NCBI GenBank assembly: GCA_943788935.1
Contig: CALSSE010000003.1
Coordinates: forward strand, 150,493 to 214,492
Source: an uncultured bacterium
GTDB lineage: Bacteria; Myxococcota_A; Bradymonadia; UBA7976; VGTA01
Reading direction: 5' to 3'
DNA: 64,000 nt
This document shows, piece by piece, positions 1 to 64,000 of the stretch. Under the pieces are notes generated by a model. The model worked only from the letters and a program-made list of their open reading frames with translations. It searched no databases and had not been told where the DNA came from. The position numbers and the translations under genes are program-made. Numbering within the stretch: position 1 is the stretch's first letter; the number at the start of each line of letters is the position of its first letter.

Positions 1-1
1 C

Positions 2-403
2 CTCCGAGATCAGGTCAATCGTCTCCTCGCCGATGAACTCCTCTTCGGACAGCTCTCCGAGGGTGGGCAAGCGTTGATCACCGCCCATGAATCATGGCGG
101 TCTCACCTCAGCGCCCTAAGAGAGTTTGAAGCGCAGGAGAGTACCACCCAGCGAAAGCCGAAGCTACCTGTAGAAGACCCTTTTGAGATCTCCTATGGAG
201 ATGAAGCAGAAGCTCATGGAGAATGGGCTGAAGGCTTTTCATTGAAGAGAGAGACGGTAAACGATGAAGAGCTCGATGCTGACCCTACCGTAGATCTACT
301 CTCCATGGCCAATGATGCTCTTAGCCTAGTCACTGACCCAACCTCCCAAATAGACCTCGGAGAGAGTAAACGCATTGAGACGACTGAGGAGGAAGAGAGC
401 TAA
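2..403 (+). CDS. Acidic hypothetical protein, probably 5'-partial (frame is open to the window start; listed ORF begins at an internal TTG)
   Basis: The frame of ORF 74..403 has no stop back to position 2. The product is acidic and low-complexity (EEEES tail) and I do not recognise a domain. Confidence 0.35.
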   Translation, partial: LRDQVNRLLADELLFGQLSEGGQALITAHESWRSHLSALREFEAQESTTQRKPKLPVEDPFEISYGDEAEAHGEWAEGFSLKRETVNDEELDADPTVDLLSMANDALSLVTDPTSQIDLGESKRIETTEEEES

Positions 404-444
404 AAGTCTTGCGTCAAACTAGGTGATCGAGTCTATTCTGTACA

Positions 445-2220
445 GTGGCAATGATCAGACGATCAAGGAGTACAGAGATGAGGGATCAGCATCGGTATAC
501 ACGTCATCTATTAGTCTTCTCTCTCCTTGTCAGCATAACTTGTGCTTGTGGAGGAGAAGAGACAGACTCACCAGGTTCTCCAGCTCTCCCAGACTCATCA
601 ATGAGTATAAATGGGGGAACTTTAGGAGGCGCTGTTGATGAAAGAGATGAGTCCTCAAGCAGACCCTCTCAAGGAGGTGAGGAGGCAAGCGAGGAGACAG
701 GTGAGGAGGCAAGTGAGGAGACAGGTGAGGAGACAGGTGAGGAGACAAGTGAGGGACAAGAGTACGAATGGGTTGATATCAGCCTAGAGTCTCTCGGGCT
801 CATCCCTCCCACAGGTCAGGGAGATGAGATCCCACCTCAAGGTGAATCCATTTGTGCCTATGAGACTCCGAGCTTCGTATTAGCGCATCCACTCGCTCAA
901 GTAGGTCGAGAAGCCGAGCGTCGTCAATATTATTGGCTCGGTGAGACCGAGAGCGCCTACCACAGAGAGGTCGCAGAGATCGCTCATCTTGATGTTATTA
1001 CTCCTCATCAGAGTCCAAGGTCACAGCCTAAATCAGAAGACTTTATCCTACCCATACATGTCAATGACCTCCCCCTCTTCCCTCGCGCCGAAGAATGGAG
1101 CACGGGCCGTTGCTATGAGCTTGGCCCCTTCGATAATGACCACCAAGACTCTCAAAGAGGAGGGACCCTCCTCAATGAAGCTCAGGCTTATGAAATGTAC
1201 GCTAGACTCGTGCAAAAAACTCTATGGCGTGTCATAGACCAAACCCCTAAAAAGCGGACGGTTATTGGTCTAAGAGGGTCATACCCAGGGAGCTTAAAAT
1301 GGCATTACAACGCCCCTAACCAATATAATGATAGTCTTGTGTTGATGTGGCGCGATGAGCGTGGCGCTCCTCATGTCCGAGAATATCCGATTAACACTGA
1401 TACCGGTGTTTATGACTTTGGATCAGACAGCAGCTCTTCCCTAAGAGCGAATCGACATTATCCTTATATTAATGGATGGCATAGAGATTATAACGCCCTT
1501 AAAATAGATCTCTCTAGCTATCCCGTTCGTGATGATACTAACAATAATGGCCATTGGGATAGTGACCGCAATGGATGGCTCGATGGACCTGAGTTCGGAG
1601 ATGACTATGACCGTCTCGGGAGCGGACATAATATTCACGCAGGCAACAATAACGGGCCTCTTAGCGAGGCCTTAATCAATATCGCTTCCGCGGGCTGTCA
1701 AGTGATCCCAGGCATGCAGAATTGGATCAACTTTATTAGCTCAGCTTGGACAGGGTTAGGTGATGAGGTTGATTACTTTCTCATAGATACCCGAGATATA
1801 AGTCCCCGTTTTTGGGCGAGTTGTGAGGACGCCGATGGTTCTCATCGCTGTCCATATCTCATTGAGCGCTTTCCCTATACTCATCGAGGAGATACCTCAC
1901 TCAGTCAAGACCGCCACTATGATCTATATAACTGCAGTGATGCCGATGAATCTGGACCCGAGCGTGTTTATGTAATGAACCTCCCCCGCGCTGGACGTCT
2001 TAGAGTATCTATAGAAACCGACAGCGACGCCATAGACCCAGATATATACTTACTCGACGGAGATGATCCCAACGCTTGTAAGTCTCGCGATCATCGTAGG
2101 CTAGAGTCTTGGCTCCCCCCTGGTCGTTACCTTATTATCGTAGACACCTATGTTGATTCCGAGGGGCGAGAGCTAGCAGGTCCTTATACCTTGAACATAG
2201 ACTGGGCCCTTGGAGATTGA
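445..2220 (+). CDS. Secreted or lipoprotein with an acidic EEASEETGE repeat linker and a C-terminal pre-peptidase (PPC)-like domain
   Basis: N-terminal hydrophobic segment with a Cys (SITCACGG). 24/12-bp tandem coding repeats at about 662-770. The C-terminus GRYLIIVDTYVDSEGRELAGPYTLNID resembles a PPC domain. The central region is unassigned. Confidence 0.5.
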   Translation: MAMIRRSRSTEMRDQHRYTRHLLVFSLLVSITCACGGEETDSPGSPALPDSSMSINGGTLGGAVDERDESSSRPSQGGEEASEETGEEASEETGEETGEETSEGQEYEWVDISLESLGLIPPTGQGDEIPPQGESICAYETPSFVLAHPLAQVGREAERRQYYWLGETESAYHREVAEIAHLDVITPHQSPRSQPKSEDFILPIHVNDLPLFPRAEEWSTGRCYELGPFDNDHQDSQRGGTLLNEAQAYEMYARLVQKTLWRVIDQTPKKRTVIGLRGSYPGSLKWHYNAPNQYNDSLVLMWRDERGAPHVREYPINTDTGVYDFGSDSSSSLRANRHYPYINGWHRDYNALKIDLSSYPVRDDTNNNGHWDSDRNGWLDGPEFGDDYDRLGSGHNIHAGNNNGPLSEALINIASAGCQVIPGMQNWINFISSAWTGLGDEVDYFLIDTRDISPRFWASCEDADGSHRCPYLIERFPYTHRGDTSLSQDRHYDLYNCSDADESGPERVYVMNLPRAGRLRVSIETDSDAIDPDIYLLDGDDPNACKSRDHRRLESWLPPGRYLIIVDTYVDSEGRELAGPYTLNIDWALGD

Positions 2221-2244
2221 TCTAACGGCGACCGCTACCATCAC

Positions 2245-3999
2245 TTGAAGGAGAGATTAATTATGAGTCCTGCGCTCGCTGCTTTGATCGCTATATTTAC
2301 CTATAGCGTTGGCTATCAGATCTACTCCAGGTTTTTAGCGGAGAAGCTCTTTGAGCTAGATGAGACAGCGGTCACACCCGCCCATGAGCTGAGAGATGGC
2401 ATTGACTATGTCCCCACAAAGCCTGTGGTTCTCTTCGGACATCACTTCGCTTCGATCACCGGTTTAGCGCCCATGCTAGGTCCAGCGATCGCTGTCATCT
2501 GGGGGTGGGCACCCGCTATGATTTGGGTGGTTATCGGCTCGCTGTTGATCGGCTGTGTTCATGATTTTAGTGCTCTCATCATCTCCGCTAGACACCGCGG
2601 TCAGTCAGTGGGGATGATCAGCGAGTATTATCTCAGCGCTCGCGCTAAGACTCTATTTCTGCTGATCATCTTCTTTGGTGTCTCCCTCGCTATGGGAGTC
2701 TTCGTCTTCGTGATCAGCAAGCTATTCGGGATCTATTTAAGCCCACCTAGCGATGCCCACGCTGGCGTCGAGGGTTATCCCCAAGCAGTCTTTCCCTCCC
2801 TTTGGTTAATGATTATCGCCGCGGTCAGCGGGTGGTTAATGGAGAAGCGAGGGGTCTCTATGAACCCGATCATCGTGGTTGGTTTCATTTTGTCCCTGAT
2901 CGGGATCTGGGTAGGGCTAGCGATGAAGAGAGCGGGAGTCTATGATCCGAGTTGGTGGCCAAGTGGCTCCGAGTGGATGATCGGGCTCTTGATGTATGCT
3001 TTCGCCGCCTCCGTTTTACCTGTGTGGAGTCTGCTGCAGCCGCGAGACTTCTTAAATTCGCTCTTGTTATACCTCGGCTTGGGTCTCGCTTACTTAGGTC
3101 TCTTTGTTGGACAGCCGAGCTTTGATGCTCCCGCCTTAGTCATGGAACCAATAGGTGCGCCTCCCATGCTCCCCTTTGTCTTTATCTTAATCGCTTGTGG
3201 AGCCGCGAGTGGTTTTCATGGCCTGGTCAGCTCTGGGACCACCGCTAAGCAGCTAGATCTTGAGACTCACGCTCGTCCGATCGGTTATGGAGGGATGATC
3301 GGAGAGAGTCTCTTAGGGCTCTTAGCGGTGTTGGCTTGCACCGCGGGTTTTCAGTCCCCTGAACGCTGGCATGAACATTATGCGTCATTTCATACTGCGA
3401 GAGGACTCTCTCAAAAGCTAGGAGGCTTTATTGAGGGTACCACTCATTTCCTCACCTCCTTGGGGATCCCCGCTGAGCTCGCCTCCGCCTTGATCGCCAT
3501 GGTGGTTGTCTCCTTCGCTCTGACGACTCTTGACTCAGCAACCCGTTTATTGCGGTTTAATATTGAAGAGCTCGTCGCTCCCTTGGGTAATAAATGGCTC
3601 AGTAACCGATATGTTTCCTCAGCGCTTGCTTGCTTAACAATCGCCACATTCGCCTTCTATAAGATCGGAGGCAAGCCCGCCGCTCTCGCTTTATGGGCTC
3701 TGTTTGGGACAACCAACCAATTACTCGCGGGGCTCACCCTCACCCTCGTGACCTTATACCTACGCCGCCGAGGTAAATCGATCTGGTATACCGCTCTACC
3801 TGCGGTCTTTATGCTCTCTAGCACTTTCATCTCAATGGGGTTAAATCTGAGCTCCTATCTCAGCGCCGATCGTCCTGATTGGTTATTAATCAGTGTTGGG
3901 CTCACTTTACTTGTGCTCGGTCTTTGGATTATTATCGAAGCCGTGATTGCCTTTCTTAGACCCCTGACACAACACCGAGACCCCACTCAAGACGCCTAA
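2245..3999 (+). CDS. cstA: Carbon starvation protein A family peptide/pyruvate transporter
   Basis: Polytopic membrane protein. The N-terminus YSVGYQIYSRFLAEKLFELDETAVTPAH... and HHFASITGLAPMLGPAIAVIWGW closely match the CstA family. Confidence 0.85.
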   Translation: MKERLIMSPALAALIAIFTYSVGYQIYSRFLAEKLFELDETAVTPAHELRDGIDYVPTKPVVLFGHHFASITGLAPMLGPAIAVIWGWAPAMIWVVIGSLLIGCVHDFSALIISARHRGQSVGMISEYYLSARAKTLFLLIIFFGVSLAMGVFVFVISKLFGIYLSPPSDAHAGVEGYPQAVFPSLWLMIIAAVSGWLMEKRGVSMNPIIVVGFILSLIGIWVGLAMKRAGVYDPSWWPSGSEWMIGLLMYAFAASVLPVWSLLQPRDFLNSLLLYLGLGLAYLGLFVGQPSFDAPALVMEPIGAPPMLPFVFILIACGAASGFHGLVSSGTTAKQLDLETHARPIGYGGMIGESLLGLLAVLACTAGFQSPERWHEHYASFHTARGLSQKLGGFIEGTTHFLTSLGIPAELASALIAMVVVSFALTTLDSATRLLRFNIEELVAPLGNKWLSNRYVSSALACLTIATFAFYKIGGKPAALALWALFGTTNQLLAGLTLTLVTLYLRRRGKSIWYTALPAVFMLSSTFISMGLNLSSYLSADRPDWLLISVGLTLLVLGLWIIIEAVIAFLRPLTQHRDPTQDA

Positions 4000-4014
4000 T
4001 CGGAGAGCTAGACG

Positions 4015-5547
4015 ATGCCTAGTCAAGAGCAAAGCCTCAATCTACAAGAGCGAGCCCATCCCTGCGCAGTTTGGTTTAGGCGAGACCTTCGGCTCGATGA
4101 TAATCGCTGCCTACAAGAGGCTTTTAAGCGGAGTAAAGGTCGTATTATTCCGATCTACGTACTCGATCCTCGAGAGCATGAACCGAATCTGCTTGGTTGG
4201 CCTAAATGTGGGGCCTTTCGAGGTCAATTTCTCCTCGAAGCCCTCAGTGACTTACGCATGAAGTTTAAACGAATGGGGAGCGACTTAGTCGTCCGTATTG
4301 GTCCACCTGAAGAAATCTTACCGAATTTAGTAGATCAGCATGGCGCTACCCACCTCTACACCCTTGATCCTCAAGATCATCGAGAGGCTGAGGTCATTCG
4401 CTTGGTGAGTGAGGGATGCTACCGAGAGGGAGTGGAGTTTGTGGAAATAGAAGGGTCGACTCTCTATGACTACAGCCGCATCCCTTTCGCAGAGGGAGAA
4501 CTACCGCAGAGCTTTATTGAGTTCAGGAGAATCTTAGAGCGAGACGCGAGCCCTAAACCCCCAGAATTAGCGATTAAGAAGGTATTACCGCTACCGATGG
4601 GGCTTAGAGCAGGTAATCTCCCTAAGCTAGAGAGTATGAACCTCACCGAGTTTCCTCAAGATCCAAGGAGCACGATCTCCTTTATCGGTGGTGAGGCCAA
4701 TGGGCTTAAGAGACTCAAAGATTATGTATGGGAACGAAAACTCATCTCCTATTCTTCTACAACCCGTCAGGGCTTAGGTGGAGAGCAGATCTCCACGAAG
4801 CTGAGCGCTTGGGTCAACCTTGGCTGTCTCTCGCCTCGACGGATTTGGTATGAGCTCCTCGCCTTTGAAGCTAAACATGGAGGAAGCCAAGGCGTATACC
4901 AATTAATCTACCATCTAACCATGCGTGATTTTATGATCTTTCACGCCAAACAAATGGGTGAGAAACTTTACCAAGTCGAGGGTTTAAGAGAGCTCCCTAA
5001 AGTTTGGGAGGAAGAGAGCGAACGCTTCGCTATGTGGTATCAAGGATATAGTGGTTTTCCGCTCATCGATGCTTTCATGCGTGAGTTGAGTACCACTGGC
5101 TATATCAGCCCTAGAGGTAGACAAATCGTCTCTTCATTTTTTGTCAAACAGCTCCGTCTCCCATGGACATGGGCGGCGAGTTGCTTTGAGACCTTGTTAA
5201 TCGACTATCACCCAGCGATCACTTGGGGGGCAATGCAGAGTGTAGCGGGGGTTGGGGTTGACTTACCTCAAGTGAGTGACCACCCTATAGAATCGGGTTA
5301 TGCGGTAGATTGGGAAGGGGCCTACATCAGATTTTGGGTACCAGAGTTGGCAAGTGTCCCTCCCGAATATATCTACCAACCTCATCTATTAAATGAAGAG
5401 CAACAAGCATATCTAGGCCTCTATTTAGGACAAAACTATCCTCATCCGATCGTCTCTCCTCCAGACTTCACAGAACGAGAACCCACACCTCGCGAGCGAA
5501 ACCAAGAGCTAATTATGGAGCGCTTAAAGCGCTATGGAAAGCTCTAA
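4015..5547 (+). CDS. FAD-binding DNA photolyase / cryptochrome-DASH family protein
   Basis: The N-terminal photolyase alpha/beta motif WFRRDLRLDDN...IPIYVLDP is present. The FAD-binding region reads ...RGRQIVSSFFVKQLRLPWTWAASCFETLLIDYHPAITWG. Confidence 0.8.
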   Translation: MPSQEQSLNLQERAHPCAVWFRRDLRLDDNRCLQEAFKRSKGRIIPIYVLDPREHEPNLLGWPKCGAFRGQFLLEALSDLRMKFKRMGSDLVVRIGPPEEILPNLVDQHGATHLYTLDPQDHREAEVIRLVSEGCYREGVEFVEIEGSTLYDYSRIPFAEGELPQSFIEFRRILERDASPKPPELAIKKVLPLPMGLRAGNLPKLESMNLTEFPQDPRSTISFIGGEANGLKRLKDYVWERKLISYSSTTRQGLGGEQISTKLSAWVNLGCLSPRRIWYELLAFEAKHGGSQGVYQLIYHLTMRDFMIFHAKQMGEKLYQVEGLRELPKVWEEESERFAMWYQGYSGFPLIDAFMRELSTTGYISPRGRQIVSSFFVKQLRLPWTWAASCFETLLIDYHPAITWGAMQSVAGVGVDLPQVSDHPIESGYAVDWEGAYIRFWVPELASVPPEYIYQPHLLNEEQQAYLGLYLGQNYPHPIVSPPDFTEREPTPRERNQELIMERLKRYGKL

Positions 5548-5601
5548 AGAATGAGCTTTTCTTCAATGGAGTGTTCATCTTAGCATTACAGGGACATTTA
5601 A

Positions 5602-6735
5602 ATGACTCACACTCGTCACATATTTACTCTTTACCTTGGAGTCTCTCTTATACTAGCTCCTTCATGTAATGATTTCGATAAGTTCGACTGCTTCAATAAT
5701 GAAGAAGGGTGTACCCCTCCTACCTCTCCTCTCATCTCTGATGAAGAGGACCCCGTCACAGAAATTGAAGGGGGAAGTAGATGGGACACCTCTGCCGGAG
5801 AATCCTTCGCTGGTCAGATAACGGGCGGAATAAACGCGGGCATAACCGCTGGAGCAATGGTAAACGCTGGCGCTATGGTCCACACTGATGAGATGACTGC
5901 CGGTGAGATGACTGCCGGTGAGATGACTGCCGGTGAGATGACTGCCGGTGAGATGACTGCCGGTGAGATGACTGCCGGTGAGATGACTGCCGGTGAGATG
6001 ACTGCCGGTGAGATGACTGCCGGTGAGATGACTGCCGGTGAGATGACTGCCGGTGAGATGACTGCCGGTGAGATGATCGCCGAATGCTCCCAAGCTATGC
6101 CAAATCCATTCTGTATGATCTGTAACCAAGACAATCAATTAGAGCTAGCTGTCAACGATTCTCGATGTAATCGACCCGACCAAATATGCCAAACTCCGTC
6201 AAATATGATTATCGGTCGGACCTGTTATACTGTCAACTATTCCATCCAGAACACCTGTATTCAAGAACAGTCCACAGGAGCTCTAAGATGCGCGACCACT
6301 GAAGATTGCGAGATGCGTAGGGAAGAGCTCTACTCAGTCATGGGTCAACCTTGCGAGTACCTGACAGGGTGTACTGGAAATGAAGACAATGATGTTAAAT
6401 GGGGTTGCGAAGATGGCCAAGGGATCTGCGATCAAGACAACTCTTGTGTCACAGCACATCCTTACTTAAATGCTGCTCAAATGAGTAATTATAGATTAAA
6501 ACTCTGCTCTCCCCAAAACCAAGCGACGAGTACATTTGGCTTTCTTTTGGAGACAAGCGTGGGTCAAGGATCACATCGAAATACCTGCGAGGAACTCTGT
6601 AGTCAGTTAGATCTTGAATGTGTATATGCCAAAGAGGGTCGATGCTCAGATACAAATACAGGTGCAGACGTTGATGACCATTGTGACGGCACTCTCAACT
6701 CGAACAAGACTTGCTATTGCCAACCCTCAGACTAG
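5602..6735 (+). CDS. Secreted Cys-rich lipoprotein containing (GEMTA)12 perfect tandem repeats
   Basis: Signal peptide with a lipobox-like LAPSC. There are 12 identical 15-bp units at 5890-6069. The C-terminal half carries about 30 cysteines. No family recognised. Confidence 0.55.
   Translation: MTHTRHIFTLYLGVSLILAPSCNDFDKFDCFNNEEGCTPPTSPLISDEEDPVTEIEGGSRWDTSAGESFAGQITGGINAGITAGAMVNAGAMVHTDEMTAGEMTAGEMTAGEMTAGEMTAGEMTAGEMTAGEMTAGEMTAGEMTAGEMTAGEMTAGEMIAECSQAMPNPFCMICNQDNQLELAVNDSRCNRPDQICQTPSNMIIGRTCYTVNYSIQNTCIQEQSTGALRCATTEDCEMRREELYSVMGQPCEYLTGCTGNEDNDVKWGCEDGQGICDQDNSCVTAHPYLNAAQMSNYRLKLCSPQNQATSTFGFLLETSVGQGSHRNTCEELCSQLDLECVYAKEGRCSDTNTGADVDDHCDGTLNSNKTCYCQPSD
5890..6069 (+). repeat. 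15-bp perfect tandem repeat (gagatgactgccggt) x12, in frame within the CDS
   Basis: Directly visible. Units are identical with degenerate copies at both flanks. The mirror ORFs on the minus strand are artefacts of this repeat. Confidence 0.95.
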
Positions 6736-6779
6736 TTATCTGGTCAAGAGCGAACACTCAAGAAGTGCTTCACTACACA

Positions 6780-7628
6780 TTAGCTCTTAGACTCGTGAGA
6801 AGCCCCCTCCTCCACAGCCCATCGTGCGCTGCGCCTCGAGAACACTAAAAAACCAGTGTGACCGGTCATGCGATGATCTGGTCTAATGCTCTGCTCAGTG
6901 ACATACCAAGGACGCTCTAGAATCTCTAGGCTCCACGTGGTGTACATCTCTGGGTGAGCGTGAAGGGCCTTCACCATCTCATGGACTTGAATCACGGTAG
7001 GTATGTACGCGACCAAGAGTCCTCCATCGGTTAATGACCTGGCCGCATGCTCTACCACATGCCACGGCTCGGGAACATCTAGCACCACTCGATCTACACC
7101 CTTCTCTTCAATCCCTTCATAGATATCGGCTTGATGAACATGATGATTCTTAACCTCTCCTAAATAGGTCTTGATGTTCCGTCGACTACAGGCGATCGCT
7201 TCAGATTTAATCTCATAGGTGAACAGCTCACCTTGATCACCGATCGCTCGTAAGATAGAGAGAGCGAGTCCGCCAGAGCCTAAGCCTCCCTCGACTACTC
7301 TCATGTTAGGTCCAATATCGCCTTGCATCAGTATGGTAGCGATATCTTTAGGATAAATAATCGTCGCGTAGCGGTGCATATTAAGAATATGCTGTTGGAG
7401 TGTCGCCTTAAAGACCTTAAAAGGGTTTCCTTTGGCAGACTCAACTCGACTTCCGCTAGCTAAGCCGATGATCTCATCATGCTTAATGACATTCCCATTA
7501 AGGTTCATCACCTTCCCTTCTTGGAGGACGGTATAAGTCTCTCGGCGCCGCTTATCGATCAACATCACCGGCTCACCATAGTTGAGAGTAGGCGGACTCT
7601 GTTCATTCATTGTCAGTTCATTATTCAT
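6780..7628 (-). CDS. trmI: tRNA (adenine-N1)-methyltransferase, TrmI/Gcd14 family
   Basis: The SAM-binding motif VVEGGLGSGGLALSILRAIGDQGELFTYEIKSEAIACSRRN fits the TrmI pattern (G.GSG.L...RAvGp.G.v.syE.r...a..ArN). Confidence 0.6.
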   Translation of the reverse strand: MNNELTMNEQSPPTLNYGEPVMLIDKRRRETYTVLQEGKVMNLNGNVIKHDEIIGLASGSRVESAKGNPFKVFKATLQQHILNMHRYATIIYPKDIATILMQGDIGPNMRVVEGGLGSGGLALSILRAIGDQGELFTYEIKSEAIACSRRNIKTYLGEVKNHHVHQADIYEGIEEKGVDRVVLDVPEPWHVVEHAARSLTDGGLLVAYIPTVIQVHEMVKALHAHPEMYTTWSLEILERPWYVTEQSIRPDHRMTGHTGFLVFSRRSARWAVEEGASHESKS

Positions 7629-7821
7629 AGAGGTGGGTTATCACGAAGACCTATCTCAAGTCATAAGAATTACATGGTCATCTCGATGAAATTTATCCTT
7701 TCATGCGACCCAAGCTAGTGTCTAGCGTCTCAATATTGTAGTCTAATAAAGCAGCCTTTTCGCTAATAGAGTTCAAAGACCACGTTGTATTAAGAAAGCT
7801 TAATAGTGAGAGGAGTACACT

Positions 7822-8286
7822 ATGACATCTACATCTCGTGCGCCAAGAATCCCCCAAAGCCTCGCTGAGGCGCTTCGTATCACCGCTAAGAGACTAGCGC
7901 AAGGAGATCGCTACCGCTGGACCCACATGGGAGCCTGTAATTGCGGTCATCTCGCTCAAACGGTCACCTTTAACACCCCCGCCACTCTCCATGAGTTTGC
8001 TCTACAAAGAGCGGGAGACTGGTCTGAACAAACACGAGAGTATTGCCCCACGAGTGGATATCCACTCGACTATGTGATCGGCGCTCTTCTTGATTTAGGC
8101 GCCTCCCTTCAAGAGCTGAGAGACCTAGAGCGACTGAGAGATCCAAAGGTTCTTAACCTCATCCCAGCTGAGCGCCGACGTCAGCTCGACCACCGATCTC
8201 GTGAGGATGTTGTACTGTATATGGAGACGTGGGCAGGGTTCCTTGAGGAGAACATGTCTGTTCAGAGAACCTCTGTACTCATTTAG
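7822..8286 (+). CDS. Hypothetical protein
   Basis: 154-aa ORF divergent from trmI. No recognisable motif. Confidence 0.35.
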   Translation: MTSTSRAPRIPQSLAEALRITAKRLAQGDRYRWTHMGACNCGHLAQTVTFNTPATLHEFALQRAGDWSEQTREYCPTSGYPLDYVIGALLDLGASLQELRDLERLRDPKVLNLIPAERRRQLDHRSREDVVLYMETWAGFLEENMSVQRTSVLI

Positions 8287-8336
8287 ACACAATCGAGGTT
8301 CATTAAGCGTTCAACAATAGACTCCAACGCTCCTTA

Positions 8337-9956
8337 ATGGTTATAATAGTTAACCAACTTAATAAGGAGACTCCCATGTTAGGAAGAGATCTGAGGCGTT
8401 TTAGTTTTTTGCTTTTCCCTCTCCTAGCGTTTATAGCCTGTGGGCCCTCCGGAGCGGTCAGAGAGCTGACTCACCCCAGCGGGTCTCTTTTTGTCGCCAA
8501 TGACCAATGTGAGAGCACCGCCGTCCCTCCTTCATTGTTGTTAGCAGAGCTCTTAGAGAGAGCGCGAGCGGGTCATGGAGTAGAAGAGACAGGTATACAT
8601 CTACTAGAAGATGGTGGAGGCGCTCTCGCCGCTCGGGGATGGCTGACACGCGCTGCTCAAAAATCGATCGACATTCAATACTTTATATTTTCTAGTGACC
8701 ATGTTGGGCTCATCGCCCTACAAGAATTGATCCTCGCTGCTCAAAGGGGTGTAACAGTCCATTTGCTGGTGGATGACCTCCTTCATGATGGAGACGCTCA
8801 AATCCTCTTAGCTGCGAACACTCTTAAGAACCTAGAGGTAAAAGTCTATAACCCGACCATTAATATCGGCCGTAGCTTACCCAGTAAGCTCGCCAAGCTC
8901 GCCGTAGACTTTAGAGCGGTTAACCAACGTATGCACAATAAGAGCTTTATTGTCGACGATGAGGTGGTGATCACTGGGGGTAGAAATGTAGCCGATGAGT
9001 ACTTTGACTTGAGCATGGATTATAATTTCAGAGATCGAGACATCTTACTGATTCAAGGGGTCACTAAGGATATTAAGCGGTCATTTAACACTTTTTGGGA
9101 TCACCCGCTCTCTCTCTCGATCACTGAGCTATTGGAGCCTGCAGACAAACAGCTCACTCAAAATATCTTACGGCAGCTCAAACATCTTGCCTGTGACCCT
9201 CATAAGTTTTGGCCAGAGATACAGCAACGAATCGCTAATGTCCCTCAACGATTCCTAGAGCTCCGAGAGCAGGGAGCGCTCGCTTGGGTAAAGGGGGTGA
9301 CTTTTGTCTCTGATGAGCCTGGTAAGAACAACGGAAAGAGCGGTCTCGGAGGAGGTGGTTTGAGTACAGATGCGCTGATTGAGCTAGTAGATAGCGCTCA
9401 AGAGAAGATCCTAATCCAGACTCCTTATCTAGTCACAACAGACCTCGGTAAGCGAGTCTTCAGGCGAGCACTTAAGCGAGGAGTGAAGATCAAAATCCTC
9501 ACCAATAGCCTATCGACGACCGATAGCTTTCCTGCCTTCGCTAGCTATCGAAAAGATCGAGACATTCTCGTCAATAGCGGTATTGAAGTCTATGAGTCAA
9601 AGCCGCGAAACCCCGCATGGACCGCGTTGATGACCGGAGAGTTGACTCGTCGTCTCAAAACACTCAACAGACTCCCTGAGATCGGGCTCCACGCCAAGAG
9701 CATGGTCATCGATGATCACACTCTCATGGTGGGGACATTTAATTTAGACCCCAGGAGCGCTAACCTTAACACCGAATGTGTGGTTATCGTCAGAGATCCA
9801 TCGCTGGCAGGCCGGCTCGCTCAACAGATGGAGGAGGAGAACGCTGAAGAGAACGCGTGGCGGATTCGACCTGGGTCGAACCCTGATCACCACGCTAGTT
9901 TCGCCAATAAGTGGAAAACGTTTTGGAGTTGGCTCGTCCCCAAGTCGATTATCTAA
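8337..9956 (+). CDS. Phospholipase D superfamily lipoprotein (two HKD motifs; cardiolipin-synthase/PLD-like)
   Basis: Signal peptide plus Cys (FIACGPSG). First HKD is MHNKSFIVDDEVVITGGRNVADEY. Second HKD is LHAKSMVIDDHTLMVGTFNLDPRS. Confidence 0.75.
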   Translation: MVIIVNQLNKETPMLGRDLRRFSFLLFPLLAFIACGPSGAVRELTHPSGSLFVANDQCESTAVPPSLLLAELLERARAGHGVEETGIHLLEDGGGALAARGWLTRAAQKSIDIQYFIFSSDHVGLIALQELILAAQRGVTVHLLVDDLLHDGDAQILLAANTLKNLEVKVYNPTINIGRSLPSKLAKLAVDFRAVNQRMHNKSFIVDDEVVITGGRNVADEYFDLSMDYNFRDRDILLIQGVTKDIKRSFNTFWDHPLSLSITELLEPADKQLTQNILRQLKHLACDPHKFWPEIQQRIANVPQRFLELREQGALAWVKGVTFVSDEPGKNNGKSGLGGGGLSTDALIELVDSAQEKILIQTPYLVTTDLGKRVFRRALKRGVKIKILTNSLSTTDSFPAFASYRKDRDILVNSGIEVYESKPRNPAWTALMTGELTRRLKTLNRLPEIGLHAKSMVIDDHTLMVGTFNLDPRSANLNTECVVIVRDPSLAGRLAQQMEEENAEENAWRIRPGSNPDHHASFANKWKTFWSWLVPKSII

Positions 9957-9980
9957 GGTCCCCAGCTTATCACTCCCCCT

Positions 9981-12785
9981 CTAGGATCGACGGAGGAGAG
10001 CGCTCAGTCGAGAAGAGAGGGTAGCCTCGCCGATGAGCCGGCGCTGGGACCAAGCAGAGCTGATCACGACCCATATCCCCCAAAGTCTCTGTACAGCGAT
10101 CAACCATAATGACCGCTGAGAGATCTCTGAGGTCAAAGACGGAGATAGCTCAACACCAATAAGGGACTGCAGGGGTTCTCCCCATGCCCCCAACGTGACA
10201 AGTTCAATGCTCTCCATAAGCTCAGAGGTCGATCCACTCCACCATTGAGCGATAAAGGCGATCAGGCTGATAATGAGCAGCTTTGAGATTAATTTTGGAA
10301 TACATAAACCACCTCGTCCATTTAAGATGCTGTAGCGGAACCATCTCACAGGACCAGCGATGAAGCTACTGAAGGGAGAGGCAACGCTCATCGCTTTAAG
10401 GAGTAGAGAGCTCGCCTGGGCCCTGTATAGAGACTCCTCCGACTTTGCTCCTCGTCGAGAGGAATGATCAGCGATCAATGTCGCCCAGAGATATTCATCA
10501 TAGAGGTCAGCGACCCTGCTCATGCGATGTATATTGCGCTGTGGATCACCGGTAAGACTCCGCTGAGAGAGATAGGAGATCGGACCGCCCTCATGGCTCA
10601 ACTTACTCAGAGTAGGCGTATTGAGTACACCAATATTCATCCCTTGGGCGCTCAAGGAGATCGATCCAACGAGGCCATACTTAGCGCTCTGTGATACTAA
10701 ACGAGAGAGGTCTAGCCTCTCACTGACGTTCAGCTGATCAGCGTTAAGATGAAGTCTGACTCCTCCTACCGATCGTTGTTTGTGTACAAGAGCATTATCT
10801 CCTATCAGCCGCGGAGAACTGATCACTAGAGATCTAGAGCATGTCACTCCGCTGAGATTGACCTGATAAAGAGGGCGCGTATAACTGACCTCTCGCTCGG
10901 CCACCTCTTTATTGGATTCTGAGAGGATCACCGACCACTCATTTAGCTCAAAGGCTTGACCTAAACATGCTCCATCTAACTCAAGGCTCCTCGCTACTCT
11001 CAAGGCGCTAGCCCGCAAGGTTCCCTCCACGGTTACATCGCTCATATGAGATTCGCTATCCGAACCGATGAAGCATCCATCGAGGGTGAGATCATTGAGG
11101 CACTTCGCTCGATAAAAGATTCTCGATCCCAAGAGTTCACAATCGTGAAGACGACATTCACCCTCTAAAGTGGTATCAGCGAAGATATTGTCCCTGAGAG
11201 TGACCCTATCAAGTCGAGCGAACGATGTGATCGTAGTTTGGCTAAAGATTGCCCCGTCGAGCTCAGTATCTCTGAAGAAAACTTCTCTGAGATATACCTC
11301 ACCCGCTCCGCGCTCCTCCAGAGTCTCCACCGCCGGGTAAGTCACCCGTGAATCAGTTACCGACCACTGGTGAATGACTGACTCCACTCCCCAAGTCAAT
11401 TCTTCAACAGAAACATCTCTCCACTCCAAACGCTCAACCCAAGATAAACCTAATACCAGCTTATGAAACATCACTTGATGAAGTTGAATCCCTCCCCATT
11501 CGCCTTCACTCCATAAGGAGACAGCGTCACTCGCATCAAAACGGAGCGCGGACAGATGTTCCCCTGATGAGCCCTCTAGCGAGAATTCTTCAGTGACCTC
11601 AATATCAATCATGCTCAACTCTGTAAACTCACTATTATCTAGTTTTAATGAGGTTAGCATCGCAGAATAAATAGATAGATCCCCTAAGCTCGTATCTTGT
11701 ATTGAGAGTTGTCTCAGAGGGCTCTCCACTCCTCTCCCTGTAAATCTTAAGTGACGATATGAGCCCCCATTGATGATAAGGGAAGGAGGAAGAGAGATCG
11801 CCGCTTGTGTGTCTCCTGATTCAAGAGAGTCTTGGCTGAGGCTGCAGTGATTAAGTTGAATCTCGTCAACCTCTAGTTCAAAGCATTGGAGATCGCTAAG
11901 GACAACAACACCATCAAATATGACGGTTGATGAACCGCTGGTATCCTGGCTCATCGTCAAAGATGTTGGTTTTATAGGGAGAGCATCGATGGCCATAAAG
12001 GAGTGCGGAGAGCTCCAACTCTCTGAATGTTCAGTCTCACGGACCATCACCAAGAGGCTATCCACTGCGACCTCTCTAAGCCTTAATGGCTGTGGTCCTG
12101 ATAAAGAGAGCTCACTCAACTTGATATGATCAGCGAGGCTCTCTTCTATAACGAGACCCGAAGCTAATGAGCTAGACCCCTCTTCGACGACCTGACTGAT
12201 GACGCATGCCTCGATATCTGCACAAAGCCTTGAATCATCAATGACGAGAGTAACATCGGTCAACATTGACCAAATCATATTGAGCTGATGTGAGGACTCC
12301 CCATCCTCATCAAAAATAGACAGCCGACAATGACTAAGCGCTGAAGATTCTACTAGGATGGAATGATAACCATGCAGCGTTAGATCACCGCTAAATATAG
12401 ATCGTGAACACAGAAATTCTGAGTTAACGCTCCCTTGAATCACACTCAGGTGAAAATCGACTCGACTACGCTCAATATAGATGTGATCAAGAGAGACTTC
12501 TGTGAATGCAGCTTGAGTAATGATCGTATTATGGAGATGTAACTCATGACAAAACGACTGAGAGGCGACGAGTGGAGGCTCAGCGCCAAGAGCGCTCTCC
12601 TCTTCCGAAGACAAAACACCTAGGACCCCTGTCACAAAGCATTCATTGAGAGTGACTTGGCCTTGAAAAGACGAATCTGCGAAGTACAAATCACCATTAA
12701 ATTGGCAACGCTCAAAGAGTAGGCTAGACCCACTCACCTTGATAAAATTAATGGAGGGAAAGGAGCAGTCTACAAACCGAATCAC
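9981..12785 (-). CDS. Large pentapeptide-repeat-like protein with a C-terminal transmembrane region
   Basis: The N-terminus FERCQFNGDLYFADSSFQGQVTLNECFVTG and later stretches (IFADTTLEGECRLHDCELLGSRIF) fit the pentapeptide periodicity. The C-terminal ~120 aa contain hydrophobic helices. 934 aa. Confidence 0.5.
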   Translation of the reverse strand: MIRFVDCSFPSINFIKVSGSSLLFERCQFNGDLYFADSSFQGQVTLNECFVTGVLGVLSSEEESALGAEPPLVASQSFCHELHLHNTIITQAAFTEVSLDHIYIERSRVDFHLSVIQGSVNSEFLCSRSIFSGDLTLHGYHSILVESSALSHCRLSIFDEDGESSHQLNMIWSMLTDVTLVIDDSRLCADIEACVISQVVEEGSSSLASGLVIEESLADHIKLSELSLSGPQPLRLREVAVDSLLVMVRETEHSESWSSPHSFMAIDALPIKPTSLTMSQDTSGSSTVIFDGVVVLSDLQCFELEVDEIQLNHCSLSQDSLESGDTQAAISLPPSLIINGGSYRHLRFTGRGVESPLRQLSIQDTSLGDLSIYSAMLTSLKLDNSEFTELSMIDIEVTEEFSLEGSSGEHLSALRFDASDAVSLWSEGEWGGIQLHQVMFHKLVLGLSWVERLEWRDVSVEELTWGVESVIHQWSVTDSRVTYPAVETLEERGAGEVYLREVFFRDTELDGAIFSQTTITSFARLDRVTLRDNIFADTTLEGECRLHDCELLGSRIFYRAKCLNDLTLDGCFIGSDSESHMSDVTVEGTLRASALRVARSLELDGACLGQAFELNEWSVILSESNKEVAEREVSYTRPLYQVNLSGVTCSRSLVISSPRLIGDNALVHKQRSVGGVRLHLNADQLNVSERLDLSRLVSQSAKYGLVGSISLSAQGMNIGVLNTPTLSKLSHEGGPISYLSQRSLTGDPQRNIHRMSRVADLYDEYLWATLIADHSSRRGAKSEESLYRAQASSLLLKAMSVASPFSSFIAGPVRWFRYSILNGRGGLCIPKLISKLLIISLIAFIAQWWSGSTSELMESIELVTLGAWGEPLQSLIGVELSPSLTSEISQRSLWLIAVQRLWGIWVVISSAWSQRRLIGEATLSSRLSALLRRS

Positions 12786-13006
12786 ATGTTCAAATGTGTA
12801 CTCTTCAAGAGTGTCTTCAAAATCTAGTTCCCACCACAGCTGACCAACCTCAAATATTTCACTAGATCGTCTACCTAGCTTCCATCTCTCATAGTGGTGG
12901 ATCAGATCAGCGAGCGTCGAGATCGGATTACGATAGGGGGGTTCTTGGCAAACATGAATCTCTCCGCTCCTGAGATAGAGCCACTGTGAAGGAGTCCAGT
13001 CTCTCT

Positions 13007-14050
13007 CTACCTCGTTAACTTCCTCTGCCGCATTATCCCCCTCTGCCGCATTATCCCCCTCTGCTTCGTTAACTTCCCCTGCCTCGTTAACTTCCCCTGC
13101 CTCGTTAACTTCCCCTGCCTCGTTAACTTCCCCTGCCTCGTAACTTCCTCTGCCGCGTCATCTGTCTTGTCTGAATGCTCCAATGAAGAGTGAATGTTCC
13201 TTAGGCTAGATTGGTCTTCTTCACTGAGAGAATCATCCTCTGAGTCCTGAGCAGACAACTCTCCTTCATCAACGTGGTCACTTTGTTCACCCTGTTTATC
13301 TTGTTTATCATCGGTCAAGATGATTCCTGCCTCAGTCAGCAACGGTGGAAAAGCGGGCGCTTCCAAGTCTTCTACTTTAAAATCGACCGACTGAGAGAGG
13401 TGAGGGTCTGCCGAAGTATGATCTCGTCTGATCTGAACATCATCCTCCCAAGAAGAGGCATGATCTTTTAAATAAGAGAAGTCGTCCGAGAGGGCATCTT
13501 TAAGCTCATCTCTCATCTGAACCCACTCCGACTGGACAGTATTCAACGTCTCGCTCCAGTCTCCTTCATCTTTTAAGGCGACCTCTAACTCTGAGTCTCC
13601 CCCAACTATCATTGGATCAGAGAGAGGAGCTACCTCCTCTAACCCCTCTAACTCCTCTAACTCCTCTAACTCCTCTAACTCCTCTAACTCTTCTACTTGA
13701 GAAGAACCAAGAGTGTCTCCCTCAATGACTTGATCATTGATAAGGTCACGATCAGAGAGGATCTGGGTCTGCAATGTGTCAGAACCTGAAGGTTTAGACA
13801 TGACCTCAATCGCTTGGGGTTCCACTGAAGAGCGCTCTTCAATTTCTGCCTTACCTCTCCCATCCACTGAGCTAACACTCGCCGCTAAAGGTTCTTGGCC
13901 TTTGAGCCAGCTAGCAATAAACTTAGTTCTCTCCTCGGGAGGGAGAGACTTGGCTCGCGCCAAAAAAGCATCTCTCTCGTTAAGGGTCAAAGTAGCTAAT
14001 TTTTGCTTAATGAGCGCTTGAACTCTACGTTGACTTGATGTGGACTCCAT
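13007..14050 (-). CDS. Acidic repeat-containing hypothetical protein
   Basis: Contains (EELE)n from 12-bp repeats at about 13625-13690 and a C-terminal (TRQGKL)4/(QRGIMR)2 from 18-bp repeats at 13020-13150. No known domain. Confidence 0.4.
   Translation of the reverse strand: MESTSSQRRVQALIKQKLATLTLNERDAFLARAKSLPPEERTKFIASWLKGQEPLAASVSSVDGRGKAEIEERSSVEPQAIEVMSKPSGSDTLQTQILSDRDLINDQVIEGDTLGSSQVEELEELEELEELEELEGLEEVAPLSDPMIVGGDSELEVALKDEGDWSETLNTVQSEWVQMRDELKDALSDDFSYLKDHASSWEDDVQIRRDHTSADPHLSQSVDFKVEDLEAPAFPPLLTEAGIILTDDKQDKQGEQSDHVDEGELSAQDSEDDSLSEEDQSSLRNIHSSLEHSDKTDDAAEEVTRQGKLTRQGKLTRQGKLTRQGKLTKQRGIMRQRGIMRQRKLTR
13020..13150 (-). repeat. 18-bp tandem coding repeats (gcctcgttaacttcccct x4, plus ctgccgcattatccccct x2) at the 3' end of the CDS
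   Basis: Directly visible. Translates to TRQGKL/QRGIMR repeats on the minus strand. Confidence 0.9.
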
Positions 14051-14383
14051 ACAACCTCTTTACATAATCTAAAATGAGTAGCTCAATGATTGAGCCATTT
14101 CTAATCTTTAGATCACAATATAACTCTAATTCACTTGAAGACTAACGATAAGATCAGCTCTAGCTCCTATCAAGGCTTAAGTTCACATTCCCTCACTTCC
14201 GAGAGATAAGCAGACAGAAGAATGAGATGTCGCTAACGAGCTCACTGCTCAAGCACACTCCTGAATCTCCCATTGTGATACGCGCTGTGTTCACCACGCT
14301 CAGATCGGAGCCCATCGCCTATACTTAGCGAACACAACCGTGGTCTAGGACCTCGAGTTGAGTATGCTCCATCTCCAAGAGAT

Positions 14384-16204
14384 TTATCCCCCCGATTTAA
14401 AGCGGAATGGATAACGAACTTTCACCATCTTCCCATTCTTAGGAGCGGGGAAACGTAGCTTCTTGATATTACCTGCGATACATCTCTCAACTTTTGGATT
14501 ATTCATAGTGCTCCGAGCAACTACAGACTGGAGCACCTTCCCTTGGCCTGAGATGATGATCTTCATCTCTATCTTACCATTGAGATCTCGTTTCACTTGT
14601 AGCTGTCGCTCATAACAGCTTTGGTAGGCCCCCGCGCGGCTCATAATCACCCGACGAACCACATCTCTAGGTAAGTTCCCCCCATCGATCTTGGCCGCTA
14701 GAGGAATAATCTTAGGCTTTCTGCGTCTCTTCCGCCCAATATTAGAAGCCCCTGATCCATAGCCCTTTCCACCTCGACCGCCGCCACCTCCACCGACGGT
14801 GCTTAGACCGCCGAGGCCAAAGGAGCCTACTCCATCTCCTCCACCGCCAGTCCCTGTTCCGACTCCCCCTAAACCACCGACTCCAAAGGCGTTGCCTGCC
14901 ATCTCTCCTGTCTGATTACCGGTAAAGCCCTCGAGCGCACCGAGCGCTACTGCTGACTCATTACCGTCCAATAATCCGCTATCCATGGAAGAGAAAATCT
15001 CGTCTACTACATTCTGAGCGACTTCTTGCTTTCGAGCAGCGATCACGCTTGGGTCTCCGGCATCAGTCCCTTTAATCTGATATTTCTTATTCTGCTCTAG
15101 GCTCTCTTTTTTTCCCATCGCCCCTTCGTCATCAGCTGCTTTTTTTGCTCCATCTTCACCATTTTTTTTCTCTTCAATCTTCTCTTCCGCCTCCAAGGAG
15201 ATTTCAATAAATCGATTAAGCGCTGCCAATCGATCTAAGTCCAAACTCTCGGGAGATTGAGGGATTAAGCTGAGCAAGGTAAAGATCATCACCATGAATA
15301 TGGCGACCCCGCCAATAGAAGCGATCAGGGGAGGGTCAATACGGTCGGAGAGAGTAAGTGGAGGAGCGGATCCGGGGTGAGGGATCACCGCGACTAGAAA
15401 GCTGAACTCACCAATGGTGAGTCGACATCGCGCTCGAAGAGGTAGGGCGAGAGAGCTGCTATCAGGGACTCTCCCTCTGCTCATTCGGCCCGCATCTCTG
15501 AGGCCATTTAAGTCAAAGACCTTTCCATCGAGCATCACCTCACCATTGATGTTGTCCGGTATATGAACCAACATCGCTCCCCCATCGGTTACCTCAGCGA
15601 GAGGAAAAGCATCCGCTGTAGGTAGAACTCCAGGGTTGACAACGCAGTCAGCATCCACCCCAAACCCTATCGTGAAGACATCGGGCTCCGACTCATACAG
15701 GTGACCATAAGAGATCACCGAGGTGCCAAATAAACCAAGTACCTGTAGGACCTTCCCATATCCTCTGTCCACCTCAGCGTCAAAATTAGGGAGTGACTTG
15801 CGACTGACCTGTGCAGGCCCTCTAGCGCTCGCTGAAGTTTGAATAACTTGCTCTGTACCTGGCCTTCGAGCGGTCTGTCCAGCGATGGTTACGATACACT
15901 CTACCCCACCAAAACGTACTCGATCTCCAGTAAAGAGTTTAGACCTCATCACCGGCTCATTATTAAGAAACGTCCCTTGATCGCTACCAAGGTCTTTGAG
16001 AATGACCTCATTCGGATTTCGCACCTCTAGCTCAGCATGAAGTCTAGATACGCTAGGATCATCAAAACGGAGCGAATGTGAGCTCAGTTTTCCGATTTTC
16101 AAGCTAGCCCCCATAAGGACCTCTGTCCTCACGATTTGGTGACCTGCGAATATCTCAAAGCGAATTGGAGTGTTACTATCCATTAGATAGGCCCTTTCAA
16201 GCAA
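14384..16204 (-). CDS. FHA-domain protein with a Gly-rich linker and an AgmX/PglI-type (TonB-C-like) C-terminal domain
   Basis: The N-terminal FHA domain reads LKIGKLSSHSLRFDDPSVSRLHAELEVRNPNEVILKDLGSDQGTFLNNEPV. A hydrophobic TM segment and a poly-Gly region follow. The C-terminus ...PRDVVRRVIMSRAGAYQSCYERQLQ...CIAGNIKKLRFPAP resembles the Myxococcus AgmX/PglI C-terminal domain. Confidence 0.7.
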   Translation of the reverse strand: MLERAYLMDSNTPIRFEIFAGHQIVRTEVLMGASLKIGKLSSHSLRFDDPSVSRLHAELEVRNPNEVILKDLGSDQGTFLNNEPVMRSKLFTGDRVRFGGVECIVTIAGQTARRPGTEQVIQTSASARGPAQVSRKSLPNFDAEVDRGYGKVLQVLGLFGTSVISYGHLYESEPDVFTIGFGVDADCVVNPGVLPTADAFPLAEVTDGGAMLVHIPDNINGEVMLDGKVFDLNGLRDAGRMSRGRVPDSSSLALPLRARCRLTIGEFSFLVAVIPHPGSAPPLTLSDRIDPPLIASIGGVAIFMVMIFTLLSLIPQSPESLDLDRLAALNRFIEISLEAEEKIEEKKNGEDGAKKAADDEGAMGKKESLEQNKKYQIKGTDAGDPSVIAARKQEVAQNVVDEIFSSMDSGLLDGNESAVALGALEGFTGNQTGEMAGNAFGVGGLGGVGTGTGGGGDGVGSFGLGGLSTVGGGGGGRGGKGYGSGASNIGRKRRRKPKIIPLAAKIDGGNLPRDVVRRVIMSRAGAYQSCYERQLQVKRDLNGKIEMKIIISGQGKVLQSVVARSTMNNPKVERCIAGNIKKLRFPAPKNGKMVKVRYPFRFKSGG

Positions 16205-16236
16205 ATATCTCTAACATAAGCCCTTGTGAGAACCGA

Positions 16237-16485
16237 TCAGATACCCTCTGCCGATTTCACGATCTCTTTTTGGAAGTCTTTTCGGATGGTGATTAGAGTA
16301 TTTATTTTTGAGCCACCAAGACCCTTGATGTAGAGCTCTTCGGGACTCTTGGTACTCCCATCGATCACATCTTCTTCAAAATCATACTCTACAGATTCAT
16401 CTGATGTCTCTTGAGCGTGAGCGATAGAGACTAGAGAATATGTTAAAGCTAAGATAAAGCCGAGTTTACAAATTGCGTTCATCAT
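16237..16485 (-). CDS. Small secreted hypothetical protein
   Basis: 82-aa ORF with an N-terminal signal peptide (LALTYSLVSIAHAQE). Confidence 0.3.
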   Translation of the reverse strand: MMNAICKLGFILALTYSLVSIAHAQETSDESVEYDFEEDVIDGSTKSPEELYIKGLGGSKINTLITIRKDFQKEIVKSAEGI

Positions 16486-16705
16486 GGACTCTCCTGTTAT
16501 TTGATCGAGTGTGGTGAAGTTATATATTCCCTAACTTGCCCAAGAAGTTCAACCTCAAGACCAAGTTTTCTCGCCTAAAAAGAACTCAAGTTCATATCCC
16601 CTAAGGAATGAGCCACAAAGTAGTCTTGATGTCTACATTGATATCGATGTTGATGTCCCAACATTGTCTTATCTGACAGTGAGCCTTAAGGAAAGTTCAT
16701 CTCTT

Positions 16706-16978
16706 TTATTTATTTTTCATCAACATGAGCGCCAGCCAAATGAAAACATGGAGAGCAACGATAGCGTACAATATGTACATGTATGAAGATTTCTGGCGTT
16801 TATGTCTAAAAAGTTCACTCGAGATTAGAGCTCCAGGCCAACCTCCAGCGAGCTCAAGGGTGTGTAGCCACTTCTCAGGGATACGCCTTGAGCGACTCTC
16901 CGCCAGGCGTTTATCAATAAAAAAGAAGACTGAAGTGACGAGGCTGATCGCGCCGTACCAATACAATAGATAGAGCAC
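16706..16978 (-). CDS. DUF1294 family membrane protein
   Basis: RIPEKWLHTLELAGGWPGALISSELFRHKRQKSSY matches the DUF1294 signature. Confidence 0.6.
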   Translation of the reverse strand: MLYLLYWYGAISLVTSVFFFIDKRLAESRSRRIPEKWLHTLELAGGWPGALISSELFRHKRQKSSYMYILYAIVALHVFIWLALMLMKNK

Positions 16979-17751
16979 TACTTCTCTCCTTCCTCTCGCT
17001 CACTGTCGAGGAGATGATCCTCCTCCTCAAGCTCCTCTTCATCAGAGAGTTCAGGATACCCAGTGAAAGCGATCGTATTTCGAGTCAAGCGGAAACGATG
17101 AATAGGCAACCCCTTTTTAATACATGAGCGCTCCCGATGAGTATGGGGAAGGTCATCTTGCTCAAAAGAGACGAGTTCGCCAAGCTCTGGACGAGCGAGG
17201 AGCGCCTCCTTAATCTCTTCTGCGATCATCGCGACATCACTCTTAACCCAAATATATCCTCCCGGAGATAGCTTTTCAGAGATCTCCGCAGCAAAACGAG
17301 TGTCAACGAGTCGACGTTTAATATGACGCTTTTTCCACCATGGATCAGGAAAGGTGACAAACATATCGCTAAGAGAGCCCGTGGCGAACAGTCGAGGTAA
17401 TAGGATCTTGGCATCTCCCCAGATCACTCTGAGATTCCTTGGAGACCCCGCCTTACCGCACATTTGGGCCAGACGAACCCCAAAACGTCTCCGGATTTCA
17501 ATCCCGACCACATTTCGATCAGGGTGCCTCTCCGCTAATTCTGTAATAAACCGCCCTCGATTAAAGCCCACCTCTAACATGAGAGGGGCTTCACGACCAA
17601 AAGCCTCTCTCCAGCTCCAGGGTAGCGCCTCTTCCAAAGGCTGCTTATGGTGACCCCCAGACAGTGGTGAACCATAAATCGCTTCGTTGAGAAAAGCCCA
17701 TCGCTCTTCTATCGATGGTAGTTCAATTGCAGGACCTCTTAACCTTGGCAT
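16978..17751 (-). CDS. trmB: tRNA (guanine46-N7)-methyltransferase
   Basis: The motifs LEVGFNRGRFITELAERHPDRNVVGIEIRRRF and FVTFPDPWWKKRHIKRRLV fit TrmB. Acidic C-terminal tail. Confidence 0.8.
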   Translation of the reverse strand: MPRLRGPAIELPSIEERWAFLNEAIYGSPLSGGHHKQPLEEALPWSWREAFGREAPLMLEVGFNRGRFITELAERHPDRNVVGIEIRRRFGVRLAQMCGKAGSPRNLRVIWGDAKILLPRLFATGSLSDMFVTFPDPWWKKRHIKRRLVDTRFAAEISEKLSPGGYIWVKSDVAMIAEEIKEALLARPELGELVSFEQDDLPHTHRERSCIKKGLPIHRFRLTRNTIAFTGYPELSDEEELEEEDHLLDSEREEGEK

Positions 17752-17943
17752 CGCGCTCTCCTTAAACAGCGACTATGTGTACGAACAACCACTCATTACA
17801 CAATCAACACCTCATCAACAAGTAACACTTCATCTACTCGACTATTTCAATCTCTGTGTTCTAGAAATGCCTGAGGGTGTGTGGAGTATAAATTGACAGG
17901 CCCACTGATGATGTAGATGATACAGCATTGAGCTGTAAAAAGA

Positions 17944-18423
17944 ATGCTCATCAACCCTAAATATTACAAAGATCTATCGCTTTTGGAGTTCACTTTGACA
18001 CGCCTCACAGCTTCTACTCTCTGCCTGATTTCACTTATTTTCATAGGCTCTCAGGCTTGCTCTCCTAAGAACACCTCTGAGCCCGCACCTGCTCCTCCTC
18101 AGACTTCCAAAGATAAGAGTTCAACAGAGACTCGTCAGACATTGGATGCTGATACTTACACAGTCTCCCTCCCCCAATCTGATACCCCGCTTACGATTAA
18201 TCCAAAGCCGGGCTACAAGATTAATGCTGACTTTCCCCATCGCGCTATTCTCACCGCGGGAGAGATCACAGAGACCGCTCTCACAGACCATAACGAGAAG
18301 CGTCTCCTCTTCAAACTTCCCAAAGAGACTAAACTACCCAATGTCGGTATTAAAGCAGACTTAAGTTTTAGCGTTTGCAATGATCAAATGTGCAAGCTCT
18401 ATAAAGAGACTTATCAGTGGTAA
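17944..18423 (+). CDS. Hypothetical lipoprotein
   Basis: Signal peptide with Cys (GSQACSP) and a Pro/Ser/Thr-rich linker. Confidence 0.4.
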   Translation: MLINPKYYKDLSLLEFTLTRLTASTLCLISLIFIGSQACSPKNTSEPAPAPPQTSKDKSSTETRQTLDADTYTVSLPQSDTPLTINPKPGYKINADFPHRAILTAGEITETALTDHNEKRLLFKLPKETKLPNVGIKADLSFSVCNDQMCKLYKETYQW

Positions 18424-18529
18424 TCGACGCGATTTAACGATCACTCTCATACGATATTCTCTTTGCCTTATTCTCTTTGCCTTGAGCGACCCCTCTTCCA
18501 AAGATACTTAACCTGATAACGGAGTATAC

Positions 18530-20839
18530 ATGAGTTCCGCCTCCCTCTCCTTTTTAGACGGCTTACAGGCCGAGCTCAAAAATAAGTTTAGCCAAGATCG
18601 GTCGCTGATGTCCTTTGGCGACTTCTTGGATGAGGTCAGCGCCCAACCGCTCATTCACACCCGAGACTCAGCCCGTTATCTACATGACGCGATTATGTCT
18701 TATGGCTATGAAGAGCTTGAGCGCCCCTATGGAGTCTTCAAGAGATACCATATCTTCGACGCTCCATTTGATAATGGTTTAGATGCCGTATCTGGTCAGG
18801 AAGAAGCACAAGAGAAGCTCATTGGGCTCATTGGGGACTTTAAGCGCGAAGGTCGAGCGAACCGCCTTATCCTCTTACACGGTCCAAACGGCTCTGCAAA
18901 GACCTCAATGATAAACTGTTTACAGCGAGGCTTAGAGGCATACAGCGCTACACCGGAAGGCGCGATATATACCTTTAGTTGGCTCTTTCCTTCCAAGCGC
19001 TACGAAGGTGGGGGGATTGGCTTCGGGCCCTCTAAATCTCAAAGCAACCTCAGCTCATATACTGAGCTTAATGGGACAGAGCTCGACGCAAGAATCGCTA
19101 ATGAGCTCCATGATCACCCGCTATTACTCCTCCCACAAGCCGCGCGGTTAAAGTTTCTGAGAGAGTCTTTTCAAGTAGACTTACAGCGAGGAGATGACTT
19201 GATCACTTCCTCTCGCCTTGATGAACTCATTGAAGAGCGTATCTCCTCACTCCCCAGGTATATGACCGATGGACAACTCAGCCCTCAATCCGCGGCTATC
19301 TTTGAAGCTCTTTTAAAGACATATCAAGGGGATATTAATGAGGTTTATAAGCATATTCAGGTAGAGCGTTATCATATCTCAAGACGCTATCGAAGAGGAG
19401 TTACAACCGTTGATCCTCAGCTGAGGGTTGATGCTCAAGCGAGACAGGTGACCGCTGATCGCTCTATGGCGAGCCTCCCCGCAGCGCTCCAGCATCTCAA
19501 CCTCTTTGAGCCGATGGGTCATCTCGTAGAAGGTAACCGAGGGATCATCGAGTATAATGATCTCCTCAAACGACCCGTCGAGACCTTTAAATATCTCCTC
19601 TCTACCACGGAGAGCGGCGCGGTACGCCTAGATCATTTGACGATCTATATCGACTCGGTCATGATCGGTAGTTGCAACTTTGAGACGCTACAAGCGTTTA
19701 TTGAGCTTCCAGATTTCGCAAGTTTCAAGGGGAGGATAGAGCTCATCAAAGTGCCTTATCTCAGAGATGTCGCTCTTGAAGAGAAGGTCTATGAGAGCAC
19801 TATCACTAGCCTCACCAAGCGTACTTTCATTACCCCGGATGTCGGCCATTGGCTGGCGACTTGGGCAGTGATGACTCGACTTGAGCGACCTCAGCCGGTG
19901 CACTTCCCACAGGAGCTAAAGACGGAAATAGAGGAGATGACTCCGCACGAAAAGCTAGAGCTCTACACTTATGGTCGAGCTTCAGAAAACCTCCTTATGG
20001 AAGAGCGTAAAGCGCTCTTAAGGCAAGTGAACTCTCTGTATAGAGAGCCTCTAGTCGGAGGGATCTATGAGGGATGGCTAGGAGCGAGTCCTCGGGAGCT
20101 AAAAGGCTTACTGCTAAGTCTTGGTCGGCCGCAAGAAGCGGTCAATTCACGAGATGGGGTGATCGTAGATGAGCAGTCTTATTTCATTAGCCCTCTTCGC
20201 CTCTTTCAAGCTCTTCTTGAACTCTGTAAGCAACAGAGTGTTTATCCATTCTTGAGACGTAAAGTGAGCGGTCAGTTTTATCAGCCAAAGATCTTCGTCG
20301 GGAACCTAAAAGCGATCTATCTCGACCGAATTAAACTCCACTTCTTTGACGCTTTTGGTCTAGTCGCGATCGACAATGAGCTAGAACAGTTTAAAGAGTA
20401 TATTCAGCATCTTCGTTATAAATTAAGCGGTGAGAAACTACTTAACCCCCATACTGGCCAATATGAAGAGGCGAATGAAAAGCTCCTCCGAGAAGTAGAA
20501 GGGCGCTTAGGGATTAAGAGCGATGTCAGCCGGGCTAGAGATGGTTTAATTCAACAGGTCGCTAAATGGAAGATTGAGAATCCAGATGGCCTATTGGATT
20601 ATCGTGAACTCTTTGAGGAAGAGCTGCGCACTCTCCGTCTCAGTTATCTAAAGGAGACTGAGGAGATCGCTAAGCAGCGTCATACAGAGCTTATCTCTTA
20701 TCTCAGCGGTGAAGAGTCACTCAACGCACAAGATCGCCAACGAGCTGAGACTGCTCTGAGTTCTCTGAAAGCGCGTTTAGGTTATAATGAAGATAGTCTC
20801 CTTGAGGTCCTCCACTCTTTAAAACTCTCAGATGACTAG
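18530..20839 (+). CDS. prkA: PrkA-family AAA-type serine protein kinase
   Basis: The Walker A context LILLHGPNGSAKTSMINCLQRGLEAY and the ~770 aa length with the PrkA-like architecture are present. No yeaH/spoVR partner genes nearby. Confidence 0.7.
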   Translation: MSSASLSFLDGLQAELKNKFSQDRSLMSFGDFLDEVSAQPLIHTRDSARYLHDAIMSYGYEELERPYGVFKRYHIFDAPFDNGLDAVSGQEEAQEKLIGLIGDFKREGRANRLILLHGPNGSAKTSMINCLQRGLEAYSATPEGAIYTFSWLFPSKRYEGGGIGFGPSKSQSNLSSYTELNGTELDARIANELHDHPLLLLPQAARLKFLRESFQVDLQRGDDLITSSRLDELIEERISSLPRYMTDGQLSPQSAAIFEALLKTYQGDINEVYKHIQVERYHISRRYRRGVTTVDPQLRVDAQARQVTADRSMASLPAALQHLNLFEPMGHLVEGNRGIIEYNDLLKRPVETFKYLLSTTESGAVRLDHLTIYIDSVMIGSCNFETLQAFIELPDFASFKGRIELIKVPYLRDVALEEKVYESTITSLTKRTFITPDVGHWLATWAVMTRLERPQPVHFPQELKTEIEEMTPHEKLELYTYGRASENLLMEERKALLRQVNSLYREPLVGGIYEGWLGASPRELKGLLLSLGRPQEAVNSRDGVIVDEQSYFISPLRLFQALLELCKQQSVYPFLRRKVSGQFYQPKIFVGNLKAIYLDRIKLHFFDAFGLVAIDNELEQFKEYIQHLRYKLSGEKLLNPHTGQYEEANEKLLREVEGRLGIKSDVSRARDGLIQQVAKWKIENPDGLLDYRELFEEELRTLRLSYLKETEEIAKQRHTELISYLSGEESLNAQDRQRAETALSSLKARLGYNEDSLLEVLHSLKLSDD

Positions 20840-20990
20840 TTAAGCTCTCAGATGAATAAGTGAAGACCATCATACCGATAATCAACTTCATTGATTCATT
20901 GAGTGACTGTTGAATTAAACCTCTACTTGCGCTTCAGTGGTTGCGCCAAGTTAGCCTCTTCAAAGATAGATTGTTTTTTATGGAGCGAAT

Positions 20991-21554
20991 GTGTCTGTTA
21001 AACTCACTTACTGTATCCCAATAGCTAAATTTCTCATTGGGATGAGCCTCTCTCTCTTGATCTCCTTGACGCCTAATGATGTTCATGCTGATCCTATGCA
21101 AGACTCTCAGAAGCGATTCTCAGCCTATCGGGAGCGGGTGTTTCAACTCCAAAATAACGAAAATGCAAAATACATCATTGGTGAGTTGAACACTCTAAAC
21201 CAATGGATATCAGAGGCAGAGCGATACTTAAGAGATGAAGATGAGGATGAGTTTATTCAGACGGTCAGGCTCGTTCAGGCCCAACTTCGCTTAGTCGATG
21301 TGAGCCTAGAAGAGCTCAACGCTCGGGAGCAGATTCTGCGTTTGAATAAAGAAGCTAATCGCTTGGAGACGAAGGCGAAGAATGAGCGAGAAGCTGTGGT
21401 TGAGCTAGAGAAGCTCATGGGAGGTAGCTTACACTCTGCGCCCCGACCCGCGCCACCCGTTCAGCCTCCGCCAGCCATTCAGCCTCCACCACCCATTCAG
21501 CCTCCACCACCCGTTCAGCCTACGCCGCCTGTTAGAGTTGGAGGTCAACTATGA
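20991..21554 (+). CDS. Secreted coiled-coil protein with a Pro-rich PPxQPP repeat tail
   Basis: Signal peptide, then heptad-like charged region. C-terminus is PAPPVQPPPAIQPPPPIQPPPPVQPTPPV. Its stop overlaps the start of the next gene. Confidence 0.45.
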   Translation: MSVKLTYCIPIAKFLIGMSLSLLISLTPNDVHADPMQDSQKRFSAYRERVFQLQNNENAKYIIGELNTLNQWISEAERYLRDEDEDEFIQTVRLVQAQLRLVDVSLEELNAREQILRLNKEANRLETKAKNEREAVVELEKLMGGSLHSAPRPAPPVQPPPAIQPPPPIQPPPPVQPTPPVRVGGQL

Positions 21555-22717
21555 GGTTCTCTATGTCTTATACTTCCTCTGCCTTGTTAGTTCATCGCTT
21601 TATCTCCATCATTTTAGGGAGCAGCGTCCTCTTTTCCCTAGGCTGTGGTCCCCGCTTGAAGACTCCTGGACTGGTTAGTTTCGAGCAACAGAAGATGGAT
21701 ACCGTTCATCTACAATCTCTGCAGAACAAGTGCCCTGACCTAGTGACCGAGTCATTGAAGTATTATGACAAAGCCCTAGAGCTTCATAATGATAGTGAGC
21801 CTGAAGAGAGCAGCTATTATGTTAAACTCGCTCAGATCTCTTGGCAGACTGCAGAACGACGAGCGCAATACCTGAGCCATCGTCAAAAGATGTCACAGGT
21901 TAAGGCGAGGCTAGACCGAGCGCAACAGTTGCTCAAACTTTCACTACAGCATAAAAAAGAACTCAATGAGATGCGCTCAGGTCAAGCAGCGCTGATTCGT
22001 CAACAAGCGAGCGCTCTACAAGAGAATCGTAAAGCTGCTGAAGCCCAACTTGGACAACGTGTCCAACAAGCCCTACAGAGAGCAAAGGTAGAGCGAGATC
22101 GCAGCTCAGCCGTTCAGGCGAAGTCGCTCGCTAAAGGCCTGTATAAAAAGGGTGAGACGGCTATGAAATCTGCAGAAGCCGCTATACAGCGAGGTGACTT
22201 CACCAATGCCGAGCGGATCGCTCAAGGCGCTGAAGCAGACTTTAAGGCGGCGATGGAAGCCGCAAAACCGCTCTTTGCACTTGAAAATGAGAAGAGGGCG
22301 ATCGATCAAAAGATGAACGATATATTAAGAGAGGGAAGCCAAATATCAGGCGCTTCTTCAGCCATGGAGGCTCGCGGTGTCGTCATCACCCTCAACGGAA
22401 TTTATAGACGAGGTAAGCGGAGCGCTCAAGCCAATGTGATCTTAGATCAACTCATCTCAGTGATTAAGAAACACAGTACGCTGAGGTTGATCATTGAAGG
22501 TCACACCTCATCACATGGCTCAAGGAAGAAAAAGCTAAAGGTCAGCGAGTCAATGGCTAATGATATCATGAATTATGTTCGATCACAGCTCGGCTCATCA
22601 GTCCGTATCGGCGCTTTAGGTCGTGGAGACTACGCTCCGATCGTCGCCAATGGCAAGAGCCTAAAAAACGAGCGCATCGATGTCGTCTTTTTTAAGCCTC
22701 GTGTTAAATCACGTTAA
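21551..22717 (+). CDS. Coiled-coil protein with an OmpA/MotB-like C-terminal peptidoglycan-binding domain
   Basis: C-terminal VVITLNGIYRRGKRSAQAN...LIIEGHTSSHGS...NERIDVVFF fits an OmpA_C-like domain. Translationally coupled to the upstream ORF. Confidence 0.5.
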   Translation: MRFSMSYTSSALLVHRFISIILGSSVLFSLGCGPRLKTPGLVSFEQQKMDTVHLQSLQNKCPDLVTESLKYYDKALELHNDSEPEESSYYVKLAQISWQTAERRAQYLSHRQKMSQVKARLDRAQQLLKLSLQHKKELNEMRSGQAALIRQQASALQENRKAAEAQLGQRVQQALQRAKVERDRSSAVQAKSLAKGLYKKGETAMKSAEAAIQRGDFTNAERIAQGAEADFKAAMEAAKPLFALENEKRAIDQKMNDILREGSQISGASSAMEARGVVITLNGIYRRGKRSAQANVILDQLISVIKKHSTLRLIIEGHTSSHGSRKKKLKVSESMANDIMNYVRSQLGSSVRIGALGRGDYAPIVANGKSLKNERIDVVFFKPRVKSR

Positions 22718-22765
22718 TAGAAGCTCCTCTAGATCACGTGAATAGGGCTCCTAATGGAGTATCTA

Positions 22766-23377
22766 TCACTCTACATCTAGTCGTTGGCGAGTCCCCTGCT
22801 CAAGATCATAAGCGTGGTAATGCGTCATGACCCGACCATAAAGGTGCAGAGAAGCAGTAGGCTCCCCTGACTGTGGAACGCCGCTACGATGGATATGGTC
22901 CGGTTCTGGCACAAAAGTGTTAACCGCTCCCTTGGAGAGAAGGGTCACTCCAGCAGGAGAGAGCCGATAAAGATGATTCGTCTCGTCTCTTTGGATACAA
23001 GCCATCTGATGTTCAAATAAACAACCGCTTAAAACACCTACCACACCCCAAGTCCCATGATCATGAATCGGGGTATATTGACCTGGAAGCCAACAAATAG
23101 CGTAGATAGACCATTGACCATCAGGAGACTCCATGAGTCTACGTCGAGCATATGATTGCTCTCCTGCTTTCGGCCACACTAGTCGTTCGACGAGCGCCGC
23201 TACATCTTCACCCTGCTCTTCGATGAGGCGATGTAGTAGAGGCGCACAATATTCAACGATATCGGTGGAGGCTGTGAACTGACTCATCGCTTTATCGAGG
23301 AGCGAAGAGAGCTGATTAAATAAATGACTCTGAGTCACTGTGGGGTGTACTAAAGAGCTCAGCTCAATGTCTCTCAT
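22766..23377 (-). CDS. Cupin-fold cysteine dioxygenase type I family protein
   Basis: The 3-His cupin motif TPIHDHGTWGVVGVLSG compares with CDO SIHDH. Confidence 0.5.
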   Translation of the reverse strand: MRDIELSSLVHPTVTQSHLFNQLSSLLDKAMSQFTASTDIVEYCAPLLHRLIEEQGEDVAALVERLVWPKAGEQSYARRRLMESPDGQWSIYAICWLPGQYTPIHDHGTWGVVGVLSGCLFEHQMACIQRDETNHLYRLSPAGVTLLSKGAVNTFVPEPDHIHRSGVPQSGEPTASLHLYGRVMTHYHAYDLEQGTRQRLDVE

Positions 23378-23452
23378 GATAAGGCTCCTTCTATGTGTGT
23401 AAGCAGCAGATTTCCTAAAACTCTATACCTATTTAAACACTAAGTAAAATTG

Positions 23453-24613
23453 CTATTTACCCACTCTGTACTTCACCTTATCTCTCTTGGCGCTCTGCTT
23501 AGGCACGATCATCGCTAGTCCTTTACGTTTAGTAGGCAAGGTACGAACTAGCTCAATCGTTATTGGAATCTCAGGGAGAGCTGACACCATATACCAACTC
23601 AGCGCGCCTGGATCATGAAACTCACGACCGTTCACTTTTAATATAATATCATTTCGCTTGATCCCTGCGATGTCGGCCGGTCCTCCCTCTGCAACTCTCT
23701 TAACCCTCACTCCTACAGGAGTCATATACCCCGCTCTCTTTGCTCGATTATAGCTCACTTTGGAGAGGTTCAAACCGACGTAGCTTCGCTTAAACTCTCC
23801 CGACTGTCGAAGTTGTTCTATAACAGGCTTTATTCTCGAGATCGGTAACGCGAGAGACATGCCGACTGCGCCTTCACGAATCGCAGTGTTCATCCCAACC
23901 ATAAATCCCTCTTGATCGATTAATGGCCCACCGCTATTGCCGGGATTGAGAGTGATGTTGGTCTGAATAAACCCAGGGAAATATCGAGCCCATTCAGAGA
24001 GCCTAGCTCCTCTATGATGAGCGCTAATGACCCCTGTAGATAGGGAATAAGGCATTGAATAAGGGTGACCTACCGCGGCGACCCAGCTCCCGATAGGAGG
24101 GAGAGCTGTTCGATAGCAAGCGCTAGGCAGATCGGCGAGGGCCTCAGGTGTTTGAGTCTCCAACAAAGCGATATCGAGTTCTTTATAGACCCCAACAAGT
24201 CGAAGACGAATGACCCTTCGATGGTGCGTTCGAGCGCGTAGCTCAGAGTACCCTTTAATCACATGAGCGTTGGTGACGATATACCTCTCCGAGCCCCAAA
24301 TGATCGCGCTCCCTTCACTCTTGGGGACAAAGGTGTCCTTAGTTTTGGGTATCTTCGCCTTGACGATCTCTCCGGCAGCGATACTCAGTACCCATGGTTT
24401 AGTGAGCGAAAACGCTTCCGTGAAATCTTGGGGGGCGCGTTGATTATGAGCCTGACCTAAGTGATGACGAAGAGTCGCTCTTCCTCTTGGATCTACAGCC
24501 CCGCTGGCACAACGGACCTCTTGAGCAGAAGAACTTTGAGGGATCAATACTCCTAATAAGAGCCATAACAGGATAGCCGTTACGAGAAGTGTATGCCGCT
24601 CTAGGTTCATCAA
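23453..24613 (-). CDS. HtrA/DegP-like trypsin-family serine protease with a C-terminal PDZ domain
   Basis: Signal peptide. S1C catalytic motif TLNPGNSGGPLIDQEGFMVGMNTAI. C-terminal PDZ-like region. Confidence 0.75.
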   Translation of the reverse strand: MMNLERHTLLVTAILLWLLLGVLIPQSSSAQEVRCASGAVDPRGRATLRHHLGQAHNQRAPQDFTEAFSLTKPWVLSIAAGEIVKAKIPKTKDTFVPKSEGSAIIWGSERYIVTNAHVIKGYSELRARTHHRRVIRLRLVGVYKELDIALLETQTPEALADLPSACYRTALPPIGSWVAAVGHPYSMPYSLSTGVISAHHRGARLSEWARYFPGFIQTNITLNPGNSGGPLIDQEGFMVGMNTAIREGAVGMSLALPISRIKPVIEQLRQSGEFKRSYVGLNLSKVSYNRAKRAGYMTPVGVRVKRVAEGGPADIAGIKRNDIILKVNGREFHDPGALSWYMVSALPEIPITIELVRTLPTKRKGLAMIVPKQSAKRDKVKYRVGK

Positions 24614-24625
24614 GAGATTGAGCGC

Positions 24626-24979
24626 TTATTGAGTTACAGAGAGGTAAGCGACCTTCAGCTCTTTAATAGAGGCCGCTAAATGACGCGACTCCTCATAGCT
24701 GAGGTGACCCTTAGTGCGCTTCTCGAGGACTTCAAGTATATCAATCATCTGTTTGGCAACCTCGAGATCGATCTCCTCACCATAGTCATTGATAATGCCT
24801 AGATGAACGAGCGCTGCGGTCTTCAGTGAGAGGATATGAGTCAGAAACACAACCTCATCTGGAGAACTATTTCTTGGAATTTGAGGAAGCTCATACTCTT
24901 TATCAGCCCCACGCTCATCGATCGCAGCGTCACCTTGAGGACCGACGTTAATGACCCTCTCAGTTGTCGACTTGCTCAT
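24626..24979 (-). CDS. DUF1844-like small protein
   Basis: The core FLTHILSLKTAALVHLGII resembles DUF1844. Confidence 0.4.
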   Translation of the reverse strand: MSKSTTERVINVGPQGDAAIDERGADKEYELPQIPRNSSPDEVVFLTHILSLKTAALVHLGIINDYGEEIDLEVAKQMIDILEVLEKRTKGHLSYEESRHLAASIKELKVAYLSVTQ

Positions 24980-25208
24980 GAACTACTCCCTCAGCGGCCT
25001 CAGTGGCCTCGGCGACCTCAGCGGCTTTCGCAGCCTCAGCGGCCTCAGCGGCCTCAGCGGCCAATTCAGCTTCAGTTTTTCGAAACCGCACATTTTCAGA
25101 GAGGTCAGGGAGCTGTCCTAAGTGTGTAACGAGCTCTTCTTGACTGAGCTCTCCACTCCTTAATTGTTTGTCACGGAGTCGCTTATCTAATGTCAATGTG
25201 GTGATCAA
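24960..25208 (-). CDS. Small hypothetical protein with (AEAAE)n tail
   Basis: 82-aa ORF overlapping the previous ORF by 20 bp. Low-complexity Ala/Glu repeat. Weak coding support. Confidence 0.3.
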   Translation of the reverse strand: MITTLTLDKRLRDKQLRSGELSQEELVTHLGQLPDLSENVRFRKTEAELAAEAAEAAEAAKAAEVAEATEAAEGVVHEQVDN

Positions 25209-25318
25209 AGTGTCACTCCTTCTGTGGGGTATGGCAGAACATTATTAAATGTGCTCACAACGCCTCCTATGTCAAGGGCGCAATGACCGCTTAAGAATGA
25301 AATCGACCTAAACGTTAC

Positions 25319-26341
25319 TTATCGATCCTCTATACTAAGTTTGAGCTCTTCCAAGGCCTCACTCATACTCCGCGCAGGTTGATAACCTAGATCTTTTTTT
25401 GCGCGCTCGATGTTGAACCAATGAGCGGTAGAGAGCTGCTCTGCGATAAACTTAGTCATCATCGGCTCTTCTTTTATACTAAATAATCGATACATTCGCT
25501 CTAGTATATTGCCTACCATCATCGCGACTCGAGGAGAGATCGTTTTCCGTGGATAGCTTACACCGTGAGCTTCTAAAATCCCTTCGATAAGTTCAACGAT
25601 TGGCCATGGCTCATCTTGAGTAATAAAGTAGGCTTGGCCCGCACAAGCCGCCCCCGAGTGTAGACGATCGAAAGCGTCCCAATGTGCTCGGGCTGCATCT
25701 TCGATATAGACTGAATCCACAAGTTTATGGGGCGCTAGATACCTGAGTTTTCCTCTTCGTGCTCGGTCGAGTAATCGAGGAGTCAAGTGACGATCTCCTG
25801 GACCCCAGATCAAATGAGGCCTTAGCGCGACGACATTAAGTGTATCGCTCTGCGCCTGAAGTACTCGACGCTCGGCCTCCGCTTTTGTTCGCGGGTAGTC
25901 AGCGATAAAATGAGAGGGATATGGTAAGCTCTCATCTTCTCCTTCGATATCACCTCCAGCGTGAATAACGCTCGGGCTACTCGTAAAGATAAGTTTAGGA
26001 ATCTTAAGCTGCTGACAGGCCTCAATCACTTGATCTGTCCCGCCGATATTTGTGCGCTCATATTCTCTCGTATCCCCCCAGGCACCGGCTTTGGCTGCGA
26101 CATGAAAAATCGCGTCACAACCGCTAGCTAGCGAGAGGATAAAACCATCCTCTGCGATATCCCCTCGGGTCATATTTACCCCCAGGGATTCAATGTCTGG
26201 ATAAGACCCCCTAGCGACCCCTCTGACTTCGACCCCTCTAGCTAAGCCCTGTTTGGCGATCTCAGCGCCTAGAAAGCCACCGGCGCCAGTGATCAAGACT
26301 CTTGGTTTCATTTCTATCTTTTGGTCAACTGTAACGCTCAT
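25319..26341 (-). CDS. oleD: OleD: NAD(P)H-dependent 2-alkyl-3-ketoalkanoic acid reductase (3-beta-HSD/extended SDR family)
   Basis: Rossmann motif VLITGAGGFLGAEIA and YxxxK (YPRTK). It is the last gene of the oleABCD-ordered cluster. Confidence 0.7.
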   Translation of the reverse strand: MSVTVDQKIEMKPRVLITGAGGFLGAEIAKQGLARGVEVRGVARGSYPDIESLGVNMTRGDIAEDGFILSLASGCDAIFHVAAKAGAWGDTREYERTNIGGTDQVIEACQQLKIPKLIFTSSPSVIHAGGDIEGEDESLPYPSHFIADYPRTKAEAERRVLQAQSDTLNVVALRPHLIWGPGDRHLTPRLLDRARRGKLRYLAPHKLVDSVYIEDAARAHWDAFDRLHSGAACAGQAYFITQDEPWPIVELIEGILEAHGVSYPRKTISPRVAMMVGNILERMYRLFSIKEEPMMTKFIAEQLSTAHWFNIERAKKDLGYQPARSMSEALEELKLSIEDR

Positions 26342-26381
26342 AGTGACAGTTCTCCTCTGCTAAAGCGCCCATTCTTGGGAA

Positions 26382-28148
26382 CTAAACTTTAATAACTCGC
26401 TCCGAATGCGTCACGACCCATGCCTGTAAGATCTCACGTTTAATCTTAGCATTATGACGAGTGTCTACAGGGAAACTCGGGTGTTGTATAATGCCATAGA
26501 GACCTCCAAGCCAGTTCGACTTATCGATGTGTTGCTTGATGTTATGGCTTACCGTATCCCATGTGGCTCCATCGATCAGCTCTACGCAGACCACTGGTCC
26601 CCGTTGGTTTGCCACGAGAGCTGTTCTCTGTATCCCCTCTAATTGATTAAGCGGACCCTCAACGCAATGAGGTAGCCAACGCTCCATTACTTCCTCTTTA
26701 ACAATATCGACTCTGTGACTTTTTCTACCACACAGCCAGAGGAACCCATCTTGATCAAGATAACCAAGGTCACCCATACGGTGACTCATGTGCTGTCCCG
26801 ATATCTCATCCACACCGGGAGGGGCGCCAATGATCTTGGAGAGCCTATCCCCTTGAGGATGAGCGAGGTAGCCTTGAGTCGTCGAAGGGCCGTAGACGAC
26901 TACCTCCCCCACAAGTTGAAACGCATTTTTTGGAGTGATCACTTCTCCTAGGGTGAGAGCGACCTCTAGCGGCTCAGCATCTTTCCAGGTCGAGATCATC
27001 TCATCATTGACTCGAATAATGTGTACCGCGACCCCCGGTGTTGGCCTGCCAACACAAACCCCAAGACCTCGACGGTGCCCAAGTCGGCCTCTCTCTATCA
27101 CTTCTTGGCAGGAGATAGAGGACACAGGTAATGACTCTGTCGCTCCATAAGGAGTAAAGATTTCAGCATCTTGATGACAAGATGCTCTGAGCGTCTCCAT
27201 CTCTTCAACCGGAACCGGAGCGCCTGCAGAGATGATCCTCTTTAGAGTTAAAGATCTTGGTTTGACTTTGACCGCAGCGGAGAGACGCCTCAATAAGGCG
27301 GGAGAGCAAAAAAGATTCTCTGCTCCAAAATCATTAATGACCGCGAAGATCTCTTCAGGATCTGCTTTAGCAGGAGCACCATAGTCCATGATCGGGAAAA
27401 CCGCGCTCATCCCTAATGCAGGATCAAAGAGGGCAAATAAGGGGAAGGTAGGCACATCAAAAGCGCCTCGTCGAAAAGGATACAATGACTGTAACAACTC
27501 TACCTGAGCAGTAAAGTGACGATGCCGATAGATCGCTCCTTTGGGAGCGCCTGTGCTCCCGCTTGTATAGAGGATGGCTGCCACCGCGTTAGGATCACTC
27601 TCCGCTAGATAATGAGAGGGCGTATCCGAGAAGCCTGTGTAAGCCTCTCGTAGATGATGATCTCCTAGCCAATGATGGATGATTGACCACCATCTGCCTC
27701 TCCATCCATTTCTTTGCGCCTCTCCGACCACGATGGTGCGCTTCACCGTTTTCTTACCCCAACCGAGAAGGATTCTCGCTAAATGGGCGATTGAGATCCC
27801 AATAAATAATTCGGGAGCGGCGGCGGCGATACACCCCTTTAAGTCTCGCTTATCCATACCCGGATCGATGAGGATAGGTACGATCCCAGCTTTGAATAGT
27901 CCAAAGGTGATCGCAAATAGCTCAGGCCCAGGGCGGACCATAAGTACCGCTTTAGCACCTTTCTGAATCCCGATATCTGCTAACCAAGCCGCGATGTCTG
28001 CGCTCTCTTGATTAAGTTGTTCGAAGGTCTGAATGGTATAAGCGCGACGGCCTTCTCGATTCTTACCAAGCGCACAAATCACCGAGGGTAGATTAGGGGT
28101 CTCCTTCGCTTTAGATATCAAGTGCTCGGCGATATTTTTGATGGTCAT
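26382..28148 (-). CDS. oleC: OleC: AMP-dependent synthetase/ligase family beta-lactone synthetase
   Basis: AMP-binding motif LYTSGSTGAPKGA. Length 588 aa. Sits between the oleB and oleD homologues. Confidence 0.75.
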   Translation of the reverse strand: MTIKNIAEHLISKAKETPNLPSVICALGKNREGRRAYTIQTFEQLNQESADIAAWLADIGIQKGAKAVLMVRPGPELFAITFGLFKAGIVPILIDPGMDKRDLKGCIAAAAPELFIGISIAHLARILLGWGKKTVKRTIVVGEAQRNGWRGRWWSIIHHWLGDHHLREAYTGFSDTPSHYLAESDPNAVAAILYTSGSTGAPKGAIYRHRHFTAQVELLQSLYPFRRGAFDVPTFPLFALFDPALGMSAVFPIMDYGAPAKADPEEIFAVINDFGAENLFCSPALLRRLSAAVKVKPRSLTLKRIISAGAPVPVEEMETLRASCHQDAEIFTPYGATESLPVSSISCQEVIERGRLGHRRGLGVCVGRPTPGVAVHIIRVNDEMISTWKDAEPLEVALTLGEVITPKNAFQLVGEVVVYGPSTTQGYLAHPQGDRLSKIIGAPPGVDEISGQHMSHRMGDLGYLDQDGFLWLCGRKSHRVDIVKEEVMERWLPHCVEGPLNQLEGIQRTALVANQRGPVVCVELIDGATWDTVSHNIKQHIDKSNWLGGLYGIIQHPSFPVDTRHNAKIKREILQAWVVTHSERVIKV

Positions 28149-28202
28149 CGTAGTGTCCTCAAGTCGCTAATATCCTCAAGTCGCTAATATCCTCAGTGAG
28201 CA

Positions 28203-29177
28203 TTAAGCAGGGTGAGGAGCGTGATATAAGAAGTTAACAATCTTAGGGATCAGATCGCTCTCTTCGTCTTCGAGAATATAATGCCCACTCTCTGGATAAA
28301 TATGGCTCTCAGCATCGGGGAACCGGCTCTTCCAAATCTTGAGGAAAGTGTGATCAAAAACAAAATCTTTAAGACCCCACCCAATGAGCATCGGCTTATC
28401 CGTCAGCGTAGGGAGTTTAGCTTGGGTCTCTTCAACGACCTGATAGGCGAGATCTCGTCGATGAAGTGGGATATCTTTGACGAATCGATGTGTAGCGACC
28501 CGCGTCGCCCAAGAGTGGTAAGGAGCGGTGTACGCTCGCGCGATCTGCTTGGAGAGGGGTTTCATACAAGCCCAGCGGGTGGCCAAGCCACTAAAGGCAT
28601 TGAGTCCTTGTATAAGGACCTGGCCCAGCCTGGTGTTCCGACCTAGCCACAGCGTGAATGGGAGGCGCTTATCTCCGGGGATATGAAAAGCGGAAGTATT
28701 TAGAACGACTATTTTGTTGATACGTTGTGGGTAGCGAGCCGCATAAGCCATTCCGATCATCCCACCCCAATCGTGGACGACGAGATTAATCTGCTCTTCC
28801 CCTAGCCCTAAAGAGTCCAACCATTCTTCGAGGTCATCGACCCTTTGAGAGAGGGTGTATTGATAGGCTCTATCATCTGGCTTATCCGAGAATCCACAGC
28901 CAATATGATCAAGAGCGAGGGCCCGACCACCGACCTCACTCACCGCAGTGAGGAGGTTCCGATAATAAAATGACCATGTCGGGTTTCCGTGTACCATGAC
29001 CGTCGGAGCTACAGTATGTGATGACTCTATTCGAGAGGGTAGATCAACATAGCTCATAGTATGCCCAGAGCGCAGAGTTAATCGTCGTGTATCAAAAGGA
29101 TAGAGCGCTTTATAAGGTTTAAACCAATCAGGGTGGCTCAGCGCCTTATCACTCACAGCGTGATCTCCTCTCCCCAT
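28203..29177 (-). CDS. oleB: OleB: alpha/beta-hydrolase (haloalkane-dehalogenase-like) beta-lactone decarboxylase
   Basis: VMVHGNPTWSFYYRN and the nucleophile elbow LVVHDWGGMIG. Overlaps the oleA stop by 25 bp. Confidence 0.75.
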   Translation of the reverse strand: MGRGDHAVSDKALSHPDWFKPYKALYPFDTRRLTLRSGHTMSYVDLPSRIESSHTVAPTVMVHGNPTWSFYYRNLLTAVSEVGGRALALDHIGCGFSDKPDDRAYQYTLSQRVDDLEEWLDSLGLGEEQINLVVHDWGGMIGMAYAARYPQRINKIVVLNTSAFHIPGDKRLPFTLWLGRNTRLGQVLIQGLNAFSGLATRWACMKPLSKQIARAYTAPYHSWATRVATHRFVKDIPLHRRDLAYQVVEETQAKLPTLTDKPMLIGWGLKDFVFDHTFLKIWKSRFPDAESHIYPESGHYILEDEESDLIPKIVNFLYHAPHPA

Positions 29178-30199
29178 ACGACCTCCACCATTTGACAGTT
29201 GAGTCCGCTCCCTATCGCCATAAGAGCGATTCGTTGGTCAGGCTCAAACTTACCCTCAGCCGCTGCCTTAGAGAGGGTGATCGGTACGGCAGCAGGTCCA
29301 ATATTACCGAGCTCATCAAAGGTAATATGCGCTTTCTCAAGGGGTAAACCTAATGTCTGTCCTAGGGTCATTGTATGAACTTGACTCACTTGGTGCAAGA
29401 TAAGGTGGTCAAGTGCGTCAGCGCTCCAGTCCATCTCCTCTTGAGTGATGCGCCACACTCGATCTGCGAGACCGACACCTGCAGAGAGTAAGCGCTTAGT
29501 GTCAGTCTTCATGAACGTAGGGTGGCCTTCGCAGAGGTCAGCGTGCTCTGTTTGAGCGAGGAGCACACCACCACGATATTGAGGAGCCTTCGGGGCGAGC
29601 TCTTTACGACACAAGATCATGGCCGCTCCTCCCGACCCAAGTGTAAGAGAAGCAAACTGAGACCGGACATCAAGCGCTGTGGTCTTAGGATCTAAGAGCC
29701 TCTCTATTGTCGCTTCTGTGACCTCTCTGCTGCTCTCACCATCGACTACGATCCCATAGTCGATCCGCCCTAGCTCGATGAGCGTAGCGATAAAGTCCAT
29801 CCCGTTGATGAAGCCGAGACACGCATTTCCGATATCGTAGTTGAGCGCCCTCTGTGAGAGACCTAAATGATGATGAACTCTGCAAGCTGTAGAGGGTTCA
29901 AGAAAATCTCGACACACCGATGTGTTCACCAAAGCGCCAATAGACTCAGGTGAGATCCCAGCTCTCTCTATCGCGACTCGACCTGCGAGGGTCGCGGCAT
30001 CACTCGGTTTTGTCCCTTGATCCCAATATCGTCTCGCTCTAATACCGGCAACCTTCTCTAATATACCTCGCCTCATCCCTAAGCGCTCGAAGGTCGGAGC
30101 AAGTCGGTCTTCGAGAGCTGCTGAAGTAATGCGATGTGGTGCATCAGCGTGAGCTAGACTTTTAATACTGACATGTTGAAAAGGCTTAAAATGTTTCAT
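29153..30199 (-). CDS. oleA: OleA: FabH-like thiolase-fold acyl-CoA head-to-head condensing enzyme
   Basis: KAS III-like fold with an active-site Cys context YDIGNACLGFINGMD. It is the first gene of the four-gene ole operon. Confidence 0.75.
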   Translation of the reverse strand: MKHFKPFQHVSIKSLAHADAPHRITSAALEDRLAPTFERLGMRRGILEKVAGIRARRYWDQGTKPSDAATLAGRVAIERAGISPESIGALVNTSVCRDFLEPSTACRVHHHLGLSQRALNYDIGNACLGFINGMDFIATLIELGRIDYGIVVDGESSREVTEATIERLLDPKTTALDVRSQFASLTLGSGGAAMILCRKELAPKAPQYRGGVLLAQTEHADLCEGHPTFMKTDTKRLLSAGVGLADRVWRITQEEMDWSADALDHLILHQVSQVHTMTLGQTLGLPLEKAHITFDELGNIGPAAVPITLSKAAAEGKFEPDQRIALMAIGSGLNCQMVEVVWGEEITL

Positions 30200-30298
30200 A
30201 ATTAATCTCTAAAGGGGATGGATTGTATGAGGATAAGATGAGTCGAACTCGTTGGAATCTTGGAGATTGATGATCGCTATGCTAATGACCTGAAATCT

Positions 30299-31588
30299 TT
30301 ACATTCTCCAGTAGGTATATCCTTGTGGCGCACCATCATAGATGCCTTTGATATCCATAAAGACTCCACCATTCTTGACGACATCACAGAGCTCTTGAGG
30401 AGAATGAGACGTGTATTCGTTGTGCGCAACAGCGACAATAGTGGCTACATATTCGCCCATTGGACGATCACTGAGTACGATCCCATATTCTTCCTTCACC
30501 TCATGAGGGTCAGCGTGAGGGTCTACGATATCGACAGTCAGCCCAAAGCTCTCAAGTTCATTGACCAGATCAGCGACTTTAGAGTTCCTAATATCTGATA
30601 CGTTCTCTTTAAAGGTGATCCCTCTCACCAAAACTTTAGCATCTTTGAGACCAAAGTCACTCTTCACCAAAAGTTGTATGAGTCGTTTCGCGATAAAGGC
30701 AGGGATCCCATCATTGATCCTTCGTCCGCTCAATATAACCTCGGGGATATAACCTATCTTTTGTGCTTTATAGGTGAGGTAGTAAGGGTCAACACCGATA
30801 CAATGTCCTCCAACGAGTCCCGGCGAGAACTTGAGGAAGTTCCACTTTGTAGCGGCGGCCTCGATAACGCCTTTGGTGTCAATATCCATTCGGTCAAAAA
30901 TCATTGAGAGCTCATTCATGAAGGCTATATTGAGATCTCTTTGACTGTTCTCTATCACTTTTGCCGCTTCAGCGACCTTCACCGAGCTCGCCCGATATAC
31001 ACCGGCGGTGATAATAGAGGCATAGACCGACTCAATGATCTCCGCTGAGGCCGGGGTATCACCGCTCACTACTTTCAATATCGTGCAAACAGTATGCTCT
31101 GCATCTCCAGGGTTGATCCGCTCTGGAGAGTAACCATAGTGAAAGTCAGTTCCTGCGACGAGACCGCTCTCTTCCTCTAGGATCGGTAAGCAGTCTTCCT
31201 CTGTGCAACCAGGGTATACGGTCGATTCGTAGACTACGATATCACCCTCTGAGAGGACTTTACCGACAGTTCTCGACGCGCCAAATAGCGGTCTGAGGTC
31301 GGGAGTATTATGTTTGTCAATAGGCGTGGGTACAGCGACCACATAAAAGCTACATTGGCTCAGCTCATCGATTTGATCTGTAAAGTGGATATCACACCCC
31401 TCAAAGGCGCTGGCAGAGAGCTCTCTTGAGGGATCTTCACTACGGGTCATCATCTGCACTCGTTCAGCGTTAATATCGAAGCCGACAACCCTAAATTTAC
31501 GAGCGAACTCTAAAGCGAGGGGCAAACCGACATACCCGAGACCAATCACTGCGATACTGGTCTCTTTGTTAGTGATTTTCTCTAGCAT
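30299..31588 (-). CDS. Nucleotide-sugar dehydrogenase (UDP-glucose/GDP-mannose dehydrogenase family, TviB/WbpA-like)
   Basis: N-terminal Rossmann IAVIGLGYVGLPLALEFARKF. Length 429 aa with a catalytic Cys region. Confidence 0.8.
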   Translation of the reverse strand: MLEKITNKETSIAVIGLGYVGLPLALEFARKFRVVGFDINAERVQMMTRSEDPSRELSASAFEGCDIHFTDQIDELSQCSFYVVAVPTPIDKHNTPDLRPLFGASRTVGKVLSEGDIVVYESTVYPGCTEEDCLPILEEESGLVAGTDFHYGYSPERINPGDAEHTVCTILKVVSGDTPASAEIIESVYASIITAGVYRASSVKVAEAAKVIENSQRDLNIAFMNELSMIFDRMDIDTKGVIEAAATKWNFLKFSPGLVGGHCIGVDPYYLTYKAQKIGYIPEVILSGRRINDGIPAFIAKRLIQLLVKSDFGLKDAKVLVRGITFKENVSDIRNSKVADLVNELESFGLTVDIVDPHADPHEVKEEYGIVLSDRPMGEYVATIVAVAHNEYTSHSPQELCDVVKNGGVFMDIKGIYDGAPQGYTYWRM

Positions 31589-31890
31589 AGCTATATCCTT
31601 AAGTAGAAGACGTAGCCTCTATATCCGATTTAATCTCTAATGTCAGCGAATCTGTTGAATAATAATTGTCAAGATAAAGACCATGCTTTGAAGATGAGTT
31701 CAGCCAATAGATAATAAGAATAAGATCAAGGCTATATAGATCGCTTAAAACACCTACATTCTTTTATGAATATTCGACGAGCAACAATGGTAGTGGGCTA
31801 GTGATTACAAGCGTTTAGTAACCATAACTCGCGTAATGTCCATAGAATCTCTAAAGTGTCAAAGTCAGCGTAGCTATGTGGAGGTAGATA

Positions 31891-32523
31891 ATGACTGATA
31901 TACACATACTCTTCTTTCCATGGCTTATCACTCCCATTTTGTTTTGGGCTCCCATAAGTGATGCCAACGGATTATTTGAAGTCACTCTTGGCTCGACCCA
32001 TCCTTCGGGGAGCACTCTAGACGCTGAACCTAGCTGGGGAGGACAGCTCACATTAGGCTGGGGAGGTAAACTACCTACTATGGGGAGTGGGAGCGCTATT
32101 TATGGGTATGGAGCGATTCGACATGATGCACTAACTCAACGAGGTCACCTCTCCTTAGGCTCTCCTTCTCTAGAGCGGTCCCAATGGACTCCGAGCTTTG
32201 GCCTGAGATTTTATAACGCGACGTCAGATCATTGGAGACTGTGGCTAGATTTAGGTCTAGGATGTACTTTTGATCGAAGCGAGGTCTCGTTTAGGGGGAT
32301 CGGACCCCGGCAACCTTTCTCCGGCGAGACCGGTACACTCTCGATAGGCGCAGGGCTTCAATACAAAATATCGGCAGGGCTCTTACTCTCTTTGTCATAT
32401 GAGCAACTGTTTTATATGAGCCCTGATCAGCTAGGCTTTGCAGAAGAGGCCTTATTAACCGGTTCAGAACCCTCTATTAGCGGTCGTGGGCGATGGGGCG
32501 TTGGGATCGGGTTTTATCTATGA
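31891..32523 (+). CDS. Putative small outer-membrane beta-barrel protein
   Basis: Signal peptide. Alternating Gly/aromatic beta-strand-like segments. Terminal GVGIGFYL aromatic end. Confidence 0.35.
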   Translation: MTDIHILFFPWLITPILFWAPISDANGLFEVTLGSTHPSGSTLDAEPSWGGQLTLGWGGKLPTMGSGSAIYGYGAIRHDALTQRGHLSLGSPSLERSQWTPSFGLRFYNATSDHWRLWLDLGLGCTFDRSEVSFRGIGPRQPFSGETGTLSIGAGLQYKISAGLLLSLSYEQLFYMSPDQLGFAEEALLTGSEPSISGRGRWGVGIGFYL

Positions 32524-33488
32524 GATTTTATATATCGAGCATCATAATCAACTTGATCTGTTTAATCTTTATCAACCTTAACCTCGTATCAGGGACCAGT
32601 AACGCGGCCGCTTGGACAGGAGGGGTCACCGGCTCGTTGAGTATTGGTTCAGATGAGCGGCGTCCGGTCTCGGGTGCTGGCAGTTTAGATCTATTAGAGG
32701 GCCTATCCCTGTTGGGAACCATTTATATTGATAGGGATCATCGAGGAGTCTTTCAGCTCAAGCTAGACCCCTCTGACCTCAGTGACTTCAGCGGGAGAAT
32801 TAATACACGCCTTGAGCTTCCAGATGACCTTAGAGCGCAGGATGCTCCTCTCGTCACCTACCAAGTTTATTCTTCTAATGGACAGCTCTTATTTAACGGA
32901 GAGAGCGTCGCTGGGTGGGCTGAACTAGAAGGACAAAGCGAGCGTGAGCTCACCATTAGCTTTGAGTTAACAATCGCCTCTCGAGGAGTCGCCGAGGGAG
33001 AGCAGCTCCTCATCTTTAGCGATCGCTTAGTGCTAATAAACCCCAACGACCCGCAGGCCACTATGGCTACTGACGTCATCATCGGCGCTGCTCCTAGAGC
33101 TGATAATAATCACAATGAAGATCGCTTCGATGATGAGATCACCATCAGCGAACAGGGCTGTGACTACGACAGCGACTATGATAGTGACTATGATAGTGAC
33201 TATGATAGTGACTATGATAGTGACTATGATAGTGACTATGACAGCGACTATAGCAGTGGTAGCGAGGAGATCAGCTGCGATAGTGACTCGGGAGATAGTG
33301 ACTCTAGCAGCGATAGCTGTACAGATGACGAATGGGCCGCTGAAGCGACTACAAAGAGAGCCTACTCTAGCAACGCTCGTCAAGCGCTTAAGCGCTGGCG
33401 TCTCCTTAATCGACTGCTCCCTCTCCTCTGTTCATTACTCTTAGTCAGAATCTGGCGCCGACTACTCTCACAGGGCATAGAGCACTAA
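32493..33488 (+). CDS. Secreted acidic protein with (DYDS)n repeats
   Basis: Signal peptide. 9-bp repeat gactatgatagt at about 33170-33250 gives (DYDS)n. The Cys-hydrophobic-RR C-tail (CSLLLVRIWRR) is weakly MYXO-CTERM-like. Confidence 0.45.
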   Translation: MGRWDRVLSMRFYISSIIINLICLIFINLNLVSGTSNAAAWTGGVTGSLSIGSDERRPVSGAGSLDLLEGLSLLGTIYIDRDHRGVFQLKLDPSDLSDFSGRINTRLELPDDLRAQDAPLVTYQVYSSNGQLLFNGESVAGWAELEGQSERELTISFELTIASRGVAEGEQLLIFSDRLVLINPNDPQATMATDVIIGAAPRADNNHNEDRFDDEITISEQGCDYDSDYDSDYDSDYDSDYDSDYDSDYDSDYSSGSEEISCDSDSGDSDSSSDSCTDDEWAAEATTKRAYSSNARQALKRWRLLNRLLPLLCSLLLVRIWRRLLSQGIEH

Positions 33489-33554
33489 TAGAGATATCAC
33501 TAACAATGATCAGTCATGGTCAGATCAGTCATGGTCAGATCAGTCATGGTCAGA

Positions 33555-34364
33555 TCAGACGTAGCCACGACTCAACAGCTCATCAATAGCCTTCAAGAGA
33601 TGATCTTCGCTCATCAGAGTCCCTCTATAGGTCTCTGCGCCTATCAGCGAGTGACAGAGATTAAGGCCTGATTCTCGTTCATCTGACTTTACGTCGAGAC
33701 GATAGTGGTCAAGCGCCTGACCATTACCCTCGCTGAGGTCGATGATCAGATGTGGACTAGCGCTCCCGATACACCTAGTTAATGGAAAAGAGGAGATGGT
33801 GTTTAGCGCTGTTAAGAGCTTTGGGCCGATCATTTGTGGTGCGATATGCTCCTCATCAACGCGTCTAATCACTGATTGACAAGCATAAATATAATAATCT
33901 AAGAAAGGATTATCCCTTTCAAAATAGCACAGGGCATTACAGACACTCCGGTAAACCTTCCAAGTCATCTTATGAGAGTTCGTTGAGCTCTTATGAGCAA
34001 CTCGCTTGTCTCGTTTGGGCTGTACCCAACGCTCCTGACCGAAACCGAATGTCCCTTGAGGGAAGCTAAAAGCCCTTGGATTAAAAATCAAAACGTCGGC
34101 GTCAAACCATATCACCCGCCGATAGCTCTTGAGAGCCTCTCTAATCGCTAAGAGACGTCCAAGGTCACTCAAGATTGGGCCTCGATGACCGACCTTAAGG
34201 ACAAAGTCTTGGGGGAGGGGGCGGAACAGCTCATCTCCCATGTAACTGTACTCCCAACCTCTCAAAAGACAGAGTTCTCTGACACTGTTCATGCATCGGT
34301 CAATCCATAAGGGGAGAGGTCCATCCTTAAACGACTGAATCAGCAGAGTCTCAGACAAGCCCAA
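33555..34364 (-). CDS. Hypothetical protein, possibly DXD-type glycosyltransferase-like
   Basis: SDLGRLLAIREALKSYRRVIWFDADVLIF resembles the Gly_transf_sug/Caps_synth DXD region. Overlaps the upstream gene by 14 bp. Confidence 0.3.
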   Translation of the reverse strand: MGLSETLLIQSFKDGPLPLWIDRCMNSVRELCLLRGWEYSYMGDELFRPLPQDFVLKVGHRGPILSDLGRLLAIREALKSYRRVIWFDADVLIFNPRAFSFPQGTFGFGQERWVQPKRDKRVAHKSSTNSHKMTWKVYRSVCNALCYFERDNPFLDYYIYACQSVIRRVDEEHIAPQMIGPKLLTALNTISSFPLTRCIGSASPHLIIDLSEGNGQALDHYRLDVKSDERESGLNLCHSLIGAETYRGTLMSEDHLLKAIDELLSRGYV

Positions 34365-35565
34365 GGGCTCCTTCTTTTCTGGATCGGATACGCGATATTC
34401 CCATAGAAAGCGCGATCAAGAGAAGCGCCAAGAGAGATCTTGAGTTGGAAGATTGTTCACAGCCTTCATCATCTCCACCGCCACTGCTCTCTTCCATCGA
34501 TTCTTCTTCCATCGATTCTTCTTCCATCGGTTCTTCTTCCATCACTTGGGGAATAGGAGTATTCGCTGAAGCGCCATTAATCCCGACCGTCTCACAGGTC
34601 ACCCCTTCAATGGGAGGTGTGTTCTCAAAAGGATTAGGTTCAGGGAATTGAGCGTCAGAGCAAGCGGAGGGCTTACCTAATGTAGCGCAGGTTATCTGAT
34701 CAAACCCCGCTCGCTCTCTCCCCCACTCATCGAGAGCGACCACCTTAAAGCACTCTTCTCTCGGAAAAGGAGCATAGAGGACAGGGAAGCTGACTTGCAC
34801 AGAGCGTTGTGATCGCTCTTCACTCACCCCTGGCAAGAAGGCGACTGGGCGCTCAACATCATCAATGAGATCTAGCCCAGCATCAGGGTCGCTCGGTGTG
34901 GAAGATACTCGATAAATAAGATAGCTCACCTCATGATTGGGGAGCGCTCTAAAGCCGACTTTGAGTTGTAAAAAACTAGGGACAATACAGTCAAAGTTTT
35001 CGGGGTCACTGAGGTACAGTCCTTCCCCTTCACATAGGTTGCCATCAATCTCAACCGTTTGAGCACCCTCAAACTGATTATAGTCTACTTCTAAGGAACC
35101 GCGGGCGGTCCTAAAATTAAGCGTGTAATCAGAATACATCGCTAACGCGGGATTGGGAGGGGAGAGAGTGAGTGTGTAATCAGTACTGATCTCGAGGCTC
35201 ATCAATGGCTTGAGTAAAGCGACCTGTGGACTCAAAGGACCATTCTCTACTAGCTGAGTAGTGGTACGAAAGTAAATCACCGCTGGAATAGGTGTCCCCG
35301 TCTCATCTTCGAAGGTGATATCCTCAGGGATAGGGCACCACTCTCCAATATAGCTGAAGCGGATCGCTGCGTCGGTTGACCATCGGGCTGAATCACTCTC
35401 TAAAATCTCTATTTTAGGTGGGGAAGTGAACGAGAAGTTAACATTATCGGACTGGCCACAGCTTTGCGCATGAGCATCATGGCAGACATCCATCGCTCCA
35501 CACATAAAGATAGCGCAGAACGCGAAGGGGGATATGACATTTGATGTGATATATCTGTCTTTCAC
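34351..35565 (-). CDS. Secreted surface protein with a MYXO-CTERM-like C-terminal sorting tail
   Basis: Signal peptide. (EEESM)3 repeat. C-terminus SSGGGDDEGCEQSS-NSRSLLALLLIALSMGI-SRIRSRK gives Gly-rich, Cys, TM, then a basic cluster. Confidence 0.5.
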   Translation of the reverse strand: MKDRYITSNVISPFAFCAIFMCGAMDVCHDAHAQSCGQSDNVNFSFTSPPKIEILESDSARWSTDAAIRFSYIGEWCPIPEDITFEDETGTPIPAVIYFRTTTQLVENGPLSPQVALLKPLMSLEISTDYTLTLSPPNPALAMYSDYTLNFRTARGSLEVDYNQFEGAQTVEIDGNLCEGEGLYLSDPENFDCIVPSFLQLKVGFRALPNHEVSYLIYRVSSTPSDPDAGLDLIDDVERPVAFLPGVSEERSQRSVQVSFPVLYAPFPREECFKVVALDEWGRERAGFDQITCATLGKPSACSDAQFPEPNPFENTPPIEGVTCETVGINGASANTPIPQVMEEEPMEEESMEEESMEESSGGGDDEGCEQSSNSRSLLALLLIALSMGISRIRSRKEGALGLV

Positions 35566-35584
35566 AGAGAGACCTCCTAGGTGA

Positions 35585-35660
35585 TGAATCGGATCGGATC
35601 GGATCGGATCGGATCGGATCGTGTCGGATCGTGTCAGATCGTGTCGGATCGTGATGAATG
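35585..35660. repeat. GGATC pentanucleotide microsatellite (x6) followed by GGATCGTGTC decamer repeats (x4) in a promoter region
   Basis: Directly visible. Lies 20-95 bp upstream of the start codon of the 34351..35565 gene. Contains at least 10 GATC sites. Confidence 0.9.
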
Positions 35661-35704
35661 ATATAATGGGCTAAAAGTGATATCTTGGGTGATATCTCAT
35701 TAAA

Positions 35705-36385
35705 TTACCACTGAATCGGCGCTTGTTGATGAGTGATCAAAGCGGCGTTGGTCTTAGAGAAAGGTGCGCTCCCTAAGAAGCCTCTAAAAGCGGAGAGAGG
35801 TGAGGGGTGAGCGCTCTCGATGATCGTATGTCGCTTATCGATCAAGCGAGTCTTCTTCTGAGCCGGCTTACCCCACAGGATAAATACTGTGTGGGAAGAT
35901 TGAACGCTCACCGCTTGAATGATGGCATCAGTGACCGCTTCCCAACCTCGACGCTTATGAGAGTGAGCCTCACCGCGTCTCACCGTCAGCACTGTATTGA
36001 GTAACAATACACCTTGAATAGCCCAGTCGCTAAGCTCACCGCTCTCTCGTGGCTCTATCTCGAGATCCGCCTCCCTCTCCTTATAAATATTACGTAAGGA
36101 TGGAGGGAGTCTCTTGATCGAAGCGCGCACCGAGAAGCTAAGTCCATGTGCTTGCTGAGGTCCATGATAGGGATCTTGCCCAAGGATCACCACCCGTGTC
36201 TTTGGAAGAGGACAAAGTTGCAGAGCAGTAAAGACCTCTCCGGCAGCTGGGTACACCTCGGTGCTACGACGCTCATCACTTACAAATGAATCCAACCTTT
36301 GGACAAGAGAGTGATCTAAATGATTATTGATGGCCTGTCTCCACTCGATGGAGAGCGCTTGATACTCTTTCAAAACAGAACTCAC
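35705..36385 (-). CDS. ung: Uracil-DNA glycosylase, family 1
   Basis: VVILGQDPYHGPQQAHGLSFSV and GVLLLNTVLTVRRGEAHSH are canonical UNG motifs. Confidence 0.85.
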   Translation of the reverse strand: MSSVLKEYQALSIEWRQAINNHLDHSLVQRLDSFVSDERRSTEVYPAAGEVFTALQLCPLPKTRVVILGQDPYHGPQQAHGLSFSVRASIKRLPPSLRNIYKEREADLEIEPRESGELSDWAIQGVLLLNTVLTVRRGEAHSHKRRGWEAVTDAIIQAVSVQSSHTVFILWGKPAQKKTRLIDKRHTIIESAHPSPLSAFRGFLGSAPFSKTNAALITHQQAPIQW

Positions 36386-36558
36386 TCTAGCCCTCGCTTT
36401 TATATTCTACTCGCTTGATCCATAGCTTCGATGAGTGGGGTGGTGACTACTTACCCAATTGCCGGGAAGCGCTGATTCATCTTTACAGTCTCTCTCATGC
36501 TCTGACAATATCACATTGATAAACACGACATGATATTGAGAAACACGATGAACAGTCG

Positions 36559-37221
36559 ATGGAGAATCAACATCGAGAGGAGAGCACAATGGGATGGACA
36601 AAAGAGCAAATGGTCTCAAGAGCAGCGAATGAGCTTAATGATGGCGATGTTGTCAATTTAGGGATCGGTATGCCCACTTTAGTGGCGAATGAGATCCCCG
36701 AAGATATACATGTATGGTTACATAGCGAGAATGGACTGCTCGGGATGGGTCCTTTTCCTTATGAAGGAGAAGAAGATCCTAAGGTGATCAATGCTGGCAA
36801 ACAGACTGTCACTATATTATCGGGAGGGAGCGTCTTTGATAGCGCCCTCAGCTTTGCGATGATCAGAGGCGGTCATATTGACCTCTGTATTTTAGGAGGT
36901 ATGGAGGTGAGTGAGAGTGGTGATCTTGCTAATTGGATGATTCCGGGGAAGAGGGTCAATGGTATGGGGGGGGCGATGGATCTAGTCTCGGGCGCCAAGA
37001 GGGTGGTCGTCTTAATGAGTCATCGTTCTAAGAAAGGCTCAGCAAAGCTCCTAAAGCGCTGCTCTCTTCCCCTCACCGGAGAGCAATGTGTAAATAGAGT
37101 CATTACAGACCTAGGGGTCCTCGATATCACTGAGGAGGGTTTCTCTCTCGTTGAACTCGCTGAAGGGGTCTCTTTAGAACAGCTAAAAGAGGCGACTGGA
37201 GCCGAGATCATCATCTCATAA
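36559..37221 (+). CDS. scoB: 3-oxoacid CoA-transferase subunit B (ScoB/AtoA family)
   Basis: Matches subunit B of family I CoA transferases, for example WTKEQMVSRAANELNDGDVVNLGIGMPTLVAN...SENGLLGMGPFP. No A subunit adjacent. Confidence 0.8.
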   Translation: MENQHREESTMGWTKEQMVSRAANELNDGDVVNLGIGMPTLVANEIPEDIHVWLHSENGLLGMGPFPYEGEEDPKVINAGKQTVTILSGGSVFDSALSFAMIRGGHIDLCILGGMEVSESGDLANWMIPGKRVNGMGGAMDLVSGAKRVVVLMSHRSKKGSAKLLKRCSLPLTGEQCVNRVITDLGVLDITEEGFSLVELAEGVSLEQLKEATGAEIIIS

Positions 37222-37271
37222 AAAAGAGCTCAACTTCTCTAGGCTCATTGACTCTCTAGACTCATTGACTC

Positions 37272-38477
37272 TCACCCCAAGATGAGCCGATAGCAGAGAT
37301 GATCTAATATCTCTCTCCCACGATAGGTCGCGATCCATCGGCCATGAGGGGCCTGTGGTGAGGACGATGTGGCGAGTAAAAGCCCCTCTTTAATCAAGGA
37401 CTGAGCGTGACTAGAATACCGAGCTGCTATGTCAGCGGTGAGTCTGAGCCCTTCGGTAAGCCTGAGCCCTACTAAAACCGACTCTTCAGCGAGCGCCTCA
37501 TCGTCTAGAAACCCTCGCTCTTCCTCTAGAGTAGAAAGGGGGTCACCGATGAGAGACCGCTCAAGATAAGACTTAATAGAGCGAGTGTTTTGCCACCTTA
37601 AGGCTCGCAGAGAACGACCCTCTTGATGTGGTAAATATACTCTCGCATGTGCGCCTGCGCCTATCCCTAAATATTCTCCCATAGTCCAATATAAGAGATT
37701 ATGTCTCGACTCTTCTCCCGAGAGAGCAGCATTGCTGACTTCGTAGAGCGGCATACGGGCCTCAGCAAGACGAGCTTCTAAGACTCGATAAATACGTAAG
37801 AGCTCTTCTTCGGGCTCAATGAGTATCTCTCCTCGGCGGGCTCTGGCGCCAAAACTAGTCTGTGGCTCAATGGTGAGTTGATAAAGTGAGATATGACTCG
37901 GCGAGACCTGTAGAAGTGCTTCAAGATCGAATAGAGCCTCTCTCTCCGTCTCTCCGCTAAGGCCATGAATGAGATCTACATTCACTCTCTCAATCCCGAC
38001 GAATCTAGCCCAATCCACCACACTCCGAACCTGTTCGGGTGTATGATCTCTACCGAGACGCTGTAAAGCGATCGGTCTCATCGACTGAGCGCCTAAACTA
38101 AGACGATTAACACCGATTGAGCGCCACTCATGCAAAAGCGCGAGGCTCACCTCGGCAGGGTTAGCCTCAATCGTCACTTCAATCTGATCATCAAACCCGA
38201 AGAGATCAGCACAACTTTCAATATATTTCCCAAGGCTCTTGGTGGACCAAAGCCCTGGGGTACCTCCTCCGAAATATAAGCTAGTAAGAGGTCGGGGAGT
38301 CCAACCATAATGACTTAAGTCTTCAATACGTAGGCTCGTCTCGTTAATCGCAGCCTGTAAATATTGGTTATGGGGGATCTCTCCTACCGTGAGGGTAAAG
38401 TCGCAGTATGGGCATCTTTGACTGCAGTAGGGGAAATGAAAATATAGGCCAAACTCTTGACCGTTTTGAATTACCAA
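37272..38477 (-). CDS. hemW: Radical SAM HemW/HemN-like heme chaperone (coproporphyrinogen III oxidase-like)
   Basis: GLYFHFPYCSQRCPYCDF gives the CxxxCxxC cluster with the HemW N-terminal signature. 401 aa. Confidence 0.8.
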   Translation of the reverse strand: MVIQNGQEFGLYFHFPYCSQRCPYCDFTLTVGEIPHNQYLQAAINETSLRIEDLSHYGWTPRPLTSLYFGGGTPGLWSTKSLGKYIESCADLFGFDDQIEVTIEANPAEVSLALLHEWRSIGVNRLSLGAQSMRPIALQRLGRDHTPEQVRSVVDWARFVGIERVNVDLIHGLSGETEREALFDLEALLQVSPSHISLYQLTIEPQTSFGARARRGEILIEPEEELLRIYRVLEARLAEARMPLYEVSNAALSGEESRHNLLYWTMGEYLGIGAGAHARVYLPHQEGRSLRALRWQNTRSIKSYLERSLIGDPLSTLEEERGFLDDEALAEESVLVGLRLTEGLRLTADIAARYSSHAQSLIKEGLLLATSSSPQAPHGRWIATYRGREILDHLCYRLILG

Positions 38478-38573
38478 AGTATGATTCCTGTTAATACAGT
38501 GAAGCTAAAAGATACTGATATGATTCATTAGGCTTTAAACTCTCAATGAAAATATAGTAAGGGGAAACACTCC

Positions 38574-39551
38574 TTGACGCCTCAAGTTATAACACAATCA
38601 AGTAAGCCAAGGTATAGGATAAACGCAGTCGCTGAGATGATCGGTGTCTCAGCGGCTAATTTAAGAGCTTGGGAGAGGCGCTATGGCATCCCTAAGCCTG
38701 AACGAGGCAATAACTCCTATCGGTTATATAGCGACCAAGATGTCAATCTCCTCAAATTGATGAAATCGCTATGCGAAGCGGGACACGCTCCTTCGAATGC
38801 AGCGACCATCGCGCTCTCTAAACTCTCAGTAATAGAAGAGCCCGAGCCTAAAGTATTCATCGGCTTACAAGACATGAAGAGCGCGCTCATTGAATCAGCA
38901 GTCAAATTTGATGCACAAGAGATTGATCGGATCCTCTCGCGAGCGATTATTACTGAGAGCGCTTGGACAGTTTATCAAGAGGTCATTGAGCCTGCATTAC
39001 ATGAGATGGGTGATTTATGGGAGAGAGATCAGAGTTTCCTCGCCAACGAGCATCTTCTCACACATTCAATCAAAGGGATTCTAGTACAGCTACTCAAGGT
39101 AGTCCGACCACCGAAACCTAGAAAAAAGGTCCTTCTCGCCTGTGTCGCTAATGAGCTACATGATATTCCTCTCTATGCGTTAGCGTTGAGAGCTTCACAC
39201 TCAGGTTGCCTCCCCATTATTATCGGAGCGAACACCCCACCTACAGCACTCAAAGCAGCGGTCACTCAAATCAAGCCTGATATCGTCGCCTTGTCAGCGA
39301 CGACCGCTTTAAGCTGTATAGAAACAAGTTTGAAGCCTTCTAATCTAATGAGGGCAGAGATCGCCGCAGGCAATGATATCTGGGTCAGTAGGAGTGGGCT
39401 GATCACCTCTCTGAAACAATATCAACAAGCCTGTGGAGAGACGTCATGGATGATCGGCGGTCAATCAGAGCAGACGTGGAATGAGATCCCTTTAGAGATT
39501 AAGAGTCATATCTGCTCTGACACAGACCACTTTGACACTCTATTACAATAA
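38574..39551 (+). CDS. MerR-family transcriptional regulator with a C-terminal B12-binding-like domain (CarH/LitR-type, variant His motif)
   Basis: N-terminal MerR HTH YRINAVAEMIGVSAANLRAWERRYGIPKPER. The C-terminus KKVLLACVANELHDIPLYALALRASHSGCLPIIIGANTPP...KPDIVALSATT follows the B12-binding Rossmann pattern, but ELHDIP replaces DxHxxG. Confidence 0.55.
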   Translation: MTPQVITQSSKPRYRINAVAEMIGVSAANLRAWERRYGIPKPERGNNSYRLYSDQDVNLLKLMKSLCEAGHAPSNAATIALSKLSVIEEPEPKVFIGLQDMKSALIESAVKFDAQEIDRILSRAIITESAWTVYQEVIEPALHEMGDLWERDQSFLANEHLLTHSIKGILVQLLKVVRPPKPRKKVLLACVANELHDIPLYALALRASHSGCLPIIIGANTPPTALKAAVTQIKPDIVALSATTALSCIETSLKPSNLMRAEIAAGNDIWVSRSGLITSLKQYQQACGETSWMIGGQSEQTWNEIPLEIKSHICSDTDHFDTLLQ

Positions 39552-39585
39552 ATAGGGCCCGCTATATAGGTTTTCTCTAAACGTA

Positions 39586-39672
39586 TCGAGTAACGAGTAA
39601 CGAGTAACGAGTAACGAGTAACGAGTAACGAGTAACGAGCAACGAGTAACGAGTAACGAGCAACGAGTAACG
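39586..39672. repeat. 7-bp tandem repeat (taacgag) x~13 between convergent genes
   Basis: Directly visible. Two units are cgagcaa variants. Confidence 0.9.
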
Positions 39673-39675
39673 TTC

Positions 39676-49198: not shown

Positions 49199-49913
49199 TG
49201 AGCCACACTCCGATCTCCTCTAACTCAGGAAACACCTTCGCTCGAGGGTCAAATACATGGAGTGGGAGCTGCTCAGTAAGAGAATATGCGACAGAGATAT
49301 CCTGTCGAAAACCAAACGTAGGTGTCTCAGGAAAGAGCTCACTCAAGCTCTCTTGGAGGGTTTTATCGAGGTTCCTCCTTAAATCAATCATCGATTGGAC
49401 TAACGCATACCTAGATGGCCCTGGTCGCTGTCGATGTCGCCTAGCATCAATCAAACCTGCGATTCGAGCAGCTCCTGAGATCGCGAAAGGATGAGCGATC
49501 ACTGGAATGAGGGCTTGATCTGCAGCCACTAGACCTAAACGCTCTAAGTGCTCGGAGTATGGAGGGAGATCAATAATAATCACCTCAGGTGCTAACTGAT
49601 GATCGCTGATGAGATCTCGGAGAGCCTCAGGCTCTAAAGAGGATACCTCAACGCTGTTCAGCTCTGGTCCCCCTGCTAAGATAGAGATATGATCATGGAG
49701 AAGAGTGGGGATGATCTCTTCTCCTTTGAGAAATTCAGCAGCTCCCCTAGCGCCTGGCTCACCACCTAGCCCAAAAGTTACATTCCCTTGAGGATCTAAA
49801 TCGATCAACAAGACCGACCTCCCCTCACGAGCAAAGTACGAGGCGAGCGCAGCGCTCAACGCAGACTTACCCACTCCACCTTTACGACACCCGATCGCGA
49901 CGCTAATTGTCAT
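49188..49913 (-). CDS. parA: ParA/MinD-family partition ATPase
   Basis: Deviant Walker A IGCRKGGVGKSALSAALA followed by LLIDLDPQGN. Confidence 0.8.
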   Translation of the reverse strand: MTISVAIGCRKGGVGKSALSAALASYFAREGRSVLLIDLDPQGNVTFGLGGEPGARGAAEFLKGEEIIPTLLHDHISILAGGPELNSVEVSSLEPEALRDLISDHQLAPEVIIIDLPPYSEHLERLGLVAADQALIPVIAHPFAISGAARIAGLIDARRHRQRPGPSRYALVQSMIDLRRNLDKTLQESLSELFPETPTFGFRQDISVAYSLTEQLPLHVFDPRAKVFPELEEIGVWLNGG

Positions 49914-50339
49914 AGCTACTCCTCATCACAGCAGGTCGAGACATCTTCACAGTCTCCCCGCTCTCTTGGCTTGGACATAGAGTCACCGAGTGACTCTTCA
50001 CAAGATCAGAACAGTTAAAAATCTCAGGCGGCTTCATTCATCATGAACCCCTCAGCTTTATCTCCTCTCCTCCTTAACAAATGTCAGACCGATGGGTGAA
50101 CTATAATTTAGTGATTGGTTAATAAAAAATTGAACACTCAATAACACTGATCATAAGTTCATACTGAAAACCCTTTTCTACAACACTAGGCCCATCTGCC
50201 CATAAAACTGCATAAGTTATAAACAAAACACTAGCTGTGGCCAAATTAAAGACATCAGCCTCTAAAATATAGCTTGGAGCTCATGAATAATGTTAATCTG
50301 ATATTAAAAGACAACAATCCCCAAAGAGACGAGTAAAAG
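49914..50339. promoter_or_regulatory. AT-rich ~425-bp divergent intergenic region between parA and the 50340 gene
   Basis: Markedly lower GC than surrounding sequence, with runs such as ttaataaaaaattgaac and ataaacaaaacac. Likely carries the divergent promoters. Confidence 0.5.
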
Positions 50340-51182
50340 ATGAGTAAAAAGATATCTATCCCTCTGCAACACCTAAGCCTCTCGCTTACCCTCTTCTGCA
50401 CAGGGACTTTTTGTTTCTCTTGTGATGGAGAGAGTCAGGTCGATGGTGAAGTCATCTATGTCCCTTCTTCTATGACTGGTTCTGATATGGGAGATTTTCT
50501 TGACCAAGGAGAGCAGATGAACCCTCTCGATATGGAATCACCGGATGACCTCCTCACTCTCACCATTAGAGCGATCGATCCCCTAAGTGGTCAAGGAGTC
50601 TCTGGGCTCACTCTGACTCTCGCCGCTGGCGAAGTGGGAGACTCAGTCGAAGATGAGCAGCTCTCCACAGATCAGAGCGGAACAGCCTCTATCCGCTTGG
50701 CTCCTCTGAGTGACTATGAAGTGATCATTAACGGTGAAGGGTACTCAGCTCATCATCTCTTTGGTTCACTCGGTGAGAGTGACGCGACTCAGATCTCTTT
50801 TGTGAGCCCTGACACCCTCACAGCTCAAGTATTCTCAGCGCTAGGGACCAGTCCTGATCCTACCAAAGGGATCGTCGTTATCGGCCTAGATCAGCCTAAT
50901 TTAGCTCCTGCGGTTGGGACAAGAGCGGATCTCTCTTCTGACTATGAAAAGTCGTTCACCTTGGGCTCTTTTGGTCCAAGCGAAGGGAATGAAGTGATCT
51001 CCGGAGGGGGTGGTTTTGTGAGTTTTGCCAACGTAAGCCCCGGTGAGGCGATCGTCTCGGTAGAACCTAAAATGGCAGAACGCTGTGCTGTTTTCCCTCG
51101 GAATGAATCCTCAGAATACACTCTCCCTGTCTATGCTGGAGAAGTGAGCGTTATGGCCTTTATTTGCCAACCTCTCCCCTAA
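50340..51182 (+). CDS. Secreted protein with a carboxypeptidase-regulatory-like (Ig-like beta-sandwich) domain
   Basis: Signal peptide. LTIRAIDPLSGQGVSGLTLTLAAGE...TDQSGTASIRLAPLSDYEVIINGEGYS resembles the CarbopepD_reg fold. Confidence 0.4.
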   Translation: MSKKISIPLQHLSLSLTLFCTGTFCFSCDGESQVDGEVIYVPSSMTGSDMGDFLDQGEQMNPLDMESPDDLLTLTIRAIDPLSGQGVSGLTLTLAAGEVGDSVEDEQLSTDQSGTASIRLAPLSDYEVIINGEGYSAHHLFGSLGESDATQISFVSPDTLTAQVFSALGTSPDPTKGIVVIGLDQPNLAPAVGTRADLSSDYEKSFTLGSFGPSEGNEVISGGGGFVSFANVSPGEAIVSVEPKMAERCAVFPRNESSEYTLPVYAGEVSVMAFICQPLP

Positions 51183-51207
51183 AGCGGAACTCAGTTCCTA
51201 TTTAAAT
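51180..51207. repeat. Inverted copy of the 48.2-kb palindromic element (taaagcggaactcagttcctatttaaat), overlapping the stop codon of the 50340 gene
   Basis: Its reverse complement atttaaataggaactgagttccgcttta matches the 48233/48323 element at about 25 of 27 positions. Confidence 0.8.
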
Positions 51208-51257
51208 ACCCACTACACTATTCCTCCTTAATGTACACTGAACGGTGATAATATTTC

Positions 51258-51863
51258 ATGATCAATCAGATAATATCAATGATCTGTCTGACCTCGGCGT
51301 CACTCCTCTTCTTCTCTTGCACGGAAGAATATAAAAACCGTGACCTCGTGGGGGAGAGCTTTCCGGAAGTGAATGGTATCGCTCTCGACGAGAAGCGCTG
51401 GCAGCTCCCTCAAGCGTGGAGTAGCCAACAGACCTTAGCTCTCTTAGGATATGTTCAAGATAGCCAGTTTGATATTGATCGTTGGCTGATCGGACTCGAT
51501 ATGAGAAGCGTCAATATCAAAGTCTATGAACTGCCCACCATAAAAGGGATGATCCCGAGGATGATTAGCGATCGTATTAATGAGGGGATGAGGTCAGGCA
51601 TCCCTGACGAGCTCTGGGGAGGGGTGATCACTCTCTATTCAGATGGAGATCGACTCCAACGATTCACAGGAAATGAGCGACCACGCAACGCTCGAGTCAT
51701 CTTAGTGGACGACAGAGGCATAGTGAGATTCTTCACCGACAGAGGCTTCTCAGTCCCAGGTTTAAATAAGCTCATCTCGACTCTTCAGAACACCGAAAAG
51801 AGATCAGAAAAGAGATCAGAAAAGAGCACAAAAAAACAACCTCTGAATAAATCAGCCCCTTGA
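51258..51863 (+). CDS. Hypothetical lipoprotein
   Basis: Lipobox LLFFSC. C-terminal (KRSE)n repeat. No domain assigned. Confidence 0.4.
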   Translation: MINQIISMICLTSASLLFFSCTEEYKNRDLVGESFPEVNGIALDEKRWQLPQAWSSQQTLALLGYVQDSQFDIDRWLIGLDMRSVNIKVYELPTIKGMIPRMISDRINEGMRSGIPDELWGGVITLYSDGDRLQRFTGNERPRNARVILVDDRGIVRFFTDRGFSVPGLNKLISTLQNTEKRSEKRSEKSTKKQPLNKSAP

Positions 51864-51960
51864 GTTGATCTGCTCTATTAGCCTTGCTCTCATTATGTGA
51901 ATAGATACAGTATAATCGATTATTTATCCAACCTGGATTACCTAGCTCTAGGACTCATCT

Positions 51961-52599
51961 ATGCTTCAAGCTCAACGCTCACTCTTTGTCATCTTGACTG
52001 CGATCATCGGAATCTCTACCGGCTGCCATCACTCAGCGAGAGCGAAGCCGCTCCCCCTCAATTCACAGCATGCTCCTCCGAGGTCGCAGAGCCCTGTAAA
52101 AGAGGCGAACCTCTCAAGTCAGCTCTTACAGCGCAGCGGTCAAGCGGTAGTTGGTCAAGCGATGCCCTTCTTCTCAGGCTGGACGGTCTCTGCTAGCGCA
52201 GGACGGGCCTATAGCCTACGCAAGGCTCTAAAGAGTAATAAAACGCGCTATGTTCTCACGATTTGTGCCTCTTGGTGCAAACCCTGTATGCGTGGACTCC
52301 AACGTCTCTCTGAATCAAAAAAACTCTTCTCTACACATAAAACTGAGTTGATCATACTCGTCGCCGATAGCAGTGAGCATGGTCGGGAGATCTTCTCTAA
52401 ATTCAAATTCGATTGGGCTCATGTCGTCGTCGATGAGTTTCAGAACTTTGCTCTTAAACTCGCTCCAGAGAGAGGGAAGAAAACGGGTCGAGATAGCCTC
52501 AGCTTACCACGGACCATTATCTTTAATCAGAGCGGAGTTATAGAGAAGATCATCGGTCGAGAAGCAGATGATTATATCTCCCAAATTTTTAGTAAATAA
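51961..52599 (+). CDS. Secreted TlpA/ResA-like thiol-disulfide oxidoreductase (thioredoxin fold)
   Basis: Signal peptide. CxxC active site TICASWCKPCMRGL in a thioredoxin-like context. Confidence 0.65.
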   Translation: MLQAQRSLFVILTAIIGISTGCHHSARAKPLPLNSQHAPPRSQSPVKEANLSSQLLQRSGQAVVGQAMPFFSGWTVSASAGRAYSLRKALKSNKTRYVLTICASWCKPCMRGLQRLSESKKLFSTHKTELIILVADSSEHGREIFSKFKFDWAHVVVDEFQNFALKLAPERGKKTGRDSLSLPRTIIFNQSGVIEKIIGREADDYISQIFSK

Positions 52600-52657
52600 T
52601 CCATGAGAGTCACTCTCATCTAAACCTAACGCTCAGAATAGCCAAGATGGAGAGAGT

Positions 52658-54049
52658 ATGACCATGAGTTTCAAGAGAGAGTCACTTCACCGCCGAGAAC
52701 AACAACTCACTATCGATGAGAGCGTTCTCCATCGTCCATCCTCAAGCTCTACTCTCCACTCCCTATGGAGTTTTCCAAGCCTCTTGAGCTTCTCATACCT
52801 TTTGAGCTTCTTATGCCTCTTGAGCTTATCTTGCAGTAGCGCACCACCGATTTCCTCGGAGGAGATAAGGAGTCGCTTACGAGCAAATGCCCGAACCGCA
52901 ACTGAGGTTGACTATAGTAAACCGATAGGAAAGAGAGCGAACGAACCTGCTCTTCCTGAAGGGGTGAGTTGTCTCCACTCAGCCTCTTGTTTCCCTCAGA
53001 AATATTACCTGACCGCCGAAGGGGTAGGCGAAGACCCGAGGGGAGCAGAGCTCGACGCCAAAGCACGACTGTCATCTAAGATTAAAAGCGAAATAAAGAG
53101 CGTCATCACCACTATGACGCGTGAGGGTGATGGCGTTGGGAGTCAAGTCAGTGGAGAGATTAAGAATGAAGTCAGAACAAGTTTTAAGTACGGGGAGTTG
53201 ATCTCTATTTATCCTCTGATGGCAAAACGAGACGGAGACTCCTATAAAGCGCTCGCTGTCTTGGATAAGAGGTCGTATCAAGAGCGTGTCGAGCCATCCC
53301 TTCGCTCCCACGTCAAGCGAGCACAAGAGCGGGTCACTCGATCTAGAGTGAGTCCCGAACTCCTCATCCAAGAGTGGCCTCAGATTCTCGCTACTCTTGG
53401 CCACTTAGCCCCCGCGCTTATTGAATACAAATCGATCGTAGGCGACCACCTAAAGAGCGCTGAGAAGCTACAAAAAGATATTCAAGTGATGCGTAAAGAG
53501 ATCGATGAAGCGAGGTCAAAACTCACCTTCGTGTTAGAGGTCAGTGACCTCAACACCTCTTCAGACTCTGCCTTAGATCTACCGATCAAGAGTGTTATGA
53601 GCCGCCTCTTTCGAACTCAAAGGCTCCGAATTCTGTCTCCTGGTGATTGCCTCCCACAGAGACATCGTCTATTGGTGACCTATGAGACCAATGAGAGCGT
53701 TCATCCAGTGACAGGCAGCCCGCTCCTCTCTCTAGAATGGTCTCTCACTCTGTTTAGATGTCCAGTCGTGACCCATGAAAAAAGGGAACAGGAGCTAATC
53801 ACAGTCAAGCTCCCTCCGATTAAAGGAACAGAGCGTTATCAAACGAGCGCTCAGCAGGTGATAGCCTCTACCCTCAAGCAACTGAACGCCTTAATGAGAG
53901 CAAACGAGATGAGAGCAGGCGAGAAATCCGTAGCTAGCTCTTCGAAGCGATCTCGTCGCGAGACGATCCGTCAAGCACGGACACAGACATTAGCGAATAA
54001 ACTCTCGATAGCAGTCAAAGATATAATCTCGATTTTAACTCCTATTTAA
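52658..54049 (+). CDS. Hypothetical lipoprotein (possible LPP20-like repeats); true start probably internal
   Basis: A signal/lipobox LCLLSLSCSS lies ~45 aa after the listed start. Charged helical C-terminal region. The family assignment is uncertain. Confidence 0.4.
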   Translation: MTMSFKRESLHRREQQLTIDESVLHRPSSSSTLHSLWSFPSLLSFSYLLSFLCLLSLSCSSAPPISSEEIRSRLRANARTATEVDYSKPIGKRANEPALPEGVSCLHSASCFPQKYYLTAEGVGEDPRGAELDAKARLSSKIKSEIKSVITTMTREGDGVGSQVSGEIKNEVRTSFKYGELISIYPLMAKRDGDSYKALAVLDKRSYQERVEPSLRSHVKRAQERVTRSRVSPELLIQEWPQILATLGHLAPALIEYKSIVGDHLKSAEKLQKDIQVMRKEIDEARSKLTFVLEVSDLNTSSDSALDLPIKSVMSRLFRTQRLRILSPGDCLPQRHRLLVTYETNESVHPVTGSPLLSLEWSLTLFRCPVVTHEKREQELITVKLPPIKGTERYQTSAQQVIASTLKQLNALMRANEMRAGEKSVASSSKRSRRETIRQARTQTLANKLSIAVKDIISILTPI

Positions 54050-54073
54050 GCCTCATTTGACCCTCATATCACT

Positions 54074-55429
54074 TTAACCCTCCAGAGACTTAATAGACTC
54101 GGGGCTATCATGAGCAGAGACAGAAATCCGCCTTTGAAGAGGTATCACGTTCTTTATGGTCTCAAATAGGCCTTTGAGGGGACCCTCTTGATCACCAAAG
54201 ACGAGGAGCTCTAGCCGATCGATAGACAAATGATCTATCGCTGCTTGTCGAATTTCATCGACTGTGAGGGGCCTAAGCCATCGAGGCATATCTAACGATT
54301 TCGATGGATTAACTCCCATCAAGGCAGAGCTCACGCTTAAGCCCGCTCTCATCGCTGGTGTCTCTATAGAGAAAGGATGAGCATTGATCAGATAATCTTT
54401 GGCGAAGAGTAGCGCTTCATCTGTAATTTCCCCTCTCGCCACACTCCCATAAACCTCCAACATGACCTCTAAAGTCTCAACTGCGTTCTTGGCATCAGGG
54501 GTTGCATTAAGACAGACAAATCGAGCATTAGCCTCACCACGAATCCCCGCATAAGCACCATAACTTAAACCACGCTTTACTCTAACCTCTTGCATAAGAG
54601 TCGATGAAAAAGTTCCACCAAGAGCGCAGATGGCGACTTGAAGCGCTAACCATTGAGGATGATGAGGGGAGATCGTGGGGTGTGCTATGAAGAGTAAGGC
54701 CTGCTGTCTATCTGGCTTATGAACCAGAGTGAGGGTGCTCTCTTGGAGAGAAGGAAGGGGCGGAGGAGTATCCACTTGAGAGCTTAACTGGAGACCTGAG
54801 GTATAGATGGGAGACAAGAGCTCTTGAATATGATCAACGCTAAGATCGCTCGTAATACAGGGTAAGAGCATCTTAGGATCAAAGACATTGCTCCATGCAT
54901 TCGAGACCTGATCGGTTGAGATGTCTACGATATGGGACTTCTCTACGCTGTACTCTCCCCAGAGAGGATGATGAAGGTGTAGCCTCCTCATAAGACTGAG
55001 CCATGCCATGGTATGATCATCATCATATCGTGACTCTAACTCAGCAATATATACTCGTTTACTATGCTCAAGCTGCTCTTCGTCGAGCGCGGGGCTGGTC
55101 AACGCCTCTTGGAAGAGAGAGATGAGGGTGGGGAGAGTCCTGCTGAGAGCGACCGCTCCAATGGAATGAGCATACCGACGATGAGTGAGGATAATCTCTG
55201 TCCCTAGCTGTTCAACATCTCTTATGAAGCGCTCCCTACTCGCTCGCTTTGTTCCCCGTAAGACCTGACGCTGAGTGAGTATTCTAAGCGCAGGAGAGAG
55301 AGCTAAGCCGCCCTCTTGATCGCCTTGTTCAAGGGAGTGACCGAGAGCGCTATGACGAGTGAATGAATCATGACGATAATGTAACTGTAGATAAGTAATG
55401 GGGAGCTGAGGTTGGTGGACGTAGATCAT
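54074..55429 (-). CDS. Peptidase M16 (pitrilysin) family protein, probably non-catalytic (HxxEQ variant)
   Basis: N-terminal ALGHSLEQGDQEG replaces the HxxEH zinc motif. The middle and C-terminal M16-like regions are present (RVYIAELESRYDD...). Confidence 0.5.
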   Translation of the reverse strand: MIYVHQPQLPITYLQLHYRHDSFTRHSALGHSLEQGDQEGGLALSPALRILTQRQVLRGTKRASRERFIRDVEQLGTEIILTHRRYAHSIGAVALSRTLPTLISLFQEALTSPALDEEQLEHSKRVYIAELESRYDDDHTMAWLSLMRRLHLHHPLWGEYSVEKSHIVDISTDQVSNAWSNVFDPKMLLPCITSDLSVDHIQELLSPIYTSGLQLSSQVDTPPPLPSLQESTLTLVHKPDRQQALLFIAHPTISPHHPQWLALQVAICALGGTFSSTLMQEVRVKRGLSYGAYAGIRGEANARFVCLNATPDAKNAVETLEVMLEVYGSVARGEITDEALLFAKDYLINAHPFSIETPAMRAGLSVSSALMGVNPSKSLDMPRWLRPLTVDEIRQAAIDHLSIDRLELLVFGDQEGPLKGLFETIKNVIPLQRRISVSAHDSPESIKSLEG

Positions 55430-55474
55430 ATAAACCTTTATAGAATATTCTAGATCAAAATAGCGCTATGATGG

Positions 55475-56860
55475 TTAAGGCTCAAAACCTTCGAAAATAA
55501 TGTTATCTGCTCTCTTATAAGCTAGATCTGCGTGAGCTTGTGTACGGACTGTCCATACAAGAACGGGGGTACCACGGACCCTCATACGGTGAAGTCTCCT
55601 TAAACGATGACGAGCGAGATCTTGATGTTCATAAGCGATATAGTGAGGCTTACAGATGGGAGTAAAGAGAAGATTCTTCAATAGGAATCTAGTCGTCGCC
55701 CGCATCGGAACCTCTTCAACAGGGAAGCTATAAGCGATGAGGCCTCTCACGATATGAGGATGATTACGATAGAACCATTTAAGGCTCATCGGATTAAAAC
55801 ACTGAATGGCGAGCGGACCTCGGTAATCACTGATCACATCAGCGACAGCGCTCTCTAAGGGCCCCACTGGTTGACCATAGTTTTTAACCTCTACCAAAAC
55901 GGGAACTTGGCCTCCAATGAGGTCAAGCGCCTCAGCGAGTGTCGGGATAGAAGCATCACCGGGAATGAGGCGCATCGCTTTCAATTCATTTAGGCTATAT
56001 TCCTTAACCTCACCCACCTCACCCGTCATCCGAGTCATCTCCTCATCATGAAACACAATGGGGATGCCATCACGACTGAGATGAACATCTAGCTCGATCC
56101 CATATCCTTTAGCAATCGCCTCTGCAAAAGCAGGGAGGCTATTCTCTGGGAGATCTCTTAGCGCGTCATGGTAACCACGATGAGCGAAACCTCTCTCGGT
56201 GAGCCAAGTCCGTTGTTGAGCTGAGAGAGGAGCACTTCTTGGTGCGTTAGCGAGCTCCCCTTTCCGCCAACGAATCCTCCCTAAGTTGCGCTTAATTAAG
56301 CCGGTACCAAGACGCTTTAAAGCACGTCGTTTTATAAGAGGAGATGACTCTAGCTCTCCTGCTGCCTCTTCGTTTGATAAGACTTTATGGTGGAGGTTAG
56401 CCCCTAAGAGTGACTCTGATGACTCTGATGACGCTGATGACTCGAAGTCTTCTTCAAGTCCGGTATCATAAGAAGAGGTCTGAGTATGTGAAAGTTCAGA
56501 GAGCCCTTTCCCACTATTTAGACCTTGCAAGAGCTCCTCTTGTACTTCGAGACACAATCTAGAGATTAGAGGGTAAAGAGAAGAGATATAGCCTTGAACA
56601 TGATCATCTTGAGTCTGTGATTGTAGCTTAGAGATCACCTCTAACTCACGACTTTGATCTCTCAGCGGGAGTCCTGCTCGTTGCTTAACCTCAGCGATCG
56701 CCTTACAGACTTCAACTCGAGACTCAAGTAGAGCAATCAAACTCCGATCGATCTCATCGATGTCTTCACGGAGAGCCTCAAGATTAAATGAATCTGTCTC
56801 TGAGAGAGTCTCTTTATTACTCAAAGCGTCTTTATTACCCAAAGCGTCTTTATGGCTCAC
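55475..56860 (-). CDS. Fusion protein: N-terminal AroQ-class chorismate mutase, Ser/Asp-rich linker, C-terminal glycerophosphodiester phosphodiesterase (GDPD/UgpQ-like)
   Basis: The CM domain LEALREDIDEIDRSLIALLESRVEVCKAIAEVKQRAGLPLRDQSRELEVISKL...LCLEVQEEL aligns with E. coli CM, including the catalytic R11, R28, K39, E52, Q88 equivalents. The GDPD domain is GFAHRGYHDALRDLPENSLPAFAEAIAKGYGIELDVHLSRDGIPIVFHDEEM. Confidence 0.65.
   Translation of the reverse strand: MSHKDALGNKDALSNKETLSETDSFNLEALREDIDEIDRSLIALLESRVEVCKAIAEVKQRAGLPLRDQSRELEVISKLQSQTQDDHVQGYISSLYPLISRLCLEVQEELLQGLNSGKGLSELSHTQTSSYDTGLEEDFESSASSESSESLLGANLHHKVLSNEEAAGELESSPLIKRRALKRLGTGLIKRNLGRIRWRKGELANAPRSAPLSAQQRTWLTERGFAHRGYHDALRDLPENSLPAFAEAIAKGYGIELDVHLSRDGIPIVFHDEEMTRMTGEVGEVKEYSLNELKAMRLIPGDASIPTLAEALDLIGGQVPVLVEVKNYGQPVGPLESAVADVISDYRGPLAIQCFNPMSLKWFYRNHPHIVRGLIAYSFPVEEVPMRATTRFLLKNLLFTPICKPHYIAYEHQDLARHRLRRLHRMRVRGTPVLVWTVRTQAHADLAYKRADNIIFEGFEP

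Positions 56861-64000: not shown

Follow-up and report, generated by a model that had tools for sequence, protein, structure and literature searches.

A predicted oleABCD cluster for head-to-head olefin biosynthesis in an uncultured relative of Myxococcales

In an uncultured bacterium akin to Myxococcales metagenome-assembled genomes (MAGs) and itself represented by metagenome assemblies only, positions 25319 to 30199 of the window (the whole 64,000-nucleotide stretch of DNA that was analysed) very probably hold an oleABCD cluster for the established head-to-head route to olefins. This identification draws on the presence, order and families of the genes, on their catalytic residues and on synteny; by homology, their products are predicted to have the activities of Ole enzymes and to yield an olefin. 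All four ole genes are co-located, oleB included, and each of the four proteins matches Ole enzymes far better than generic families, which supports the preliminary description of the locus as a complete oleABCD operon. The affiliation is based on the nearest genome contig, which belongs to an uncultured Myxococcales MAG, and on a single homologue with an NCBI name. As had also been stated, the system itself is known: ole genes were reported earlier in Plesiocystis pacifica (Sukovich et al. 2010, as cited in PMC3098273) and in Myxococcota MAGs (PMC10176705). The ole system is therefore not new for this lineage, and knowledge of the pathway is unchanged. A literature search for oleABCD combined with Myxococc* gave no match.

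The four genes lie on the minus strand. The first, oleA (29153-30199; 348 aa), encodes a thiolase-fold protein predicted to carry out head-to-head condensation of acyl thioesters. It is followed by oleB (28203-29177), which encodes a predicted beta-lactone decarboxylase of 324 aa from an ATG at 29177 or 317 aa from a GTG at 29156; by oleC (26382-28148; 588 aa), encoding an AMP-forming enzyme and predicted olefin beta-lactone synthetase; and by oleD (25319-26341; 340 aa), encoding an extended SDR of the 3-beta-HSD family and predicted 2-alkyl-3-oxoalkanoate reductase. The coordinates and lengths stated in the preliminary description agree exactly with the ORF listing. The motifs it quoted were all located (HGNPTWS, HDWGG, YTSGSTGAPKG, GAGGFLG and YxxxK, the last as YPRTK), and its four family assignments agree with both Pfam and NCBIfam.

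The spacing of the genes was likewise as described, with an oleA/oleB overlap of 25 nt and further gaps of 54 nt and 40 nt. The length of the overlap hinges on the choice of start codon: the eighth codon of oleB as listed is the GTG at 29156, and a start there would reduce the overlap to GTGA, shared with the stop codon of oleA; the genes overlap with either start. Close OleB homologues are 307 aa long and start near the query GTG, and the overlap with oleA is 4 nt in the related locus L011. Ahead of each of the four genes lies a purine-rich sequence similar to a ribosome-binding site, weakest at oleA. Taken together, the overlap, the 40-54 nt gaps and the ribosome-binding-like stretches make it most likely that oleABCD forms one transcript. 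Most of the oleB-oleC gap is occupied by a perfect 17-nt tandem repeat on the minus strand (TGAGGATATTAGCGACT; 2.4 copies at 28156-28195; Tandem Repeats Finder, 100% matches), every copy of which contains a GAGGA ribosome-binding-like motif. The repeat was not found in the oleB-oleC gap of two related loci (L007 and L011).

OleA is clearly set apart from FabH. It matched the Xanthomonas OleA structures 3FK5/3ROW with 352 bits (E 2e-104), compared with at most 84 bits (E 8e-23) for the best FabH, about 270 bits under the OleA-specific score. The alignment with Xanthomonas OleA runs over 336 residues without a gap at 50.3% identity, and the catalytic residues of the Xanthomonas enzyme are all conserved in it: E101, C127, H269 and N299 correspond to XcOleA Glu117, Cys143, His285 and Asn315, of which Glu117 is OleA-specific. 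Thus, the catalytic Cys that the preliminary description had singled out for inspection is present as C127. The NCBIfam model PRK09258 gave 446.5 bits (cut-off 285), and Shewanella OleA matches the same model. With 50% identity to the Xanthomonas enzyme and 37% to that of Shewanella, the query protein is nearer to the former.

OleB is an Abhydrolase_1 protein (Pfam), a subfamily-III haloalkane-dehalogenase-like alpha/beta hydrolase with the motifs HGNPTWS at residues 63-69 and HDWGG at 135-139. Its pentad N65, D136, W137, D271 and H299 is invariant in an alignment with homologues from Shewanella, Colwellia, Singulisphaera, one Elusimicrobia MAG and one Myxococcales MAG, so that the catalytic Asp and His that were to be looked for in this protein (D136 and H299) are both in place. 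The pentad aligns to N63, D129, W130, D258 and H286 of DhmeA (PMC10503415), which is also the best solved structure for OleB (8OOH/8CKP; E 4e-35, 125 bits). The fold and the Asn-Asp-Trp-Asp-His pentad are common to OleB and the subfamily-III dehalogenase-like proteins DhmeA, DrbA and DmbC. However, DhmeA reaches only 125 bits, compared with 313 bits (BLAST) for the hydrolase whose gene stands between oleA and oleC in Shewanella; OleB is 52.5% identical to that hydrolase over 295 residues, and the query gene occupies the same position. Several homologues carry the JGI name cis-3-alkyl-4-acyloxetan-2-one decarboxylase. NCBIfam has no curated OleB model, and its top matches to OleB are haloalkane dehalogenase models, which stay under cut-off for the query and for Shewanella OleB alike.

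OleC is an AMP-binding protein (Pfam) that scored 554.5 bits on PRK09274 (cut-off 478), a model on which the Shewanella OleC control scored 830 bits. Its adenylation motifs are intact (YTSGSTGAPKG 194-204, YGATE 334-338, GDLG 459-462, GRKSHRV 474-480 and NAKIKRE 566-572), and a full-length comparison with Shewanella OleC gives 38.6% identity. Its scores on the curated equivalog models fell below the cut-offs, at 503.6 bits on OlefBLtnSynXan (NF045786, Xanthomonas; cut-off 900 bits) and 483.6 bits on OlefBLtnSynShew (NF045785, Shewanella; cut-off 850 bits). The best generic fatty-acid-CoA ligase model gave 133 bits, so that the best OleC model scored about 3.7 times as high, and this difference (504/484 versus 133 bits) places the protein with OleC and not with generic acyl-CoA ligases. 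No solved structure was near enough for an active-site check, the best being NRPS adenylation domains (E 3e-16).

A similar pattern was seen for OleD, a 3Beta_HSD protein (Pfam) with the motifs GAGGFLG at 19-25, TSSPS at 120-124 and YPRTK at 149-153, and 43% identity to Shewanella OleD. It scored 380.3 bits on oxyalk_red_OleD and 379.9 bits on oxyalk_red_Shew, both below the 580-bit cut-off of these equivalog models (NF042422, NF042423) and about 2.5 times the score of the next model, HpnA (153 bits). Here too, no solved structure was near enough for an active-site check, the best being a sterol decarboxylating dehydrogenase (E 3e-31). The NCBIfam equivalog cut-offs for OleC and OleD mark lineages, not function, since the true Shewanella enzymes also fail the Xanthomonas models: Shewanella OleC scored 610 bits, under the 900 cut-off, and Shewanella OleD scored 378 bits (cut-off 580), to which the 504 and 380 bits of the query are comparable. 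Because the cut-offs are lineage-specific, genuine ole clusters from lineages other than Xanthomonadales and Shewanella receive generic annotation. Under NCBI rules the query OleC, OleD and OleB would all carry generic names.

The order of the genes is the canonical one, as the preliminary description had it, being the same as in Shewanella oleABCD, where A-B-C-D lie on one strand (L010). It repeats in the related metagenomic loci L007, L012 and L011, the contig of the last stopping inside oleD, and the oleA-B-C order is kept in L013. Since the identical order recurs at independent loci, a chance origin of the four-family arrangement is hardly possible.

Homology to the ole systems of Xanthomonas and Shewanella suggests a sequence of reactions. 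OleA (Cys127, with Glu101, His269 and Asn299) would catalyse the Claisen condensation of two fatty acyl thioesters to a 2-alkyl-3-oxoalkanoic acid, which OleD would reduce with NADPH to the 3-hydroxy acid. OleC would then adenylate the carboxylate with ATP and close the cis-beta-lactone, from which OleB (nucleophile Asp136, base His299, acid Asp271) would release CO2 to leave a long-chain cis-alkene retained in the membrane. Both the pathway steps and the use of OleB as the marker dividing olefin from beta-lactone clusters have been described (PMC7064751, PMC6463001). The chain length and unsaturation of the product depend on the host acyl pool.

The most probable of the alternatives is that the genes are a true oleABCD cluster that is silent, or gives no detectable olefin under normal conditions, in which case the prediction of membrane alkenes would fail though the annotation is right. 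Gene presence is indeed no guarantee of product, as Photobacterium profundum SS9 has oleABCD and no detectable hydrocarbon (PMC6463001). Moreover, no promoter-like signal was seen upstream of oleA: a scan of 24400-32200 for sigma-70 promoters and intrinsic terminators yielded a lower number of sites than shuffled sequence did, none of them positioned to delimit an operon, and the intergenic DNA between oleA and the upstream dehydrogenase gene held no conserved motif when aligned across the window, L007 and L011. However, the four reading frames are intact, the catalytic residues are conserved, and the cluster proteins keep 65-84% identity in a related MAG, a level consistent with purifying selection. 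We regard a silent cluster as unlikely.

Less probable still is that OleA, OleD and OleC have a beta-lactone natural product of the lipstatin or nocardiolactone kind as their end product, with the hydrolase serving in resistance, tailoring or some other role. Lipstatin synthesis uses two OleA homologues (LstA and LstB) that form a heterodimer, whereas a single OleA is encoded here with no pair of the LstA/LstB type; nor does a P450, glycosyltransferase, NRPS or other tailoring gene adjoin the cluster. What speaks for a beta-lactone product is that the lipstatin LstABCD and nocardiolactone clusters have the beta-lactone intermediate and OleA-, OleC- and OleD-like enzymes in common with the olefin pathway (PMC7064751), and that the query OleC and OleD scores lie under the olefin-specific equivalog cut-offs. 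Nevertheless, such clusters are defined by the lack of oleB (PMC7064751), whereas in the window a well-conserved hydrolase gene sits exactly between oleA and oleC, its product having an intact pentad and 53% identity to the Shewanella protein in the OleB position. The presence of oleB thus argues for an alkene end product, as does the 50% identity of OleA to the Xanthomonas olefin-pathway enzyme. Finally, the notion that these are four unrelated adjacent housekeeping genes (FabH, a haloalkane dehalogenase, a fatty-acid-CoA ligase and a sugar epimerase or steroid dehydrogenase) retains next to no probability, for although Pfam offers generic family names only and dehalogenase models head the NCBIfam matches of the hydrolase, it is effectively refuted by the gap between the OleA and FabH scores, by the recurrence of all four families, identically ordered, in distant taxa, including Shewanella, and by the Shewanella model control, in which a genuine OleB also stays under the dehalogenase cut-offs.

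As an olefin cluster, the locus resembles the biochemically and structurally characterised OleABCD of Xanthomonas campestris and Stenotrophomonas in having the same four families encoded by four separate genes, and its OleA has identical equivalents of the catalytic Glu, Cys, His and Asn. It differs in that OleC and OleD reach 504 and 380 bits on the Xanthomonas models, under the cut-offs of 900 and 580, and in its host, an uncultured Myxococcota-like bacterium as opposed to a gammaproteobacterium. Clusters of the Micrococcus luteus type in actinobacteria represent the same pathway and enzyme families (PMC7064751), with oleB and oleC fused; in the window the two are separate, with the 54-nt gap between them. 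With Shewanella the A-B-C-D order is identical, at identities of 53% for OleB, 43% for OleD, 39% for OleC and 37% for OleA. The oleABCD genes of the S. oneidensis MR-1 type make a 31:9 polyunsaturated hydrocarbon from intermediates of the Pfa synthase. Had pfa (PUFA-synthase) genes occurred, they would point to a polyunsaturated product of the Shewanella type; Pfam scans of 20 further ORFs of the window, including every ORF >700 aa, contained none.

With this cluster, a further uncultured lineage, probably affiliated with Myxococcota, joins those predicted to make membrane olefins, which is of relevance when estimating how much hydrocarbon is produced in aquatic environments by organisms other than cyanobacteria (PMC10176705). 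Its divergent Ole enzymes, with OleA at 50% identity to Xanthomonas and OleC at 39% to Shewanella, also enlarge the pool available for biofuel and beta-lactone enzymology.

Upstream of oleA and on the same strand lies a gene (30299-31588, minus strand; 429 aa) that had been called a nucleotide-sugar dehydrogenase at a distance of 100 bp. The position, strand and family assignment hold good, and the distance measured is 99 nt. The protein scored 366 bits on TIGR03026 (cut-off 190), and the closest match was TviB, at 481 bits on a model with a cut-off of 592. In L007, L011 and L012, which are close relatives, the gene also stands next to oleA; none accompanies the ole genes of L013 or of Shewanella. 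The gene is taken as genomic context, and a role as a fifth pathway gene was rejected as unproven, the linkage being confined to a close clade.

Within this uncultured Myxococcota clade, the ole genes are always preceded by the TviB-like UDP-sugar dehydrogenase and are followed downstream by a conserved trio, consisting of a small acidic ORF with Ala/Glu repeats, a DUF1844 protein and an HtrA-like protease. It is conceivable, if distinctly improbable, that the dehydrogenase, the ole genes and the trio act as one envelope-remodelling unit, in which alkene synthesis might be co-regulated with the synthesis of surface polysaccharide or the handling of envelope stress, and the product might be iso-branched or polyunsaturated, as in the lipids of marine myxobacteria.

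The four ole genes lie consecutively on the minus strand of the window, in the order oleA (29153-30199, 348 aa), oleB (28203-29177, 324 aa), oleC (26382-28148, 588 aa) and oleD (25319-26341, 340 aa). These ORFs coincide exactly with those of the preliminary description, which had proposed an oleABCD olefin operon from the sequence alone, and all of the motifs that it quoted were located, namely HGNPTWS (residues 63-69) and HDWGG (135-139) in OleB, YTSGSTGAPKG (194-204) in OleC, and GAGGFLG (19-25) and YPRTK (149-153) in OleD. The spacing was also borne out, with a 25-nt oleA/oleB overlap as annotated and gaps of 54 nt and 40 nt between the remaining genes. The identification itself proved right: all four families, their order and the catalytic residues of OleA and OleB agree. 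The G+C content of the cluster (about 0.50-0.51, compared with 0.45-0.52 for the window) does not mark it as an outlier.

The annotated 25-nt overlap may overstate the true one. The eighth codon of the oleB ORF is GTG (29156, minus strand), and the oleA stop codon overlaps it in the sequence GTGA. Close OleB homologues are 307 aa long and, when aligned, start at about this position, and the oleA/oleB overlap is 4 nt in the related metagenomic contig L011. Since a GTG start would match both the homologue length and the L011 arrangement, the true overlap is perhaps 4 nt; oleA and oleB overlap under either start codon. Purine-rich sequences resembling ribosome-binding sites precede each gene (GGAGG for oleB, GAGGA for oleC, GAGGAG for oleD and a weak GAGA for oleA) and, together with the overlap and the short gaps, lead us to infer that the four genes are co-transcribed. 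A consensus promoter and terminator scan of the cluster region gave no informative signal, and no conserved motif was found upstream of oleA.

The query OleA matched the crystal structures of Xanthomonas OleA (3FK5, 3ROW, 4KU5 and others) with an E value of 2e-104, compared with 8e-23 for the best FabH match. Its alignment with Xanthomonas OleA is gap-free over 336 residues (50.3% identity) and places E101, C127, H269 and N299 at the positions of X. campestris Glu117, Cys143, His285 and Asn315; an equivalent of Cys143, the residue singled out for checking, is thus present. Glu117 and His285 are mechanistically important according to papers cited in PMC7064751. The protein also passed NCBIfam model PRK09258 (446 bits; cut-off 285), which Shewanella OleA matches as well.

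OleB is an alpha/beta hydrolase (Pfam) whose nearest solved relative is DhmeA (E 4e-35), the only solved haloalkane-dehalogenase-like enzyme of subfamily III, the subfamily in which X. campestris OleB has been placed (PMC10503415). OleB has the subfamily-III pentad in N65, D136, W137, D271 and H299, which include the catalytic Asp and His residues that were to be checked (D136, D271 and H299); all five positions are invariant in an alignment with Shewanella, Colwellia, Singulisphaera, Elusimicrobia MAG and Myxococcales MAG homologues. Homologues are plentiful, and several carry the JGI label cis-3-alkyl-4-acyloxetan-2-one decarboxylase, which is the OleB reaction. The query shares 52.5% identity with P0112, the hydrolase encoded between oleA and oleC of Shewanella. 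In the literature, olefin clusters are told apart by their oleB gene from oleACD clusters, which make beta-lactone natural products (PMC7064751); by this criterion the query cluster belongs with the former. The cluster has a single oleA, and Pfam scans of its genes and of further window ORFs found no tailoring genes beside it.

OleC scored 504 and 484 bits with its best specific NCBIfam models, a pair of equivalogs for olefin beta-lactone synthetase, and passed PRK09274 with 554 bits (cut-off 478); the next unrelated ligase model scored 133 bits. OleD scored 380 bits with each of two 2-alkyl-3-oxoalkanoate reductase models, compared with 153 for HpnA. Neither protein reaches its curated equivalog thresholds, which are set at 900 and 850 for OleC and at 580 for OleD. 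As a control, the Shewanella Ole proteins were scored against the same model library: OleC reached 610 bits on the Xanthomonas model and OleD 378 bits on the Xanthomonas-type model, each below its cut-off. Because the Shewanella proteins also fall short, these cut-offs delimit lineages rather than function, and the query scores are consistent with a third, divergent Ole lineage. For a residue-level comparison, no solved structure was near enough to OleC or OleD; the generic adenylation motifs of OleC and the SDR catalytic motifs of OleD are intact.

In Xanthomonas, OleB, OleC and OleD work as a complex. By homology, OleA would make a beta-keto acid by head-to-head joining of two fatty acyl thioesters, and OleD would reduce this acid with NADPH; OleC, with ATP, would make a beta-lactone, and OleB would decarboxylate this to a cis-alkene (PMC6463001; PMC7064751). 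The query OleA is 50% identical to that of Xanthomonas, which takes ordinary fatty-acid-synthase acyl chains, but only 37% identical to that of Shewanella, which takes intermediates of the Pfa synthase; no pfa genes turned up when 20 other ORFs of the window, among them all those longer than 700 aa, were scanned with Pfam. Carrying the genes need not lead to a product, since Photobacterium profundum SS9 has oleABCD and gave no detectable hydrocarbon (PMC6463001). Among marine myxobacteria, Plesiocystis pacifica is reported to carry ole genes (PMC3098273, citing Sukovich et al. 2010), and oleC genes are known in Myxococcales and Myxococcota metagenome sequences and MAGs (PMC10176705). The locus thus adds a new, uncharacterised member to a known system, within a lineage already expected to have it.

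An identical OleA is encoded on six contigs from metagenomes (one from ENA assembly ERZ10646689, five from Logan assemblies of ERR97693xx-series runs), and the neighbouring genes are the same on each. Among species-representative genomes, the nearest is an uncultured Myxococcales MAG (L007), with identities of 84% for OleA, 70% for OleB, 65% for OleC, 72% for OleD and 82% for the dehydrogenase encoded upstream. The latter (30299-31588, minus strand like the ole genes, 429 aa) lies 99 nt from oleA and is a homologue of TviB-like UDP-N-acetylglucosamine 6-dehydrogenase (481 bits; cut-off 592). L007 and the related contig L012 keep the order dehydrogenase, oleA, oleB, oleC, oleD, small ORF, DUF1844, HtrA-like protease, as does L011 as far as its contig extends. 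Linkage of the dehydrogenase upstream of oleA is confined to this Myxococcales-like clade (L007, L011 and L012). The more distant locus L013 (OleB 61% identical) has oleA-B-C only, without it, and the Shewanella genes (thiolase, P0112, AMP-binding enzyme, 3-beta-HSD reductase) form a canonical oleABCD in query-like order but with unrelated neighbours. Since the dehydrogenase is missing beside both, the ole genes are the unit that is conserved, and the sugar dehydrogenase is a lineage-specific neighbour. Elsewhere in the window, a PEGA-domain Ser/Thr kinase, FHA and PrkA proteins and an adenylate cyclase fit a Myxococcota-like genome.

In L013 (7001-9616), oleABC is followed by an opposite-strand gene of 951 aa in place of oleD, and a Planctomycetota locus has an OleA homologue of 41% identity. 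Directly downstream of the query oleD lies a small minus-strand ORF (24960-25208, 82 aa, no Pfam match), in which 8.2 copies of a 9-nt repeat (24989-25062) code for an Ala/Glu-rich tract. Next come genes for a DUF1844 protein (24626-24979) and for an HtrA-like protease of the Trypsin_2/PDZ type (23453-24613). The last two also follow oleD in L007 and L012, and L012 has a small ORF at the matching position. Most of the 54-nt oleB-oleC gap is a perfect 17-nt tandem repeat, TGAGGATATTAGCGACT (28156-28195, minus strand, 2.4 copies), which gives three copies of GAGGA, a ribosome-binding-like motif, ahead of the oleC ATG. Two other contigs of the same organism have a gap of equal length; the repeat is absent from the gap in L007 and L011. 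On the plus strand, 32493-33488 encodes a 331-aa acidic (DYDS)n repeat protein without a Pfam match, the repeats arising from a 12-nt tandem repeat at 33160-33251 (7.7 copies, 92% matches). A perfect 15-nt tandem repeat, GATCAGTCATGGTCA (33508-33558, 3.4 copies), sits in the short gap between this ORF and the convergent minus-strand ORF at 33555-34364.
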